The position numbers and the translations under genes were made by a program. A stretch of 64,000 nucleotides of DNA, taken from positions 96,001 through 160,000 of the forward strand of contig JBMNFY010000001.1 in assembly GCA_050949565.1 (NCBI GenBank). The letters are read 5' to 3'. Below, in pieces: positions 1 to 64,000 of the stretch. The notes under the pieces were generated by a model. The model saw only the letters and a program-made list of their open reading frames with translations, was not told where the DNA came from and did no database searches. Positions within the stretch are counted from its first letter, which is position 1, and every line of letters begins with the position of its first letter. The DNA is from Kiritimatiellia bacterium (GTDB lineage Bacteria; Verrucomicrobiota; Kiritimatiellia; RFP12; UBA1067).

Positions 1-3000
1 TGATGGTTGCCGCCTTTGCCGCCGTCGCGACCGCCGCTCCCGTCGGCGTCTCCGTCAACGGCGTCACGCTCGATTCCGGCGGCTCGTCCGGCGAAGGCTG
101 GAAGTACTACGCGCCCCACATCACGCTCACGAACGCGGGACCCTTCACGATTTCCGGCACCAACAAGACGAGCCAGGTGCGCGTCGTCGTCCAGCAGGGC
201 GTGACGTGCGACGTGACGCTTTCGAATCTGGTGATCGAGGCGCTCGGCAGCAGCGGCCAATGCGCCTTCACGCTGGAGACCAACGCCTGCGTCTCGCTCT
301 TCCTGGCGGGGAGCAACGCGCTCCTCTCGGGCGACAACCGCGCGGGTCTTGAAGTCGCGGGAGGGCGGACGCTCTCCATCAACAGCGCCCCCGGCGACGA
401 CGCGGGCGCGCTGACGGCGACGGGTGGAAAGTACGCTGCGGGCATCGGCGGCAACAACAAAAACGAGAGCGGCATGATCACCATCCACGGCGGACAGATC
501 ACTGCGTATGGCACCGACGGCGCCGCAGGCATCGGCGGCGGATCTCAAGGCGCAGGGGGTACGACAACCATCAACGGCGGACACGTCTCCGCATCCAGCA
601 CGGGCACCTACGGCGCGGGCATCGGCGGCGGCTACTACCGTGCGGGGGGCACGATCACCATCAACGGCGGCACGGTGATGGCGCAGGGCGGCCGCCTGAG
701 CGCAGGCATCGGCGGCGGCTACTACCACAGCGGCCCCGCCGGCACGGTCGCCATCAACGGCGGCACGGTCACGGCCACGGGCGGCAACAGCGGCGCGGGC
801 ATCGGCGGCGGCAGCAGCAGCCAGGGCGGCACAGTCAACATTTCCGGCGGCGCGGTGACGGCACAGGGCGGCACCTATGCCGCAGGCATCGGCGGCGCCT
901 ACGGCGGCGCCGGCGGCCATGTCGCCATTTCCGGCGGCAGGGTGACGGCAACGGGCGGCACTTCCGGAGCCGGCATCGGCGGCGGCGCCTACGGCGGGGC
1001 GGGCGGCACGGTCATGATCTCCGGCGGCACGGTCGCGGCAACCGGCAGCAACGGCGCAAGGGACATCGGGCCGGGGCAGAACGGCACCGTCTCGGGCGCG
1101 AACACCTTCACCGGCGGCTCGATCGGCCTCGGCGCCACATCGGCCTTCCACGCGCCCTCGAACGCCACGGCGCAGGTCTTCTGCGCGTCGCTGGCGGGCT
1201 TCGCGCCCGGCGGCGCGGTCGCCATCATCGGGGCTGCCCGGCAGTATCGGCGCGAACGATCATCGTCGCCGACGCCGACGGCTGCATCCACCTCTGGCTC
1301 CCGAACGGCGCCCACATCTTCGACGGCGAACGGGAACGCGAACGCACGGTGACGATCCAGGACGGCGTCGCGCCCACCGGCGTGACGGTCAACGGCCAGG
1401 AGATCGCCACCGCCCCGGCGGCTGCCCGGCGCGGGCTGGGCCTACGACGCGCCGAACCGCACGCTCTCGCTCACGGGCGCGGGTCCCTTCACGCTGTCGG
1501 GCACCAACGTGGTCGGCGGCGTCCGCGTCGTCGTGTCGAGCGGCGTCGTCAAGCCGGTCACGCTCGCGAACCTGACGCTCCGCATGACGGGCAGCGGCCA
1601 ATGCGCCTTCATGCTGGGGACAGGCGCCAACGTATCGCTCGTCCTCGCGGGGACGAACGCGCTCGCCTCCGGCTACAACTGCGCGGGCATCCAGGTCGAA
1701 TCAGGCCGGACGCTCTCCATCACCAACGCGCCGGGCGACGACGCGGCCGCGCTCTCCGTGACGGGCGGCCGCAACGCCGCCGGCATCGGCGGCGGCAACA
1801 GCGTCAACGGCGGCACGGTCAACATCCTTGGCGGCATCGTCACAGCGGCCGGCGGCAACGGCGCCTCGGGCATTGGCGGCGGCTTCAAGGGTGCGGGCGG
1901 CACAGTCAACATCGCGGGCGGCACGGTGACGGCTCAGGGCGGCAACTACGCCTCGGGCATCGGCGGCGGCGGGGAAAAGACCGGCGGCACGGTCAACATC
2001 TCCGGCGGCCGGATCGCGGCGCTCGGCGGTAGCCGGGGCGCGGGCATCGGCGGCGGCAGCTACGACGGGACCGGCGGCGCGGGCGGTGCGGTGACGATCT
2101 CCGGCGGCACGGTCTTCGCGCAGGGCAGCGACGGCGGCATGGACATCGGGCCGGGCCGCGACACCACGATCTTCGGCGCCAACACCTTCACCGGCGGCTC
2201 GATCCGCCTGGCCGACGCCTCCCTCGCCCCCATCCCCCGGAACCACAACGGGAAGGCGGTCTTCTGCGCGACGGTGGCGGGCTTCGAACCCGGCGCGCAG
2301 GTCGTCACCACGGATCACGGCAATCTGCCGGCCTACTACGGCACGGCGGACATCGTCGCCGACGACGGCGGCAACATCCACCTCTGGATCCCCAACGGCA
2401 CCTACACCTTCACGGCCAACGGAAGCACCTACACGGTGGAGCTCGACGACACCGCCGGGGCGACCGGTGTGACGGTCAACGGCGACGAGGTCGCCTTCGG
2501 TTCCGACGACCCCGCCGCCGGCTGGACCTACGACGAGGCGGCCGGCCTGCTCCGGCTCACGAACGCGGGGCCGTTCACGATTTCCGGCACCAACACGGAG
2601 GGCAAGGTGCGCGTCGTCGTCAATGCCAATCTGGCTCCCGCAGTCACGCTCTCGAACCTGACGCTCCGGACGTCCAGCGACGATCGGTGCATCTTCACGC
2701 TGGGGTCGGGGGCGAACGTGTCGCTCACGCTCGCGGGGGCGAACGAGCTCGCCTCCGGCAGCGGACGCCCCGGCATCTGGGTCGAGGCGGGCGAGACGCT
2801 TTCCATCACCAACGCGCCCGGCGACGACGCGGCCTCGCTCGCCGTGACGGGCGGCGGCAACGGCGCCGGCATCGGCAGCGGCACGCAAACTGCGGCCGGC
2901 ACGGTCAACATCTCCGGCGGCACGATTACGGCCACGAGCGGCACATGCGCCGCAGGCATCGGCGGCGGCCAGGGAAAGGCGGGCGGCACGGTCAACATCT

Positions 3001-5495
3001 CCGGCGGCACGGTCACGGCCGTCAGCACCTACTCTGGTGCAGGCATCGGCGGCGGAATGAGCGGCGCGGGCGGCACGGTCAACATCTCCGGCGGCGCGGT
3101 CACGGCCACCGGCGACAACGGCGGCGCGGGCATCGGCGGCGGGAAGAGCCGCGCGGGCGGCACAGTGACGATTTCCGGCGGCAGGGTCACGGCAACGGGC
3201 CGCAGCGGCGGCGCAGGCATCGGCGGCGGCACGGGTAGCGCAGGCGGCGCGACGGCCATCTCCGGCGGCACGGTCACGGCGGCGGGAAGCTACAGTGCCG
3301 CAGACATCGGGCCGGGTGACGGCAGCACGGACGCCAGCGCGAACACCTTCACCGGCGGCTCGATCCTGCTCGTCAACGACAGCATTGCACTCGCCCCCTC
3401 GAACAACACGGATCCGGTCTTCTGCGCCACGCTGGCGGGCTTCACGCCCAACACCGCCGTCGCCATCACAGGGCTGGCGGAATACGGCGTCACGGACATC
3501 GCCGCCGACAACGGCGGAGCCATCCACCTGTGGCTCCCGGACGGCGACTACAATTTCACGGCCAACGGGTGGCGCTTCGTGGTAACGATCCAGGACGGCG
3601 TCGTCCACATCCTCGGCTCCACGGGCGTGACGGTCAACGGCGAGGAGATCGCGTTCGGTTCGGCGGATCCCGCCGTCGGCTGGATCTACGACGAGGCAAC
3701 CGGCCTGCTCCGGCTCACGAACGCGGGGCCATTCACGCTTGCCGGCACCAACACGGAGGGCAAGGTGTGCGTCGTCGTGCCGCAGGGCGTGACAAACGAG
3801 GTCACGCTCTCGAACTTGGTGCTCCAAGCTTCAGACGAAGACCAATGCGTCTTCGCACTGGAGACGAATGCCGTCGTCTCGCTCTCCCTCGCGGGAGAGT
3901 GTGATTTGACGTCGGCGGATTACCGCGCGGGTGTCGAAGTGCCGGCGGGTGCGTCGCTCACCATCACCAACGCGCCCGGCGACGATGCAGGCGCACTGAC
4001 GGTGACGGGCGGCTATGGCGGTGCCGGCATCGGCGGCGGCTATGATGCCAACGGCGGTGCGGTGACCGTTAACGGCGGCACGCTCACGGTCACGGGCGGC
4101 TTCGCCGGTGCGGGTATCGGCGGCGGTTATAACTACAGCGACATCCCCAACGCGGATACCGACTCGGGCGGCATGGTGACCGTCAATGGCGGCGCGATCA
4201 CGGTGACGAGCGGCAACTATGCGGCCGGCATCGGCGGCGGCGCCTTTGGCGGTGGCGGTACGGTGACCGTCAACGGCGGTGTCGTGACGGCGACGAGCGG
4301 CTATGGCGGCGCGGGCATCGGCGGCGGCTACAATGGTATCGGCGGCGCGGTGACCATTAACGGCGGTGCGCTCACGGCCACGGGCGGTTACGCCGGCGCG
4401 GGCATCGGCGGCGGTTATAATTACAGCAACATTCCCAATGCCGAAACCAACTCGGGTGGTACGGTGACCATCAACGGCGGCACGGTGTCGGCAATCGGCG
4501 GCCGATATGCCGCCGGCATCGGCAGCGGCGACTATGGCGGTGGTGGCACAGTGAACATCTCCGGTGGCACGGTCACGGCCACGGGTGGCTTCGACGGCGC
4601 GGGCATCGGCGGCGGCTATGATGGCCAAGGCTGCACGGTGACAATCACCGGTGGCGGGGTTTCCGCAACCGGCGGCGACTATGCAGCCGGCATCGGCGGC
4701 GGTTACACTTACAATAGCACCGCCGCTACCGCCGCTGCGGGCGGCACGGTGGCGATCTCCGGCGGACGCGTCATGGCGACCGGCGGCCGGTACGCCGCGG
4801 GCATCGGCGGCGGCTCCGGCTGGACGGTTGAAGGCGGCGATGGCGCGGATCTGACCGTCGCAGGCGGCACGGTCTTCGCCACCGGCGGCGCGGACGGCGG
4901 CCCGGGGGTCGGTAGCGGCGTCGGCAATGTAGGAAACGGCGGCTCTGCGCCGCACGTTTCCGGCACGTGTACCTTCACCGGCGGTTCCATCCGCATCGAC
5001 GGCGGCTATGCGGCGACTGACCCTACCGATGGCGAGGCGCGCGTCTGGTGCGTGACGGTGACGAATCTCGTGCCCCATGCGGCGGTCACGGTCACATCGC
5101 TCGGCACCTACGGTGTCAACGACCTCTTCGCCGACGAAAACGGCAGGCTCTACCTCTGGCTGCCGGATAACGATTACACTTTCACGGCGGGCGGCTTCGG
5201 CTACACGGCCGCTGTGAACGGCGCGGATGCGACGGCGACACTCTACCTCGCGGCGCCGGCCTTCGCCACGGACGGCTCGGCGATTGTTGTCAGCGGCACG
5301 ACGCTCTCCATCACGATCGCCAACGCCCAGAGCGGAGCTTATTACACGCTCTACGGGGCACCCGAGCCCGGCGGGCCTTGGACGCCGGAGCAGAGCGTCC
5401 CCGCGACGGTGGACGGCACCCTCACTTTCACGCTCTCCAACATGACAGCGCCCAAACGCTTCTTCAAGGTGGAGGCCAGCACTGACCAGCCATAA
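1..5495 (+). CDS. Large secreted Gly-rich (GAGIGGG-repeat, beta-solenoid-like) surface protein, paralogue 1; 4 tandem modules; 5' end cut by the window edge, frameshifted at about 1230-1440
   Basis: ORFs 3..1352 and 1509..5495 carry the same module (GVTVNG..GW.Y...LTNAGPFTISGTN..VRVVV..VTLSNL..NAPGDDA, then GAGIGGG/GTVNISGG repeats, then NTFTGGSI..IHLWLP). The 1230-1500 gap encodes the module linker in shifted frames. Signal-peptide tail VAAFAAVATA-AP at the start; ends RFFKVEASTDQP. Confidence 0.8.
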
Positions 5496-5514
5496 GATAG
5501 AGAGGCTTGCAGAT

Positions 5515-5563
5515 GTGGCACGGGCATCTTGCCCGTGTTTCATGGGCGGGACGCCCATGCCAC
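5515..5563 (+). repeat. 49-bp double-hairpin REP/MITE-like element, copy 1
   Basis: GTGGCACGGGCATCTTGCCCGTGTTTCATGGGCGGGACGCCCATGCCAC; near-identical cores at 19250, 27717, 32939 and (reverse) 53885. Imperfect outer inverted flanks GAGGCTTGC (about 5502) / GCAAGAGCCTC (about 5570-5580). Confidence 0.9.
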
Positions 5564-5588
5564 GGGGGAGCAAGAGCCTCCAGCGAAA

Positions 5589-5665
5589 GGACAAGAAACA
5601 TGCGACAAGGGACAAGAGGAGACATGAGACGAGAGACCCCTTTCTTGTCTCACGTCTCTTGCCCT
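5589..5665. repeat. Inverted GAGACAA-type heptamer array (intergenic hairpin, no ORF inside)
   Basis: GACAAGAAACATGCGACAAGGGACAAGAGGAGACATGAGACGAGAGAC followed by TTTCTTGTCTCACGTCTCTTGCCCT. Confidence 0.75.
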
Positions 5666-5694
5666 GGCTCTCACATCAAACCCAAAGGAACACC

Positions 5695-8600
5695 ATGATG
5701 AATGCGAAAACCATTTTGACACTTGCTTGTTCGGGCCTGTTTGCCGCCACCGCCACCGCCGCCTCCACCGGGGTGACGATCAACGGCATCATGCTCGACG
5801 ACGCCGTCTCGACCAACGACATCGGCTGGGCGTACGAGTCGGCCACCTCGAACCTCGTGCTTTCCGGTGCGGGCCCCTTCACGCTTTCCGGCACGAATAC
5901 GGAAGGGGCTGTGCGCGTCGTGGTCCCGACGGATGTGACGAACGAGGTCACGCTCTCAAACCTGACGCTCCAGGCACCGTGGAATGTCGTAACGCATTAC
6001 TGTCCCTTTGCACTGCAATCGAACGCCGTCGTCACGCTCTCCCTTGCAGGGACGAACACGCTCACGGCCACGGCGTACCGCGCGGGTCTCGATGTCCCGA
6101 TCTACGCGGAGATCACGATCACCAACGCGCCCGGCGATGACGCGGCATCGCTCACCGCACAGGGCGGCGCCTACGGTGCGGGCATCGGCTCATCCCACCG
6201 CGCAGATGCCGGCAAAATGGTTTTTTGCGGCGGTGTCGTCACGGCCACCGGCGGTAGCGACGCCGCAGGCGTCGGCGGATGCGGCACCGACAACCGAGCG
6301 GAATCCAACGGCGGTCGAGGCGGCGTGGTGTACATTTACGGCGGCACGCTTGCCGCGACGGGCAGCGGCTACAGCGCGGGCATCGGCAGCGGTTACCGGC
6401 GCGCCCTGGGCGTGGTGCGGATTTGGGGCGGCACGGTGACGGCCATCGCCGGCAACATGGGTGGCCCGGGCATCGGCGGCGGTGCCGGCGACAGCCAAAA
6501 CAGCGCCATGCACGGCGGAAAGACATACATCTACGGCGGACACGTCACCGCGACCGGCAGCAGTTACGGCGGCGCGGGCATCGGCGGCGGCTACAACGGC
6601 CCGTGCGACCCGATAACCATTACCGGCGGCACGGTGCTGGCAACGGGGCTGGGAGGCGCCTACGACATCGGACGGGGACGCGACTCCAAAAACCCCACCT
6701 ACGTCCCCCAATTCACCGGCGGCTCGATCCGCCCGGGCACCTCTGAGGTCGCACCCACGCCCAACAACGGCTCGGCAACAGTCGCCTATGTGGTGTGGTC
6801 CGGCTTCGAGCCGGGCGAACCCGTCGTTTTCCCCGCCTTCGGCTCGGGGCTCCCGGACTATTACGGCACCCATGACATTTTTGCCGACGAGGCCGGGTGC
6901 ATCTACCTCTGGTTCCCGAACGCCCGCGACAAGACCTATACGCTCGTGGCCAACGGATGTACCAATACGGTCGCGATCAAGGACGGCGTGGGATCCTCCG
7001 GCGTGACGGTCAACGGCGTGGACGCCGTTTTCGGGCCGCAGGGTTACAACGAGGGCGGCTGGTCCAACTCGAGCCGCGACATCAGGCTGTTCGGCACCGG
7101 CCCGTTCGTCGTCTCGGGCGCCAATGCGGCCAGCGGCGTCCGTTTGGTCGGCACCGCCAACGCGATGAACACGGTGGTCCTCTCGAACCTGACGCTCGGC
7201 GCGGGCGGCGACAGCCGATCCGCGCTTCTGCTGGAATCGGGCGCCAACATGACGCTTGTCCTCGAAGGCACGAACACCCTCTGGTCCGGCCCCAAGCGCG
7301 CGGGCATCGGCGTGGGGGCGGGACGGACGCTCTCCATCAACAACGCGCCCGGCGATGACGCGGCAACGCTCGTCGTCACAGGCGGCAGCGGCGGCGCTGG
7401 CATCGGTGGCAACCGATACCTCGACGGCGGCACCGTGACCATTTCCGGCGGACGGGTGCTTGCCACCGCCGGTACCAGCGGCGCGGGCATCGGCGGCGGC
7501 TCGGACGGCTCGGGCGGTTCGGTGACCATCTCCAACGCCACGGTCATCGCCATGAGCGACGCCGGCGGCGCGGGCATCGGCGGCGGTGTTGATGGCAACA
7601 ACGGCGGTACCGTCGTAATCGCCAGCGGCACGGTCACCGCAACGAGCCGCACCGGCGCGGGCATCGGCGGCGGCTCGGGGGGATCGGGTGGCTCGACGAC
7701 GATTTACGGTGGCACCGTTACGGCCACGAGCACCGGCGGCGGCGCGGGCATCGGCGGCGGCTACGATTACGGCGGCACCGGCGGTACGATCACGATTATC
7801 GACGGAAACGTGACCGCGACCGGCGGCGACGGCGGCGCTGGCATCGGCGGTGGCTACATGGGCACCGGCGGTGCCATCACGATTTCCAACGGCGTGGTGA
7901 CCGCCACGGGCGATGGCGGCGGCGCGGGCGTCGGCAGTGGTGCATATAGTGGTGATTTTGAAGACGGCTATACCGTGACAATCGCCGGCGGGCAACTCAT
8001 GGCCGCAGGCGGCGCGGGCGGCGCGGGCATCGGCGGCGGCGACAGGGGTGCCATCGGCACGGTCGCGATTTCCGGCGGTACCGTCGCGGCGACGGGCGAT
8101 GACGGCGGCGCGGGCATTGGCGGCGGCTCAGGCCCCTACAACGCCGGCGGCACCGTCAACATCTCCGGCGGCAAGGTGACGGCGACAGGCGATAATGGCG
8201 GCGCAGGCATCGGCGGCGGAGCCTGCTTCTTCTACTCCGGCACCACCGTCACGATCTCTGGCGGCACGGTCGCGGCACAAGGCTCCTTGGAGGCGCAGGA
8301 CATCGGTTCTGGTCACAACGAATACGGTGGCGGCGGTGTGAGCAGCATGGAGATGACACCGGGTAACCAAGATGACGGGCCCGGCACGAACACCTTTACC
8401 GGCGGCTCGGTCTATCTCGCGAACGACAGCATCGCCCCCGCACCCAGCAACGACACGGATCCTGTCTGGTGCGTGACGGTGACGAATCTCGTGCCCCATG
8501 CGGCGGTCACGGTCACATCGCTCGGCACCTACGGCGTCAACGACCTCTTCGCCGACGAAAACGGCAGGCTCTACCTCTGGCTGCCGGATAATGTTTACTC

Positions 8601-8916
8601 TTTCACGGCGGGCGGTTCCGGCTACACGGCTGCCGTGAACGGCGCGGATGCGACGGCGACACTCTACCTCGCGGCGCCGGTCTTCGCTGCGGACGGCTCG
8701 GCACTCGTCTTCAGCGGCACGACGCTCTCCATCACGATCGCCAACGCCCAGAGCGGGTTTTATTACACGCTCTACGGGGCACCCGAGCCCAGCGGGCCAT
8801 GGACGCCGGAGCAGAGCGTCCTCGTGACGGCGGACGGCAATCTCGTTTTTGAAAGCATTGACGCGGCGGCTCCCAGGCGCTTCTTCAAGGTGGAGGCCAG
8901 CAGTGACCAGCCGTAA
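5695..8916 (+). CDS. Secreted Gly-rich GAGIGGG-repeat surface protein, paralogue 2 (2 modules)
   Basis: AAGGA RBS before ATG 5695; signal peptide MMNAKTILTLACSGLFAATATAA; same module as paralogue 1; ends RFFKVEASSDQP. Confidence 0.85.
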   Translation: MMNAKTILTLACSGLFAATATAASTGVTINGIMLDDAVSTNDIGWAYESATSNLVLSGAGPFTLSGTNTEGAVRVVVPTDVTNEVTLSNLTLQAPWNVVTHYCPFALQSNAVVTLSLAGTNTLTATAYRAGLDVPIYAEITITNAPGDDAASLTAQGGAYGAGIGSSHRADAGKMVFCGGVVTATGGSDAAGVGGCGTDNRAESNGGRGGVVYIYGGTLAATGSGYSAGIGSGYRRALGVVRIWGGTVTAIAGNMGGPGIGGGAGDSQNSAMHGGKTYIYGGHVTATGSSYGGAGIGGGYNGPCDPITITGGTVLATGLGGAYDIGRGRDSKNPTYVPQFTGGSIRPGTSEVAPTPNNGSATVAYVVWSGFEPGEPVVFPAFGSGLPDYYGTHDIFADEAGCIYLWFPNARDKTYTLVANGCTNTVAIKDGVGSSGVTVNGVDAVFGPQGYNEGGWSNSSRDIRLFGTGPFVVSGANAASGVRLVGTANAMNTVVLSNLTLGAGGDSRSALLLESGANMTLVLEGTNTLWSGPKRAGIGVGAGRTLSINNAPGDDAATLVVTGGSGGAGIGGNRYLDGGTVTISGGRVLATAGTSGAGIGGGSDGSGGSVTISNATVIAMSDAGGAGIGGGVDGNNGGTVVIASGTVTATSRTGAGIGGGSGGSGGSTTIYGGTVTATSTGGGAGIGGGYDYGGTGGTITIIDGNVTATGGDGGAGIGGGYMGTGGAITISNGVVTATGDGGGAGVGSGAYSGDFEDGYTVTIAGGQLMAAGGAGGAGIGGGDRGAIGTVAISGGTVAATGDDGGAGIGGGSGPYNAGGTVNISGGKVTATGDNGGAGIGGGACFFYSGTTVTISGGTVAAQGSLEAQDIGSGHNEYGGGGVSSMEMTPGNQDDGPGTNTFTGGSVYLANDSIAPAPSNDTDPVWCVTVTNLVPHAAVTVTSLGTYGVNDLFADENGRLYLWLPDNVYSFTAGGSGYTAAVNGADATATLYLAAPVFAADGSALVFSGTTLSITIANAQSGFYYTLYGAPEPSGPWTPEQSVLVTADGNLVFESIDAAAPRRFFKVEASSDQP

Positions 8917-8918
8917 GA

Positions 8919-9753
8919 CAAGAGACATGAGACAAGAGACGACGCAGATCATCGGAGCATACGGCGGGTATCGCAAAACGTTCGCCTTTGGCTATACGTG
9001 TCTGGTGTACCACGCCACCTGCGCGTTCTGCCGCCGTAACTACGACCGCACTAACGACGCGCTCGGCAAGACCGTTGGTCAGATGGTGGGGGCGGCTCGC
9101 AGTGCGCGTCAAAACATCGTTGAGGGCTCGGCGCGAGCCGGAACGAGCCGCGAGACCGAACTGCGGCTCTATGACGTGGCGAAGGCTTCGCTCGAAGAAC
9201 TCGCCGGTGACTACGAGGCGTTTCTCATCGAATGCGGCGAGGCACCCTGGCGCGCGGACGATCCGCGCGCTGTGAAGGTGCTCGCGTTGCGGCTGGATCG
9301 TTTCACGGGTGATGACGCCCTCAATATACGCCATGATTTCGGTGTCTACATTCTCGCTATGCGGGAGCGGTTCGCCGAGTGGCTTGAAGCAAAGGATGCG
9401 GTGATAGCCGCGAACGCGATTCTGCTGGTGATCGACCAGGTGTGTCGGCTGTTGCACCGGCAGATGGAGTCGCTCGCGGCGGACTTCCGCGAGGAAGGCG
9501 GCTTCACGGAACGGCTCTCCAAGGCGCGTCTGGAAACACGCGATGCGCAGATGGCGGCGCAGGGCGCCCCGTCGTGTCCCAAGTGCGGCAAGCCCATGCG
9601 CAAGATGATCGCCCGCAAGGGCCGCAATGCGGGCAACCCCTTTTGGAGTTGCACCGGATATCCCGACTGCAGCGGAACACGCAATTACACGGAAGGGCAA
9701 GAGACATGAGACGCGAGACCCCATCCCGTCTCTTGTCTCATGTCTCTTGCCCT
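8919..9753. repeat. Heptamer-derived direct and inverted repeats bracketing the four-helix-bundle gene
   Basis: 8919-8940 CAAGAGACATGAGACAAGAGAC is the exact reverse complement of 9728-9749. CAAGAGACATGAGAC occurs directly at 8919-8933 and 9698-9712. 9694-9719 pairs with 9728-9753 at 24/26 positions. Confidence 0.9.
8927..9709 (+). CDS. Four-helix-bundle protein (TIGR02436 / 23S-rRNA-IVP-like) with suffix domain and C-terminal topoisomerase-type C4 zinc ribbon
   Basis: GGYRK..., QMVGAARSARQNIVEGS, ELRLYDVAKASLEELAGDYEAFL, AANAILLVI..LL.RQ...L..DF.EEGGFTERLSKAR, then CPKCGKPM..ARKGRNAGNPFWSCTGYPDC. Confidence 0.85.
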   Translation: MRQETTQIIGAYGGYRKTFAFGYTCLVYHATCAFCRRNYDRTNDALGKTVGQMVGAARSARQNIVEGSARAGTSRETELRLYDVAKASLEELAGDYEAFLIECGEAPWRADDPRAVKVLALRLDRFTGDDALNIRHDFGVYILAMRERFAEWLEAKDAVIAANAILLVIDQVCRLLHRQMESLAADFREEGGFTERLSKARLETRDAQMAAQGAPSCPKCGKPMRKMIARKGRNAGNPFWSCTGYPDCSGTRNYTEGQET

Positions 9754-9773
9754 CAACCCAAAGGAACACCATT

Positions 9774-12227
9774 GTGAATGCGAAAACCATTTTGACATTT
9801 GCTTATGCGGGCCTGTTTGCGGCCACCGCCAGCGCCGCCCCGCTCGGCGTGACGGTCAATGACATCATGCTCGACTCCGACGGCGCATCCGACATCGGCT
9901 GGACATACGAACCGGCCACCTCGAACCTCGTGCTTTCCGGCGCGGGTCCCTTCACGCTGGCCGGCACGAACACGGAAGGGGCTGTGCGCGTCGTGGTCCC
10001 GACGGATGTAACGAATACAGTCAAGCTCGCGAACCTGACGCTCAAAGCGACGAGTGCAAATCAATGCGCCTTCGAGCTGGGAACGCGTGCCAACGTCTCG
10101 CTCATCCTCGCAGGCGCGAACACGCTCGCATCGGGCAGCAACCGCGCGGGGCTCCAAGTTGCGGTGGGGCGGACCCTCTCCATCACCAACGCGCCGGGCG
10201 ACGAGACGGCATCGCTCTCCGCCACAGGCGGAGGCAGCAGCGCGGGCATCGGCAGCGGCTACAACATCAACGGCGGCAGGGTGACCATCAACGGCGGGGA
10301 AATCACGGCCAAGGGCGGCAGCAACGGCGCGGGCATCGGCGGCGGCTACTATGGCGACGGCGGCAGGGTGACCATCAACGGCGGCACGGTGATGGCGCAG
10401 GGCGGCAGCTACGGCGCGGGCATCGGCGGGGGCTACTATGATCACGGCGGCATCGTGACCATCAACGGCGGAGAAATCACGGCCACGGGCGGGAGCTGCG
10501 CCGCAGGCATCGGCGGAAGCTACAATCGAAGCGGCAACACGACCATCAACGGTGGCACGGTCACGGTCAAGGGCGGTCTCGACGGCGCAGGCATCGGCGG
10601 CGGCTACAAGCGTTCCTGCGGCACGGTGGCCATCACCGGCGGCATCGTGCAGGCAGTGAGCCTGGGCCACGGCGCGGGCATCGGCAATGCCTTCGAAGCA
10701 AGCGCGGGAGGAACGGTCTACAATCTCCGGCGGTACGGTCACGGCTACGGGCGGCGATTATGCCGCCGGTATCGGTGGCGGTAACAACGGCGGCGGCTGC
10801 GCGGTCGAAATCTCCGGCGGCACAGTGACGGCGACAGGCGGCTACTACGGCGCGGGCATCGGCGGCGGCCAATACAGAGACGGTTGCACAGTCGAAATCT
10901 CCAGTGGCACAGTGACGGCGACAGGCGGCCAGTGCGGCGCGGGCATCGGCGGCGGTTATGGCGGCACCGGCGGCACGAACATCATTTCCGGCGGCACGGT
11001 CGCGGCGACGGGGGGCCGCTACGGTGCCGGCATCGGCGGCGGCATCGGCGGCGCAGGCGGCGCAGTGACCATCAGCGGCGGTATCGTGACAGCCACAGGC
11101 AGCGACTTTTACGGTGCGGGCATCGGTGGTGGCGGCGGTGGCGGTGGCGGCGTGGTGACCATCTCCGGAGGCACCGTCACGGCCAACGGCGTCCTTTTGG
11201 GCGCGGGTATAGGCTCGGGCGGCTATGCCGACGCGTCATCCGGCGGCGACGGCGGTACGGTGACCATCACCGGCGGCTCCGTCACGGCCGGCGGCGGCGA
11301 TTTCGCGGCCGGCATCGGCGGCGGCGATGGCGACGCGGGCGGCACGACAACTATCTCCGGCGGCGAGATCACCGCTACCGGCGGCCAATACGGCGCCGGC
11401 ATCGGCGGCGGCAACAACAACGGGGTCATCGAAGGAAACACCATCGAGAACGCAGGCCCGGGCGGCACGGTGAACATCACCGGCGGACGGGTTACCGCGA
11501 CCGGCGGCAAGTGTGCCGCGGGCATCGGTGGCGGTACCGGCCAGCAGGTTGCTGGCAGTGAAGGTGCAGTCCTGACCGTCTCCGGCGGCACGGTCTTCGC
11601 GATCGGCGGCGCGGGCGGTGCGCCGGGCATCGGCCCCGGCCTTGGCAATGTGGAGGAAGGCGACACCGGGAACTTGCCGGAGGCCTCCGGCACGAGCCTC
11701 TTCACCGGTGGCTCCATCCGCATTGATGGCGGCTATGCAGCAGCCGCGCCCTCGAACAGCTTACGGAGCGCGTCTGGTGCGTGACGGTGACGAACCTCAC
11801 GCCCAATGCGGCAGTCGTCGTAACAGCGCTCGGCGCCTACGGCGTCGTCGACCTCTTCGCCGATGAAACCGGCAAGCTCTACCTCTGGCTACCCAACGAC
11901 GACTACGCCTTCACGGCGGGTGGCTTTGGTTACACGGCGACCGTCGCCGGTGCGGCGGCCACGGCTACCCGTAGCCTCCCCGTGCCGGTCTTCGCCACGG
12001 ACGGATCGGCGATTGTTGTCAGCGGCACGACGCTCTCCATCAAGATCACCAACGCCCAGGTCGGGGCTTATTACACGCTCTACTGGACGGACACGCTGGG
12101 CGGAACCTGGAATAAAGGCCCGAGCATCCAAGCGGCGACGGGTGGCGACCTCGTCCTCACAACGAACATCGACGCGACGGCGTCGTGCCGCTTCTTCAAG
12201 GTGAGGGCCAGCGAAACCCAGCCGTAG
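9774..12227 (+). CDS. Secreted Gly-rich GAGIGGG-repeat surface protein, paralogue 3 (1 module); frameshifts at about 10720 and 11765 (pseudogene or sequence error)
   Basis: ORFs 9627..10784, 10687..11784 and 11781..12227 join into one paralogue. Leader AACCCAAAGGAACACCAT(T/G) and N-terminus NAKTILT are shared with paralogue 2; GTG start; ends RFFKVRASETQP. Confidence 0.75.
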
Positions 12228-12235
12228 GGTGGGGG

Positions 12236-12288
12236 AGGGCAAGAGACAAGAGACGAGGTGTCTCCTCTTGTCTCGCGCCTCTTGCCCT
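12236..12288. repeat. Inverted GAGACAA-type heptamer hairpin (no ORF inside), followed by a CCTAAAT/CCTAACC-type heptamer run
   Basis: AGGGCAAGAGACAAGAGACGAGG...CCTCTTGTCTCGCGCCTCTTGCCCT, then CCTAACCCCAACTCCTAAATCCTACCTCCTAAATCCC. Confidence 0.75.
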
Positions 12289-12340
12289 CCTAACCCCAAC
12301 TCCTAAATCCTACCTCCTAAATCCCAAATTCCAACCAGCC

Positions 12341-13780
12341 ATGAACAACACAACCACCAACCACAACACCCCATCTCGCATGATGCGCCTTTGCGCCTTC
12401 GCGCTCGCGCACATCGTGACCCTCCTCCCCCTGACCGCATCCGCCGCCGGCTTTGGCGGCGAAACCTGCGGTCGCTACACGTACACGATCGATGAAAACA
12501 AAGCCATTATCATAGGCTTCGACGACTACGAATACGAAGGCGACCTCATCATCACCAATCAACTCGACAACTACACTGTCACGGGTATTGGCCAGAGTGC
12601 CTTTGCCTACCGTTCCACCCTCACGTCCGTGACCATCCCCGACACCGTCACGACCATCGAATACCGGGCCTTCGCGAACTGTGCCTCCCTCACGAACCTC
12701 TTCATCCCCAACAGCGTCACCAACATCGACTATGGTGCCGATCATGGTGTCGTTCAAGGAAGTCCTTTGCTCATCCACATCACCGTTGCGGATGACAACG
12801 AAACCTACGCCGACATCGACGGCGTGCTGTTCGACAAAGCATGCTCCACCCTGCTGGCTTGTCCCAACGGCCGCGCCGGTGCCTACGCGATCCCCGACGG
12901 CGTCACGACCATCGTTGCCGAAGCCCTCAGGTACTGCACGGCCCTCACCAGCATCACCCTTCCCGACAGCCTTGCGACCATCGGCAAAGACGCCTTCGAG
13001 GACTGCACGTCCCTCACCAACATCACCGTGGCAGCGGACAACCCGAACCATGCCAGCGAAGACGGTGTGCTGTTCGACAACGGTCTTACCACATTGCTGA
13101 CATGTCCCGCCGGTTTCTCCGGCGCCTACGCCGTCCCCGACGGCGTGACCGCCATCGCCGATTGGGCTTTCCGTAATCGTACCGGTCTCACGGCCGTCAC
13201 CCTCCCCGACACCGTCACGACCATCGGATACCAAGCCTTCGATTGCTGCACCGCCCTGACCTCCATCACCATTCCCGATAGCGTCACGAACATCAGTTAC
13301 GGCGCCTTCGCGGATTGTACCGCTCTGCCGTCCATCATCATCCCCGGAAGCGTGAAGCACCTCGAATCCTATACCTTCGGCGGCTGTGAATCCCTGACCT
13401 CCGTCCTCTTCACCGGCAACGCCCCAACACCCGATTGGTATAACAACGCTTTTGCCTATACATCCCCCACACTCACATTCTACTATCTCCCCAACACAAA
13501 AAATTGGGGGGCCAAATTCTACGGGCGTCCCGTTGTCTGCTGGAATCCTGCCTTCAGCACCATCCCGCCGCCGCAAATCGACGCCTCGGGCGCGTTTGCC
13601 TTTACCCTCACCGGCAATACGGACATCCCCGTCCGCGTCGAAGCCTGCGACAATCTTGTCTCCACGCTATGGGTCACCGTCACCAATGCCACCATGTCAA
13701 GCGACGGCACCCTTGACTTCACCGACCCCGACGCCGCCTCCCATCCCTCGCGTTTCTACCGCTTCACCTTCCCGCATTAA
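12341..13780 (+). CDS. BspA-type leucine-rich-repeat (LRR_5) surface protein
   Basis: Repeated LTSVTIPDTVTTIxxxAFxxC and DGVLF motifs; signal peptide ..LLPLTASA; C-terminal DFTDPDAASHPSRFYRF. Confidence 0.9.
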   Translation: MNNTTTNHNTPSRMMRLCAFALAHIVTLLPLTASAAGFGGETCGRYTYTIDENKAIIIGFDDYEYEGDLIITNQLDNYTVTGIGQSAFAYRSTLTSVTIPDTVTTIEYRAFANCASLTNLFIPNSVTNIDYGADHGVVQGSPLLIHITVADDNETYADIDGVLFDKACSTLLACPNGRAGAYAIPDGVTTIVAEALRYCTALTSITLPDSLATIGKDAFEDCTSLTNITVAADNPNHASEDGVLFDNGLTTLLTCPAGFSGAYAVPDGVTAIADWAFRNRTGLTAVTLPDTVTTIGYQAFDCCTALTSITIPDSVTNISYGAFADCTALPSIIIPGSVKHLESYTFGGCESLTSVLFTGNAPTPDWYNNAFAYTSPTLTFYYLPNTKNWGAKFYGRPVVCWNPAFSTIPPPQIDASGAFAFTLTGNTDIPVRVEACDNLVSTLWVTVTNATMSSDGTLDFTDPDAASHPSRFYRFTFPH

Positions 13781-13840
13781 ACGTGAGCGTTGAATCGCGC
13801 CCCGAGAGTCGGTACACTGTTCGGCACATGAGCAGTACGA

Positions 13841-14125
13841 ATGAATCATAGCGAGAACGGGCATCCGGACGGTGCGCCGCAACAGGTCGAGTATCCCGCG
13901 ATCTTTCATTTCCGCGTGATCACGGAAGCGTCATCCGCTGCGGAGCCGGAACTGACGGTGGTGCTGGCCGCCTACCGGGTGATCGAGCCGCTTGCGGCGT
14001 CGCGTGCGTCATCCTCGGGCCGGTATTGTGCCTACAGTGTTTCGATCGAACTGCAGACGCCGGATGAGTTGCGCACGCTTGATGCGGCGTTGAAGCGGGT
14101 GCCGGGTGTCCGTATGGTGCTGTAG
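13841..14125 (+). CDS. DUF493 / YbeD-family protein
   Basis: VEYPAIFHFRVI...SSSGRYCAYSVSI...LKRVPGVRMVL matches the YbeD-like pattern; 94 aa. Confidence 0.75.
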   Translation: MNHSENGHPDGAPQQVEYPAIFHFRVITEASSAAEPELTVVLAAYRVIEPLAASRASSSGRYCAYSVSIELQTPDELRTLDAALKRVPGVRMVL

Positions 14126-14132
14126 GGGCGAT

Positions 14133-15254
14133 ATGGCAGAGGTGGTGCTAGAGAAGGTGTGCAAGGAGTACGACGGCGGCGTGCGCGCGGTTGACGCGTT
14201 CAGCCTGGTGGTCCGCGACGGTGAGTTTCTGGTGCTGGTCGGCCCTTCCGGATGTGGCAAGTCGACCACGCTGCGTATGGTCGCAGGACTCGAGACGATC
14301 TCATCCGGCACGATCAGCATCGGCGGCCGCTGCGTGAACACGGTGCCGCCGAAGGATCGCGACATCGCGATGGTTTTTCAGAACTACGCGCTCTATCCGC
14401 ACATGACGGTCTATGACAACATGGCTTTCGGGCTCAAGCTGCGGGGCTTTCACAAGCGTGAAATCGAGAAGCGGGTCGGCGAAGCGGCGGAGATTCTGGG
14501 GCTGGGCGACCTGTTGCGGCGTTTACCCAAACAGCTCTCGGGCGGGCAGCGTCAGCGGGTGGCGCTGGGGCGCGCCATCGTGCGCAAGCCGCAGGTCTTT
14601 CTGTTTGACGAGCCGCTCTCTAATCTGGATGCCAAGATGCGCGTGGAGATGCGTAGCGAGTTGAACCGCCTGCACCAGCGGCTGAAAGCCACCATGATCT
14701 ATGTGACGCACGATCAGGTCGAGGCGATGACCATGGGCGACCGCATCGTGGTGATGGCGGACGGCACGATCCAGCAGGTGGCACCACCGCTAGAGGTCTA
14801 CCGCCGACCGGCGAACCTCTTTGTCGCCGGATTTATCGGGACGCCGCCGATGAATATGCTGCGGGGGCGCTTCGAGCTTCAGGAGGGCGGCGGTTGCTTT
14901 CGGCATGCACAGGGCGTGATCGCGCTGCCGGCGCGCTGGAGCGCCGCCCTGCAGCCGTTCACCGGACGCGAGCTGCTGATGGGGTTCCGGCCGGAATCGT
15001 TGGGCGGCGCAGCGTCGCCGGACACGGCGCAGGATGCGATCTGCGGCACGGTGGATGTTGTCGAGCCGATGGGCGCGGAGACCTTCGTCCAGGTGCTGAT
15101 GTCCGACGGCACCCGTATCGTGGCGCGGGTAGGGGCGGAGTGTACGTTCGTGCCGGGCACGATGGTGGCACTGCCGCTGGACTGCGGTCAGCTCCGGTTT
15201 TTCGAGGCCGAGAGCGGGAAGGCCATTCCGGCCGAGGACGAGGAGGTGCGGTGA
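14133..15254 (+). CDS. Sugar ABC transporter ATP-binding protein (MalK/MsiK/UgpC family)
   Basis: Walker A GPSGCGKST, MVFQNYALYPHM, LSGGQRQRVALGR, DEPLSNLDA, YVTHDQVEAMT, TOBE-like C-terminus. Confidence 0.95.
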   Translation: MAEVVLEKVCKEYDGGVRAVDAFSLVVRDGEFLVLVGPSGCGKSTTLRMVAGLETISSGTISIGGRCVNTVPPKDRDIAMVFQNYALYPHMTVYDNMAFGLKLRGFHKREIEKRVGEAAEILGLGDLLRRLPKQLSGGQRQRVALGRAIVRKPQVFLFDEPLSNLDAKMRVEMRSELNRLHQRLKATMIYVTHDQVEAMTMGDRIVVMADGTIQQVAPPLEVYRRPANLFVAGFIGTPPMNMLRGRFELQEGGGCFRHAQGVIALPARWSAALQPFTGRELLMGFRPESLGGAASPDTAQDAICGTVDVVEPMGAETFVQVLMSDGTRIVARVGAECTFVPGTMVALPLDCGQLRFFEAESGKAIPAEDEEVR

Positions 15255-15868
15255 TGCGGCTCGGTATTCTCGGCGGCAGTTTCAATCCGATCCACATCGG
15301 CCATCTTCTGATGGGCTGCGCGGCGGCGGAAGCCTTTCAGCTTGATCGCGTGTTGCTGATGCCCTGTGCGGTATCGCCATTCAAAGTTGGTGCGACGGAC
15401 TTGGCACCGGGCTCGGATCGGCTGGAGATGGTGCGGCGCAGCGTGGCCGGTGATCCGCTTTTCGAGGCGTCGGACCTCGACCTGACGCGCGGCGGGGTGT
15501 CGTATACGGTCGAGACGGTGCGGACTCTGCATGCGCGCTATCCCAAGGCGCATCTCTTTTTTATTATTGGCGGGGATTCGCTACGCGAACTTTCGCGTTG
15601 GTACAAGATCGACGAGATACTGACGTTGTGCGACGTGATTACGGTGTTGCGGCCGGGCGTGTCGCTGGTGCTTGACGAGGCGCTGGAGCCCTTCCCCGAA
15701 GCGGTACGCGCGCGTCTGCGGCAGCACATGCTCCAAGGGCGCACTTGCGAGGTTTCTTCTTCGGAGATACGGAGAAGAATTGCCGAAGGGCGTTCAATCC
15801 GTTATCTTGTGTGTCCTGAAGTCGAGGCCTATATCCGCGAGCGCGGCTTATACGCTACCGACAAATGA
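15254..15868 (+). CDS. nadD: Nicotinate-nucleotide adenylyltransferase
   Basis: GILGGSFNPIHIGHL, SYTVETV, FIIGGDS, VSSSEIR; adjacent to rsfS. Confidence 0.93.
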   Translation: MRLGILGGSFNPIHIGHLLMGCAAAEAFQLDRVLLMPCAVSPFKVGATDLAPGSDRLEMVRRSVAGDPLFEASDLDLTRGGVSYTVETVRTLHARYPKAHLFFIIGGDSLRELSRWYKIDEILTLCDVITVLRPGVSLVLDEALEPFPEAVRARLRQHMLQGRTCEVSSSEIRRRIAEGRSIRYLVCPEVEAYIRERGLYATDK

Positions 15869-15877
15869 TGAGGAAAC

Positions 15878-16231
15878 ATGGCCATTCAACCTGAACAGAT
15901 AGCACGGGAAGCGGCGGCGGCGCTGGACGCCAAGCAGGCGGAGGATATCCGCATTTACGATGTCCGCGGGATTTCTAACCTCACCGACTTCACGGTCGTG
16001 GCGACCGGCACATCGGAACCGCACCTCAAGGCGCTAGTTTCGGAGGTGCAACGCCGCACGAAGGCGTCGGACGTTGCCAGCTACCGCACATCGGGCACGC
16101 CGGACAGCGGCTGGGTGGTGGTGGACTTCGTGCATGTCGTGGTGCACGTCTTCTCACCTGAGGCGCGCGCGTATTACGCCATCGAGAAGCTGTGGGCTAC
16201 AGCCACAGAGATTCCGCTTCCTCAGTCCTGA
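15878..16231 (+). CDS. rsfS: Ribosome silencing factor (Iojap)
   Basis: KQAEDI..YDV..ISNLTDFTVVATG, GWVVVDF..VVVHVFS.E.RAYY.IEKLW. Confidence 0.92.
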   Translation: MAIQPEQIAREAAAALDAKQAEDIRIYDVRGISNLTDFTVVATGTSEPHLKALVSEVQRRTKASDVASYRTSGTPDSGWVVVDFVHVVVHVFSPEARAYYAIEKLWATATEIPLPQS

Positions 16232-16607
16232 AGAAGCCGTCCTCATTCAACCCCTGTATCTCCATCAGCAGGCTTGCAAAGCTGGCTGTGGATTCGTCGA
16301 TGTGCGCGGCGGCGGCCGGTTGCTGCGCCAAGCCCTGCGTCTCCTGTCCGGCACGTTGCGACGCGAACCAGAAGGCTGTTCCGCCCAGCAACAGCGCGAG
16401 CGACGCCGCGGCCGCCAAGATGCGTCCCAACGGCCACGTTGGACGCGCCCGGCTGGCGGCCACGCGCCGCGCTTCCTCGCGAATCGCCTGTTCCACCCGC
16501 GTGGAAGGCCCACCAAGACATTCAAAGCCCTGCCGGACGCGGGGGGCGAGTTCAAGCAGTTCGCGGTCAATGGCCGCGATCTCGTCAAAAGGTGTCTGCG
16601 TCTTCAT
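16197..16607 (-). CDS. Putative single-pass anti-sigma factor
   Basis: Directly downstream of the ECF sigma factor; hydrophobic ILAAAASLALLLGGTAFWF segment. Confidence 0.6.
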   Translation of the reverse strand: MKTQTPFDEIAAIDRELLELAPRVRQGFECLGGPSTRVEQAIREEARRVAASRARPTWPLGRILAAAASLALLLGGTAFWFASQRAGQETQGLAQQPAAAAHIDESTASFASLLMEIQGLNEDGFFRTEEAESLWL

Positions 16608-16610
16608 CGT

Positions 16611-17195
16611 TTAATCCTCCTCCTCCGCCAACCACTTCTTCAGTTTACCCATTGCGTCGTGCATGCGTCCCAGCGCGGTATTCAGCGGGATGTCCAGCGT
16701 GGCGGCAATCTCGTTGAAGGTCAGGTTTCCCTGAACGCGCATCAGAAAGACCTCGCGCTGTACTTCAGGCAGCATCATGACCGCCTGCATCACGCGCTGC
16801 GCCATGTCATCCAACTCCACCCGCTCTGTCGGCCCCGCCTCTGTTGCGGCCAGGCGCTCGACCAGTGGATTATCCTCGGCATCGGCCACTGCGTCCAAGC
16901 TGATGGTCGGCTTGCTTTTGCGGCGGAAGTCGATCAATAGGTTGCGTGCGATCTTCCACAGCCACGCCCGGAACGATACATCCTTGAAACGCGCCGCATG
17001 ACGGATCACGCGGAACCAAACCTCCTGAAACAGATCCTCGGCGTCGGCGCGGTTCGCGGTCATACCCAGCAGCCAGGCAAACAGGGGTTGCCGGTAACGG
17101 TCTACTAGCTTGTCTAAGGCCGTTGTGTCGCCCTGCGCGAAGGCTTGGAGCAGCTCGGCATCACTGATGTCAGGCTCTGGCATGGTTGCTTTCAT
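16611..17195 (-). CDS. ECF RNA polymerase sigma-70 factor
   Basis: DAELL..F..GD..AL..LV.RY, DAEDLFQEVW, SFRAWLWKIARN..ID, LPEVQREVF, EIAATLDIPLNT; start at ATG 17195 or 17183. Confidence 0.92.
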   Translation of the reverse strand: MKATMPEPDISDAELLQAFAQGDTTALDKLVDRYRQPLFAWLLGMTANRADAEDLFQEVWFRVIRHAARFKDVSFRAWLWKIARNLLIDFRRKSKPTISLDAVADAEDNPLVERLAATEAGPTERVELDDMAQRVMQAVMMLPEVQREVFLMRVQGNLTFNEIAATLDIPLNTALGRMHDAMGKLKKWLAEEED

Positions 17196-17278
17196 ACTGC
17201 TAAACGATAGACGTTGCGATTTATTGGCGAAAATCTTATTATTTTGCTCAAAACGATCAAGCAGGAAATTATCATTTG

Positions 17279-17378
17279 ACATGATTAACATGATTAACAT
17301 GATTAACATGATTTGGAGGGCGAGTGTCCCCACGAGCCGCCGAGGCGGGCAATGGAGGGCGAGTGTCCCCACGAGCCG
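17279..17378. repeat. 9-mer tandem repeat (ACATGATTA x ~4) plus two 26-bp direct repeats
   Basis: 17279-17313 ACATGATTA tandem; TGGAGGGCGAGTGTCCCCACGAGCCG at 17314-17339 and 17353-17378. Confidence 0.9.
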
Positions 17379-17397
17379 TCTTCCGCTGTGCGGAAGG

Positions 17398-19152
17398 ATG
17401 GTTTCGATTTTCACTGCGGAGCACCAAAAATCTCTGCGTCTCTGCGTCTCTGCATTAAAAAAACGTTCAACGCTCAATTTTCTATCAGCGCTGGCCGCGC
17501 TGATATGGGGAGCGGGATGCGCGTCGCTGCCGCCGGCGGATGGCGGGGCGACCACGATCGCGCACTATCAGGCACAGGCCGTCAAAATGCGGGGATTGGA
17601 GCTGCAGCGTGAGATTTCAATCGAGCGGGAAACGCGCGAACAGATGCGCGTGTCGTTCGTAAAGGAGCTGGAGAAAGACGAAAACCGCGAATTCCTGTCG
17701 CAAACCGAGTTGCTTTTGCACCAGTTCCGTCTGCTCCCGCACGAGACGTCGCTCGCACCCCTTTTTCTCGAACTGATGAACGATCAGGTGGCGGCTTACT
17801 ACGACCCCGAGAAGAAACGATTGGTGGCTGTCGATGGGCCTTTGATGCAGGCCAACAAAGACTCGAATGTCAGCCGCAAGATTCCCGGCATGGAGCGTTT
17901 CGTGTATGTGCATGAATTCTGCCACGCGATCGAAGACGACCACTTTGATCTGGAGCGTCTGATGCGCGATGCCTCGAATGATCTGGATAGCAGCATGGCG
18001 CTGACGGCCTTCACTGAAGGCAACGCCATGCTGGTCGGGCTGGACGGACTGCTCGATAACTACGGGGTGCCGATGACCTCGGCTTCGCCCTTTACGGCGT
18101 GGGCGCTGGGTTTGCTGCGTCGACTCGATCTGGAGGATGCGGCCAAAGAGCTTGAAGGAACGCCGCCTTTTTTGATCTCCGCGCTGGTGCGCCCGTATCT
18201 GGACGGCACCGTCTTTTGCAACCGTCTGCGGTATGATGCGGGTTGGGGCGCCATCGACTGCGTTTACACCCAGCGCCTGCCGGCCACCACCGCCGAGATC
18301 CTTTATCCGGAGCGCCGTTATCTGGCGGGCTTCCAAGCCGCCACGTTCGAGCCCGACCCCGGATTGCTACAGGAGGCCACGCACGGGATTTCGACCAATC
18401 GTCTGGGGGCGCTCGGTATCGCGCTGTGGCTGAACGGCGACCGGCTTGACGCGCCCTCGCGTTACAGTTTCCTGAGGGGGTGGATGGGGGACTGTGTCTA
18501 CTTTCTTAAGGGCGAACGGCAAGAGATCCAGACGGTCTGGTTGAGTCTCTGGGAACGTCCGTCCATCGCGCGCGCTTTCTGTCGCGCGGCCCGGCGGCGA
18601 CTGAAGGAGGAGTTTGCGGGCGAACCGTATGCCGTGCAGCGTGACGGCGCGCGCGTGGCGATCGTCTGGGGGTGCGCCGACGCGGCGGCCTGCGACCGGC
18701 TGATGGCCTGTGCGCGGCGCTCGCGTGTCGATGCGGAGCGGCCCGGCTGGTTGGCGTCGGTCATACATGATCTGCCGTTACCGCTGCGTCTGCCACACTA
18801 TCCCGGTTTCTCGTCGGGGGTGGAGGTGTTGGGCGGCTGGGCAGTCGATGTACACGGCGGCGAAGGTTTCTTTCACGGCACGTTGGCGGGCGGTTTGCTT
18901 AGGACGGAGTGGAATCCCGACCGTCATGCGGTGGGCGCTGCGTGGGGCCTCCTGTCGCACACATCCGACGCGTGCGCCGACTACACCTATTGGAGGTTGC
19001 CGCTGCTGGCCTCGTGGCACCGCCGCGGTTCGGGCGAGACGGTGCGTTATCGTTGGCGCGTGCTTGGGGGCGTGCTGGCGGATGGCGACGAGCGGCGCGT
19101 CCGGCTGCTGTTTGTGCCGGTTTGGCGCGGACGTCGTGATTCGGGCGGTTGA
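17398..19152 (+). CDS. Putative lipoprotein with zincin-like HExxH motif
   Basis: Lipobox-like LIWGAGC; QVAAYYDPEKK..., VHEFCHAIEDDHFDL, AFTEGNAM, PYLDG; start uncertain. Confidence 0.6.
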   Translation: MVSIFTAEHQKSLRLCVSALKKRSTLNFLSALAALIWGAGCASLPPADGGATTIAHYQAQAVKMRGLELQREISIERETREQMRVSFVKELEKDENREFLSQTELLLHQFRLLPHETSLAPLFLELMNDQVAAYYDPEKKRLVAVDGPLMQANKDSNVSRKIPGMERFVYVHEFCHAIEDDHFDLERLMRDASNDLDSSMALTAFTEGNAMLVGLDGLLDNYGVPMTSASPFTAWALGLLRRLDLEDAAKELEGTPPFLISALVRPYLDGTVFCNRLRYDAGWGAIDCVYTQRLPATTAEILYPERRYLAGFQAATFEPDPGLLQEATHGISTNRLGALGIALWLNGDRLDAPSRYSFLRGWMGDCVYFLKGERQEIQTVWLSLWERPSIARAFCRAARRRLKEEFAGEPYAVQRDGARVAIVWGCADAAACDRLMACARRSRVDAERPGWLASVIHDLPLPLRLPHYPGFSSGVEVLGGWAVDVHGGEGFFHGTLAGGLLRTEWNPDRHAVGAAWGLLSHTSDACADYTYWRLPLLASWHRRGSGETVRYRWRVLGGVLADGDERRVRLLFVPVWRGRRDSGG

Positions 19153-19218
19153 ATCGACGGAATCGAATGATTCGAATGAGTCGATTCCCGCGACTCACTT
19201 ACAAGTTTTTGGTATGAT

Positions 19219-19319
19219 GAGACTCTTGCGAAACCCCTCGCGTGCAAGTGTGGCACGGGCATCTTGCCCGTGTTTCATGGGCGGGACGCCCATGCCACAA
19301 GAGGTTTTGCATAAGTCTC
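19219..19319 (+). repeat. REP/MITE-like element copy 2 with outer inverted termini
   Basis: Core 19250-19298 identical to 5515-5563; termini GAGACTCTTGCGAAACC / GGTTTTGCATAAGTCTC. Confidence 0.88.
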
Positions 19320-19337
19320 CAAAGCGAAAGAGAAATT

Positions 19338-20243
19338 ATGAAATACGATAAAAACCACGCGTTGCTTGAGAGTTTTATTCCGGGAGTGTCCGCGCCGAAA
19401 CGGGGCAAGGTCCGCGACCTGTATGATCTGGGCGATCGTCTGTTGCTGGTGGCGACCGACCGTATCAGTGCGTTTGACGTGGTGATGCCGAACGGCATCC
19501 CGGACAAGGGGCGGATTCTGAACAGCTTGAGTGTGTTCTGGTTTGACCTGCTGGACGACATGCCGAATCATCTCATCACGGCGGACGTCGATCAATATCC
19601 GGCAGAGCTTCAGGCGGTGAAAGAGGATCTGCGCGGTCGTTCGATGCTGGTCAAGAAGGTGGCGATTATTCCCTTCGAGTGCATCGTACGCGGTTACTTG
19701 ACCGGCTCGGGCTGGAAGGAGTATCAGAAGTCCGGCACGGTCAACGGCCAGTCGCTGCGGGCGGGCTACCAGAATGCCTCCAAGCTCGACACGGTGCTCT
19801 TCACGCCCAGTACCAAGGCGGAGTTGGGCGAGCACGACATGCCGGTGACCGCCGCCGAGCTAGAGCAGGCGCTAGGTGCCGACAAGGCGCGTACGCTGGC
19901 TGAGCGCTCAGTGGCTTGTTACACGAAGGCAGCCGACCACGCAGCGGCGCGCGGCGTCATTATTGCGGACACCAAGTTTGAGTTCGGCGAGGATGAGCAG
20001 GGGCGTCTGGTGCTGGCGGACGAGGTGCTGACGCCCGACTCCAGTCGTTTCTGGCCCAGCGAGAGTTACGCAGTGGGGAGCAATCCACCCAGTCTCGACA
20101 AGCAGTTCGTGCGTGACTGGCTGGACAGCGTTGCCTTCAACCACCAGCCGCCCGCACCGATCCTGCCGGACGAAGTAGTCGCCAAGACGCGCGCGAAGTA
20201 CGTCGAGGCCTACGAGACCTTGACTGGGCAACGCTTCGAGTAA
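19338..20243 (+). CDS. purC: SAICAR synthase
   Basis: GKVRDLY, LLLVATDRISAFD, ECIVRGYLTGSGWKEY, FTPSTKA, IIADTKFEFG, DEVLTPDSSRFW, SLDKQFVRDWL. Confidence 0.97.
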   Translation: MKYDKNHALLESFIPGVSAPKRGKVRDLYDLGDRLLLVATDRISAFDVVMPNGIPDKGRILNSLSVFWFDLLDDMPNHLITADVDQYPAELQAVKEDLRGRSMLVKKVAIIPFECIVRGYLTGSGWKEYQKSGTVNGQSLRAGYQNASKLDTVLFTPSTKAELGEHDMPVTAAELEQALGADKARTLAERSVACYTKAADHAAARGVIIADTKFEFGEDEQGRLVLADEVLTPDSSRFWPSESYAVGSNPPSLDKQFVRDWLDSVAFNHQPPAPILPDEVVAKTRAKYVEAYETLTGQRFE

Positions 20244-20411
20244 CGAAGCGCAGCCAACCCGGTCACAAATAGCGCTGTACTCTTCTCACACGAAGGCAAA
20301 GCACTAAGGTTTTGGGGAGGGGCAGGGCTGACCGCAAGTCGCAAGTCGCGGGTCACGCACGAGTCAACCTCTCTTGTTGCGACCACGCAGTGGTTCGCAA
20401 CAAGAGAAGGC

Positions 20412-20945
20412 CTACTTGCTCGCCGCGTCTGCGGGGGCGTCGTCTTTATCCTTCGACGCGGCCTTTTTCGGCGCTGACTCCGTGGGAGCCGATTCCTTCG
20501 ATGCTGGCTCGGGATCGGATTTCAGTGGTGCTTTCAGGGCGTCGCTGAAGCCCATGCTTTCCGCCGCCCGTAGCAGTTCATCGTCCGCCGTAGCCACAAG
20601 ACAAGTGATGTCGTGTACGGATTTGAGTTCGAGCAGAGTAGCGAGGTGGATGGCCTGCACCGTGCCAACGGCCGTGGGAAAGGCGTCGGCCGCGCGTTGC
20701 AGCACGCCGTCGGTGACCGGTACGATCGTGACGCTTTTGCAGACCCGCTCGATCCAAGTGCCGAGCCGCGCGCGTTGCTCATCATCCAGTTTCCCGGAGA
20801 GACGCAACAGGTTGGCGGTGCGATAACACTCCGTGCGCATCAGGGCGCTGGCGTAGGCTGCGTCCCATGCACCCCAGCCCGGCCAAGGGTTTTTGGTTCC
20901 GACCAGTTGCCGGATGACAAGGGTCGAATCGAGATAGACGGTCAT
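20412..20945 (-). CDS. PIN-domain (VapC-like) toxin with low-complexity C-terminal tail
   Basis: VYLDSTLVI..., SALMRTE, QAIHLATLL, VATADDELLRAA; overlaps the antitoxin stop codon. Confidence 0.8.
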   Translation of the reverse strand: MTVYLDSTLVIRQLVGTKNPWPGWGAWDAAYASALMRTECYRTANLLRLSGKLDDEQRARLGTWIERVCKSVTIVPVTDGVLQRAADAFPTAVGTVQAIHLATLLELKSVHDITCLVATADDELLRAAESMGFSDALKAPLKSDPEPASKESAPTESAPKKAASKDKDDAPADAASK

Positions 20946-21199
20946 CTTTTTTTTCTTTCCTGAATGAGTTGTTTGACGGGGTCGGTATCAAGACCGAAAC
21001 CGCCGATCTCCTTGAGTTCCGAGGCCGGCCGGGTCGGCTGCACGAGCGGAAGTCGGCCGGTCTCGCCGTCATCAGCCAGAATGCGCGCGATCACGCGCTT
21101 GTGACTGGTGACCAACACTTCCTTGCCTTGACGCGCAAGGCCCAGGTAGTGGCTGAGCTTTTGTTTAAGCGTAGCTGTGTTAACCGTTGTCATGTCCAT
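20942..21199 (-). CDS. Phd/YefM-family antitoxin
   Basis: TVNTATLKQKLSHYL..ARQGKEVLVTSHKRVIARI; ATGA overlap with the PIN gene. Confidence 0.85.
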   Translation of the reverse strand: MDMTTVNTATLKQKLSHYLGLARQGKEVLVTSHKRVIARILADDGETGRLPLVQPTRPASELKEIGGFGLDTDPVKQLIQERKKR

Positions 21200-21330
21200 A
21201 TAGTAGACATATCGTGTCCACTTTTGCAAGTGCAATGTGAGAAAAATCGCGTGACATTTTCTTGTTAAATGTCACAATGGAAGTCCTTTTTTTTGGCCCG
21301 CATCAGGAGCTTTTGGAGAACGACCCCTTT

Positions 21331-23238
21331 ATGAAAAAGCGTGAACAGAAAAAAGCGGCCGCCGCAACGGCCGCGCCGCGGATCCGTATTACCGATACCA
21401 CCCTGCGCGATGCGCACCAGTCGCTCTGGGCGACCCGTATGCGCACCGACGACATCCTCGCCATCGCTGAGGTCGTGGACGGTGCCGGGTACTACTCTCT
21501 GGAGTGTTGGGGCGGCGCCACCTTTGATGTCTGCCTGCGTTTCCTGCGCGAGAATCCTTGGGAGCGCCTGCGCCAGTTGAAGTCGGTCTGCAAAAAGACG
21601 CCGTTGCAGATGCTGTTGCGCGGCCAGAACATCCTCGGGTACAAGAACTATCCGGATGATGTGCTGGAACGTTTCGTGGCGCTGGCCTGCGAGAACGGCA
21701 TGGACATCTTCCGTATTTTCGACGCACTGAACGACACGCGCAATCTTGAGCGGGCGATTCAGGCGGTCAAGAAGTACGGCGGTCACGCGCAGGGCACGAT
21801 CTGCTACACGTTCAGCCCGGTGCACACCGTTGATAACTTTGTGGCGATTGCCAAGGAGCAGGTGTCGATGGGCATCGACACGCTCTGCATCAAGGACATG
21901 GCCGGTATTCTGACGCCGGCAGCGGCCACTGAATTGGTGGGGGCGTTGGTCAAGGCGGTGAAGGTACCGGTCCAACTCCATTCGCACATGACCAGCGGCA
22001 TGGCTGCGGCGATGTACCTCTCCGCCGTTAAGGCCGGTGCGGGTGCGATCGACACTGCGGTTTCGACCATGTCTGGTTTTTCATCACAGCCGCCCACCGA
22101 GATCATGGTGGCGATTCTGGAAGCCGAAGGGTATGCGACCGGACTCGATCCCGTTAGGGTCGCCAAGGTCAACGCTCACTTCCGCAACCTCAAAAAGGTG
22201 CGCCAGCCCTCCTCGTCCGGCGCGGTGGAGTCGGTGGACGCCGACGTGCTGCGCCATCACATCCCGGGCGGTATGATCTCGAACCTGCGCTCGCAACTCC
22301 AGCAGCAGGACGCGCTGGATCGCCTGCCCGAGGTGCTCGAAGAGTTGCCGCGCACCCGCGCCGACATGGGGTATCCGCCGCTCGTCACGCCGACCAGCCA
22401 GATCGTCGGTGTGCAGGCTGTGCTCAATGTGCTGGCCGGCAAACGTTACGAGATGGTCACGCAGGAAACGCGCGACTACGTCAAGGGGCTCTACGGCCGC
22501 TCGCCCGCTCCGATCGATCCCAAGTTGGCCAAGAAGATTCTCGCCGGTGAAAAGCCGGTCTCCTGCCGTCCGGCTGATCTGCTCAAGCCGGGGTTGGCCG
22601 ACGCCGCCGCACAGATCGATCCCAAGCTGATTGAGAAGGAAGAGGACATCCTTTCGTATTGTCTCTTCCCGGAAGTGGCGCTCGGTTATTTCAAGTGGCG
22701 CGCCAAGCCTGTTGACCAGCGCGATGCGATTCCGGCTGACATTGAAGAGGGCAATGGCCCCAAAGCAGAGGCGCAGGCGCAAGCAGAAGACGCCGCGCCG
22801 GCAGCCCAAGCCGACGCCGAGACACAGCGTCTCGCCGAAATCGGCCGTTTTGTCGTGTCACTCGCCGGGTTGGTGCAGGGCACGGGGCCGGTCGCTCTGC
22901 CGACCGCCGCTGCGCCCGTCCCGCCGCCGTCCGCTCCGGTCGTGACGGCTCCCGCCGCCAAGCCTACGAAGCCCGAGAAGGCGGCGGATGCCGCACCGCA
23001 AGGGCCGACGATCAACGCGCCGTTGAGCGGAACCTTTTACCGTTCGGCCGGCCCCGGCAAGCCCGAACTCGCCAAAGAAGGAGACAGCCTCAAGGCAGGC
23101 GATCCGCTTTGCATCGTGGAGGCCATGAAGCTCTTCAACCAGATCAAGGCGGATAAGCCGCTCAAGATCGTGAAGTTCATGGTCGAGCACGGTGCTGTGG
23201 TGTCGAAGGGCCAGCCTTTGGCGGTTGTCAGCTACTAA
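21331..23238 (+). CDS. Pyruvate carboxylase subunit B / oxaloacetate decarboxylase alpha (carboxyltransferase + biotin carrier)
   Basis: TDTTLRDAHQSL.ATRMRT, LECWGGATFD, IKDMAG, HSHMTSG, IPGGMISNL, YPPLVTPTSQIVG, biotinylation site EAMKL. Confidence 0.93.
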   Translation: MKKREQKKAAAATAAPRIRITDTTLRDAHQSLWATRMRTDDILAIAEVVDGAGYYSLECWGGATFDVCLRFLRENPWERLRQLKSVCKKTPLQMLLRGQNILGYKNYPDDVLERFVALACENGMDIFRIFDALNDTRNLERAIQAVKKYGGHAQGTICYTFSPVHTVDNFVAIAKEQVSMGIDTLCIKDMAGILTPAAATELVGALVKAVKVPVQLHSHMTSGMAAAMYLSAVKAGAGAIDTAVSTMSGFSSQPPTEIMVAILEAEGYATGLDPVRVAKVNAHFRNLKKVRQPSSSGAVESVDADVLRHHIPGGMISNLRSQLQQQDALDRLPEVLEELPRTRADMGYPPLVTPTSQIVGVQAVLNVLAGKRYEMVTQETRDYVKGLYGRSPAPIDPKLAKKILAGEKPVSCRPADLLKPGLADAAAQIDPKLIEKEEDILSYCLFPEVALGYFKWRAKPVDQRDAIPADIEEGNGPKAEAQAQAEDAAPAAQADAETQRLAEIGRFVVSLAGLVQGTGPVALPTAAAPVPPPSAPVVTAPAAKPTKPEKAADAAPQGPTINAPLSGTFYRSAGPGKPELAKEGDSLKAGDPLCIVEAMKLFNQIKADKPLKIVKFMVEHGAVVSKGQPLAVVSY

Positions 23239-23244
23239 GCATTC

Positions 23245-24213
23245 ATGCGATATCGGCCCCAACATCTCGTGGAGTATGGCGCGCTGCGCGGTGTGGCCGC
23301 CCTGCTCCATGTGCTGCCGTACCGGGCGGCGCTGGCGGTGGCTTGGGGCTTCGCCGCTATCGCTTTCCATCTCGTCCGCTTCCGGCGGCGTGAAACGGCG
23401 CGGCGTATCCGCGAGGTGTTCGGCGATACGATGTCCGACCGCGAGGTGCGCCGGATCGCTTGGCTCTCCTTGCGCAACATGGCCTTCAACATTGTGGAGA
23501 TGATGCGGGCGCCGCGCATCGACCGCGTATGGATCGATCGCCACATTCCCACGTTTCGCGATCACATCGGCAAGGTGCAAGAGTTGATCGCGGAGCATGG
23601 GGGAGCTGTCATTGCGGTGCCGCACATGGGCAACTGGGATCTTGCCGGCTGGGCTTGCCACCGCTACGGCATTCAGATGTTCAGTATCGCCGGCAAGCAG
23701 AAGAATCCGCTGGTAAATGCGTGGATCAACCGTCTGCGCGAATCCGGCATGACGGTTCTCGAACGTGGCAGCGGTACGCTCAGGCAGATCATCAAGCTAC
23801 TACGCGGCGGTAACGTGTTGGCGATCCTGCCGGACGTGCGGGTCTACACGCCCGACTTGCAGGTACCCTTTCTTGGCTCGACCGCCAATGTCGGGCGTGG
23901 CATGGCGATGTTTGCGATCACCGCGCGCGTACCGATCATTCCGGCGATCCTGCGGCGTGAAGGATGGGGGCGTCACGGCTTCGATCACCTCCCCGCCATC
24001 TTCCCTGATCCCACGCTGAGCAAGGAAGAAGACGCCCGCCGTATCACGGAGGCTGTCCTGGCAAATGTGGACGCCGCGATTCGGCAGGCGCCCGAGCAAT
24101 GGTTTTGGTATAATAAACGCTGGGTGTTGACGCCGGTCCGTGGTGTCGCGCCGGCAGCACCGTCTACCCCTGACGAGAATGAAAGGAACACAAATCATGA
24201 TCCGAGTGAATAA
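23245..24213 (+). CDS. Lipid A late acyltransferase (LpxL/HtrB family)
   Basis: HMGNWD motif, [17 protein letters not shown]. Confidence 0.88.
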
Positions 24214-25420
24214 GCATTACGCCAAGTTGCAATCATCCTATCTCTTTTCCGAAATCGCCAAGCGCGTCAAAGCCTACCAAACCGAAAATCCCGAAAAGAA
24301 GGTGATCCGTCTCGGCATCGGCGATGTGACTGAGCCGTTGCCACCCGCCTGCATCGAGGCTTTGCACAAGGCGGTCGACGAGATGGCCGCACGCGCGACG
24401 TTCCGCGGATACGGCCCGGAGCAGGGCTACGACTTCCTGCGCGAGGCCATCGCACAGAACGACTATCGGGCTCGCGGTGCCCAGATCAACGCGGACGAGG
24501 TGTTTGTGAGTGACGGCGCGAAGTGCGACACCGCGAACATTCAGGAACTCTTCGACGACAAAATAACGATCGCTATCCCTGATCCCGTGTATCCGGTCTA
24601 CGTCGACACCAACGTGATGGCGGGGCGCACGGGCAAGGCCAGCAAAGGCCGCTACAAGGGATTGGTCTATCTCGACAGCACGGTCGAGAACGGCTTTGTG
24701 CCCGCGCTGCCCGAACAGCCGGTTGACCTGATCTATCTCTGCTTCCCGAACAACCCCACCGGCGCGACCGCCACGCGTGAGCAACTCGCCGCTTGGGTGC
24801 GTTATGCGCGGGACAACAAGGCGCTGATTCTGTTTGACGCCGCGTATGAAGCCTTTATCCGCGATCCGGCGTTGCCGCGCAGCATCTACGAGATCGAAGG
24901 CGCGCGCGACGTGGCGATCGAATTCCGCAGCTTCTCCAAGACCGCCGGTTTCACCGGCACGCGCTGCGCCTTCACGGTGGTGCCGAAGTCAGTGATGGCC
25001 TACACCAAGAAGGACGAGGCGGTGGCGTTGCATCCGATGTGGAACCGCCGCCACACCACCAAATTCAACGGTGTTTCGTACCCGATCCAGCGCGCGGCCG
25101 AGGCCGTCTACTCGCCGGAGGGCAAGGTACAGACACGCGCGCTGACCGACTTCTATCTCGGCAACGCCGCGCTGATCCGTGACACGCTGGCCGACCTCGG
25201 CTTCGCGATGACCGGCGGTGAGAACAGCCCTTACATCTGGGTCAACGTCGGCAAGGATTCTTGGAAGTTCTTCGACAAACTGCTGAAACGCGCACAGGTG
25301 GTCACGACGCCCGGTGCGGGCTTCGGCCGTTGCGGCGAAGGTTTCATCCGCATCAGCGCCTTCAACAGCCGCGAGGCGGTCGAAGAAGCCATGCAGCGCC
25401 TGCGCAAAGTGCTCAAGTAA
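24197..25420 (+). CDS. dapL: LL-diaminopimelate aminotransferase
   Basis: [77 protein letters not shown]. Confidence 0.96.
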
Positions 25421-25432
25421 CTTGCCTATAAC

Positions 25433-25510
25433 TTAAGCGTTAAAAGTTGAACGTTGAGCGTTAAACGTTTTTTAACTCAGCACGCTGAACGTCGAACTCT
25501 GAACTCTGAA
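25433..25510. repeat. Inverted pair of degenerate heptamer arrays (TTGAACG-type)
   Basis: TTAAGCG TTAAAAG TTGAACG TTGAGCG TTAAACG, then AACTCAG CACGCTG AACGTCG AACTCTG AACTCTG. Confidence 0.75.
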
Positions 25511-25529
25511 GTCGAAAACACCTTGCCTA

Positions 25530-25650
25530 TGACTTGCACCTATTACCGCCGTGGGAACTTGAAGTCGCAAATTGCGACTTCAAGTTCCCAGCCTCCTGCG
25601 GAGTCAAACAAATGCAAAATCCGACGAGAACCGTCTTTATTGAGTGTGCG
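25530..25650 (-). pseudogene. Decayed ORF6N-domain gene fragment
   Basis: Minus strand reads RFSSDFAF/(1-nt shift)/LTPQEAGNLKSQFATSSSHGGNR then a stop, matching RFPEDFSFTFSKIGWEAVTALRSQNVILKRGQHR of the intact ORF6N gene. Confidence 0.7.
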
Positions 25651-25833
25651 ACGTAGGCACTGATCTCAGTGCTCCGCAAGTCAGGCTAAAAAATTTGGAG
25701 TGCGGCGGCAAGCGGTATTCCGCGCGACGCCGCTTTTTGAGCGAGCAGTTCGAAAAGCGGAGCTGCGACCCGTGAGCAATGTAGTTCCCATCTGCGCTGA
25801 CCGAATGCGTTGTTGCCTCTTCTTTTACCCTCT

Positions 25834-26886
25834 TTAAGGAGTATTACCCTTTTTACGCCATTTGGCACCAGGGCCGCGTCCGACGCATTCGACAAGGCCG
25901 CGATCTTTGAGTTTCCGTAGCAGATGACGGATCATATCGCGGCTGACACTTGGACAGAGGCGCTCAACGTCCGCGACACTGAAATCTGTCAAGAACGACT
26001 GAACCGCCTGCTCGACAAGTTCGGTTTTTTCACCGCGTGGTGCGGCGATCCGACCGGCGCGTTCTTCAAGTTCATCATAGGCTTTCTTGATGATGAAAAG
26101 CAGGAAGCCGATGTAGGGCCAAGGGTCGTGCTTGCTCTCGTGCCAGCCTTTGGAGCTGATCTGGAGAGTTTCGTAGTATCGCTCCTTGTTATCCTCGATG
26201 AGGCGTTCGAGGCTGACGTAGCGTCCGACGTCGATGCCGACGTGATAGCAGGTGAGTAGCAAGAGTAGGCGGGAAACGCGGCCGTTGCCGTCACGGAAGG
26301 GATGAATACAGAGGAAATCAAGGTTGAAGGCCGCCAGCAGGATGAGCGGTGAGATGGTGTGCGCACAGATTTGATCGCCCCACAACTCTACGAGTTTGCG
26401 GATGTGGGCTGGCGTTTTGGCAGGCGACACGCTACGAAAGCGGACACGGTGATCGCCGTTGGGCAGGCGTTCGATGATGTCGATCGGTTTGTCCTTATAC
26501 TGGCCGGCATCCCAGATTTCGCCGCGACTGAGCTTGTGAAGCGAGAGGATGGTCTCCTCTGAGACCGCGAGTACCGCGCCCCGCTCGTGAATGAGATTCA
26601 GGGCGTTACGATAGCCTGCGACCTCTTCTTCATCGCGATCTTTGAGAGCGGGACGTCCAAAGACAACCGTCCCGATGCGAGTCTGATCAATCTCGACCCC
26701 CTCGATGCGATTTGAGGAGACGCTACTTTGGGCGATGGCGTGTTCGCGTAGCACCTTGAGTTTTTGCGGTGATTGTCGGGTGAAGAGATCCTGAAGACCT
26801 TGGGCGCGTCCGATGTCGGACAAGTACCACGAGACGGTCATGGGGATGCTTAGCGCGTGTTGTTGGATGAGTTGGAGGGTTTTCAT
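25834..26886 (-). CDS. Fic-family protein (AMPylase) with C-terminal wHTH
   Basis: SSNRIEG, canonical HPFRDGNGRVSR, C-terminal CPSVSRDMIRHLLRKLKDRGLVECVGRG. Confidence 0.93.
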   Translation of the reverse strand: MKTLQLIQQHALSIPMTVSWYLSDIGRAQGLQDLFTRQSPQKLKVLREHAIAQSSVSSNRIEGVEIDQTRIGTVVFGRPALKDRDEEEVAGYRNALNLIHERGAVLAVSEETILSLHKLSRGEIWDAGQYKDKPIDIIERLPNGDHRVRFRSVSPAKTPAHIRKLVELWGDQICAHTISPLILLAAFNLDFLCIHPFRDGNGRVSRLLLLLTCYHVGIDVGRYVSLERLIEDNKERYYETLQISSKGWHESKHDPWPYIGFLLFIIKKAYDELEERAGRIAAPRGEKTELVEQAVQSFLTDFSVADVERLCPSVSRDMIRHLLRKLKDRGLVECVGRGPGAKWRKKGNTP

Positions 26887-26898
26887 CGGTTTTACCTC

Positions 26899-27525
26899 TT
26901 ACCTACTGCTTCGTGTCCGGCGGCGGGCGGCGTATTTGGCGGGGGATTCTTTCACGCTGAAGCCGATTTTGCGCGGGGGTGGCGGCGGGGCGGGATGCTC
27001 TGGCGGGTCGATCAAGTCCAGAATGCGTTGCATCACTTCAACAATGGCGGCGTCGTGCGAATCGAGGCGTGACTTGACCTCGCATTCAAGCGTTGCCAGT
27101 TTACGCGCCAGCTCACGGGTATCAGAGAGCGCGGCTCGCATTTTCGTGAAGGCGCGTACCACGAAGACGCTCATCTCCATCGCCCGCTTGCTATTGAGCA
27201 CATTAGCCGCCATCAGAGCGCCGTGCTCGGTGAAGACGCGAGGCGGATGCTTGCGATGTTGTCCGCGCTTTAAGATCACATTTTGTGATCTTAAAGCTGT
27301 AACGGCTTCCCATCCGATTTTTGAAAACGTAAAGGAGAAATCCTCCGGGAAACGGTCTGGATTGCGCTTGACCTGCTGGTTGAGGGTGCGGACTTCTGCG
27401 CCGTATATCTCCGCCAAGTCGCTATTGAGAATCACCCTTTCGCCTCGGATGGTAAGGATCCGGTCTTGCAGATCGGGTACGACATCAATCTCCTGTTTGG
27501 CCTGTTTCCTTTGGGGTGTGCTCAT
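26899..27525 (-). CDS. ORF6N-domain DNA-binding protein
   Basis: ILTIRGERVILNSDLAEIYG.E.RTLNQQVKRNPDRFPEDF, VFTEHGALMAANVLNSKRA..MSVFVVRAF, PPPRKIGF. Confidence 0.92.
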   Translation of the reverse strand: MSTPQRKQAKQEIDVVPDLQDRILTIRGERVILNSDLAEIYGAEVRTLNQQVKRNPDRFPEDFSFTFSKIGWEAVTALRSQNVILKRGQHRKHPPRVFTEHGALMAANVLNSKRAMEMSVFVVRAFTKMRAALSDTRELARKLATLECEVKSRLDSHDAAIVEVMQRILDLIDPPEHPAPPPPPRKIGFSVKESPAKYAARRRTRSSR

Positions 27526-27716
27526 CTTTTTTTCTTAGAGTGATCAAATCAAGTACCGCGCATGATAACCTCATGCGCGGAATTGGACAAGGCAGGTTTT
27601 CGCGCACAGCTGCGCTGCCGCGCTGTGCGCGTTGTGCGCGGAGTTGACATTTAGGAGTTAGGATTTAGGAGTTTTTTGTATGGTTGCGGGGGGGCCACAG
27701 AACGTTCAACTTTCAA

Positions 27717-27785
27717 GTGGCACGGGCATCTTGCCCGTGTTTCATGGGCGGGACGCCCATGCCATGAGGGTTTTTCAAGAGCCTC
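27717..27785 (+). repeat. REP/MITE-like element copy 3
   Basis: Core 27717-27765 plus right terminus GGGTTTTTCAAGAGCCTC. Confidence 0.88.
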
Positions 27786-27867
27786 TGACATGGCAGAGGG
27801 CAGCTTTGTGGCGTCAGCCCTTGGCGTTCTTCATTTTGGAGAACTTCGTGAACGATGTTGTTTCACA

Positions 27868-30345
27868 TCAGTAGACGCGGATCTCAAAAATCTGGGCTGA
27901 AGGATCACCCCATGTCGAACGGCACATGATGCGCAATGCATCGATTGTGCGGCGGTCGAACGAGTGAACGGCAAGCCGCCACCAGTTCTCATCTTCCGAC
28001 GCGATCTCTGTCCACGCCCCGCCCGTTCTCACCTCCACCGTATAGCTTTTCACAAGGGCTCGCGGCATTACCGCAGGGTGCGTCGGCATTAGGTCGCTGT
28101 TGAACGTAATGCGCACCTGCTGCGCCTCGACCGGTTTTTCCCACGTTAAAGTGATCGTCTGCGGTAGAGCGGCGGCCGCATCCGAGACCCACCCGTGTGC
28201 CTCGTCATTCACGATACGGCTTGTCCCGTCAATCACGGCCTGTGGCGAAGCGCCTTCGGCATACAGCCAGCCTTCACGGTCCCTATCCTTTTTGTTCTGG
28301 AAGATACAACTATACTTATTCGTGATGTACCACCGCACGGATGGAGATTCTTGGAAGTAGAGACGCGGCTGCGAACTCGTCGCCGTCACTGTCGCCCGGC
28401 GCGCGTGGTCGTGCGAATCCTCGTTCTTTACGCCGGGAATGTAAAGATCGTCCCGCAGAAGCCGTTGCTGGAGTTCCTTGAGCCGATTCAGTCCTAGCGA
28501 CTTCGGCGTCTCGCCATACTGCAAGCACATCGCGGCAGCCGTGCCGCACACCTGCCCGAGCGTGGCCAGCGTGGACATCACGCGCACGGAACCGAGCGCC
28601 ATGTGTGAGACGCTCGAGCAGCGTCCCGCAAAGAAGAGGTTGCTGAAAGCCGAATTGTAGAGGACCCGGTAGGGGATCGTGTAGATCGGCAGCACGGGAG
28701 TGTGCTTCCAGTAACCGTTCCCCTTCGGATTCGCAAGCCCGAGCGGATCGTGCGTGTCCATCGACCAGCCGCCGTAGGAGATGCGGTCGGGGAAGACCGT
28801 CGCCGCCTTCTGGTCGTTCCCGGTCAGGATATAGTCGCCCGTGAGCCGCAACGTCTCGCGCCGAGCGACCCCGTAGGGCATGTCTGTAAGTGCAAAATTT
28901 TTCAGCAGGTCCCGATGCTCCCACTCGTTCTTGCCCCAGCCGAAGTAGGCGAACGAAAGACGTACCAGCTCATCGCGCGCGTTCTCGGGGTCTTCGAAAT
29001 CATCAACTATGCCGGGATGCGCCATCCGCCACGACGGCCCGAAGCCGTCATGCACGCGCAGACGGCGCGGATATTTGCGCGACCATCCCGCAGGCAGGGC
29101 ATCTTTCGCCCAGTCCGGTGTGACGTAGTCCACGGGATGTCCCATGTCGCTGTAGCCGAAGCACGAGAATCCTTCAGTCGCCAACATGCCGCTCATCGTG
29201 GTGCGGTCCGGTTGCTCGGGCGCCTCCTTTTCGCCGAACTCGGACTGGCCTTCGCGCCCGAAACGGTAGGGAACCCCCGCGTAATAACCGACCCAGCCGT
29301 CTCCCGTCGCATCGATGAAGATCTTCGCCCGATAGCGCACCCGTGCGCCGGTCAGCGTATCCACCGCCACAACGCCCGTGATGATATTCTCCGCCGTCTT
29401 CTCAACTTCCACCACGCGCCGGTTTAGAAACAGCTCCAGCTTCTGCTCGCCGCGCACCTGCTCAAGGTAGGCCGCCGAGATGGACGCTTTTTTTCCGCCC
29501 TGCGACATCCGCGAACGAATCAGTCTCGCTTCCTCGATGAAGCCCGTTTCACGCGCATTGGGATGCAGATGCGCCGCGCCCTGAATGCCTATCCGCAGTT
29601 CAGACGATGCATTGCCGCCCAGGACGGGCCGGTCCTGAATGAGCGCCGTGTGCGCCCCGGCGTGTGCCGCCGCCACCGCCGCTCCCATGCCTGTCGTTCC
29701 GCCGCCCACCACCACGACGTCATAGGCTCCCCCGTCCGACGGTTCGTAGGGCGCGCCCTTCCACTGCAAGCGCGCACGCGCCAGTTCCTCCGCGTTGTCG
29801 GGCGGCACGAACGCCGCGTCTTCCGCCAGCAGGACCGCATCGCACCGGCTGAAGAACCCTGCCTTGCCAATGAGCTTCACCTCGACCTCGCCGGCCGCCA
29901 GCGCCACCGTTCCGGACTTTTCCCAGCGCCAGCCCTTCACGCCGGACGCGCCCAGAATCTTTCCCTCCTGCCCGCCGACCTCCACGGCAAATTTTCCGGG
30001 CGCATACGGCGGACGCCAGTCGTTGCTGCGCACCCAGACCGTCCATGTGCCTGCCCGCGGAATTTCCACCGTCGTCACAGCCGGTATAAGCGGATTCCCA
30101 ACACCGAGCGCGATCAGATAAGCCGATCCCATCTTGTGGATGAACTGTGTATCCAGACGCCATCTGCCATACTTGGCGAACCCTTCGGCCTCCAGCAGGA
30201 TCACCCCGCGCACATGTTCCCGCGCCTTCTCAGCCGGTGCGCGCCACGACCACAAACTGGGCACTTTCACTTCCTGTTCCGACATGGCGCGTCCCGGCAA
30301 CACAGCGCTGAATGCCAGCACCACGCATATAAGTACGGTTTTCAT
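27868..30345 (-). CDS. Secreted FAD-dependent oxidoreductase (FAD_oxidored family) with N-terminal beta-sandwich and C-terminal discoidin-like domain
   Basis: Signal peptide MKTVLICVVLAFSAVLPGRA; DVVVVGGGTTG..AAVAAA, IQDRPVLGGNASSE, FIDATGDG, GGWSMDTH, YTIPYR.L, NLFFAGR..S.SH.ALGS.RVM. Confidence 0.88.
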   Translation of the reverse strand: MKTVLICVVLAFSAVLPGRAMSEQEVKVPSLWSWRAPAEKAREHVRGVILLEAEGFAKYGRWRLDTQFIHKMGSAYLIALGVGNPLIPAVTTVEIPRAGTWTVWVRSNDWRPPYAPGKFAVEVGGQEGKILGASGVKGWRWEKSGTVALAAGEVEVKLIGKAGFFSRCDAVLLAEDAAFVPPDNAEELARARLQWKGAPYEPSDGGAYDVVVVGGGTTGMGAAVAAAHAGAHTALIQDRPVLGGNASSELRIGIQGAAHLHPNARETGFIEEARLIRSRMSQGGKKASISAAYLEQVRGEQKLELFLNRRVVEVEKTAENIITGVVAVDTLTGARVRYRAKIFIDATGDGWVGYYAGVPYRFGREGQSEFGEKEAPEQPDRTTMSGMLATEGFSCFGYSDMGHPVDYVTPDWAKDALPAGWSRKYPRRLRVHDGFGPSWRMAHPGIVDDFEDPENARDELVRLSFAYFGWGKNEWEHRDLLKNFALTDMPYGVARRETLRLTGDYILTGNDQKAATVFPDRISYGGWSMDTHDPLGLANPKGNGYWKHTPVLPIYTIPYRVLYNSAFSNLFFAGRCSSVSHMALGSVRVMSTLATLGQVCGTAAAMCLQYGETPKSLGLNRLKELQQRLLRDDLYIPGVKNEDSHDHARRATVTATSSQPRLYFQESPSVRWYITNKYSCIFQNKKDRDREGWLYAEGASPQAVIDGTSRIVNDEAHGWVSDAAAALPQTITLTWEKPVEAQQVRITFNSDLMPTHPAVMPRALVKSYTVEVRTGGAWTEIASEDENWWRLAVHSFDRRTIDALRIMCRSTWGDPSAQIFEIRVY

Positions 30346-30615
30346 TTTGTGAAACTCCTTAGGCGATGTTACTCCAAACAGAACTGAAGCGACCGCATAC
30401 ACGCGTTTGTGGACCGCTTCCTTGTACACGTGAGCGCGACCCTTTTCCGGCTTGCCCCAAAGCGTAAATCTGGTTACGCTCTGTTTCAGTTACGCATGGG
30501 CAAGACACTTTCGCCTCCTTCCTGTTTTTTTTACATGGGGGAAGTGTACTTCAATGCGTGGTCGCTTTCAAAACTTAAGGTGTTGCGCTGGCCAGTCGCA
30601 CACACGCAAAAGGAA

Positions 30616-32924
30616 ATGAAAATGAGACCTGTTCCTGTTCTACTGTCTCTTCTTGCAATGGCGGTGGCCGCGCGAGGTTTCGCCGAGATCACTGTCGCCG
30701 AGCGCGGCCAGCCTTCCGCCTATACGCTCGTCATCCCTGCGAAGGCTTCTCCGAACGAGCGTTACGCCGCGCAGGAATTCCGTGACTGGACACTCAAACT
30801 GACGGGCGTCGAGATCCCGATCCGCGAGACCACGCCGGTCGCCGCCAAGGCGATTTACTTGAACCGCGAGAAGCCCGACCCCGCGCTCGGCGACGAAGGC
30901 TTCGACCTTGAGGCCGTCGGTGGCGACATCCGCGTCAGCGGAGGTAGGCGCGGTCTCCTTTACGGCGTGTATGAACTCCTTGAGCGTTTCGGCGGCATCG
31001 CGTGGCTTGACTCCGGTTTTACCGACATTCCGCAGACCGATGTCTTCAAAATCCCGTCGGATCTCAAGGACCGGCAACTTCCGGCGTTCGATCGCCGTGT
31101 CCACGACTGGCGGCAGATAAGCTCAGACATCTCTTTCAGCGCCCGCAGCCGCATCAACCATTATTATCTCCCCGAGCGTCACGGCCGCTCCTATCCGAAG
31201 TTCGACGGGCCGCTTGGTTGGGGCCACACCTTCAGCTACCTCGTCAACCCTGACCAGTATTTCGACGAGCATCCGGAATACTTCAGCTTCTTCAAAGGCA
31301 AGCGCCAGAAACACTATTCTCAGCTCTGCCTCACCAATCCCGATGTCTTCAAGATCGTCCTTGAAAAAGTGCTCGCGCGAATCCGCACAACAAAACGAAA
31401 GGAAACAACGTCAAATACTACGGCATCTCGCAGAACGATTGGAACGGTTACTGCGAATGCGAGAAGTGCGCGGCAATCGACGCACGCGAGGAATCGCACG
31501 CGGGCGCCTTGATCGACTTTTTGAACCGTATCGCCGAGGAGGTCGAAAAGGAACATCCCGATGTGATCATCCAAACTCTTTCCTACATGTATTCACGCAA
31601 ACCGCCCAAAAATCTGAAGCCGCGCCGCAACGTGATGCCGCTCTTGTGTTCGATCGAGTGCGACTTCTCCAAGCCTATGGCGGAAAACCGCTTCGAGGAG
31701 AACGTCGCTTTCCGCGCGGATCTGGAGAAGTGGCGGGATATCTCCAACCGTCTGATGATCTGGGACTACGCCGGAAACTGGCGCTCGACCCCGTGCCCGC
31801 AGCACAATCTGCGCACGATCTGGGAGAACACGCGCTATTACCGCGCCCAGGGCGTGACGGAACTTTTCCATGAAGGCAAAGTCTTGTCCAAAGAGAGCCA
31901 AACCGAAGAACTCGCCGCGCTCAAGGCATACCTCGCGTCGAAGGCGATGTGGAATCCCGACCGTCCGATGCGCCCGCTGATGGAGCGTTTCTGCAATGCC
32001 TATTACGGCAAAGGCGGGCCGTTCGTCCTCGAGTACATCGACCTGTTGGAGCGGCAACCGGTCGACGAGACGAAGACGCCGATCATCTACAGCACCACCA
32101 TTGACAAAATGCCGTGGACGGACGAGTTCCTGAACGAGGCGCGCGGGCTGTGGCGGAAGGCGGAGGCCGCGGTGGCGGATGAATCGGCGGCGGTCAAGTC
32201 GAACGTCTTCTGGGGCGTGTTCTGTGCCGACTACTCGTTGCTCTCGAAGTACATCCACGGCGGCGAGTGGCGGCCGGTGATCGTCTCCGAGAAGTTCGCT
32301 TCCTCGATGGACAGGGATAAGTTCGAGACGATGCGCCGCATCGCGCGGGACATTGTCGCAGTGCTGGACAAGTACCCCGATCAGGTGGTGGTGCTCTCCT
32401 CGTATCTCAACGACTTCCGACACAAAGCGCTGGTGCGCGCACTCGCGGCGGCAGAACTGCCCGGCGGCGGCGACGCAGGCGGTAAGGCAACGGTGCAGGA
32501 CGGCCTCATCACCTACAACGATTTTCCGAAGTCAAAGACGATCTTCCGCGAGCGTGACGAAGGGGCGACGGACGGATGGGCGATCCATGTGCACAAGTCC
32601 GAACCCGGATGGGCATGGACTATGACCTTTCACATGCATAACGCGGTGGCGTTCGACGAAGGCGTCAAATACCGCCTGCGGGTGCGGGGACGGGTGATGC
32701 CGGAAGAAGGGGTCGCCCCGGAGAAAGCGATTGTCACATCAGGGCTTTTCGATCGCAATGTGCGCGAGAATGTCCTTTCCAAGAGCGTGAGCGCGGCAGC
32801 GTCGAAGGGAGAATGGACGTGGGTTGATCTTGGCGAATGGACGGCGAAGAACGACAACTACATTTTCCACGTCAGTTCGCACGGTTGCGCGTTCAAGTTG
32901 GATTTGTTTGAAATAACCAGATAA
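30616..32924 (+). CDS. DUF4838-domain secreted protein (GH-like); frameshift at about 31390
   Basis: ORFs 30409..31512 and 31509..32924 join. RGLLYGVYELLE, HPEYFS...QLCLTNPDV, SQNDWNGYCECEKC (shifted frame), F.N.IAEEV...HPDV.I.TL.Y, IWDY, YL..KAMWNP, YYGKGG. Confidence 0.8.
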
Positions 32925-32938
32925 CGCGCAACTTCCAA

Positions 32939-32987
32939 GTGGCGCGGGCATCTTGCCCGTGTTTCATGGGCGGGACGCCCATGTCAC
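32939..32987 (+). repeat. REP/MITE-like element copy 4
   Basis: GTGGCGCGGGCATCTTGCCCGTGTTTCATGGGCGGGACGCCCATGTCAC (2 substitutions vs copy 1). Confidence 0.88.
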
Positions 32988-33071
32988 AAGGTTTTTTGAA
33001 GTGGCCCTCCCCAAAAACCTTAGTGCCTTTGTGTGATAAACAACTTGCTTTTTATCGCGCCTGTCGAGCCG

Positions 33072-33119
33072 TAACGCACTAACGCACTCATGCACTAATG
33101 AACTCATGCACTAACGCAC
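33072..33119. repeat. Degenerate 8-mer tandem repeat x6
   Basis: TAACGCAC TAACGCAC TCATGCAC TAATGAAC TCATGCAC TAACGCAC. Confidence 0.85.
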
Positions 33120-33131
33120 TTCCCTTCCCCT

Positions 33132-34874
33132 CTACCGGGGGAAGGTGATGCGGTAGAAGCGCGAGGGGAAGAGACCGGCATCGTCGTCGGTGAAGGTGAC
33201 GGTGCCGCCGGCGGGGATGGTGATGCGGTCGAGGATGGACCAGTCCGGGGGCGTGAGGCTGTCGCTGGCTTCGAGGTAGACAGGGAGGGCGGCGATAGCG
33301 TTGCCGGTGAGGGTGAGGGCGAACGCGCCGGAGGCGGGTGATGCCGCGCTGAAGACGGGATTCCAGCAGACGGCGGGGCGGCCGGCAAAGGTGGTGCCCC
33401 AGTTGGCTCTGCCGGGAAGGTAGTAGATTGTGGTGGAAGTGTTAACGAAGACGTCGGTGCCGGGTGTCGGCTTGTCGCCGGTAAAGAGGACGCAGTGAGG
33501 GATGAACAACTCTGAAAGGCGTCGTTGTCGATGGATGTGACAGTGCTGGGGATAGTGAGGAATGCAAGGGAGGTGCAGTTGTAGAATGCGCCTTTACCGA
33601 TGGCAGTGATGCCATTGGGGATGGTGACGGAGGTGAGAGCGGTGCAACCGGAGAAGGTGCCGGTGCCGATGCTGGAGACGCTGCCGGGGATGGTGATGGA
33701 TATGAGGTTAGTGCAGGATTGGAAGGCTCTGTCACCGATGGATGTCACGCTGTCAGGAAGGGTGACGGAGGTGAGAGATCTACACCACTGGAAGGCGTTG
33801 TAACCGATGTTGGTAACACTGTTGGGGATGGTGATAGCGGTGAGGAATGAACAGTAAGAGAAGGCTTGGTTGCCGATGTTTGAGATACTGTTGGGGATGG
33901 TGACTGCAGTGAGGTTGGTGCAGTTGTGGAAGGCCTTGGTGCCGATGGCGGTGACGGGACAGCCATTTGATGTTACCGGGAGAAAGAGGTGGTGGCCGCG
34001 GTATGAAGAGTCGAGACCGGTGATCGTGACCTGCGTGCCGTCAGACGTGTACGAAAGCGGAATCGGCTGGGTGGGTCTTGCCACGACACTACCCCAGCCG
34101 TTGGCGTCGGGGAAATAGTAGAGCGTGGCGGGAGCCGCGTAGAAGGCTTTGGAACCGACTTCCGGTGCGTTGCCGGTGAAGAGGACGGTGCTGAGGGTGG
34201 TACAGTCATAGAAGGCTTGAGAGCCGATGTTGGTAACGCTGTTGCCGATGGCGACGGAGACGAGGCTGTTGCAACCTTTGAAGGTGTTGCTGTCGATGGA
34301 TGTGACACTATTTGGGAGGGTCACGGATGTGAGTGAGGAGCAATGGGAAAAAGCGTAGCTGGCGATAGCTGCAACATGGTTGCCGATGGTGACAGAAGTG
34401 AGATGCGTGCATTGGGAGAAGACCATGCTGCCGATGGTGATGACGCTGTCGGGGATGGTGACGGCTGTGAGGGCGCGACACTCGTAGAAGGCTTGATAGC
34501 CGATGTTGGTAACGCTGCTAGGGATAGTGGTAGCGGTGAGGTTGGTGCAACCGTAGAAGGCTCGGGCACCGATGTCGGTGATGCTGTTGGGGATTGTGAC
34601 ATCTGTGAGGCTGGTGCGTTTGTAGAAGGCCTCGTAGCCGATGGCGGCGACGGGATAGTTGCCGAGGCCGATAGTGGATGGGATGGTGACGGAACCGCCG
34701 GGGCCGCTGTAGCCGGTGATGATGGCCTCGTCACCGCTGACGGTGTAGGTGTAGTCGCCGTAGGTGTCGGCGAACACGCCAAGGGGGAAGGAGCAACGCG
34801 AGATGTGCGAGCATGAAAGCGTAGAGGCGCGGTGAGCGGGGCAAACGAGCGATGCGGGATGCGGTAGTAATCAT
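33132..34874 (-). CDS. BspA-type LRR_5 surface protein; frameshifts at about 34785 and 33493
   Basis: Two LRR blocks (VTIPNSVTNIGxxAFxxC). Signal peptide MITTASR...YAFMLAHLALLLP is in a shifted frame; C-terminus in ORF 33132..33509 ends TFTDDDAGLFPSRFYRITFPR, as in 12341-13780. Confidence 0.8.
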
Positions 34875-35047
34875 GGTCGTCCTTTCGGTGAATCAACGCG
34901 GGTCAGGAATGTGGGGTATGATAGGATAAGAGGGGAGGAAATCGCAAAAGCAATGAGAGCGTTAAAATCGGTTTCGCATTGCGTTCAGCGGGAGATCAAG
35001 GTACAGTGGAACTGTAATCGCGGTGGTGCGAGCGTAGGAGTTTGCGG

Positions 35048-35740
35048 ATGCCTATTGATGTGATCATAGTCGAAGATGATAGCCGGTTGCGCTCGGGACT
35101 GGTGGAGATTGTCAACCGGGACCCTCAGTGCGTGTGCGTCGGTGCGTTTGGGTCTGGGGAAGAAGCCGTGGCAAAGGCGCCGGCGTTGAAGCCGCAGGTG
35201 GCGGTCATGGATATCAATCTGCCGGGCATGGACGGGATTGAATGCGTGCGCCAGCTTTCGGAACGTCTGCCGGATTTGCAGATCGTAATGCTCACGGTCT
35301 ATCAGGACACCAACAATCTCTTCCGTGCCTTGGCGGCTGGCGCGCACGGATACCTCGTCAAGCCCGCGCGCGCCCGCGACTTGCTGGCGGCCATCCGCGA
35401 CATCCATCAGGGCGGCGCGCCGATGACCAGCGCTCTGGCGCGTAAGGTGGTGGATGCGTTTCGCGCTCACGCCCCGGACGCCGCTTCGTCGTCATCGCCC
35501 GCTTCTTCTTCGACAGAGGGGACCGGCAGTCCGCTGGCGGGGGAACTGGCGCCGCGCGAGGAGGAGGTTCTGGACCTGCTTGCGCAGGGGTTTTCCTACA
35601 AGGAGATCGCCGACAAGCTGAATGTGGCGTTCGGCACGGTTCACACCTATGTGCTGCGCATTTACAAAAAACTCCATGTCCGCTCCAAAAATGCGGCGGT
35701 GGCCCGCTGGCTGGGGTATCAGCCTGAATCCGGCAAATAG
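35048..35740 (+). CDS. NarL/LuxR-family response regulator
   Basis: IIVEDD, MDINLPGMDG, GYLVK, LAPREEEVL.LLAQGFSYKEIADKL......V. Confidence 0.93.
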   Translation: MPIDVIIVEDDSRLRSGLVEIVNRDPQCVCVGAFGSGEEAVAKAPALKPQVAVMDINLPGMDGIECVRQLSERLPDLQIVMLTVYQDTNNLFRALAAGAHGYLVKPARARDLLAAIRDIHQGGAPMTSALARKVVDAFRAHAPDAASSSSPASSSTEGTGSPLAGELAPREEEVLDLLAQGFSYKEIADKLNVAFGTVHTYVLRIYKKLHVRSKNAAVARWLGYQPESGK

Positions 35741-35763
35741 CCGACGGGTAGGGGAGACGGGCG

Positions 35764-37029
35764 ATGAAGGCGAAAGCGAGAGAGGTCGGGCGGCGTCATT
35801 TTCTGCGCTTGGCACATGCGGGCATGGCGGTGCTGCCGGTGGCGGGCGCTGCGCTCGGTCAGGAGCGGGCGGTGGCCAATTCGGTGCGGCCGGGAAGTGC
35901 GCCGCGTACTTATGACCGCAAGGTCAAGCTGGGGCTGATCGGGTGCGGCGGGCGCGGTATGTGGATCAGCAGCTTGTTTGCGGCTCAGGGCGGATTCACG
36001 TTCGTTGCGGTAGCCGACTATTTCGAAGAGCACGCGGTGCGCGCGGGCGAGCAGCTCGGCGTGCCGCCTGCCCGTTGTTTTCACGGGCTCGACGGGTACC
36101 AGCGTCTCATGGCTGCCGGTGTCGAGGCGGTTGTTTTGCAGACGCCCCCGTATTTCTTCCCGCAGCTTGCGACTGCCGCGCTTGATGCGGGACTGCACAT
36201 CTACATGGCCAAGCCGATCGCAATCGACATCCCCGGGACGTTGACGATCAAGGCACTGGCGGAACGCGCCGGCCGCGAAAAGCGCGTCTTTCAGGCGGAT
36301 TACCAGTTGCCGCGTGATCCGGTGAATATCGAGGTGGCCAAGCGTATTCGCGCCGGTGCACTGGGACGCTTGCAGACCATCTTCTCATCGGGCTGGGCCG
36401 GGGGGAACGGCTATCAAGATCCGCCGCTGGAAACCAGTATCGAAAACCGGTTGAAGGATTTGGTCTGGTGCAATGACATCGCGCTGGGGGGCGACTACAT
36501 TGTGCATTACGATGTCCACATTTTGGATGCGGTGGTCTGGGCACTGGGCAAAACACCCGTCGCCGCGCTAGGGGCCTCTTGTGCTTTCAGGCCCTCCGTC
36601 CATGGCGATGCGCGCGACTCGACCATGGTGGTCTACCTGTTTGACGACGGCACGATGTGGTGTCATCAGGGTATACTCGGTGCTTACCACGATTGGATCA
36701 AGACCGGGCGTTTGACCGCCTCGTTGCAGGGAACGCAGGGCACGGCTTGCCTGTCATACGCCGGCAAATCGTATGTGCGCGGCGGGCCGCGCCACTTTAG
36801 CGGCGGCGTGCCGAATCCAGAGGCGAGCGTGCGCATCAACATCGACGAGTTCCGCCAGGCAATTGATGCCGGTGACTACTCGAACGCGCAAGTGACACGG
36901 GCGGTCGATAGTAACCTCACCGCCATCCTCGGCCGTGAGGCGGCGGCGCGGCGCGATCGGATCACGCTGGAAGCGCTGTTGGCTGAGCGGCGCGCCTTGA
37001 GCCCGGATCTCACCGGGCTCAAGCGCTGA
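35764..37029 (+). CDS. Tat-exported Gfo/Idh/MocA oxidoreductase
   Basis: GRRHFL Tat motif; LGLIGCGGRG; TPPYF; HIYMAKP. Confidence 0.88.
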   Translation: MKAKAREVGRRHFLRLAHAGMAVLPVAGAALGQERAVANSVRPGSAPRTYDRKVKLGLIGCGGRGMWISSLFAAQGGFTFVAVADYFEEHAVRAGEQLGVPPARCFHGLDGYQRLMAAGVEAVVLQTPPYFFPQLATAALDAGLHIYMAKPIAIDIPGTLTIKALAERAGREKRVFQADYQLPRDPVNIEVAKRIRAGALGRLQTIFSSGWAGGNGYQDPPLETSIENRLKDLVWCNDIALGGDYIVHYDVHILDAVVWALGKTPVAALGASCAFRPSVHGDARDSTMVVYLFDDGTMWCHQGILGAYHDWIKTGRLTASLQGTQGTACLSYAGKSYVRGGPRHFSGGVPNPEASVRINIDEFRQAIDAGDYSNAQVTRAVDSNLTAILGREAAARRDRITLEALLAERRALSPDLTGLKR

Positions 37030-37080
37030 GCGGTGCCCGTCCTGTGGGCGGCGTTTACGCCGCCTGCTGAACTGGCGGAG

Positions 37081-39096
37081 CTACGGCGTGGTGCTGGAGA
37101 AAAGCTTTAGCTCCTGCACATGCACGGCGGGGTTGGCGCTGTTCTTGATGACGGTCAGGCGCGCATGGCGTGCGGGTGTGGGCGCGAAGCTCAGGCGCAG
37201 ACCCTCGGCGGTCGCGGGCTTGGCATCGTTGAGATTGCCGGCGACCTCTTTCCACGTCTTGCCGTCGGTGGACAACTCCAACTTGAAGGTGTAGGTACGT
37301 CCGTCCGCGTGGTAGAAGGTGATGTGCATTGCGCTGAGCGTTTCGGTGGTGCCGAGGTCGATCAGGGCTTGTGCCGGTGTACGTGCACCGTGCCAGGCCT
37401 TTTCGAGTGTGCCGTCAACCAGATGAGCCGGCAGATTGTTGCCTTCGGTCGGTACGTCGGTCTTGACCGGCTTGCCTAGCGCGACGTTGACCTCCTCCTT
37501 GAATAGGTCATCGATCGTCGCCTGATTGGTAGCGTTTTTCATGTCGGCGCGGAGCGTGCGCCACGTCGGCAGGAGCGCCTTCTTGTCCACTTGGCAGGTG
37601 TTGAAGAGCTTGGCGACACCGCGCACGGCGAGGGTCTGGCGGCGTGCGTCGGGGTCTTTGGCGGCCACGCGCAACAGACTCGGCAGGGCGGCGGCATCCG
37701 GCCAGGCGGCGAGCGCGCGCACGGCGGCGGTCGCGACATCGGGCTGCGGCGCGGTCAGCGACGCTTCGACCGCTTTCAACAACTCGGTTCCGCCGATGCG
37801 TGCGGCGCTCTCCAGCGCGATCGTTTTCTGCGCATCCGGTGCATTAGCCAACGCCTTGACGAGTGCGGCGGTATAAGCACCTGTTGTATCGCGCCGCGCG
37901 GCTGCGGCCAGGGCGCTCTGCGCCTCGGGCGTGACACGACCGCGGGAGGCGAGCGTTTTGGCGACCAGCGTATCGGCCATGTCGCTACCAGCGATCTCCC
38001 GCAACAAACGGAAACCGGCGATTGCGGCATTTTCGTCCTGTGAGTCCAAGGCGGACAGACCGAGGTGTGCGGCTTCGGTGATGCGGCGCTCTTTGATCAG
38101 TTCAAGGGCGACCTTCTTGCCGGTGTCGTTGAAGGTATCGTACGAACGGACCACAGCGTCTTTGATCTGCACCGTCTTGAGTTGGCGCGCGCCGTCGCGG
38201 ATCAGCGCCAGACGGTTCGGGGGCAAGGTTTTGAGCAGCGCAGGAAGTTGCGCAGCGAAAGCAGCCGGATCCAGTCGGATCAGGGCCTGACGCGCCGCGA
38301 ACACTACGGTGTCGTCAGCGTCGCCGAGGAAGGGCGCGATAGCCGCGCAGGCATTCTTATCGCCGCGGTCGCCCAGCATATCGAGCAGCATGACTTTACG
38401 GACCGGGTCGGTGGCAGTCGCGAGCTTGCCGGTCCAGAGCCGGGTTTCGGCGGCGCCGCCGGTGGTGCGGGCGCGGGCCATCGCTACGCCGGCGTAAGAG
38501 AGGTCGGGATCGTCGAAGGCCTGCAACAAGTGCGGGGTGCGCGCGGAGACTGGTAGTGTGGCGAGTTCGGCATTCAGCGTAACGTGGCGCGTGGGTTCGA
38601 CTGGCGCAACTTTGGAGGTACGGACGTCGGTGACCGCCTGAACGGTCATGGCGGCCAGTGTGGCGACGCCCGGTTTGTCGGACTTCTCAAACGCCCGGAT
38701 CGCCGCCGCCTGTTGCGGCGTACCGCACCAACGGAGTTGATCGAGGAAGAAGCAGATGACATCGGCATCGTTGGCGCGTTGCGCCGCCGCCAGCAAGGCT
38801 CCGGCGTACGCCGCGCGACTGGAAGCACCAGCCGGGCGCATCACGTACTGGGTCAGTGCGGCGATGCGCGTGATGGCGACCGGATCGGAGGCGTAGCCGG
38901 TCTTGACCTCGGCGAGCAGCGCATCCAGAGCGGGCGCACCCTGCTTGAGGAGATCGGCAAGCGCGGCGTCGTTGATGGTGGCGAGCGCGGCTTGCTGTTT
39001 GTTGGCCCACTGGGCGGCTGTGTCCTGGGCCGAGACGGTCGCGGCGGCGACAAACAGGCCGAGCGCGAGTGTTACATTCACAAGGCAGTGGTTCAT
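37081..39096 (-). CDS. Secreted HEAT-repeat protein with C-terminal discoidin (F5/8 type C) domain
   Basis: Signal peptide; FFLDQLRWCG, LLDMLGDRGD, AVRALAAWPD; C-terminal NVALGKPV...LVDG..W......IDLG..F.PTPARHARL. Confidence 0.75.
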   Translation of the reverse strand: MNHCLVNVTLALGLFVAAATVSAQDTAAQWANKQQAALATINDAALADLLKQGAPALDALLAEVKTGYASDPVAITRIAALTQYVMRPAGASSRAAYAGALLAAAQRANDADVICFFLDQLRWCGTPQQAAAIRAFEKSDKPGVATLAAMTVQAVTDVRTSKVAPVEPTRHVTLNAELATLPVSARTPHLLQAFDDPDLSYAGVAMARARTTGGAAETRLWTGKLATATDPVRKVMLLDMLGDRGDKNACAAIAPFLGDADDTVVFAARQALIRLDPAAFAAQLPALLKTLPPNRLALIRDGARQLKTVQIKDAVVRSYDTFNDTGKKVALELIKERRITEAAHLGLSALDSQDENAAIAGFRLLREIAGSDMADTLVAKTLASRGRVTPEAQSALAAAARRDTTGAYTAALVKALANAPDAQKTIALESAARIGGTELLKAVEASLTAPQPDVATAAVRALAAWPDAAALPSLLRVAAKDPDARRQTLAVRGVAKLFNTCQVDKKALLPTWRTLRADMKNATNQATIDDLFKEEVNVALGKPVKTDVPTEGNNLPAHLVDGTLEKAWHGARTPAQALIDLGTTETLSAMHITFYHADGRTYTFKLELSTDGKTWKEVAGNLNDAKPATAEGLRLSFAPTPARHARLTVIKNSANPAVHVQELKLFSSTTP

Positions 39097-39140
39097 GGAC
39101 AATCCTTTATTCATGCTGGAAAAATTGGTGCGGCGCGGGC

Positions 39141-40415
39141 TTACATCTGCCACGGCGCGCGCATCTGCTGGTAAATGAAGCGATCGGCGGCCGGGTCGTT
39201 GACCGCGGTCAGCTTGACCGGATCAAAGGTGAAGCCGCGCCCGAGGCGCATCGCGACGATGCCGAGATTGACGATCGTGCACGAGCGGAAGCCGTTGTCC
39301 TCGTTAAGTGCGAAGCGACGGCGTAGCTTGACCGACTCCAAGAAATCGGTCTGTTGCGGCGCAGGCTCGGGAAGTTCGGCGATGATGGCGTCCAGATTCG
39401 GAATGTCGGACTTCATCTTCGGCCAGACCTTGCCTTTGGGCCCCTCCAGGAACGGCACGCCCTTCATGGAGTCATCGCCATCCAGGATAATCTGGCAACC
39501 GTCGGCATAGGTGAAGGTGATACGGCGGAAGGAGCCGACCGCGTCGGGATGCTGCGGTGGGCAATCGATCTCGATCTTGGTGGGACTGGTGTCATCTTTT
39601 TCCATCAGGTACTGGACGGGATCCAGATAGTGCTGGCCCATGTCGCCGAGACCGCCGCCGTCGTAATCCCAATAACCACGGAAGGTGCCGTGGGTACGGT
39701 GCGGATGGTAAGGCTTGTACGGCGCCGGTCCCAGCCACAGGTCGTAGTCAAAGGTCTCGGGCACCGGTTCGGGCTTGAGGTCGACCCGTCCGCTCCAGCC
39801 GAACTTGAGCGAGAAACCGGTGACGCTGCCGACCACCGCTTTGACCGGCCAGCCGAGGACGCGGTTTTCCATGAGCTTCTTCAGCGGCTTGACTTCGGTG
39901 CCGAACCCATAGAAGCCGCCCATGAAGCGGAACCAGGTGTTCAGGCGGAAGATGCGGCCGTTGGCCTTGACCGCCTCCTGTACGCGGCGTCCCTCGCCGA
40001 TGGTGCGCGTCATCGGTTTTTCGCACCAGATGTCCTTACCCGCCTGCGCGGCCATCACCGACATCAGGCCGTGCCAGTGGGGCGGGGTGCAGATGTGAAC
40101 GATATCGACATCCGGGCGCGCGAGAATTTCGCGGAAATCACGGCAGGTGAAGATTTTGCCGTAGCCGTTCTTCTCGGCCTGCACGATCCCTTCCCTGACG
40201 CGGTTGGCGTCGGGATCGCACAGCGCGACCAAGCGTGTCGGCTTGTAGCCCAGATGGTTGCCCGAGCGGGCGATACCGCCAAAACCGAGCAACGCGCGTG
40301 TGAGTTGGTTGCTAGGTGCGGTCTCAGACCGCAAGATGTGGGCGGGAACGATCGTGAACGCCGATGCGGCGCCTGCCCGTTTCAGGAAGGTCCGGCGGCT
40401 GAATGATCCTGGCAT
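39141..40415 (-). CDS. Tat-exported Gfo/Idh/MocA oxidoreductase
   Basis: SRRTFLK; ICTPPHWH; KDIWCEKP; DYDLWLGPAP; DYDGGGLGDMGQHYLD. Confidence 0.9.
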   Translation of the reverse strand: MPGSFSRRTFLKRAGAASAFTIVPAHILRSETAPSNQLTRALLGFGGIARSGNHLGYKPTRLVALCDPDANRVREGIVQAEKNGYGKIFTCRDFREILARPDVDIVHICTPPHWHGLMSVMAAQAGKDIWCEKPMTRTIGEGRRVQEAVKANGRIFRLNTWFRFMGGFYGFGTEVKPLKKLMENRVLGWPVKAVVGSVTGFSLKFGWSGRVDLKPEPVPETFDYDLWLGPAPYKPYHPHRTHGTFRGYWDYDGGGLGDMGQHYLDPVQYLMEKDDTSPTKIEIDCPPQHPDAVGSFRRITFTYADGCQIILDGDDSMKGVPFLEGPKGKVWPKMKSDIPNLDAIIAELPEPAPQQTDFLESVKLRRRFALNEDNGFRSCTIVNLGIVAMRLGRGFTFDPVKLTAVNDPAADRFIYQQMRAPWQM

Positions 40416-40622
40416 GTTCTTCTCTCCCTTGGTGTTCGTTGAGCGGGTTCCTCTAAACCCAAGCCCATGTGTCGCATAGGGTAACGCTTTGCCGTGTACG
40501 ACGCAAGCGTGGTTTTGAAAACGCACGCCGTTTAACCTTCAAACGCAACGTGAATGTGCTCGAAATCAGAACTTTGAAACCAAACTTTACAAGACAGGCA
40601 CGGGATGGGACAATGACGGTAT

Positions 40623-42607
<1,985 letters not shown>

Positions 42608-42611
<4 letters not shown>

Positions 42612-45600
42612 ACGCGTATTTTAAAAAGTGGAGCCTGGGCTTGTTGGTGGCGGGCGTGGTCGGCGCGAGCCCTGCGGCTGAAGTACGTTTTGATTTCGAG
42701 ACCGGCGACCTGCAAGGCTGGCGGGTGGTGGAGGGGGCGTTCGGACGAATCGTGAGCGACCGGGCGCGCGAGCACCACGGTGGCGGGCCGTATACGAAGG
42801 TCGGTTCGTTTTTCCTCTCCACGCTGGAGAGCGCGGACGGCAAGTATCCGGATGATCGTTTCGAAGGCGTGGTCGAATCGCCGGTTGTGATTCTGGAGGC
42901 CCCGGAGATCACGCTGCGCGTGGGCGGCGGCAAGGGCCCCGATGTCTATGTCGCGCTCTGCACGCTGGACGGCCGCGAGGTGGCTACGGCACGCGGGGGC
43001 GATTCGCAGACTCTTCATGCGCGCAGCATGTCGGTGCCCGCCTGCGTGGGACAGCCGGTCTTTTTCCGTGTGGTGGACCGGGCGAGCGGGGGGTGGGGGC
43101 ATATCACGCTGGATCATGTAGTGTGCCAGGGCCGGATAGACGAGGAGGCCTCGGCGCGGCGCTTCAAGGCGCGTCTGCGTGAGATGGCGCGCGCCGGTAA
43201 CGCGATAACGGTCGAGCGTCTGCGTGCGGGCATCCGCGATTTGGGCGACATGTTCCAAGGGCGTTACCCCGCCGACACGCTGTTGCGGCGGCTCGATACC
43301 TTGGACGAGGATGGCGATCCTGATGCTTTGAACGCTTTTGCGCGCGAGGCACTGGTGCGCGAAAATCCGTTGCTCAACACGACTCCGTTGCTGTTTGTGA
43401 CGCGCAAGCAGTACCGTCGGGATCACCACAACACGGCTACCCTCTTCGTGTCGTGTGAAATCAACGCCCGCAGTTATGACACCGAGGGTGCCTTCAAGGT
43501 TCTGGACGTGCGGCGGGGCACGGTCACGACCCTCTTCGCGCCGGGGCCGGGCGTCACCGTTCGGGACCCGGACTTGGATTTCGCGGGCGAGCGGCTGGTG
43601 TTCTCAATGCGCAAAGGACCGCAGGATAACTATCACATCTACACGATGACTGTGGCGGGAACCGAGCTGCGCCAACTCACCTCCGCGCGGGAGGTTGCGG
43701 ATGTCGATCCGATCTGGCTGCCGGACGGCGATATCCTGTTCTCGTCCACGCGCGAGCCGAAGTACTGCATGTGCAACCGGCACATCATGTGCAACCTCTA
43801 CCGCATGAAGGCGGATGGCGCCAACATCCACCAGATTGGGATTTCCACGCTCTTTGAGGGGCACGCTTCCGTGATGCCGGACGGCCGCATCCTCTATGAC
43901 CGCTGGGAGTATGTGGACCGCAACTTCGGCGATGCGCAGGGATTGTGGGTCTGCAATCCCGACGGCACCGGCCATGCACTCTACTGGGGGAATAATACGA
44001 CAAGCCCCGGCGGCGTGATCGATGCACGCACGCTGTCGCAATCCCACTTGGCGATTGCGGTCTTCGGCTCCTGCCACGACCGTCCTTGGGGTGCCTTGGG
44101 TCTGATCGACCGTTCGCGCGGTGTCGACGGACTTGAACCGGTGCTCCGCACGTGGCCGGCGGCCTTTACCAACCGTATCAAGACCGCCGGGCAGGATTTC
44201 GACTCGACGGTCCGGCTGACCTGCAAATACGAAGATCCACATCCATTGGACGACCGCCATTTCCTGTGCTCCCGCCAAACCAGACGCGGCGAGGAGATGG
44301 GGCTCTACTATCTGGACCTGTTCGGCAACGAGGTGCTGGTGCACGCCGAAGCGCCGGGCTGTTACGATCCTTTGCCGTTGCGCCCGCGCCCCGCCCCGCC
44401 TGTGTTGCCGTGTCGGCGCACCTTTGAGCACCCGAATGCCGCCGGACGCTTCTATCTGCAGAACGTCTACATCGGTACGCACATGCAGGGTGTCAAGCCG
44501 GGGTCCGTCAAATACCTGCGGGTTATCGAGTCGCCCGAGAAACGCAATTGGTCGGAACGCGCATGGCATGGCCAGGGCGAGCAGGCTCCCGCGATGAATT
44601 GGCACAACTTCGAGAATAAGCGCATCCTCGGTACCGTGCCGGTCGAGTCGGACGGCAGCGCCTATTTCGAAGTGCCCGGCAACACTTTTGTCTTTTTCCA
44701 GGCACTCGACGAAAACGGCATGATGATCCAGTCCATGCGCTCGGGCGCTTACGTGCAGCCCGGCGAGACCTACGGTTGCGTGGGGTGCCATGAAAACCGC
44801 GTAGGCGATATCCCGCCGGTCACGACGCCGCCGTTGGCGATGCGGCGCAAGCCCGACACGCTGAAAGGCTGGTACGGTCCTCCGCGCATCTTCTCGTTCC
44901 AAAAAGAGGTGCAGCCGATATTCGACCGCCATTGCGTTACCTGCCACGACTACGGCAAGAAGGCGGGCGAACGCCTGAATCTGTCGGGCGACCGCGATTC
45001 GGTCTTCTGCACCTCGTATGTGGACCTGTGGGCGCTGGGCGTGATCACCTGCGTAGGCGGCGGTCCAGCCGAGGTGCAACAGGCTTATTCGTGGGGCAGC
45101 CATCCGTCGCGACTGATCCAGAAAGTACGCTCGGGGCACGGCAAGGTCGCGTCGAACGCCGAGGTGCTGGATCGCCTGATCACATGGGTCGACTTGAACG
45201 CCCCGTATTATCCGGAGTACGCCTCCGCCTATCCGCAAAATCTGGGCGGGCGCAGTCCGCTGACGATGGCGGAAGTGGATCGCTTGAAGGTGTTAACGGG
45301 CGTGCAGATATCCGACAAGTTTAGTGCGCGGCAACGTGCGCAGCTCTCCTTTGCACGACCGGAACGGAGCCGCATTTTGGCTGGCGCGACCAACGACGCC
45401 GCACGCGCCGAAGCGCTGGCATTGATACAGGAGGGCGCACGACGGTTGCGCGACAAACCGCGTGCGGACATGGACGGTTTTGCGGCTTGCGTCCGGGATC
45501 AGGCGCGCGAGGCGGTATATCAGGCGCGGTGGGAGCGCGAGTTGCGCGCCTACGCGGCGATACGCGAGGGACGTCGTGTTTACGACGAGGAACAACAAAC

Positions 45601-45622
45601 ACCTGAGGAGGCGACACAATGA
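42608..45622 (+). CDS. Secreted HzsA (hydrazine synthase alpha)-related beta-propeller protein with two CxxCH heme motifs
   Basis: Signal peptide; DPIWLPDGDILFSSTR, DGRILYDRWEY, NPDGT, KRILGTVPVESDGSAYFEVP..FFQALDENG, CVGCH, VQPIFDRHCVTCH, TWVDLNAP. Confidence 0.78.
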
Positions 45623-46905
45623 CAACAATTTCACGGCGCGGGTTCTGCCGCGCATTGGCGGGTGCAGGAGCTGTGGCGCAGATGTCTGCGACCGCGCGCG
45701 GCGAGGAGAAGGCGCAAACAATCAAGCTGGGCGTGATCGGCTGCGGCTGGTATGGGATGGTCAACGTGCGGGCGGCATTCAAGGCCGGCGGCGTTGAGGT
45801 CGTCGCGGTGTGTGATGTCGACAGCGAGCATCTGCGGATCGCGGCCGAAGAGGTCGCCAAGCTCCAGGGGCGGCCGCCGCGGACCTTCAAGCACTACGAG
45901 GAACTGCTGCAAGTCGAGGGATTAGATGCCGTGATCATCGCGACGCCGCCGCAGTGGCATGCGCTGCAATTCATTGCTGCGGTCGGACGTAAACTTGACG
46001 TCTACTGCGAAAAGCCGCTGGCTTATGATGTGCGCGAATGCCGCGCCATGGTGGATGCCGCGCGTGCCAGCGGGCGCATCGTCCAAGTGGGCTTTCAGCG
46101 ACGCCAGAGTCCCGCGTTTCAGGCGGTGCGCGACTATCTGCGCGAAGGCAAAGCGGGACGGCTCATTTGCGCCGAGGCCGCCATCCACTACACGGCGGGT
46201 GTCAAGGATCCGTCGCCGCAGACGCCGCCAGCTTCGCTCGACTGGGATTTGTGGTGCGGACCAGCGCCGCTGATTCCGTACAGCCCGCAGGTCGGACATA
46301 AAAGCTGGCGGCTGGAGCAGACCACCGGTCACGGTCACTTGGTCGACTGGGGCATTCATCTGATTGATGCGGCGCGCATGATTCTCGGTGCGGACGAACC
46401 GCGTTCGGTGTCGGCGACGGGCGGCCTGTATGCGCTCAAGGGGAGGATCACCACGCCGGACGTGCTGACCGCGCACTTCGATTTCGATGGATGCCCGTTA
46501 ACGTGGCGGCACCGCATCTGGGGTGCCACGGAATACGCGCCGGAGGTCTCGAACGGCATCTTCTTCTACGGGGATCAGCAGACGGTGTTCGTCACGGACA
46601 ACCGTTGGGTGGTCATCCCGAAAGGCAAGAACGCAGAGCGTCAGGAGCACACCGTCAAGGCGGATGCCGGAACGTTGCACGTGGCCGAGTTTCTCAACGC
46701 CGTGCGGACGCGCCAAGCGCCGGGTTGCCCGATTGAAGAGGGGGCAAAATCCACCGTCGCCGTCAAGCTTGCCATGATCGCATACGAGACAGGGCGGCGG
46801 GTCGATTGGGACGCGGCGGCGCAGTCCGTGGGCGACAACAAAGAAGCCGCCGCACGGCTCCTGCGCCCCTACCGGGCACCTTGGAAACATCCTTTTACAG
46901 CGTGA
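45619..46905 (+). CDS. Tat-exported Gfo/Idh/MocA oxidoreductase
   Basis: SRRGFC; LGVIGCGWYG; ATPPQWH; VYCEKP; QVGFQRR; DWDLWCGPAP; DWGIHLID. Confidence 0.9.
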   Translation: MTTISRRGFCRALAGAGAVAQMSATARGEEKAQTIKLGVIGCGWYGMVNVRAAFKAGGVEVVAVCDVDSEHLRIAAEEVAKLQGRPPRTFKHYEELLQVEGLDAVIIATPPQWHALQFIAAVGRKLDVYCEKPLAYDVRECRAMVDAARASGRIVQVGFQRRQSPAFQAVRDYLREGKAGRLICAEAAIHYTAGVKDPSPQTPPASLDWDLWCGPAPLIPYSPQVGHKSWRLEQTTGHGHLVDWGIHLIDAARMILGADEPRSVSATGGLYALKGRITTPDVLTAHFDFDGCPLTWRHRIWGATEYAPEVSNGIFFYGDQQTVFVTDNRWVVIPKGKNAERQEHTVKADAGTLHVAEFLNAVRTRQAPGCPIEEGAKSTVAVKLAMIAYETGRRVDWDAAAQSVGDNKEAAARLLRPYRAPWKHPFTA

Positions 46906-47337
46906 CGCACGCTAAGGTACAAAGGGCACGAAGGTTTTTGGATGGCATGGTTCGGGTTTTGGGAACCACAGAGAGCACAGAGGGAACAGAGGTTTTTTTG
47001 GGGCAGTGCTCGGGTTTGTTTAACCACGGAATACACTGAACACACAGAAAGGCATGGGTTCGGTTGTTTCACGCGAAGGCGCGAAGATCGTGCGCTTCTG
47101 ATGAAGGGGTTATGCGTGGGCTTGGGCTCCGCGCACAGCGCGGGAAAAAACGCTCAACGCTCAACGTTCAATTTTCAGCGGCGGGGACGCCCGCGCCCGA
47201 CTGCGCATACGTAAACCACGCACTAAACTCGTACGCCCCCTGTCACTAACCGATTACCCAACCGATTACACCCAACCGATTACGAATTGCAGAGTCGCCG
47301 TCCTTGTGTTAATTTTAGGCTGTTTTGGAGGATTGGC

Positions 47338-47556
47338 ATGCAGGTGACGCTACCATTGGATAGAATGACGACACTAGAAAAGCTTCGCGTGATCGAGGAA
47401 GTATGGGATGACCTATGCCGCTCGAAGGAGGATATTCCGTCACCCTCATGGCATGCGGATGTTTTGCGTCTTCGCGAAGAACAGGTTCGCAGTGGTGAAT
47501 CGACCTTTTTAGAACTGAATGAAGCCAAACGAGTGTTGCGAGAGCGACTGGCATGA
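47338..47556 (+). CDS. Addiction-module antitoxin component (TIGR02574-like)
   Basis: GGAGG RBS; MTTLEKLRVIEEVWDDL...PSPSWHADVLRLRE; ATGA overlap with the toxin. Confidence 0.85.
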   Translation: MQVTLPLDRMTTLEKLRVIEEVWDDLCRSKEDIPSPSWHADVLRLREEQVRSGESTFLELNEAKRVLRERLA

Positions 47557-47843
47557 GAGTAGAAGTCCTCGCAACTGCCTTGGAAGATCTTGCGAATGGG
47601 TTCCATTTTTATGAAAACCAATCTGAGGGGCTCGGGATGTACTTCGTGGACACCTTGTGGTCCGACATCCATTCGTTGTATGTGTTTGCGGGTATTCATC
47701 CGTTAATTTTCGGCTATTATCGTATGCTCTCGAAACGCTTTCCGTATGCGGTGTACTACAAGATTGAAGACAATGTAGCACGTGTCTGGGCTGTCCTTGA
47801 CTGTAGGCGAGATCCAGCATGGATTCATAAACAATTAATGTGA
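47553..47843 (+). CDS. RelE/ParE-family toxin
   Basis: ALEDL..GFHFYENQSEGLG.YF, RFPYAVYY, VWAVLDCRRDPAW. Confidence 0.88.
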   Translation: MRVEVLATALEDLANGFHFYENQSEGLGMYFVDTLWSDIHSLYVFAGIHPLIFGYYRMLSKRFPYAVYYKIEDNVARVWAVLDCRRDPAWIHKQLM

Positions 47844-47849
47844 TCCGCC

Positions 47850-48353
47850 ATGAACATCATCAAAGAACAGCAGGGTGGATACAGTTTCACAAAGGGACTC
47901 GAACGCGCAAAGGCACGACTGGCCTACTGTGAAGAGGGGCTATCAATGGAGACCGCTGCGCGTATCATTGACGCGATGGAGCGTCGTGGCGTCACGCGGA
48001 GTGAGCTGGCTTGCCGCATGGAGGTCAGCCCGGCCTATGTCACCAAAATACTTCGCGGCCACGCCAACCTCAGCTTAGAGAGTCTTGCAAAAGTGGCGTT
48101 TGCCCTAGACCTAAAATGGGAATGTCTCCTCATCCCCAAAGATTCCAGAATCGGTGTCCTGTCCTTGACTGACAATGCTGGCAGTGCGACCATTTGTACC
48201 GTCGAAACCGCCACTCGGGAGGGGCGCGGGAGTGCGCCTGAACTAGGCGACAAGGCTACCTCGCGCGTACAATGTGTGCGGGAAACGGCTTCTAAGTATC
48301 CGCGGTCGAGAAAGGGCAAACCGCCAAGACGCCACGAACGCCAAGAGGGATAG
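47850..48353 (+). CDS. XRE-family HTH protein
   Basis: AMERRGVTRSELACRMEVSPAYVTKILRGHANLSLESLAKVAFAL. Confidence 0.82.
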   Translation: MNIIKEQQGGYSFTKGLERAKARLAYCEEGLSMETAARIIDAMERRGVTRSELACRMEVSPAYVTKILRGHANLSLESLAKVAFALDLKWECLLIPKDSRIGVLSLTDNAGSATICTVETATREGRGSAPELGDKATSRVQCVRETASKYPRSRKGKPPRRHERQEG

Positions 48354-48431
48354 AGGTTTTTTGTATACGGTCGACTGTAAAGGCTTCCGCCAGCCATATA
48401 TCACATCCTCGCCCCTTTTTCTCTTCGGTTG

Positions 48432-48570
48432 TTTTTCCACACTTTGAAAGGTGTGGAAGTAAAAGAACGATAGCCAACGCAGGTGTTAAAACATCAAAAC
48501 ACCCGCTTTTTACTGCTGTTTATCACACTGTTGGGTTCTTTTTTTCCACACCTTGAAAGGTGTGGAAGTA
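48432..48570. repeat. Two copies of a 30-bp palindromic unit
   Basis: TTTTTCCACAC(T/C)TTGAAAGGTGTGGAAGTA at 48432-48461 and 48541-48570. Confidence 0.88.
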
Positions 48571-48574
48571 GGGC

Positions 48575-48890
48575 GTGTGTTTCTCTGCGGAAGACGGTTC
48601 GTTCGTGGTGGAGGTTCCCGAACTTCCGGGATGTATGGTGGATGGCTCGACCTATCAGGAAGCACTTGCCAACGCGGAACAAATCATCCGCGAATGGGTC
48701 GAAACCGCATCCGCGCTTGGAAGAGCGATCCCCACGCCTCGCCTCGCGGGTGGCCCAAAGAGGATCCGTCCCCGTCACCGCATGGCATTCGGATGTTTTG
48801 CGTCTTCGCGAAGAACAGGTTCGCAGTGGCGAATCGACCTTTTTAGAACTGAATGAAGCCAAACGGGTGTTGCGAGAGCGACTGACATGA
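48575..48890 (+). pseudogene. 5'-truncated HicB-like antitoxin fragment joined to a partial duplicate of the 47338-47556 antitoxin gene
   Basis: SAEDGSFVVEVPELPGCMVDGSTYQEALANAEQIIREWVETA..LGR.IP.P; about 48757-48890 repeats about 47425-47556. Confidence 0.7.
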
Positions 48891-49048
48891 AGTACTAACA
48901 GGGCATACCTTTTTTCTTGGATTTCCACTCGTCCTAGTGTTTACTGTCTGTGTTGAAGATGAGGAGGGATGTTCCATCCGCTGAGAGACAGGAATGGTGT
49001 CCGTTCGATATTCATGTTGGCCGGTCATGAAAAGTCTGGAGGTGTCAG

Positions 49049-52000
49049 ATGTCACGAGCAAGATACAGCAGAAACTGGAGAGGAATGGCGTGGATAGGGG
49101 GGTGTCTGATTTTCGGGGCGGTCGCGGCTCTGAGGGCGTATGCGGAGACCGTCCTTGTGGTCTATTCCGGCGGCAACAAGGAGGTGCGCCAGTTTTCGGT
49201 CGCGAACGGGGTGTGGACGTACGAGAAGGTGTTCGCTTCTGGTTCGTACGAGGGGAAAGCGATGACCCCTGCGGGCGTGGCCAGTGACGGGCGGCGCGTC
49301 TATATCGGAGATATAGCGGCGCGCCGGATTCTTGCATTCGAAGCCGACGGCACGTTTGTGGGCACGGTCACGAATTTCGCCTCGACCTGCATGCCCGACT
49401 GTGTGTTTGCAGCACCGAACGGTTACCTGTACATGAGCGATGCCTTCGGGAGTGCAGGCGATCGCATCTATCGCTTTGACTTGGATACGTGGCAGGGGGG
49501 AGAGTTTATTGCGACCACCGGATGGGGAGAGACATTCAATAATCCGCGCGGTCTGGCGGTCGATGAAAATGGTCTATTGCTTGTCGCCGACCGGAACTCG
49601 AATAAGGTGCGGCGCTTCAATGCGACCGATGGTGCTTATAGCAATATCCTGGCGACTGTGAGCTTGCCGAACGGATTGCCTACGACTTCGTCTCGCGGCG
49701 CGTTGTGTGTACCCCTCAGCAAGGGACGTTGGGTTATCTGGTTGAGATCGAATCCGACGGCACGGTCATACTCCGGTATTCGGACGACCAGACAGCTCCC
49801 AGAATCGGCATCGTCACGATCGGCGAAGATGTGTATTACTCTAGCTACAACGATAACAAAGTCTTTCGGGTCCGCCCGGACGGCACACGTACGGTCGCGG
49901 TGGATGCGCAGTCGGATGTCAGCCAGCCGATGTATATGACGGTGGTGCCGGATCATTCGCTCGTTCCTGAAAACGGTTTGATCGCGCACTGGCGCTTTAA
50001 CGAAGGTGCAAACGCGCCGTTGTTGGCATCCTCCATCGGGCCGACGGGTTATCGTGAGATCGATGCCCAGGGATATCTGCAAAGCGGGGCAACCGGCGTG
50101 GAAGGCGGCGCGGTCTGGTTCAATGATTATAGCTTTGGGGTGATCCGGGATTCCAAGCTCTTGATTCCCGCGACAAACGATTTCAGTGTGTTCCTATGGG
50201 CGGGAGCATCCACGGAAGGCAGCGGGCAACGGCATGTGTTTTCGCAAAACAACGGCCAAGCCGGACGGTGCGAGTTGGGCTATGACTTCGACAGCGGTTC
50301 CGCGCGGAAGCTTTTTTGGTGGCATGCGAATGGGCCGACCTTGATCTCCGCTAACGACGCGCGTGACGGAGTATGGCATCACATCGGCGTGATCCGTCGC
50401 GGCGACCAGATGGAGTTGTGGTTGGACGGTGTCATGGAGGCCAGTGCGGTCATGACGGCGTCGATTGACCAGTCTCTCGATTGGCGTTTGGGTCGTGCCG
50501 TGTATCCGCAGTTTTACCTGAATTCCGGCGTGTTCATGGATGATTTGCGCGTGTATGACCGGGCACTCTCCAGCGCCGACGTGACGGCGCTCTACACGCT
50601 CTACACCTCGTCGCCGTCGACCTTGCCGGTCCCTGTCCGGCCTGCGTTGCCGGTTCCAGATTTAACCGCGGTCGAGTCTGAGTTGACTGCGGTCGTTGTG
50701 GGACATCAGCCACGCATTGCGAGCCCGGTCGGATCGCCGTCTCTTTTGCTGATGTCGGGCGGCGTTATGTTGGCCGCGTATGATGTCTGCGGCGGTGCGG
50801 GTATTACGCGGGTCTGCCGTTCAACGGATGGCGGCGCAGTGTGGACGCAAATCGCGGAACTCACGGGATTGGTGCATGCCTCGCTATTCGAGGAGGGCGG
50901 CGCGCTTTATCTGCTGGGGACATCCGATGTGCTGGGCTCCGTGCGCATTCACCGATCGACGGATGGCGGTGCCACGTGGTCGGCGGGATCGACAATCTCG
51001 CCGAACGCATCCTTTCACATGGCGGCTGGACCGGTCGTAGTGCATGACGGACGTGTGTGGAAGGCGGCCGAAGATCAAACTGAGCAAGGGTGGCAACCGG
51101 ACCGGGCGCGTGTGCGCATGCTCTCGGCGCCGGTCGGTTGCGATCTGATGGCGGCTACGAACTGGACGGTGTCTGATCCGCTGTCTCGTAGCGGGTGGAA
51201 TGTCAACCGTCGTCTGACCGGATGGTTGGATGGCAATGCGCTCGTGGACAAGAACGGCGGGCTCGTCACGCTCATGAGCGTACGTCATAACCGTGGCGGC
51301 ATGGCGGAGGTGGCGGCGTATGTGCCCGTGACGACGGCAAGTTCGGCACCTGGCTTCAATCTGGATACGGGGTTTGTCATGTTGCCCGGCGCGGCGAAGC
51401 CGTTCATGGTCCGGTATGACGCTGTGTCGGGCCTTTACTGGACGCTGACGAGCGCGGTCGCCCCGTCCGAGAACGAAATCGGCAGGGTTTTGCCGGAGAA
51501 TATCTGTCATAGGCTGGCGGTGTATTCATCGCACAATCTGCATGATTGGTGTCTGCGCGATGTGTTGTTCGAACGGCCTGAGTACGGCAGGGACGGTTTT
51601 CTGCAGGCGTCGTTTTCGTTTTCCGGGGATGATCTGGTGGTTCTGTTCGCCGCCGCGTATGCCGACGGTTTGTCCGGTCCGCGTTCGGCAGTCGAACCGA
51701 ACATGGTGCTGGTTAAACGGATCGCCGGTTTCCGCTCCCTGCCGGTTGACGAGGGCGATGCGCGTGTGCTGGTGGCCGACACGGGATTGAACCGCGTGAT
51801 GCGCTACAGTTTAAACAGCTTGGGGCAGTGGTGCGACGACAACGTGTTTGCGGATGGCCTTTCGGCGCCTTACGGGTTGGCGCTGTTCGGAGAGACGGTG
51901 TATGTGACCGAGCGCGTGGCTGGGGGACGTCTGCTCGCCTACACGCTCAAGGGACGTTTGCAGCGGACGGTCACAACCTTTGCGTCGGACAGCACGCCGG

Positions 52001-52617
52001 GAGCGCTTGAAGCCGCGCCGGACGGGATGTTGTTTGTGTCGTTGATCTCGGCGGTAAGCGGTGACAAGGTGGTCAAGGTGAATCCGGCCAATGGCGCGGT
52101 CAGTGTGTTTATCGATACGACCGGATGGGGTGCTACGCTTGTCGATCCGCGTGGGTTGTCCTGTGACGAAACAGGGAACCTCTACGTTGCCACGCAGTTT
52201 CAGAGCGGCAATACCCAAGGATATTTCAGGAAGTTTTCGCCGACGGGAGTTTTGTTGGAAACCTCACGGATGCACGATCAACCCCGAGGAGTGTTCTATG
52301 ATGCCGCTGGACCGCGCGTCATCGGTTCGGTTTACGGGGCCTGCGATGTCATGTCGCTGCCGTTACCGCTCGGCGATGCCTTCTCGAAAATCGGTGATTA
52401 CAACGTCTGGACCAAGTTTTACGACATCAATATCGTGGACGGACAGGTGTGCTATACGGATTTCGATTATGGCATGGTGCATATTATTCGCAGCACGTTG
52501 ACTGCGCAGGGAACGGTCGCTCTCGGGCTCAAGAATCCGGCGGAACTGTTGCTGATTCCTGAGGGCGCGAAAGCTTGGCCGGACATCGGGTCGGGGACGC
52601 TGATCCGTTTGAAGTGA
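49049..52617 (+). CDS. Large secreted multidomain protein (NHL-like propeller, LamG, sialidase/BNR-like, NHL-like propeller); frameshift at about 49678
   Basis: GGAGG RBS and signal peptide; PRGLAVDENG; LIAHWRFNEG..WHHI..MDDLRVYDRALS (LamG); RSTDGGAVW / RSTDGGATW (Asp-box); ends GSGTLIRLK. Confidence 0.75.
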
Positions 52618-52692
52618 GTTGAATCAAGGGGCAATCATGAGATTTGCTGGCGGTTGATGTGGCCTTTGGTTCGCGAATGACGCTCTACCGTC

Positions 52693-52779
52693 TTAGACGG
52701 CGACGGGAAGTCGGATCTGCTGATCGGGGCGGGGGACGGCAAGGTTTACGGGTTTCTACACAAGGAGCTCGAATGGTGA
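52693..52779 (+). pseudogene. 3' remnant of an FG-GAP/VCBS-repeat gene
   Basis: Reads LDGDGKSDLLIGAGDGKVYGFLHKELEW*, with an in-frame stop at 52678-52680 and no start codon. Confidence 0.55.
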
Positions 52780-52830
52780 CAGCACGGCGCATACACGAGG
52801 CGCGATGTAAACGGCGAGGAAAGGAGTGAC

Positions 52831-53859
52831 ATGATGATCCAGTGTGTGAGTAGCAAACTTTTGATCGTGAGCGCGGGGGCGGCAGTGGGGATGTGTGCCG
52901 GTTTGGCGTGTGCGGAGGCGCTGGTCTCGTCAGGTTTTATCTGTGATCCGTTGCCGACGCCACAGTGTCATGCATCGACCATCGCGGAGACGCCGGAGGG
53001 GATGGTGGCCGCGTGGTTCGGCGGCACGCATGAGCGGCATCAGGATGTCGGGATCTGGTTGGCGCGGCGGGAAAACGGGGCGTGGTTGCCCGCGCGGGAG
53101 GTGGCCAACGGCGTGCAGCCGGACGGCACGCGCCACCCTTGCTGGAATCCGGTGTTGCATACTGCAAAAGATGGTTCGCTGACCCTCTTTTTTAAGGTCG
53201 GGCCGGACTGCACATGGTGGTGGGGCGAGAAGATGGTCTCGCGCGATCATGGGCGTACGTGGTCTAAACCGGAGCGCCTGCCGAACGGCATGATCGGACC
53301 GATCAAGAATAAGCCGCTGGCACTGCCCGACGGACGCGTGCTGTGCGGAGCCAGCACGGAGTTCGGTCCGTGGCTGGTGCATGTTGAGACGTTCGACAGT
53401 GCGGGCACGTGGTCGCGGACCGGCCATCTGCACGGACGGCACATCAACGCGATCCAGCCGAGTTTTTTGACGCATCCGAACAACCTGCTGCAAATGGTGG
53501 GGCGTACCAGAGAGCGGCGGGTCTTCTCGATCTTTTCAAAGGACATGGGACGGACGTGGGGCGAAATGACCTTGCTGGAGGTGCCCAACCCGAATGCAGG
53601 AACGGACGCGGTGACGCTCAAGGACGGGCGGCATCTACTGGTCTGCAACCCGGTCGAGAAGGGTAGGACGCCGCTGGTCGTGATGCTTTCCGAGGATGGA
53701 CTCCGCTGGCGTGAAGTGCTGGTTCTTGAAAATGCGCCGTCGGCGGAGTTTTCGTATCCCGCTGTGATTCAGGCGGCGGACGGGCGCGTGCATGTCACCT
53801 ACACCTGGAAGCGGCGGAACGTCAAACACGCGGTTATCGACGTGTCACAATTGAAGTAG
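52831..53859 (+). CDS. Exo-alpha-sialidase-like BNR_2 protein
   Basis: CHASTI.E, AAWFGG..E...DV.IW, CWNPVL, SRDHGRTWS, GPIKNKP, IQPS, SKDMGRTW, PNPNAG.D, RTPL, EFSYP. Confidence 0.88.
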   Translation: MMIQCVSSKLLIVSAGAAVGMCAGLACAEALVSSGFICDPLPTPQCHASTIAETPEGMVAAWFGGTHERHQDVGIWLARRENGAWLPAREVANGVQPDGTRHPCWNPVLHTAKDGSLTLFFKVGPDCTWWWGEKMVSRDHGRTWSKPERLPNGMIGPIKNKPLALPDGRVLCGASTEFGPWLVHVETFDSAGTWSRTGHLHGRHINAIQPSFLTHPNNLLQMVGRTRERRVFSIFSKDMGRTWGEMTLLEVPNPNAGTDAVTLKDGRHLLVCNPVEKGRTPLVVMLSEDGLRWREVLVLENAPSAEFSYPAVIQAADGRVHVTYTWKRRNVKHAVIDVSQLK

Positions 53860-53865
53860 AACAGA

Positions 53866-53964
53866 GAGGCTCTTGCAAACCCCCGTGACATGGGCGTCTC
53901 GCCCATGAAACACGGGCAAGATGCCCGTGCCACACCTGTAACCAAAGGGTTTTGCAAGAGTCTC
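53866..53964 (-). repeat. REP/MITE-like element copy 5 (reverse) with the best-preserved terminal inverted repeats
   Basis: GAGGCTCTTGCAAACCCC ... core 53885-53933 ... GGGTTTTGCAAGAGTCTC. Confidence 0.88.
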
Positions 53965-53984
53965 CAGAGAAAGGGAGAAATGAG

Positions 53985-55301
53985 ATGAATACTTACGCAA
54001 GGACATGGGTTATGATCGGCGTTGTCGCTTGCGCGGTCGGCGTAATGGCGGAGACATCATGGCGCGTCAAGCCGCTGGCGGATGACTATGTGGTGGTATG
54101 CGAATCACCTTCGCCTTCGAATGTGTATTGCTACACGCCGGGGCTGGCCGTCGCCGGACAGGGGCGTCTGGTGGCGACCATGGATTTCGGCGGTTCGGGT
54201 TGGAAAAAAGAAGAACCGCGCGGGCGGATTTTTGTATCGGATGACCGCGGCAAAAGTTGGGCGCAGCGCGCATCATTTCCGTTCCTTCATGCACGACCCT
54301 TCATGGCGGGCAAGACGCTATATGTGCTGGGGCATGCCGGAGACTTGATGGTGGTGAGGTCCGATGACAACGGTGAAACTTGGTCAGAAGCGGTCAAGTT
54401 GACCGATAAGCAGAACTGGCACCAGTCGGCGTGCAATGTCTGGACCGCCAACGGGTGCGTCTATCTCGTCATGGAACGGCGCGTGTCACAGGCGATTAAG
54501 TCGTGGCCGGTCGGCGAACTCGCACCGGTGTTGATGCGCGGCCGTCTGGATGCCGATCTCACACGGCGCGAGAACTGGACGTTCGCCTCGGAACTGTCGT
54601 TCCACGATACCCTTCCAAACATCGAAAAAGACCCCGGCATTGATTTCTTCGGTGTGCCGTTCTATGACTCGGCCTACCCGCGCGGCGCGCTGCCGGCACC
54701 GCGCCGTAACAGTGCGCCGATCGGTTGGCTGGAAACCAATGTGATCCAATTCACCGATCCCGGCCACTATTGGTACGATCCTGCCGGCAAGACCTTTCAC
54801 CTCTGGATGCGCGCGCACACCGGCGGCACCGGCTATGCGGCGGTTGCCAAGGTAGTGGAGCGGGCCGACGGCAGTATGGTGACCCAACTGGAGAAAGTGC
54901 CCTCCGGCAAGTCTGCGCTCTTTTTGCCCTGCCCCGGCGGCCAGATGCGTTTTCATGTGCTGTATGACGCGCCGACGCGGCTCTTCTGGTTGCTCAGCAC
55001 ACAGGCGACCGACTCCATGACGCGTGCGGAGATGCTGCCGGATGACCGCTACAATCTGCCGAATAACGAGCGCCACCGCTTGCAGCTCCATTTTTCCAAA
55101 AACATGGTGGACTGGTGTTTCGCGGGACTTGTGGCAACCGGAAAGACGCCGCGCGAAGCCCGTCACTACGCCTCAATGGTGATTGACGGTGATGACCTGC
55201 ACGTGCTGTCACGTAGCGGCGATAGCCGTGCCAAGAGCGCGCATGACGGAAATCTGATCACGTTCCACACGGTCAAAAAATTCAGGGATCTGGTGTATTA
55301 G
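53985..55301 (+). CDS. Sialidase-fold (BNR/Asp-box) secreted protein
   Basis: Signal peptide; VSDDRGKSW, RSDDNGETWS, GWLETN, PGGQMRF, NERHRL.L.FS.N..DW; homologous to the BNR domain of 49049-52617. Confidence 0.8.
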   Translation: MNTYARTWVMIGVVACAVGVMAETSWRVKPLADDYVVVCESPSPSNVYCYTPGLAVAGQGRLVATMDFGGSGWKKEEPRGRIFVSDDRGKSWAQRASFPFLHARPFMAGKTLYVLGHAGDLMVVRSDDNGETWSEAVKLTDKQNWHQSACNVWTANGCVYLVMERRVSQAIKSWPVGELAPVLMRGRLDADLTRRENWTFASELSFHDTLPNIEKDPGIDFFGVPFYDSAYPRGALPAPRRNSAPIGWLETNVIQFTDPGHYWYDPAGKTFHLWMRAHTGGTGYAAVAKVVERADGSMVTQLEKVPSGKSALFLPCPGGQMRFHVLYDAPTRLFWLLSTQATDSMTRAEMLPDDRYNLPNNERHRLQLHFSKNMVDWCFAGLVATGKTPREARHYASMVIDGDDLHVLSRSGDSRAKSAHDGNLITFHTVKKFRDLVY

Positions 55302-55307
55302 TGCCTT

Positions 55308-56807
55308 ATGAATTTACCGCTTGTTGATCTCTTAGTCTTCGTCGCCTATTTGGTCGGTGTGACCGCGTTTGGTTGCTCGTTCTACTTCAGGCGTGGTGCC
55401 GCCGACGCGGCGGATACCTTTACCTCGGGCGGCGGACGGTTGCCGGCGTGGGCGGTGGGCATGTCGATCTTCGCGACATTCGTCAGCAGTATCAGCTTTT
55501 TGGGGTTGCCAGCCAAGGCGTATGTCGGAAACTGGAACGCCTTCGTTTTCAGTCTGTCGATTCCTGTGGCCTCATGGATGGCGGTGCGGTTTTTCGTGCC
55601 GCTTTACCGCAGCCTGAACAGTGCTTCGGCCTACAGTTATCTGGAGACGCGCTTCGGGCCCTGGGCGCGCATCTACGCCTCGCTCTGTTATCTGGTCACG
55701 CAGATCGCGCGGATGGGCACGATCCTCTATCTATTGGCGCTGCCGATGAATGCGCTACTGGGGTGGTCGGTGCCAATGCTGATCGTTGTGACGGGGGTGG
55801 GCACGCTGCTCTATTGCGCGATGGGCGGCATCCAAGCCGTCATCTGGACTGACGCCGTGCAGGGCATCATCCTGATCGGTGGGACGCTGCTCTGTCTGGC
55901 GGTGCTGCTCATCACAATGCCGCAGGGTATCGGGCAGGCGTGGACACTCGCGGTGTCGGAAGGCAAGATGAGCTTGGGAAGCTGGTCGTTGACGGACTGG
56001 GGCAGCGAAACCTTCTGGGTTTGCCTGATCTACGGAATCTTCATCAACATGCAGAACTACGGCATCGACCAAAACTACATCCAGCGGTATATCACAGCGC
56101 GCGACCACCGCGATGCGGTGCGTTCAACGCTCTTCGGCTCTCTGCTTTATGTGCCGGTCTCGTTTCTCTTTTTCCTGATCGGTACCGCGTTGTACGCCTA
56201 CTACCATGCGCGCCCGGATTTGCTGCCGGCTGAAATCGCGGCGCGTCCCGATCAGATTCTACCCTTCTTCATTGTCAAGGGGCTGCCGGTCGGCATCACA
56301 GGGCTCTTGATCGCCGCGATTTTCGCGGCCGGCATGAGCACGGTCTCCACCAGTCTCAACAGTGGCGCGACGATCATACTTGAGGATTACTACAAACGGT
56401 TCGTGGATCCGCAGGTGCAAGACTCGCGCGCGTTGCGCGTGTTGCAGGGGGCGACGGTGGCGCTGGCGGTGCTGGGGGTGGGGTGTGCGCTGGCGATGAT
56501 GCATGTCAGGAGCGCGCTTGATGCCTGGTGGGCAATGCAATCCATCTTTAGCGGCGGTATGCTCGGTCTGTTTCTGTTGGGGTATTTCTGTCAGAAGGCG
56601 CGGAATCCCGAAGCGGCGCTTGGCGTGGTGCTGGGTGTGTTGACGATCGCGTGGGTCAGCGTGTGGCAGAAGCGGTGGCCGCTACCGGTGGCGATCCATC
56701 AGAATTTGTCGATCGTGTTGGGTACGACGGTGATCTTTGTGACCGGCTTTCTTGGCTCGACTTTGCTGCGACCGGTCAGAGTCGGGCGTTTGCGCGGTAA
56801 GATGTGA
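55308..56807 (+). CDS. Sodium:solute symporter (SSS; SiaT/sugar-like)
   Basis: GMSIFATFVSSISFLGLP, SAYSYLETRFG, GGIQAVIWTD.VQG, DQNYIQRY, AAIFAAGMSTVSTSLNS; multiple TM segments. Confidence 0.93.
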   Translation: MNLPLVDLLVFVAYLVGVTAFGCSFYFRRGAADAADTFTSGGGRLPAWAVGMSIFATFVSSISFLGLPAKAYVGNWNAFVFSLSIPVASWMAVRFFVPLYRSLNSASAYSYLETRFGPWARIYASLCYLVTQIARMGTILYLLALPMNALLGWSVPMLIVVTGVGTLLYCAMGGIQAVIWTDAVQGIILIGGTLLCLAVLLITMPQGIGQAWTLAVSEGKMSLGSWSLTDWGSETFWVCLIYGIFINMQNYGIDQNYIQRYITARDHRDAVRSTLFGSLLYVPVSFLFFLIGTALYAYYHARPDLLPAEIAARPDQILPFFIVKGLPVGITGLLIAAIFAAGMSTVSTSLNSGATIILEDYYKRFVDPQVQDSRALRVLQGATVALAVLGVGCALAMMHVRSALDAWWAMQSIFSGGMLGLFLLGYFCQKARNPEAALGVVLGVLTIAWVSVWQKRWPLPVAIHQNLSIVLGTTVIFVTGFLGSTLLRPVRVGRLRGKM

Positions 56808-56845
56808 AGTGAGGACCATAATAAGTGACGAGAGGAGAACGAGGG

Positions 56846-59269
56846 ATGACAATGAAAAGCATGTCAAGGGTTGGAGGCCGGTTATGGTGCGCATTGGGGT
56901 GCGTGGTTCTTTGTGTTGCAGCGTTCGCGGAGGAGGCTGCGCAGCAACGGGTAGAGACGGAGACGCTGATCATCAGCGGAACGGGGTGGACGCTCCAACC
57001 GCTGGCAAACGGCGCGAAGGCTTTTTCCAATCGGACGTATGTGTGGATGGACCTGCCGCGCGACACCGCAACGTGGCGCTACACGCAAATCGCGGGTGGC
57101 GAGCCTGCGGTCGTGGAGGTCGAGGCACGCAAGGACACGACGGTCCACATGGCGAGCACGGTCACGAATCCCGACGCGCGGTTCGATGGCTGGTCGCCTG
57201 TTGCGGGCGTGAACTTCCGCTATACCGACGCAGGCCGCACGCGGTTGCATGTGTACGCACGGAAACTCAAGGCGGGCGAGCGTGCGTCGCTGCCGCAGGG
57301 CACCTGGGCGGGCGGCTTGTTGTTGCTGGGTCTTGAGGTCGAAGGCTCGCTCGAACGCCTGCCCTACAACAATCCGGGCTTGACGGTTTATCTAGGCGTT
57401 GGCCTGTGGGCGTGGCCGCTGCCGATGGACGCGGATGACGACGGCGATCTTGATCTGGTGGTGTCCTGTCCGGATCAGCCGTACAACGGAATCTATGTGT
57501 TCGAGAATCCTACCGGCCGTACCTCGCCGCGCGGATGGATGCTCGGGTTGGATGGCGGGGCGCGCATGCCGGTGTTTAAGGCCGCGCGCAGACTCAGCCG
57601 TTCGCCTTCAAACGTGCAGGTGAGTTTTGTCGATGGCGTGCCGCACGTTCTGACGCCGGCCACGATGCACCCTGAGTTCAAACAGGTCGGGACCGCTCGG
57701 GGTGTCGGGATCAAGGGCGAAAACATCAAGTCGAATATCCACACGAACAGAGTACGCGCCAACATGTGGCGCTATGTCGATTACGACGGCGACGGTGCGC
57801 AAGACTTGATCGTCGGCGTCGGCGACTGGACATCCTATGGATGGGATAACGCCTACAACGCCGAGGGCGTCTGGACCAACGGGCCGTTGCGCGGACTGGT
57901 CTATTGGCTGCGCAATCGCGGTACCACACAGCAACCCGATTACGCTCCGGCAGAGTTGGTGCTGGCGGCGGGGCAACCGCTGGAGGTGTTTGGCTGGCCT
58001 TCGCCAAACTTTGCAGACTGGGACGGGGATGGAGACCTTGATCTGCTGTGTGGGGAGTTTCTAGACGGATTCACCTATTTTGAGAACATCGGCTCGCGCA
58101 CGCATCCGGAGTATGCGGCGGGGCGTCGTCTGGTGGGCAGCGACGGCCGTCCGCTGGTGATGGATTTGCAGATGATCACGCCCACGGCCATCGACTGGGA
58201 CGGCGACGGCGACTTGGACCTGATCTGCGGCGATGAAGACGGGCGCGTGGCATTTATCGAGAACACCGGCTCGCTGTGCGCGGAGCGCATGCCCCGCTTC
58301 CGGCAGCCGCGTTACTTCCGTCAGGAGGCGCAGGATGTGAAGTTCGGCGCGCTGGTGACGCCGTTTGGGTGCGACTGGGACGGCGATGGTGACTGGGATT
58401 TGATTTGCGGTAACACAGCCGGGTATATCGCATTCATCGAAAACCTGAGCGGGAAGGGCGTGGAGCAGCCGGTTTGGGCCGAGCCGAAATTGCTGGAGGC
58501 CGACGGGAAGGTGCTGCGGGTCATGGCTGGCCCGAATGGCAGCATCCAGGGGCCGTGTGAAGCGAAGTGGGGTTACACCACGCAGACCGTGTGCGACTGG
58601 GACGGCGACGGACGGCTGGACATCGTGGCGAACTCGATCTTGGGCAAGGTACATTGGTACCGCAACATCGGCACGCGCCGGAAGCCGGTTCTGGCCGCCG
58701 CGCAGCCGATCGAGGTCGAGTGGGAGGGTGCCCAGCCGATTTTGGATTGGGGATGGATGCGGCCCGAGGGCAAGGCCCTGCTCACGCAGTGGCGTACGAC
58801 GCCGGTCACGGTGGATTGGAACCGCGATGGACTGGTGGACCTCGTGATGCTGGATCAAGAGGGCGACCTCGCCTTTTTCGAACGGGCTCTGCGCGATGGA
58901 GAGCGTGTCCTGTTGCATCCGCGCCGCGTGTTCTGCAACGAGAAGGGCGAGCCGCTCCGCTTCAACCGCGGTCGCGCGGGAGGCAGCGGACGCCGCAAGC
59001 TGTGCATCACGGATTGGGACGGCGATGGACGGCTGGACATTCTGATCAACTCCAAAAATGCCGAGTGGTGGCGGCAGACCGAGGCCAAGGACGGACGCTT
59101 CTTCTTTGCGAACATGGGAAATCTCCACATCAAGAACATCGAGGGTCATGATGTCAGTCCGACGGTCGTGGACTTTAATGACGACGGCGTGCCGGACTTC
59201 ATCGGTGGTGCGGAAGACGGCTTTCTTTATTATCTGCGCAACCCGCGCACGTCCGCCCGTTCTCACTGA
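56846..59269 (+). CDS. Secreted FG-GAP/VCBS-repeat protein
   Basis: Many D(W/Y)DGDGDxDL repeats; signal peptide. Confidence 0.88.
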   Translation: MTMKSMSRVGGRLWCALGCVVLCVAAFAEEAAQQRVETETLIISGTGWTLQPLANGAKAFSNRTYVWMDLPRDTATWRYTQIAGGEPAVVEVEARKDTTVHMASTVTNPDARFDGWSPVAGVNFRYTDAGRTRLHVYARKLKAGERASLPQGTWAGGLLLLGLEVEGSLERLPYNNPGLTVYLGVGLWAWPLPMDADDDGDLDLVVSCPDQPYNGIYVFENPTGRTSPRGWMLGLDGGARMPVFKAARRLSRSPSNVQVSFVDGVPHVLTPATMHPEFKQVGTARGVGIKGENIKSNIHTNRVRANMWRYVDYDGDGAQDLIVGVGDWTSYGWDNAYNAEGVWTNGPLRGLVYWLRNRGTTQQPDYAPAELVLAAGQPLEVFGWPSPNFADWDGDGDLDLLCGEFLDGFTYFENIGSRTHPEYAAGRRLVGSDGRPLVMDLQMITPTAIDWDGDGDLDLICGDEDGRVAFIENTGSLCAERMPRFRQPRYFRQEAQDVKFGALVTPFGCDWDGDGDWDLICGNTAGYIAFIENLSGKGVEQPVWAEPKLLEADGKVLRVMAGPNGSIQGPCEAKWGYTTQTVCDWDGDGRLDIVANSILGKVHWYRNIGTRRKPVLAAAQPIEVEWEGAQPILDWGWMRPEGKALLTQWRTTPVTVDWNRDGLVDLVMLDQEGDLAFFERALRDGERVLLHPRRVFCNEKGEPLRFNRGRAGGSGRRKLCITDWDGDGRLDILINSKNAEWWRQTEAKDGRFFFANMGNLHIKNIEGHDVSPTVVDFNDDGVPDFIGGAEDGFLYYLRNPRTSARSH

Positions 59270-59292
59270 AATCTTGACGCGAAAGGAGCACA

Positions 59293-62145
59293 ATGATGAA
59301 CGTGGTGCATAGCGGTTGGATCGGCGGGATTGTTTGTTTGATGACGGCGCAGATTGTTTGCGCCGCGTTGCCGCAGGACGCGCAGGTGGTGCAAGCCGAA
59401 GCGATGACGCTGAGCAGCGGCTGGAGCGTCTTGGAGCATGACCCCAAGGCGTGGTATGCGGGCCGTCCTTTTGGACAGATGCTGAGCGGCAGGAACGGCG
59501 AGCCGGGGGCGGCCACTGCGACGGTGACCCTGCCCGTAGGAGGCCGCTATCGCGTGTGGGTGCGCTATCTGGACATCATCACGCACCGCGCCCGGACGGG
59601 CTTCGCGGTGACCGCCGAGCAGGAGGACCGGCAGGTGGCGCGCGCGGAGATGGGGGCGGAAGAGGTCTCGCCGCGTGCCACGCCTGAGGGCGAGAAAAAA
59701 TGGGGTTCCGGTTACTCGCGTTGGATGTGGCGTGCCGCCGAGTTTGACGCCGCCGCTGGCCCTCTGCGCCTCGCCGTGGAGAAACTGCATGCCGTGCCGG
59801 TCACAGCCTATACGCGTAGCTTGGATGTGATGATCGTGACGACGAACCTGATGTACGAGCCGCGCGTGACCGACCTCACGCCGTTCTACCTGAAGGTGCG
59901 CATGCTGCCGGAGCAAAAGGTGCCGGCCGTTATTCATTTCTGGGGACGTCGTCCGTTCGCGCCGTGGTACACCGATCACGCGAACATCAACCTCAAGGGT
60001 ATCGTGCGTAGTATCTACGCGGGGTCTGAGGACAAGCCCGGCATCCGCATGGCGGCCGGTGACGAGAGCCCGTGGGTGGATGTCTCCTCGTATCTCGCCT
60101 ACGGTGGGCTCAACCAGATCAGCCTGTACGCGATGCGCGTTTACGGCAAGCCGGAACCCGAGGCGGCTTTCGAGGTGTTTTTCTCAAAGACGCCGTCCGA
60201 GGATGGCCTTATGCAGCGCGAGACGCGGCGCGGCACAGGCGACGGCTACATATTCGCGATCGACTTGACGGATTACCGCCTCGTGACCGAACGCGTCGGG
60301 AGCGATGCCTCGCTGGCCATGGCGCGGGCCGTGCCGCAGGTGCCGGGCAAGCCGCCGTCGGCTTTTCCCTTTTTTACCGGCATGGCGCTGCGCGAGGATC
60401 GCTCGTCCGCGCAGGCGGTGACGAATGAGCTTGAAGCGCTCCGCCTGATCGGGGTCAATGATGCGAAACGGCGGCCGTCGCACTTCTTCTTTCATCATAC
60501 GGTTGCTCCGGGCTGTCTCGGTCAGCCTGATCGTGCGCGTATCGATGCGCTGTTCACGGACGTTGCGCGCAAACATCCGGACCGTTCCAATTGGGTCGCG
60601 ATCAACTTGATGGATGAGCCGGGGTTTGACTTCAAGCACATCGAAGCCTGCGCCGCCTGCCGGCAAGGGTTTGCGCCTTTTCTGGAACAGGCGGGGGTGC
60701 CGCAGGATATGCGGACCGGCCTGACGCTGAACAACAATCCGGAAGGTACGAACGTACAACAGAAGGTCTCGTATTACTACACCCGGCGCTACATGAACCA
60801 TCTGATGACGGAGATGCTGCGCGCGGGTCATACCAGCGTGCAGCGGCACATGCCCGGCGTACCCACGACCGCCAACTTCGCCTGCGAGTTGCTGGAGGGC
60901 AATTTGGTGTCGCGCTGCGTCGACTGGTTCGAGATTTTTGGGTCGGGTGCCTTGACCTACGGCTGGCACGAGGATTGGGGCGGCTGGGCGCGTACGCGGC
61001 AGATCAACGGCTACTACGTTGATGTGATGCGCGCCGCATGCCGCAAGCCGGGCATTGAGTACGGCATCTACAACATTCTCGCCCGGACGCCGTGGGAGAT
61101 TCAGGCGCGCGCCTTTCTGGAGTTCGGCCACGGCGTCAGGTCGATGCACTTTTTCAACTACGGGCCGTACTACGCGATCACCAGCGATGCGAACAGCCAT
61201 CGTCCGGAAATCTACGACGCGATCAAGCGGGTGACCTTCACGATGGGCGCGGTCGAACGCGATGTATTGGCCAGTCGCCCGGCGCGTGGCGATGTCGCCC
61301 AGCTTCTCAGCGTAAGCGGGGATATTTGGTACGCAACACGCGACAATGTGTTCGGTAAAGAGCGTACATGGCTCCATCTGTTGCTGCGCCATTGCAGAGT
61401 AAGTTGCGACATCCTGCACGAAGATGAACTTGCCGCATCACTGGCCCCGTACCGCGTCCTGTTCGCGAACGACGCCCATCTGAAGCGCGCGGCACTGGCG
61501 CCGCTGACGGCATGGGTGCGTGATGGCGGCGTGCTTGTGTTGGGGGCAGGCGCGTTGACAAGTGACGAGTTCGGCGCACCGCTCGGTTTGGACAAGGCGC
61601 TGGGCTTCTCGCGCGAGCCGCTGGTGTTGCGCGATCTTCCGGGACGCGCCGAGTATGAAATGCCGCGCCTGAAACCGCTCGGCGAATATCGCGGCATGCC
61701 GCTGCTGTGCGGGACGAACGCGCCATTGGAACATGCGGTTGCGGCAGGCCGCGGCCGGATCGTCCAAACCGGCTTCTTCCCCGGCATCAGTTATATCGCG
61801 ACATCAAAGCGACCCGATGCAGCCGAGTATTCGGTCTTGGATTTCGAAGCGGCGCACCGCAACTGGATGACGGCCTTCTTGGGGACGCTCGACGTACGGC
61901 CCAGAATACGCGTCACGCCGTACAACATCGAGGTCAACCTGCTGGAATCCGCTGAGGCGGACGTGCTTGCGGTATCGAACTGGAGCGGCAAGCGGGCGAC
62001 CGTGAGCATCGAGATAGACCGCGCGCCTGCTTACCGTGCGGTCGAGCCGGTCGCGGGGCGTTTGATCGAAAAGAGCATCACGCAACAGACACTCCGCCTC
62101 GTACTTGAGGTCGACGCCGGCGACCTTGTTCGCTTGGCGCGTTGA
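59293..62145 (+). CDS. Secreted GH42-like glycoside hydrolase with beta-galactosidase trimerisation-like domain
   Basis: Signal peptide; LMDEPG, C.AC..GF, TTANF, W.EDW, Y.VLF...AHL...A...L.AWVRDGGVL. Confidence 0.6.
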   Translation: MMNVVHSGWIGGIVCLMTAQIVCAALPQDAQVVQAEAMTLSSGWSVLEHDPKAWYAGRPFGQMLSGRNGEPGAATATVTLPVGGRYRVWVRYLDIITHRARTGFAVTAEQEDRQVARAEMGAEEVSPRATPEGEKKWGSGYSRWMWRAAEFDAAAGPLRLAVEKLHAVPVTAYTRSLDVMIVTTNLMYEPRVTDLTPFYLKVRMLPEQKVPAVIHFWGRRPFAPWYTDHANINLKGIVRSIYAGSEDKPGIRMAAGDESPWVDVSSYLAYGGLNQISLYAMRVYGKPEPEAAFEVFFSKTPSEDGLMQRETRRGTGDGYIFAIDLTDYRLVTERVGSDASLAMARAVPQVPGKPPSAFPFFTGMALREDRSSAQAVTNELEALRLIGVNDAKRRPSHFFFHHTVAPGCLGQPDRARIDALFTDVARKHPDRSNWVAINLMDEPGFDFKHIEACAACRQGFAPFLEQAGVPQDMRTGLTLNNNPEGTNVQQKVSYYYTRRYMNHLMTEMLRAGHTSVQRHMPGVPTTANFACELLEGNLVSRCVDWFEIFGSGALTYGWHEDWGGWARTRQINGYYVDVMRAACRKPGIEYGIYNILARTPWEIQARAFLEFGHGVRSMHFFNYGPYYAITSDANSHRPEIYDAIKRVTFTMGAVERDVLASRPARGDVAQLLSVSGDIWYATRDNVFGKERTWLHLLLRHCRVSCDILHEDELAASLAPYRVLFANDAHLKRAALAPLTAWVRDGGVLVLGAGALTSDEFGAPLGLDKALGFSREPLVLRDLPGRAEYEMPRLKPLGEYRGMPLLCGTNAPLEHAVAAGRGRIVQTGFFPGISYIATSKRPDAAEYSVLDFEAAHRNWMTAFLGTLDVRPRIRVTPYNIEVNLLESAEADVLAVSNWSGKRATVSIEIDRAPAYRAVEPVAGRLIEKSITQQTLRLVLEVDAGDLVRLAR

Positions 62146-62163
62146 GCGTTCCACCGATTATGA

Positions 62164-62193
62164 TTGATCCCCGGCCCCTGAAAAAGCTAAGAT
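62164..62193 (+). promoter_or_regulatory. Putative sigma70 promoter of the tRNA
   Basis: TTGATC-N18-TAAGAT about 37 nt upstream of the tRNA. Confidence 0.35.
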
Positions 62194-62229
62194 GACAGGC
62201 AATTGAAGGCGGGGACGCCCGCATTTCAA

Positions 62230-62306
62230 AGGCCAGTAGCTCAGTAGGACAGAGCACTAGATTCCTAATCTGGGGGTCGCCGGTTCGACTCCGGCCTGGC
62301 CTACCA
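62230..62306 (+). tRNA. tRNA-Arg (anticodon CCT)
   Basis: Acceptor AGGCCAG/CTGGCCT, D-arm GCTC/GAGC, anticodon stem CTAGA-TTCCTAA-TCTGG, T-arm GCCGG-TTCGACT-CCGGC, encoded CCA. Confidence 0.95.
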
Positions 62307-62354
62307 ATCCTCAGGCCCCGGCAAAGCCGATGTTTTGCCGGGGCCTGAGGATTT
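62306..62354. terminator. Long hairpin between the convergent tRNA and acyltransferase genes
   Basis: AATCCTCAGGCCCCGGCAAA..GCCGATG..TTTTGCCGGGGCCTGAGGATT inverted repeat. Confidence 0.65.
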
Positions 62355-62420
62355 AAAATCAGCGTATGATGACCATTGATCCCAACTTGCCGTTTGAAAT
62401 CTCATACACTCTATCCGGGC

Positions 62421-63656
62421 CTAGGTCGTCACGAAGCGTTTTTCGAGTTTCGCCGAAGCCCAATCGGCGACCTTCATGGCGACGTAGGCGTTAATGAACG
62501 CGAAAAACGCGCAGGCGCAGGCTGTCGCAAGATGCATCTGCCATGGCGCGTCTGGGTGCGCGTCACGCCAGACGCGTTGCAGAATCGTCATTGGATAGTG
62601 CGTGCAATAGAGAGGAAATGAGTATCGGCCCAGAAAACGGCAAATCGCCGCCAACTTCACATTTCGGATTTCACCGCCGACGCCGAGCAAAAGGACGAGC
62701 GGCATGCCAATGATCACCGCCAGCGCTTCAAACCTGCCGTTAAGGGGATAGCTCGCGGTCAATCCAAGGAATGACAGGATGGCTTTTGAATAAAGCGGGC
62801 CGTTATTCGGTTTGATCGGCCGCATTTCCGGCGCAAAGAAGATGAAGGAGAGAATGGCGATGCAAATCCAAAGCGATGCGTTCCCTGTACGGATTTTCCA
62901 TCCTTTCCGCGCAATCACCATGCCTGCGAGAAGCGGAAAGGTCATTCGCGCCAAGGCCCCCATGTTGCCACTGTGCCACAGATTCTTCCAAGACGCCGGC
63001 CAGTTCCCCCCTCCGCTCCAGCAGGACCAACTCGGGCCGTAGTGAAAACCGCCTGAAAGTAGTCCGAAGTGATAGGTGAAGGCGATCGCCGCCAACGCCA
63101 GCACAAAGAGCATCCAAGTCTTGAGATGCCGTAACACAAGCGCGTAGAGAATGTTGGCAAGATAGATGTAGAACAATGTCCAGAGCGGTCCCTGAAGCGG
63201 GTGAAGAAGACGCCATCCTAAAAGACTCGGCGCAGGAAGCATCGTACAGCACCAAAGCGTCAGCAGGCCGAGTTGCCGGAGGTTAAGGTATGGGGTAGCG
63301 CGCGGGAGAAGATTGACATACTGCTCGGCCGAAAGGAGATAGCAAGCCGCGCCGATGATCGAGCCAATAATAACGAGCGGATGAAGCCGGATGAGGCGGC
63401 GCTTGAAGAAGCTACGGAGCGTCATTCCCTGTTCCCACCGGTGGTCGTATGCATAGACGAGCGTGAATCCGGTGAGGATAAAGAAATACTCCACCGGCAG
63501 ACATCCGTGGGGTATCAGATGCAGGCCATAACGCGGTATATAATTTTCCGAAAAATGAAGGGCGATGACGATCAGCGCGCAGAATCCGCGCAGCGCATCC
63601 AAGACCTCCAGCTTCGGTCGTGAAGTTTTTTGGGTCGAGTTCATGCGATCTTCCAT
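62421..63656 (-). CDS. Acyltransferase-3 (OafA-like) membrane O-acyltransferase
   Basis: LDALRG..A..V...H, VEYFFILTGF, FFKRRLIRLHP, GPLWTL, FLGRYSFPLYCTHYP. Confidence 0.9.
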   Translation of the reverse strand: MEDRMNSTQKTSRPKLEVLDALRGFCALIVIALHFSENYIPRYGLHLIPHGCLPVEYFFILTGFTLVYAYDHRWEQGMTLRSFFKRRLIRLHPLVIIGSIIGAACYLLSAEQYVNLLPRATPYLNLRQLGLLTLWCCTMLPAPSLLGWRLLHPLQGPLWTLFYIYLANILYALVLRHLKTWMLFVLALAAIAFTYHFGLLSGGFHYGPSWSCWSGGGNWPASWKNLWHSGNMGALARMTFPLLAGMVIARKGWKIRTGNASLWICIAILSFIFFAPEMRPIKPNNGPLYSKAILSFLGLTASYPLNGRFEALAVIIGMPLVLLLGVGGEIRNVKLAAICRFLGRYSFPLYCTHYPMTILQRVWRDAHPDAPWQMHLATACACAFFAFINAYVAMKVADWASAKLEKRFVTT

Positions 63657-63816
63657 CCCTCCTCGTTTTCACACATCCACTTCATTGTGTCTCTTCTCTG
63701 TTCGCCCTTTTCGTGCACCTAATCCGAGACAAATTCATTACCGCCCCCACAGTAAGTGTCCATTATGAGGGGAGGGCGGGAACAGTCAACCCTAAACACC
63801 GTTTTTAAAAGCGGCC

Positions 63817-63845
63817 TTGACTTTCAGGGCCAAATTTAGTACAGT
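63817..63845 (+). promoter_or_regulatory. Putative sigma70 promoter
   Basis: TTGACT-N17-TACAGT upstream of a Lys/Ala-rich ORF start. Confidence 0.4.
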
Positions 63846-63937
63846 TGCCCCTCGTTTCTTGCGTATAATAGGTGAGGTCTATCTTGGACCGGTGGACTTT
63901 CGCTGTGATGGTGGAACGTACGAGGAATTAAGACCCG

Positions 63938-64000
63938 ATGGCAGCAACTAAATCAAAAGCAAAAAAAACTGCGGCAACAAAGGCTTCCCCCGCCAAAAAG
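63938..64000 (+). CDS. Start of a protein with Lys/Ala-rich N-terminus (partial)
   Basis: GAGG RBS; MAATKSKAKKTAATKASPAKK runs off the window end. Confidence 0.45.
   Translation, partial: MAATKSKAKKTAATKASPAKK

Follow-up and report, generated by a model that had tools for sequence, protein, structure and literature searches.

A probable four-helix-bundle gene cassette with its own tandem-heptamer hairpin arms between surface-protein genes of a Kiritimatiellia bacterium

Between two co-directional beta-helix surface-protein genes of a Kiritimatiellia bacterium, and not within a 23S or 16S rRNA helix, lies a gene for a predicted four-helix-bundle protein that begins and ends in tandem heptamers. 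The window is the whole stretch of DNA that was analysed, 64,000 nucleotides (contig JBMNFY010000001.1, positions 96,001 to 160,000), and positions are counted from its first letter. The features are as follows.

8915..8941, + strand: 5′ arm, four tandem 7-mers AAGACAA GAGACAT GAGACAA GAGACG
8927..9709, + strand: cassette gene, 260 aa; predicted S23p-type bundle, TIGR04258 suffix and C4 zinc ribbon
9694..9719, + strand: second arm copy AGGGCAAGAGACATGAGACGCGAGAC, 5′ half of a local hairpin; contains the TGA stop 9707-9709
9720..9727, + strand: loop of the local hairpin, 8 nt
9728..9753, + strand: 3′ arm, GTCTCTT GTCTCAT GTCTCTT GCCCT
9760..9776, + strand: ribosome binding site AAAGGAAC and GTG start (9774) of the next beta-helix surface-protein gene
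5585..5665, + strand: GAGAC-type heptamer hairpin without a gene (−32.9 kcal/mol, z = −3.8)
12235..12290, + strand: GAGAC-type hairpin without a gene (−41.3 kcal/mol)

The 5′ arm starts right after the stop codon of the upstream gene (8914-8916) and contains the start codon of the cassette gene. Nucleotides 8919-8941 are 100% complementary to 9727-9749, with 785 nt between the arms, so that the perfect inverted repeat of the initial annotation stands, at a length of 23 nt instead of the 22 bp given there. There is also a direct repeat (8919-8940 and 9698-9719; 22 nt, 91% identical), the first 15 nt of which are identical. This 15-mer, CAAGAGACATGAGAC, supplies, as had been noticed, both the ATG (8927) and the TGA (9707): the 260-codon ORF starts with ATG 8927-8929 within GAGACATGAGAC and ends with TGA 9707-9709 within the second GAGACATGAGAC. 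The alternative in-frame starts, TTG 8849 and GTG 8903, fall within the preceding gene, which ends at 8916. Two pairing options are available to the 3′ arm, one local with 9694-9719 (24/26; a 26-nt inverted repeat, 92% complementary, with an 8-nt loop), and the other long-range with 8919-8941 (23/23).

Scans of positions 8500-10000 found no sigma-70-like promoter and no plus-strand terminator, including after the hairpin, and transcription of the cassette would most likely be by read-through from the upstream gene. The cassette encodes no mobility enzyme, and no target-site duplication is seen at it. An Rfam scan of 5000-13000 gave no family at gathering score, and its sub-threshold matches were of microRNA-like hairpins only. 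The description of the locus as a cassette resembling an rRNA intervening sequence (IVS), with a four-helix-bundle gene inside inverted repeats, no transposase and a place in a protein-coding operon, holds up.

The suffix domain of the protein is readily recognised: TIGR04258 matches residues 159-205, C-terminal to the bundle, with 65.2 bits (cut-off 40), and has seven matches in the genome. The bundle, which carries an insert, scores below cut-off with TIGR02436 (21.3 bits, cut-off 24; 22.3 in a six-frame genome search, also below) and with PF05635 (21.6 bits, cut-off 33.8), while five long paralogues in the same genome pass TIGR02436 (24.1-34.8). With a structure model (pLDDT 79, from only 7 sequences), the Foldseek top match is 2gsc, Xcc0516 (probability 1.00, TM by target 0.76, E = 0.09), and 2rld, BT_0352, is matched with probability 0.72; 2gsc is also hit with a profile from alignment A1 (E = 0.0026). 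A conserved family motif, GxxRxxxSxxxNxxE, is given in the excerpted text of PMC3936711. Its SxxxNxxE part is present in the cassette protein (S59, N63, then IVE), with S59 and N63 invariant in A1, and by reading the position of the R differs from that in the short form. At residues about 216-253, C-terminal, there is a predicted C4 zinc ribbon, with CxxC...CxxxxxC present, that scores 29.1 bits against PF01396 (cut-off 32). It is matched to TOP3A at E = 0.03, and its fold to the zf-GRF structures 5u6z, 7omk and 7jl5 with high probability (0.98-0.99) though at E = 0.5-0.7. Single-stranded DNA is bound by the zf-GRF fingers that the ribbon resembles, those of APE2, NEIL3 and TOP3A. This resemblance to single-strand-binding GRF/topoisomerase fingers is in keeping with the earlier suggestion that the ribbon could bind nucleic acid. 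On profiles and model, the cassette protein is a long-form S23p/Xcc0516-like four-helix bundle with a TIGR04258 suffix and a putative GRF/topoisomerase-type zinc ribbon.

Genes of the S23p/23S_rRNA_IVP kind are very common, some of their structures have been solved, and they are annotated as scattered single genes in restriction, CRISPR and housekeeping operons. To our knowledge the family has no known function. There are 15 four-helix-bundle genes in this Kiritimatiellia genome, and an inverted-flank score of at least 12 is reached by 11 of them as against 77 of 2927 other genes (Fisher p = 1e-14; the comparison genes are from our own crude caller, which missed the cassette gene itself). Matching flanking repeats, which the initial annotation proposed looking for at other genes of the family, are thus a feature of most of them here. 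On inspection by eye, most flanks consist of tandem 7-mers, which are locus-specific, and several loci show a hairpin-ORF-hairpin layout. Arrays on both flanks occur at 5 of the 15 genes and at 38 of 2871 others, and 14 of the 15 are co-directional with the upstream gene (p = 0.001). Most of the nine short-form paralogues, none with a zinc ribbon, have arms; the genes with a score lower than 12, four among the 15, include two (C17:1755903 and C10:181184) without clear arms. A strict blastn scan of the genome for inverted repeats returned mostly IS ends and a common TTAGGAG repeat and missed most of the degenerate arms.

Could the gene merely lie by chance among tandem heptamers that are abundant in intergenic DNA? 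Period-7 arrays number 625-639 in 4.66 Mb, about 8% of gene boundaries have one, and in other bacteria intergenic heptanucleotide repeats are described without a link to this gene family, as far as the sections cited of PMC4679880 and PMC2700814 go. However, the census comparison just given rejects chance at p = 1e-14, the identical unit is found on both sides of each gene in inverted order, and across metagenomes the unit tracks the protein phylogeny, so that coincidence has a negligible claim.

Most period-7 arrays lie apart from any four-helix-bundle gene, only 21 of 625 being at a distance of 250 nt or less, and the notion of one master gene per repeat family, in the style of RAYT and REPIN, was rejected on that count. 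Some large array families do adjoin a four-helix-bundle gene (AACTCCT with 61 arrays, AACGCAG with 55 and AAGTCGC with 18). Single-linkage clustering of the repeat units merged nearly all of them and was uninformative.

The likeness to REP/REPIN and RAYT is that of a gene flanked by inverted short repeats that are also scattered intergenically as hairpins. The differences are that RAYT is an HUH nuclease whereas the cassette protein is without a known catalytic domain, and that there are many heptamer units here, mostly far from any four-helix-bundle gene. A link to RAYT-like HUH genes of the genome was rejected also: three of six inspected are flanked by a GGGGTCGTAGTTTGACATTAGAC-type repeat and none by heptamers. 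Intergenic tandem 7-mers have been described as TAACTGA repeats of Beggiatoaceae and as GGACCGG and MTYCTGA repeats of Geobacter (PMC4679880, PMC2700814). Those repeats resemble the present ones in being tandem, intergenic and close to start codons, but in the portions cited they are mostly direct, have one genome-wide unit and come with no mention of a four-helix-bundle gene; neither ‘four helix’ nor ‘S23’ occurs in the main texts of the two papers. No paper linking such repeats to the four-helix-bundle gene family was found in the literature searched.

Integron cassettes (ORF plus attC) also offer a parallel, with a promoterless ORF, read-through expression and, as the hairpin site, an imperfect palindrome that is cassette-specific in sequence and conserved in shape. 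The core motifs of attC are GTTRRRY and RYYYAAC. With hairpin-ORF-hairpin loci in the genome and an integron-type integrase encoded at C17:750483-751412 (TIGR02249, 358.6 bits against a cut-off of 265), the hairpins could in principle be attC-like sites for that enzyme. Against this, the cassettes are single and scattered in operons, not arrayed beside the integrase, and have tandem-repeat arms; the 25 kb around the integrase contain 3 stray RYYYAAC...GTTRRRY matches, no cassette array and ordinary heptamer arrays only; and by eye neither core is seen in the arms. The integron link was accordingly rejected, and we regard it as very improbable.

Where the arms come from is apparent from relatives of the gene. 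Among non-redundant close relatives, at least 3 GAGAC/GTCTC occur in the 160-nt flanks of 17 of 18 loci at ≥71% identity and of 9 of 49 below 71% (p = 1e-8), and the neighbours are diverse (beta-helix, LRR, IrrE/HTH, PD-(D/E)XK, FGE-sulfatase, pilin-like and HemD), their families making up 19 different sets when 35 loci with 65 neighbour ORFs are compared. In one pair of loci (L135 and L136) the shared unit, 89.5% identical, extends from 197 nt upstream of the ORF to 123 nt downstream of it and is bordered on each side by about 1300 nt of unalignable sequence; in another (L108 and L113) the ORF and 65 nt of the 3′ hairpin are shared. The repeat unit varies with the protein clade (GAGAC, CGACAT, GGGACNGGC, GTCGGAA, AGGACAA), though many flank units seem, by reading and uncounted, to share a GAC core, and arrays usually have 3-6 units. 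In other phyla, 36 of 76 loci of long-form relatives are flanked by a tandem array as against 12 of 105 neighbour ORFs (p = 1e-7); beyond this clade the arrays give a weaker signal, and their period is mostly 8-9 nt instead of 7. These comparisons of sequence establish that it is with the gene that the arms are inherited, and that the target site does not provide them.

Two sister cassettes of this genome, in a MoxR/DUF58/Bat operon, point the same way. At the junction of the first, three genomes have only 40 nt (G010), 2 nt (G014) or 19 nt (G016), G004 holds the cassette and G020 holds a hairpin without the gene. At the junction of the second, an orthologous cassette is present in G020, and its TTAGGAG arms are the same. 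In some other genera, then, the junction is tight (2-40 nt) and without a hairpin, and in others it holds a cassette or a geneless hairpin or array, which shows that sister cassettes and their arms are present in some genera and absent from others at the same otherwise tight operon junction. No empty orthologous site could be assigned for the junction of the present cassette in 40 relatives, the surface-protein genes being too repetitive for orthology of the junction to be assignable; G029 is the only one with the same filled junction. A hairpin-only state is seen in run X9, where one DNA contig passes directly from 8920 to 9693, but this contig differs elsewhere too and is thus from a paralogue or relative rather than from an empty allele. 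The organism itself is plentiful in DNA runs from wastewater, bioreactors and biogas.

A start codon within a repeat is peculiar to this sub-lineage. In relatives at ≤88% identity the protein starts five codons later, with MT(E/Q/P)IIG. At the stop codon, TGAGAC is found in 6 of 16 relatives at ≥71% identity and in 8 of 64 overall, and a strict autocorrelation detector placed 0 of 31 downstream arrays at the stop, so a general rule of a stop codon in the first repeat was discarded in favour of a sub-clade trait. The use of ATGA for start and stop, which was to be looked for in related genes, holds at this locus and not beyond these limits.

The initial annotation had a transposase-less cassette inserting into heptamer hairpins that the surface-protein operon already possessed, with the two possible folds acting as a translation-coupled switch or an excision stem. 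Geneless GAGAC hairpins upstream of paralogous surface-protein genes are in keeping with this. However, since the GAGAC unit follows the gene into unrelated neighbourhoods and the empty sister junctions are hairpin-free, insertion into pre-existing hairpins is unsupported. For the switch, the TGA is in the second arm copy, so that a ribosome terminating there would make the 3′ arm available, and the 23-nt long-range complement is perfect and so better kept than the local 24/26. Both folds can indeed be drawn, but the energetics leave little room for their alternation. The local hairpin (9694-9753) has −47.2 kcal/mol and z = −9.6, and in a fold of 891 nt its pair probability is above 0.998; the long-range stem, when forced, is 7.7 kcal/mol worse, with a pair probability of at most 7e-6. 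Nor is there an excess of sense-strand G-U among the mismatches of the arms. Among 148 non-redundant loci, with 73 long-range and 95 local pairings that passed the score, 167 G-U mismatches are of the sense-strand and 231 of the antisense type (p = 0.0016), a count limited by register ambiguity in tandem repeats, and this antisense excess is the opposite of what selection on sense RNA is expected to give. The switch is weakened on both grounds, and the model of pre-existing hairpins as a whole is highly unlikely.

The structure that forms in the transcript would instead be the strong local 3′ hairpin. In the RNA libraries one contig (X19, 167 nt) covers 9508-9640 with no differences and another (X20) covers 9355-9507 with 12 differences; none bridges an arm, the rest of the gene is without RNA cover, and contigs are not informative about RNA ends. 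By analogy with IVSs, the local hairpin could serve for processing or stabilising the RNA between the cassette and the gene after it. The genome has a gene for RNase III, and a processing step at this hairpin, modelled on RNase III cutting of the IVS stems of 23S rRNA, is a tentative proposal to which we give somewhat less than even weight. The G029 orthologue (94% aa identity) is at the same junction. Its 5′ arm differs in the third 7-mer (AAGAGAC versus GAGAGAC), with a matching difference in the partner 7-mer of the 3′ arm, while the second arm copy differs independently; the covariation is of one position, in a repetitive arm.

The closest known counterparts are IVSs of 23S rRNA (Coxiella burnetii, Leptospira and others), in which, according to the sections cited of PMC4990558, a protein of the same superfamily is encoded in the loop of a stem of complementary termini. 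In C. burnetii the terminal stem is 28 bp, is cut by RNase III and has the S23p ORF in its loop (PMC4990558), as compared with 23-26 bp in the present cassette, where the long-range form is the disfavoured one. Common to both are the absence of a transposase, carriage in a host transcript and a sporadic distribution that suggests horizontal spread (PMC4990558, in part). Unlike an IVS, the cassette is in a protein-coding operon and not in an rRNA helix, its arms are tandem 7-mers whose unit varies between cassettes, it has a second arm copy that makes the local 3′ hairpin, and its protein is twice as long, with the suffix domain and zinc ribbon. Excision by RNase III is a feature of IVSs and a possibility for the cassette.

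Taken with the census and the relatives, this likeness argues that the locus is probably a promoterless IVS-type gene cassette with its own short-tandem-repeat hairpin arms. The arms would be the cis-acting ends of the element. As the ORF has both direct and inverted copies of them around it, they could recombine, or allow slippage during replication, so as to remove the ORF, and perhaps add it, leaving a geneless hairpin; such arm-mediated gain and loss we judge an even proposition. In this sub-lineage only the 5′ half of the upstream hairpin would be left, in fusion with the ORF, with the result that the repeat now supplies the start codon.

What the protein might do with the repeats can be framed in two ways. 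In the first, the repeats would be binding arrays for the oligomeric protein of the cassette. One single-stranded unit would be read by each subunit of an S23p-type ring, or by the zinc ribbon of the subunit, and the protein would repress its own translation, conceivable with the start and stop codons inside the arrays, or mark the ends of the element. The change of the repeat unit together with the protein clade, the GAC core that many units seem to share in arrays of usually 3-6, the similarity of the ribbon to zf-GRF fingers and the description of Xcc0516 as a homopentamer (in the excerpt of PMC4990558) fit this. Plain co-inheritance, however, explains the correlation of unit and clade equally well, the nine short-form paralogues lack the ribbon and yet most are armed, and a 7-nt period is unsuited to one face of duplex DNA, all of which makes binding arrays rather unlikely. 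In the second, the four-helix-bundle protein, together with the zinc ribbon where there is one, would recognise its own repeats within a self-recognising mobile unit that has no nuclease of its own, and the geneless hairpins and arrays (625) would be decayed or non-autonomous derivatives. Though we consider this unlikely, it would, if true, provide an origin for bacterial intergenic heptamer repeats and a function for the S23p/IVS family. The hypothesis offered is that the four-helix-bundle protein acts on its own repeats.

On the reading of the locus as an IVS-type cassette, four-helix-bundle genes would be discrete cassettes, with tandem-repeat hairpin arms of their own and a unit evolving together with the gene. 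Three puzzles would then be joined: rRNA intervening sequences, orphan four-helix-bundle genes in operons and intergenic heptamer repeats. For annotation the warning is that such genes and hairpins are probably insertions and not parts of the operons of the host.

Pieces of the element seem also to be present without the gene in the surrounding surface-protein cluster. With up to 1 mismatch, GAGACANGAGAC has 12 copies in the window versus 0.74 expected, a number reached in 0 of 100 shuffles, and 11 of the 12 are at four intergenic junctions of this one cluster. Geneless GAGAC hairpins occur at three paralogous junctions, and a unit of hairpin plus ribosome binding site like that of the 9760..9776 junction is also upstream of two paralogous surface-protein genes. 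As a cassette-type hairpin precedes each paralogous surface-protein gene, a piece of a selfish element may have been co-opted as an intercistronic RNA element. For the hairpin at 5585..5665, the junction is the paralogous one 5′ of the preceding surface-protein gene. That at 12235..12290 is 3′ of the stop codon of the downstream paralogue and 5′ of a BspA-type LRR gene. Sequence matching its 3′ arm, together with the CTCCTAA repeats just after this arm, is found at the 3′ end of the filled cassette of locus L113.

The four-helix-bundle gene and its inverted heptamer arms are a real feature, correctly seen in the initial annotation. As claimed there, a perfect repeat encloses the gene (9727–9749 is the exact reverse complement of 8919–8941; 23 nt, against the 22 bp given there, spacing 785 nt) and supplies its start and stop codons, and the 3′ arm has an alternative local pairing partner. 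The parts lie as follows.

8915–8941: 5′ arm
8919–8933 and 9698–9712: two copies of CAAGAGACATGAGAC
8927–9709, plus strand: cassette gene, ORF of 260 aa; ATG at 8927 inside the first CAAGAGACATGAGAC copy, TGA at 9707–9709 inside the second
9694–9719: second arm copy, pairing with the 3′ arm at 24/26 with a loop of 8 nt
9728–9753: 3′ arm (9694–9753 being the local hairpin)
8885–9790, minus strand: antisense ORF of 301 aa covering the entire cassette, probably an artefact of high G+C content
9774–12227: surface-protein gene 3′ of the cassette, in three overlapping frames (9627–10784, 10687–11784 and 11781–12227), owing to two frameshifts or else to misassembly of its glycine-rich repeats

The window holds 12 copies of the motif GAGACANGAGAC, where 0.74 would be expected, and 11 of these copies are at four junctions of a single beta-helix surface-protein gene cluster (Pfam Beta_helix_3).

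The encoded protein scores 65.2 bits with TIGR04258, the NCBIfam four-helix-bundle suffix domain (cut-off 40), 21.3 bits with TIGR02436, slightly under the cut-off of 24, and below threshold with Pfam 23S_rRNA_IVP and Zn_ribbon_Top1. An AlphaFold model built from a 7-sequence alignment (pLDDT 79) has its top fold match, at probability 1.00 and a TM by target of 0.76, in Xcc0516 (2gsc), an S23p-family protein of solved structure. In the fold search the C-terminal ribbon of the model resembles the APE2 and NEIL3 zf-GRF domains, and a profile search also matches TOP3A; fingers of the type present in these three proteins bind single-stranded DNA. The window cassette is a new long-form member, with bundle and suffix, of a class of IVS-like cassettes.

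The genome (4.66 Mb in 21 contigs, the window being C1:96001–160000; its nearest relatives are Kiritimatiellae MAGs) contains 15 four-helix-bundle genes: nine are of the short form, and the remaining six are long and carry the suffix. Most of the 15, when their flanks are read by eye, sit between tandem 7-mers whose unit is specific to the locus.

Heptamer units at these loci
First six: GAGACAW, GTCGCRA, GAATCGA, GTGGACN, CTGGGTN, AGTGGCT
Other six: GTGCGAR, GGTTTCW, GAATAAY, GGAGTTA, GAACGCA, GGTTCAA

The downstream array is the complement of the upstream one, and several loci have a complete hairpin on both sides. The flanking repeats that the initial annotation proposed looking for at these genes do recur: scored as the best ungapped inverted match between flanks, 11 of the 15 reach at least 12, against 77 of 2927 other genes (p = 1e-14) taken from a crude custom caller, which itself retained neither the real cassette gene of the window nor the 301-aa antisense ORF. 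The genome holds 625–639 period-7 arrays, just 21 of them lying no more than 250 nt from a four-helix-bundle gene. [The commonest heptamer, CTCCTAA/ATCCTAA (TTAGGAG/TTAGGAT), makes up 172 of 625 arrays, is also present at window 12287–12334, and flanks the four-helix-bundle gene at C17:395371 as well as many ordinary genes.] The window cassette is promoterless, a scan of 8500–10000 having detected neither a sigma-70-like promoter nor an intrinsic terminator on the plus strand, and lies within a co-directional gene string; of the 15 four-helix-bundle genes, 14 share the strand of the gene upstream.

The initial annotation had the gene inserting into pre-existing heptamer hairpins, a proposal that mostly does not survive comparison with relatives, where the arms are inherited with the gene. 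A metagenome scan with the window protein yielded 80 loci at 43–100% identity, 75 of which were analysed. At least three GAGAC/GTCTC are present in the 160-nt flanks of 17 of the 18 non-redundant relatives at ≥71% identity versus 9 of 49 below that level, and the units of more distant clades differ (CGACATT, GGGACNGGC, GTCGGAA and AGGACAA among them). The neighbours within the GAGAC group are mutually unrelated (beta-helix, BspA LRR, IrrE/HTH, PD-(D/E)XK, FGE-sulfatase, pilin-like and HemD), and 65 neighbour ORFs run against Pfam gave 19 different neighbour-family sets over 35 loci. Two pairs of similar cassettes in unlike surroundings mark the extent of the unit: loci L135 and L136 share the ORF with flanks of 197 nt on the upstream and 123 nt on the downstream side and diverge completely beyond, and L108 and L113 share the ORF with 65 nt of the 3′ hairpin. 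At L136 the host gene downstream of the cassette begins with some 85 nt (ATGCTGAAGAAR...GGCGGTGTG) that recur immediately upstream of the cassette in slightly diverged form, a long duplication of host sequence flanking the insertion. In the metagenome contigs L127 and L128 the sequence is 100% identical starting 1 nt ahead of the cassette start codon; the parts upstream are unrelated, and both are GTCTC arrays. Either the 5′ arm was a site of recombination, or the assembly broke within the repeats.

The usual layout among relatives is hairpin, ribosome-binding site, ORF and hairpin, and in those at ≤88% identity the N-terminus is MT(E/Q/P)IIG. In the surface-protein-cluster sub-lineage (the window, relative genome G029 and L106–L112) the start is five codons earlier, at the ATG in the repeat, and the upstream hairpin is reduced to its 5′ half; the window locus is a derived form of the usual layout.

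At the window junction no orthologous empty site was found in relatives, since the surface-protein genes are too repetitive for orthology to be assigned; in G029 it is likewise filled, by a cassette whose protein has 94% aa identity. [That orthologue (L011, G029:C3:788600–792800) carries an IS of ~1.96 kb within the 3′ arm of its hairpin, with inverted ends of GGTGTGATTCAAAATAG type; its transposase ORF (636 aa) runs in the opposite direction.] The conserved MoxR/DUF58/Bat operon of the genome harbours two sister cassettes, and its junctions in relatives are as follows.

Junctions of the MoxR/DUF58/Bat operon in relative genomes
First junction, G010, G014 and G016: 40, 2 and 19 nt respectively, no repeats
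First junction, G004: cassette present
First junction, G020 (L191, G020:C10, 68849–68991): gene-less hairpin of 142 nt, belonging to another heptamer family
Second junction, G020: orthologous cassette, its arms likewise of TTAGGAG
Second junction, G014: 38 nt with a one-sided heptamer-like array

Cassette and arms are therefore present or absent together at tight operon junctions, and hairpin-only relatives exist. Because the arms of the G020 hairpin and of the window-genome cassette differ, the MoxR–DUF58 junction was hit independently in the two genomes. A hairpin-only state of GAGAC type is seen at window 12235–12290, which matches the 3′ arm and following CTCCTAA repeats of the filled L113 cassette, the LRR genes behind the two being just 41% identical. 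In a contig from DNA run X9, position 8920 is followed, after four other letters, by 9693; the contig differs elsewhere too and so is a paralogue or relative, not an allele.

The repeated arms would be the cis-acting ends of the element, and recombination or slippage between them could lead to loss, perhaps gain, of the ORF. That the cassette protein reads its own repeats is an attractive possibility: the repeat unit differs between protein clades, the finger belongs to a type that binds single strands, and members of the family form pentamers. Co-inheritance accounts for the same data. Links to RAYTs and to integrons were tested and rejected; an integron-type integrase is present at G000:C17:750483–751412 (358.6 bits, above the TIGR02249 cut-off), yet no obvious attC array lies within ~10 kb either side.

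The proposed switch between two RNA folds mostly fails. Folded alone, the local hairpin has −47.2 kcal/mol (z = −9.6), and its pair probability is >0.998 in an 891-nt transcript model, whereas the long-range stem costs +7.7 kcal/mol when forced and its pairs stay at ≤7e-6. On this model, the long-range stem could conceivably be relevant only if the second arm copy were kept open, for instance by a terminating ribosome. The 3′ hairpin may act in the transcript by analogy with the Coxiella IVS, for which PMC4990558 describes RNase III cutting a 28-bp stem at its middle, the ORF occupying the loop. RNase III is encoded in the genome, and comparison with Rfam gave no fitting family. This RNA-level part of the mechanism is rather doubtful, the one test for RNA-level selection having been negative (G-U-type mismatches 167 sense versus 231 antisense).

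Long-form genes from other phyla were retrieved at 80 loci, of which 76 could be analysed; 36 of the 76 have a tandem array beside them, against 12 of 105 neighbour ORFs, a weaker signal than among close relatives; as the periods are mostly 8–9 nt, period 7 is not universal. PMC3936711 reports 18 genes of the family inside cas loci, e.g. between cmr3 and cmr2, regarded as associated genes, and PMC11270868 describes members in CPR bacteria, within rRNA insertions; the papers found under the family's names concern DGRs and these same two settings. Intergenic heptanucleotide repeats are described in PMC4679880 and PMC2700814, in whose main text ‘four helix’ and ‘S23’ are absent. In the literature searched, outside subscription journals, no paper connecting heptamer or inverted repeats with the four-helix-bundle family was found, and there the cassette class is undescribed.

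Another palindromic repeat, GGCACGGGCATCTTGCCCGTG...CATGGGCGGGACGCCCATGCCAC, is present between two surface-protein genes at window 5515–5565 and again on contig C9 of the same genome at ~29.7 kb, directly downstream of a RAYT-like gene.
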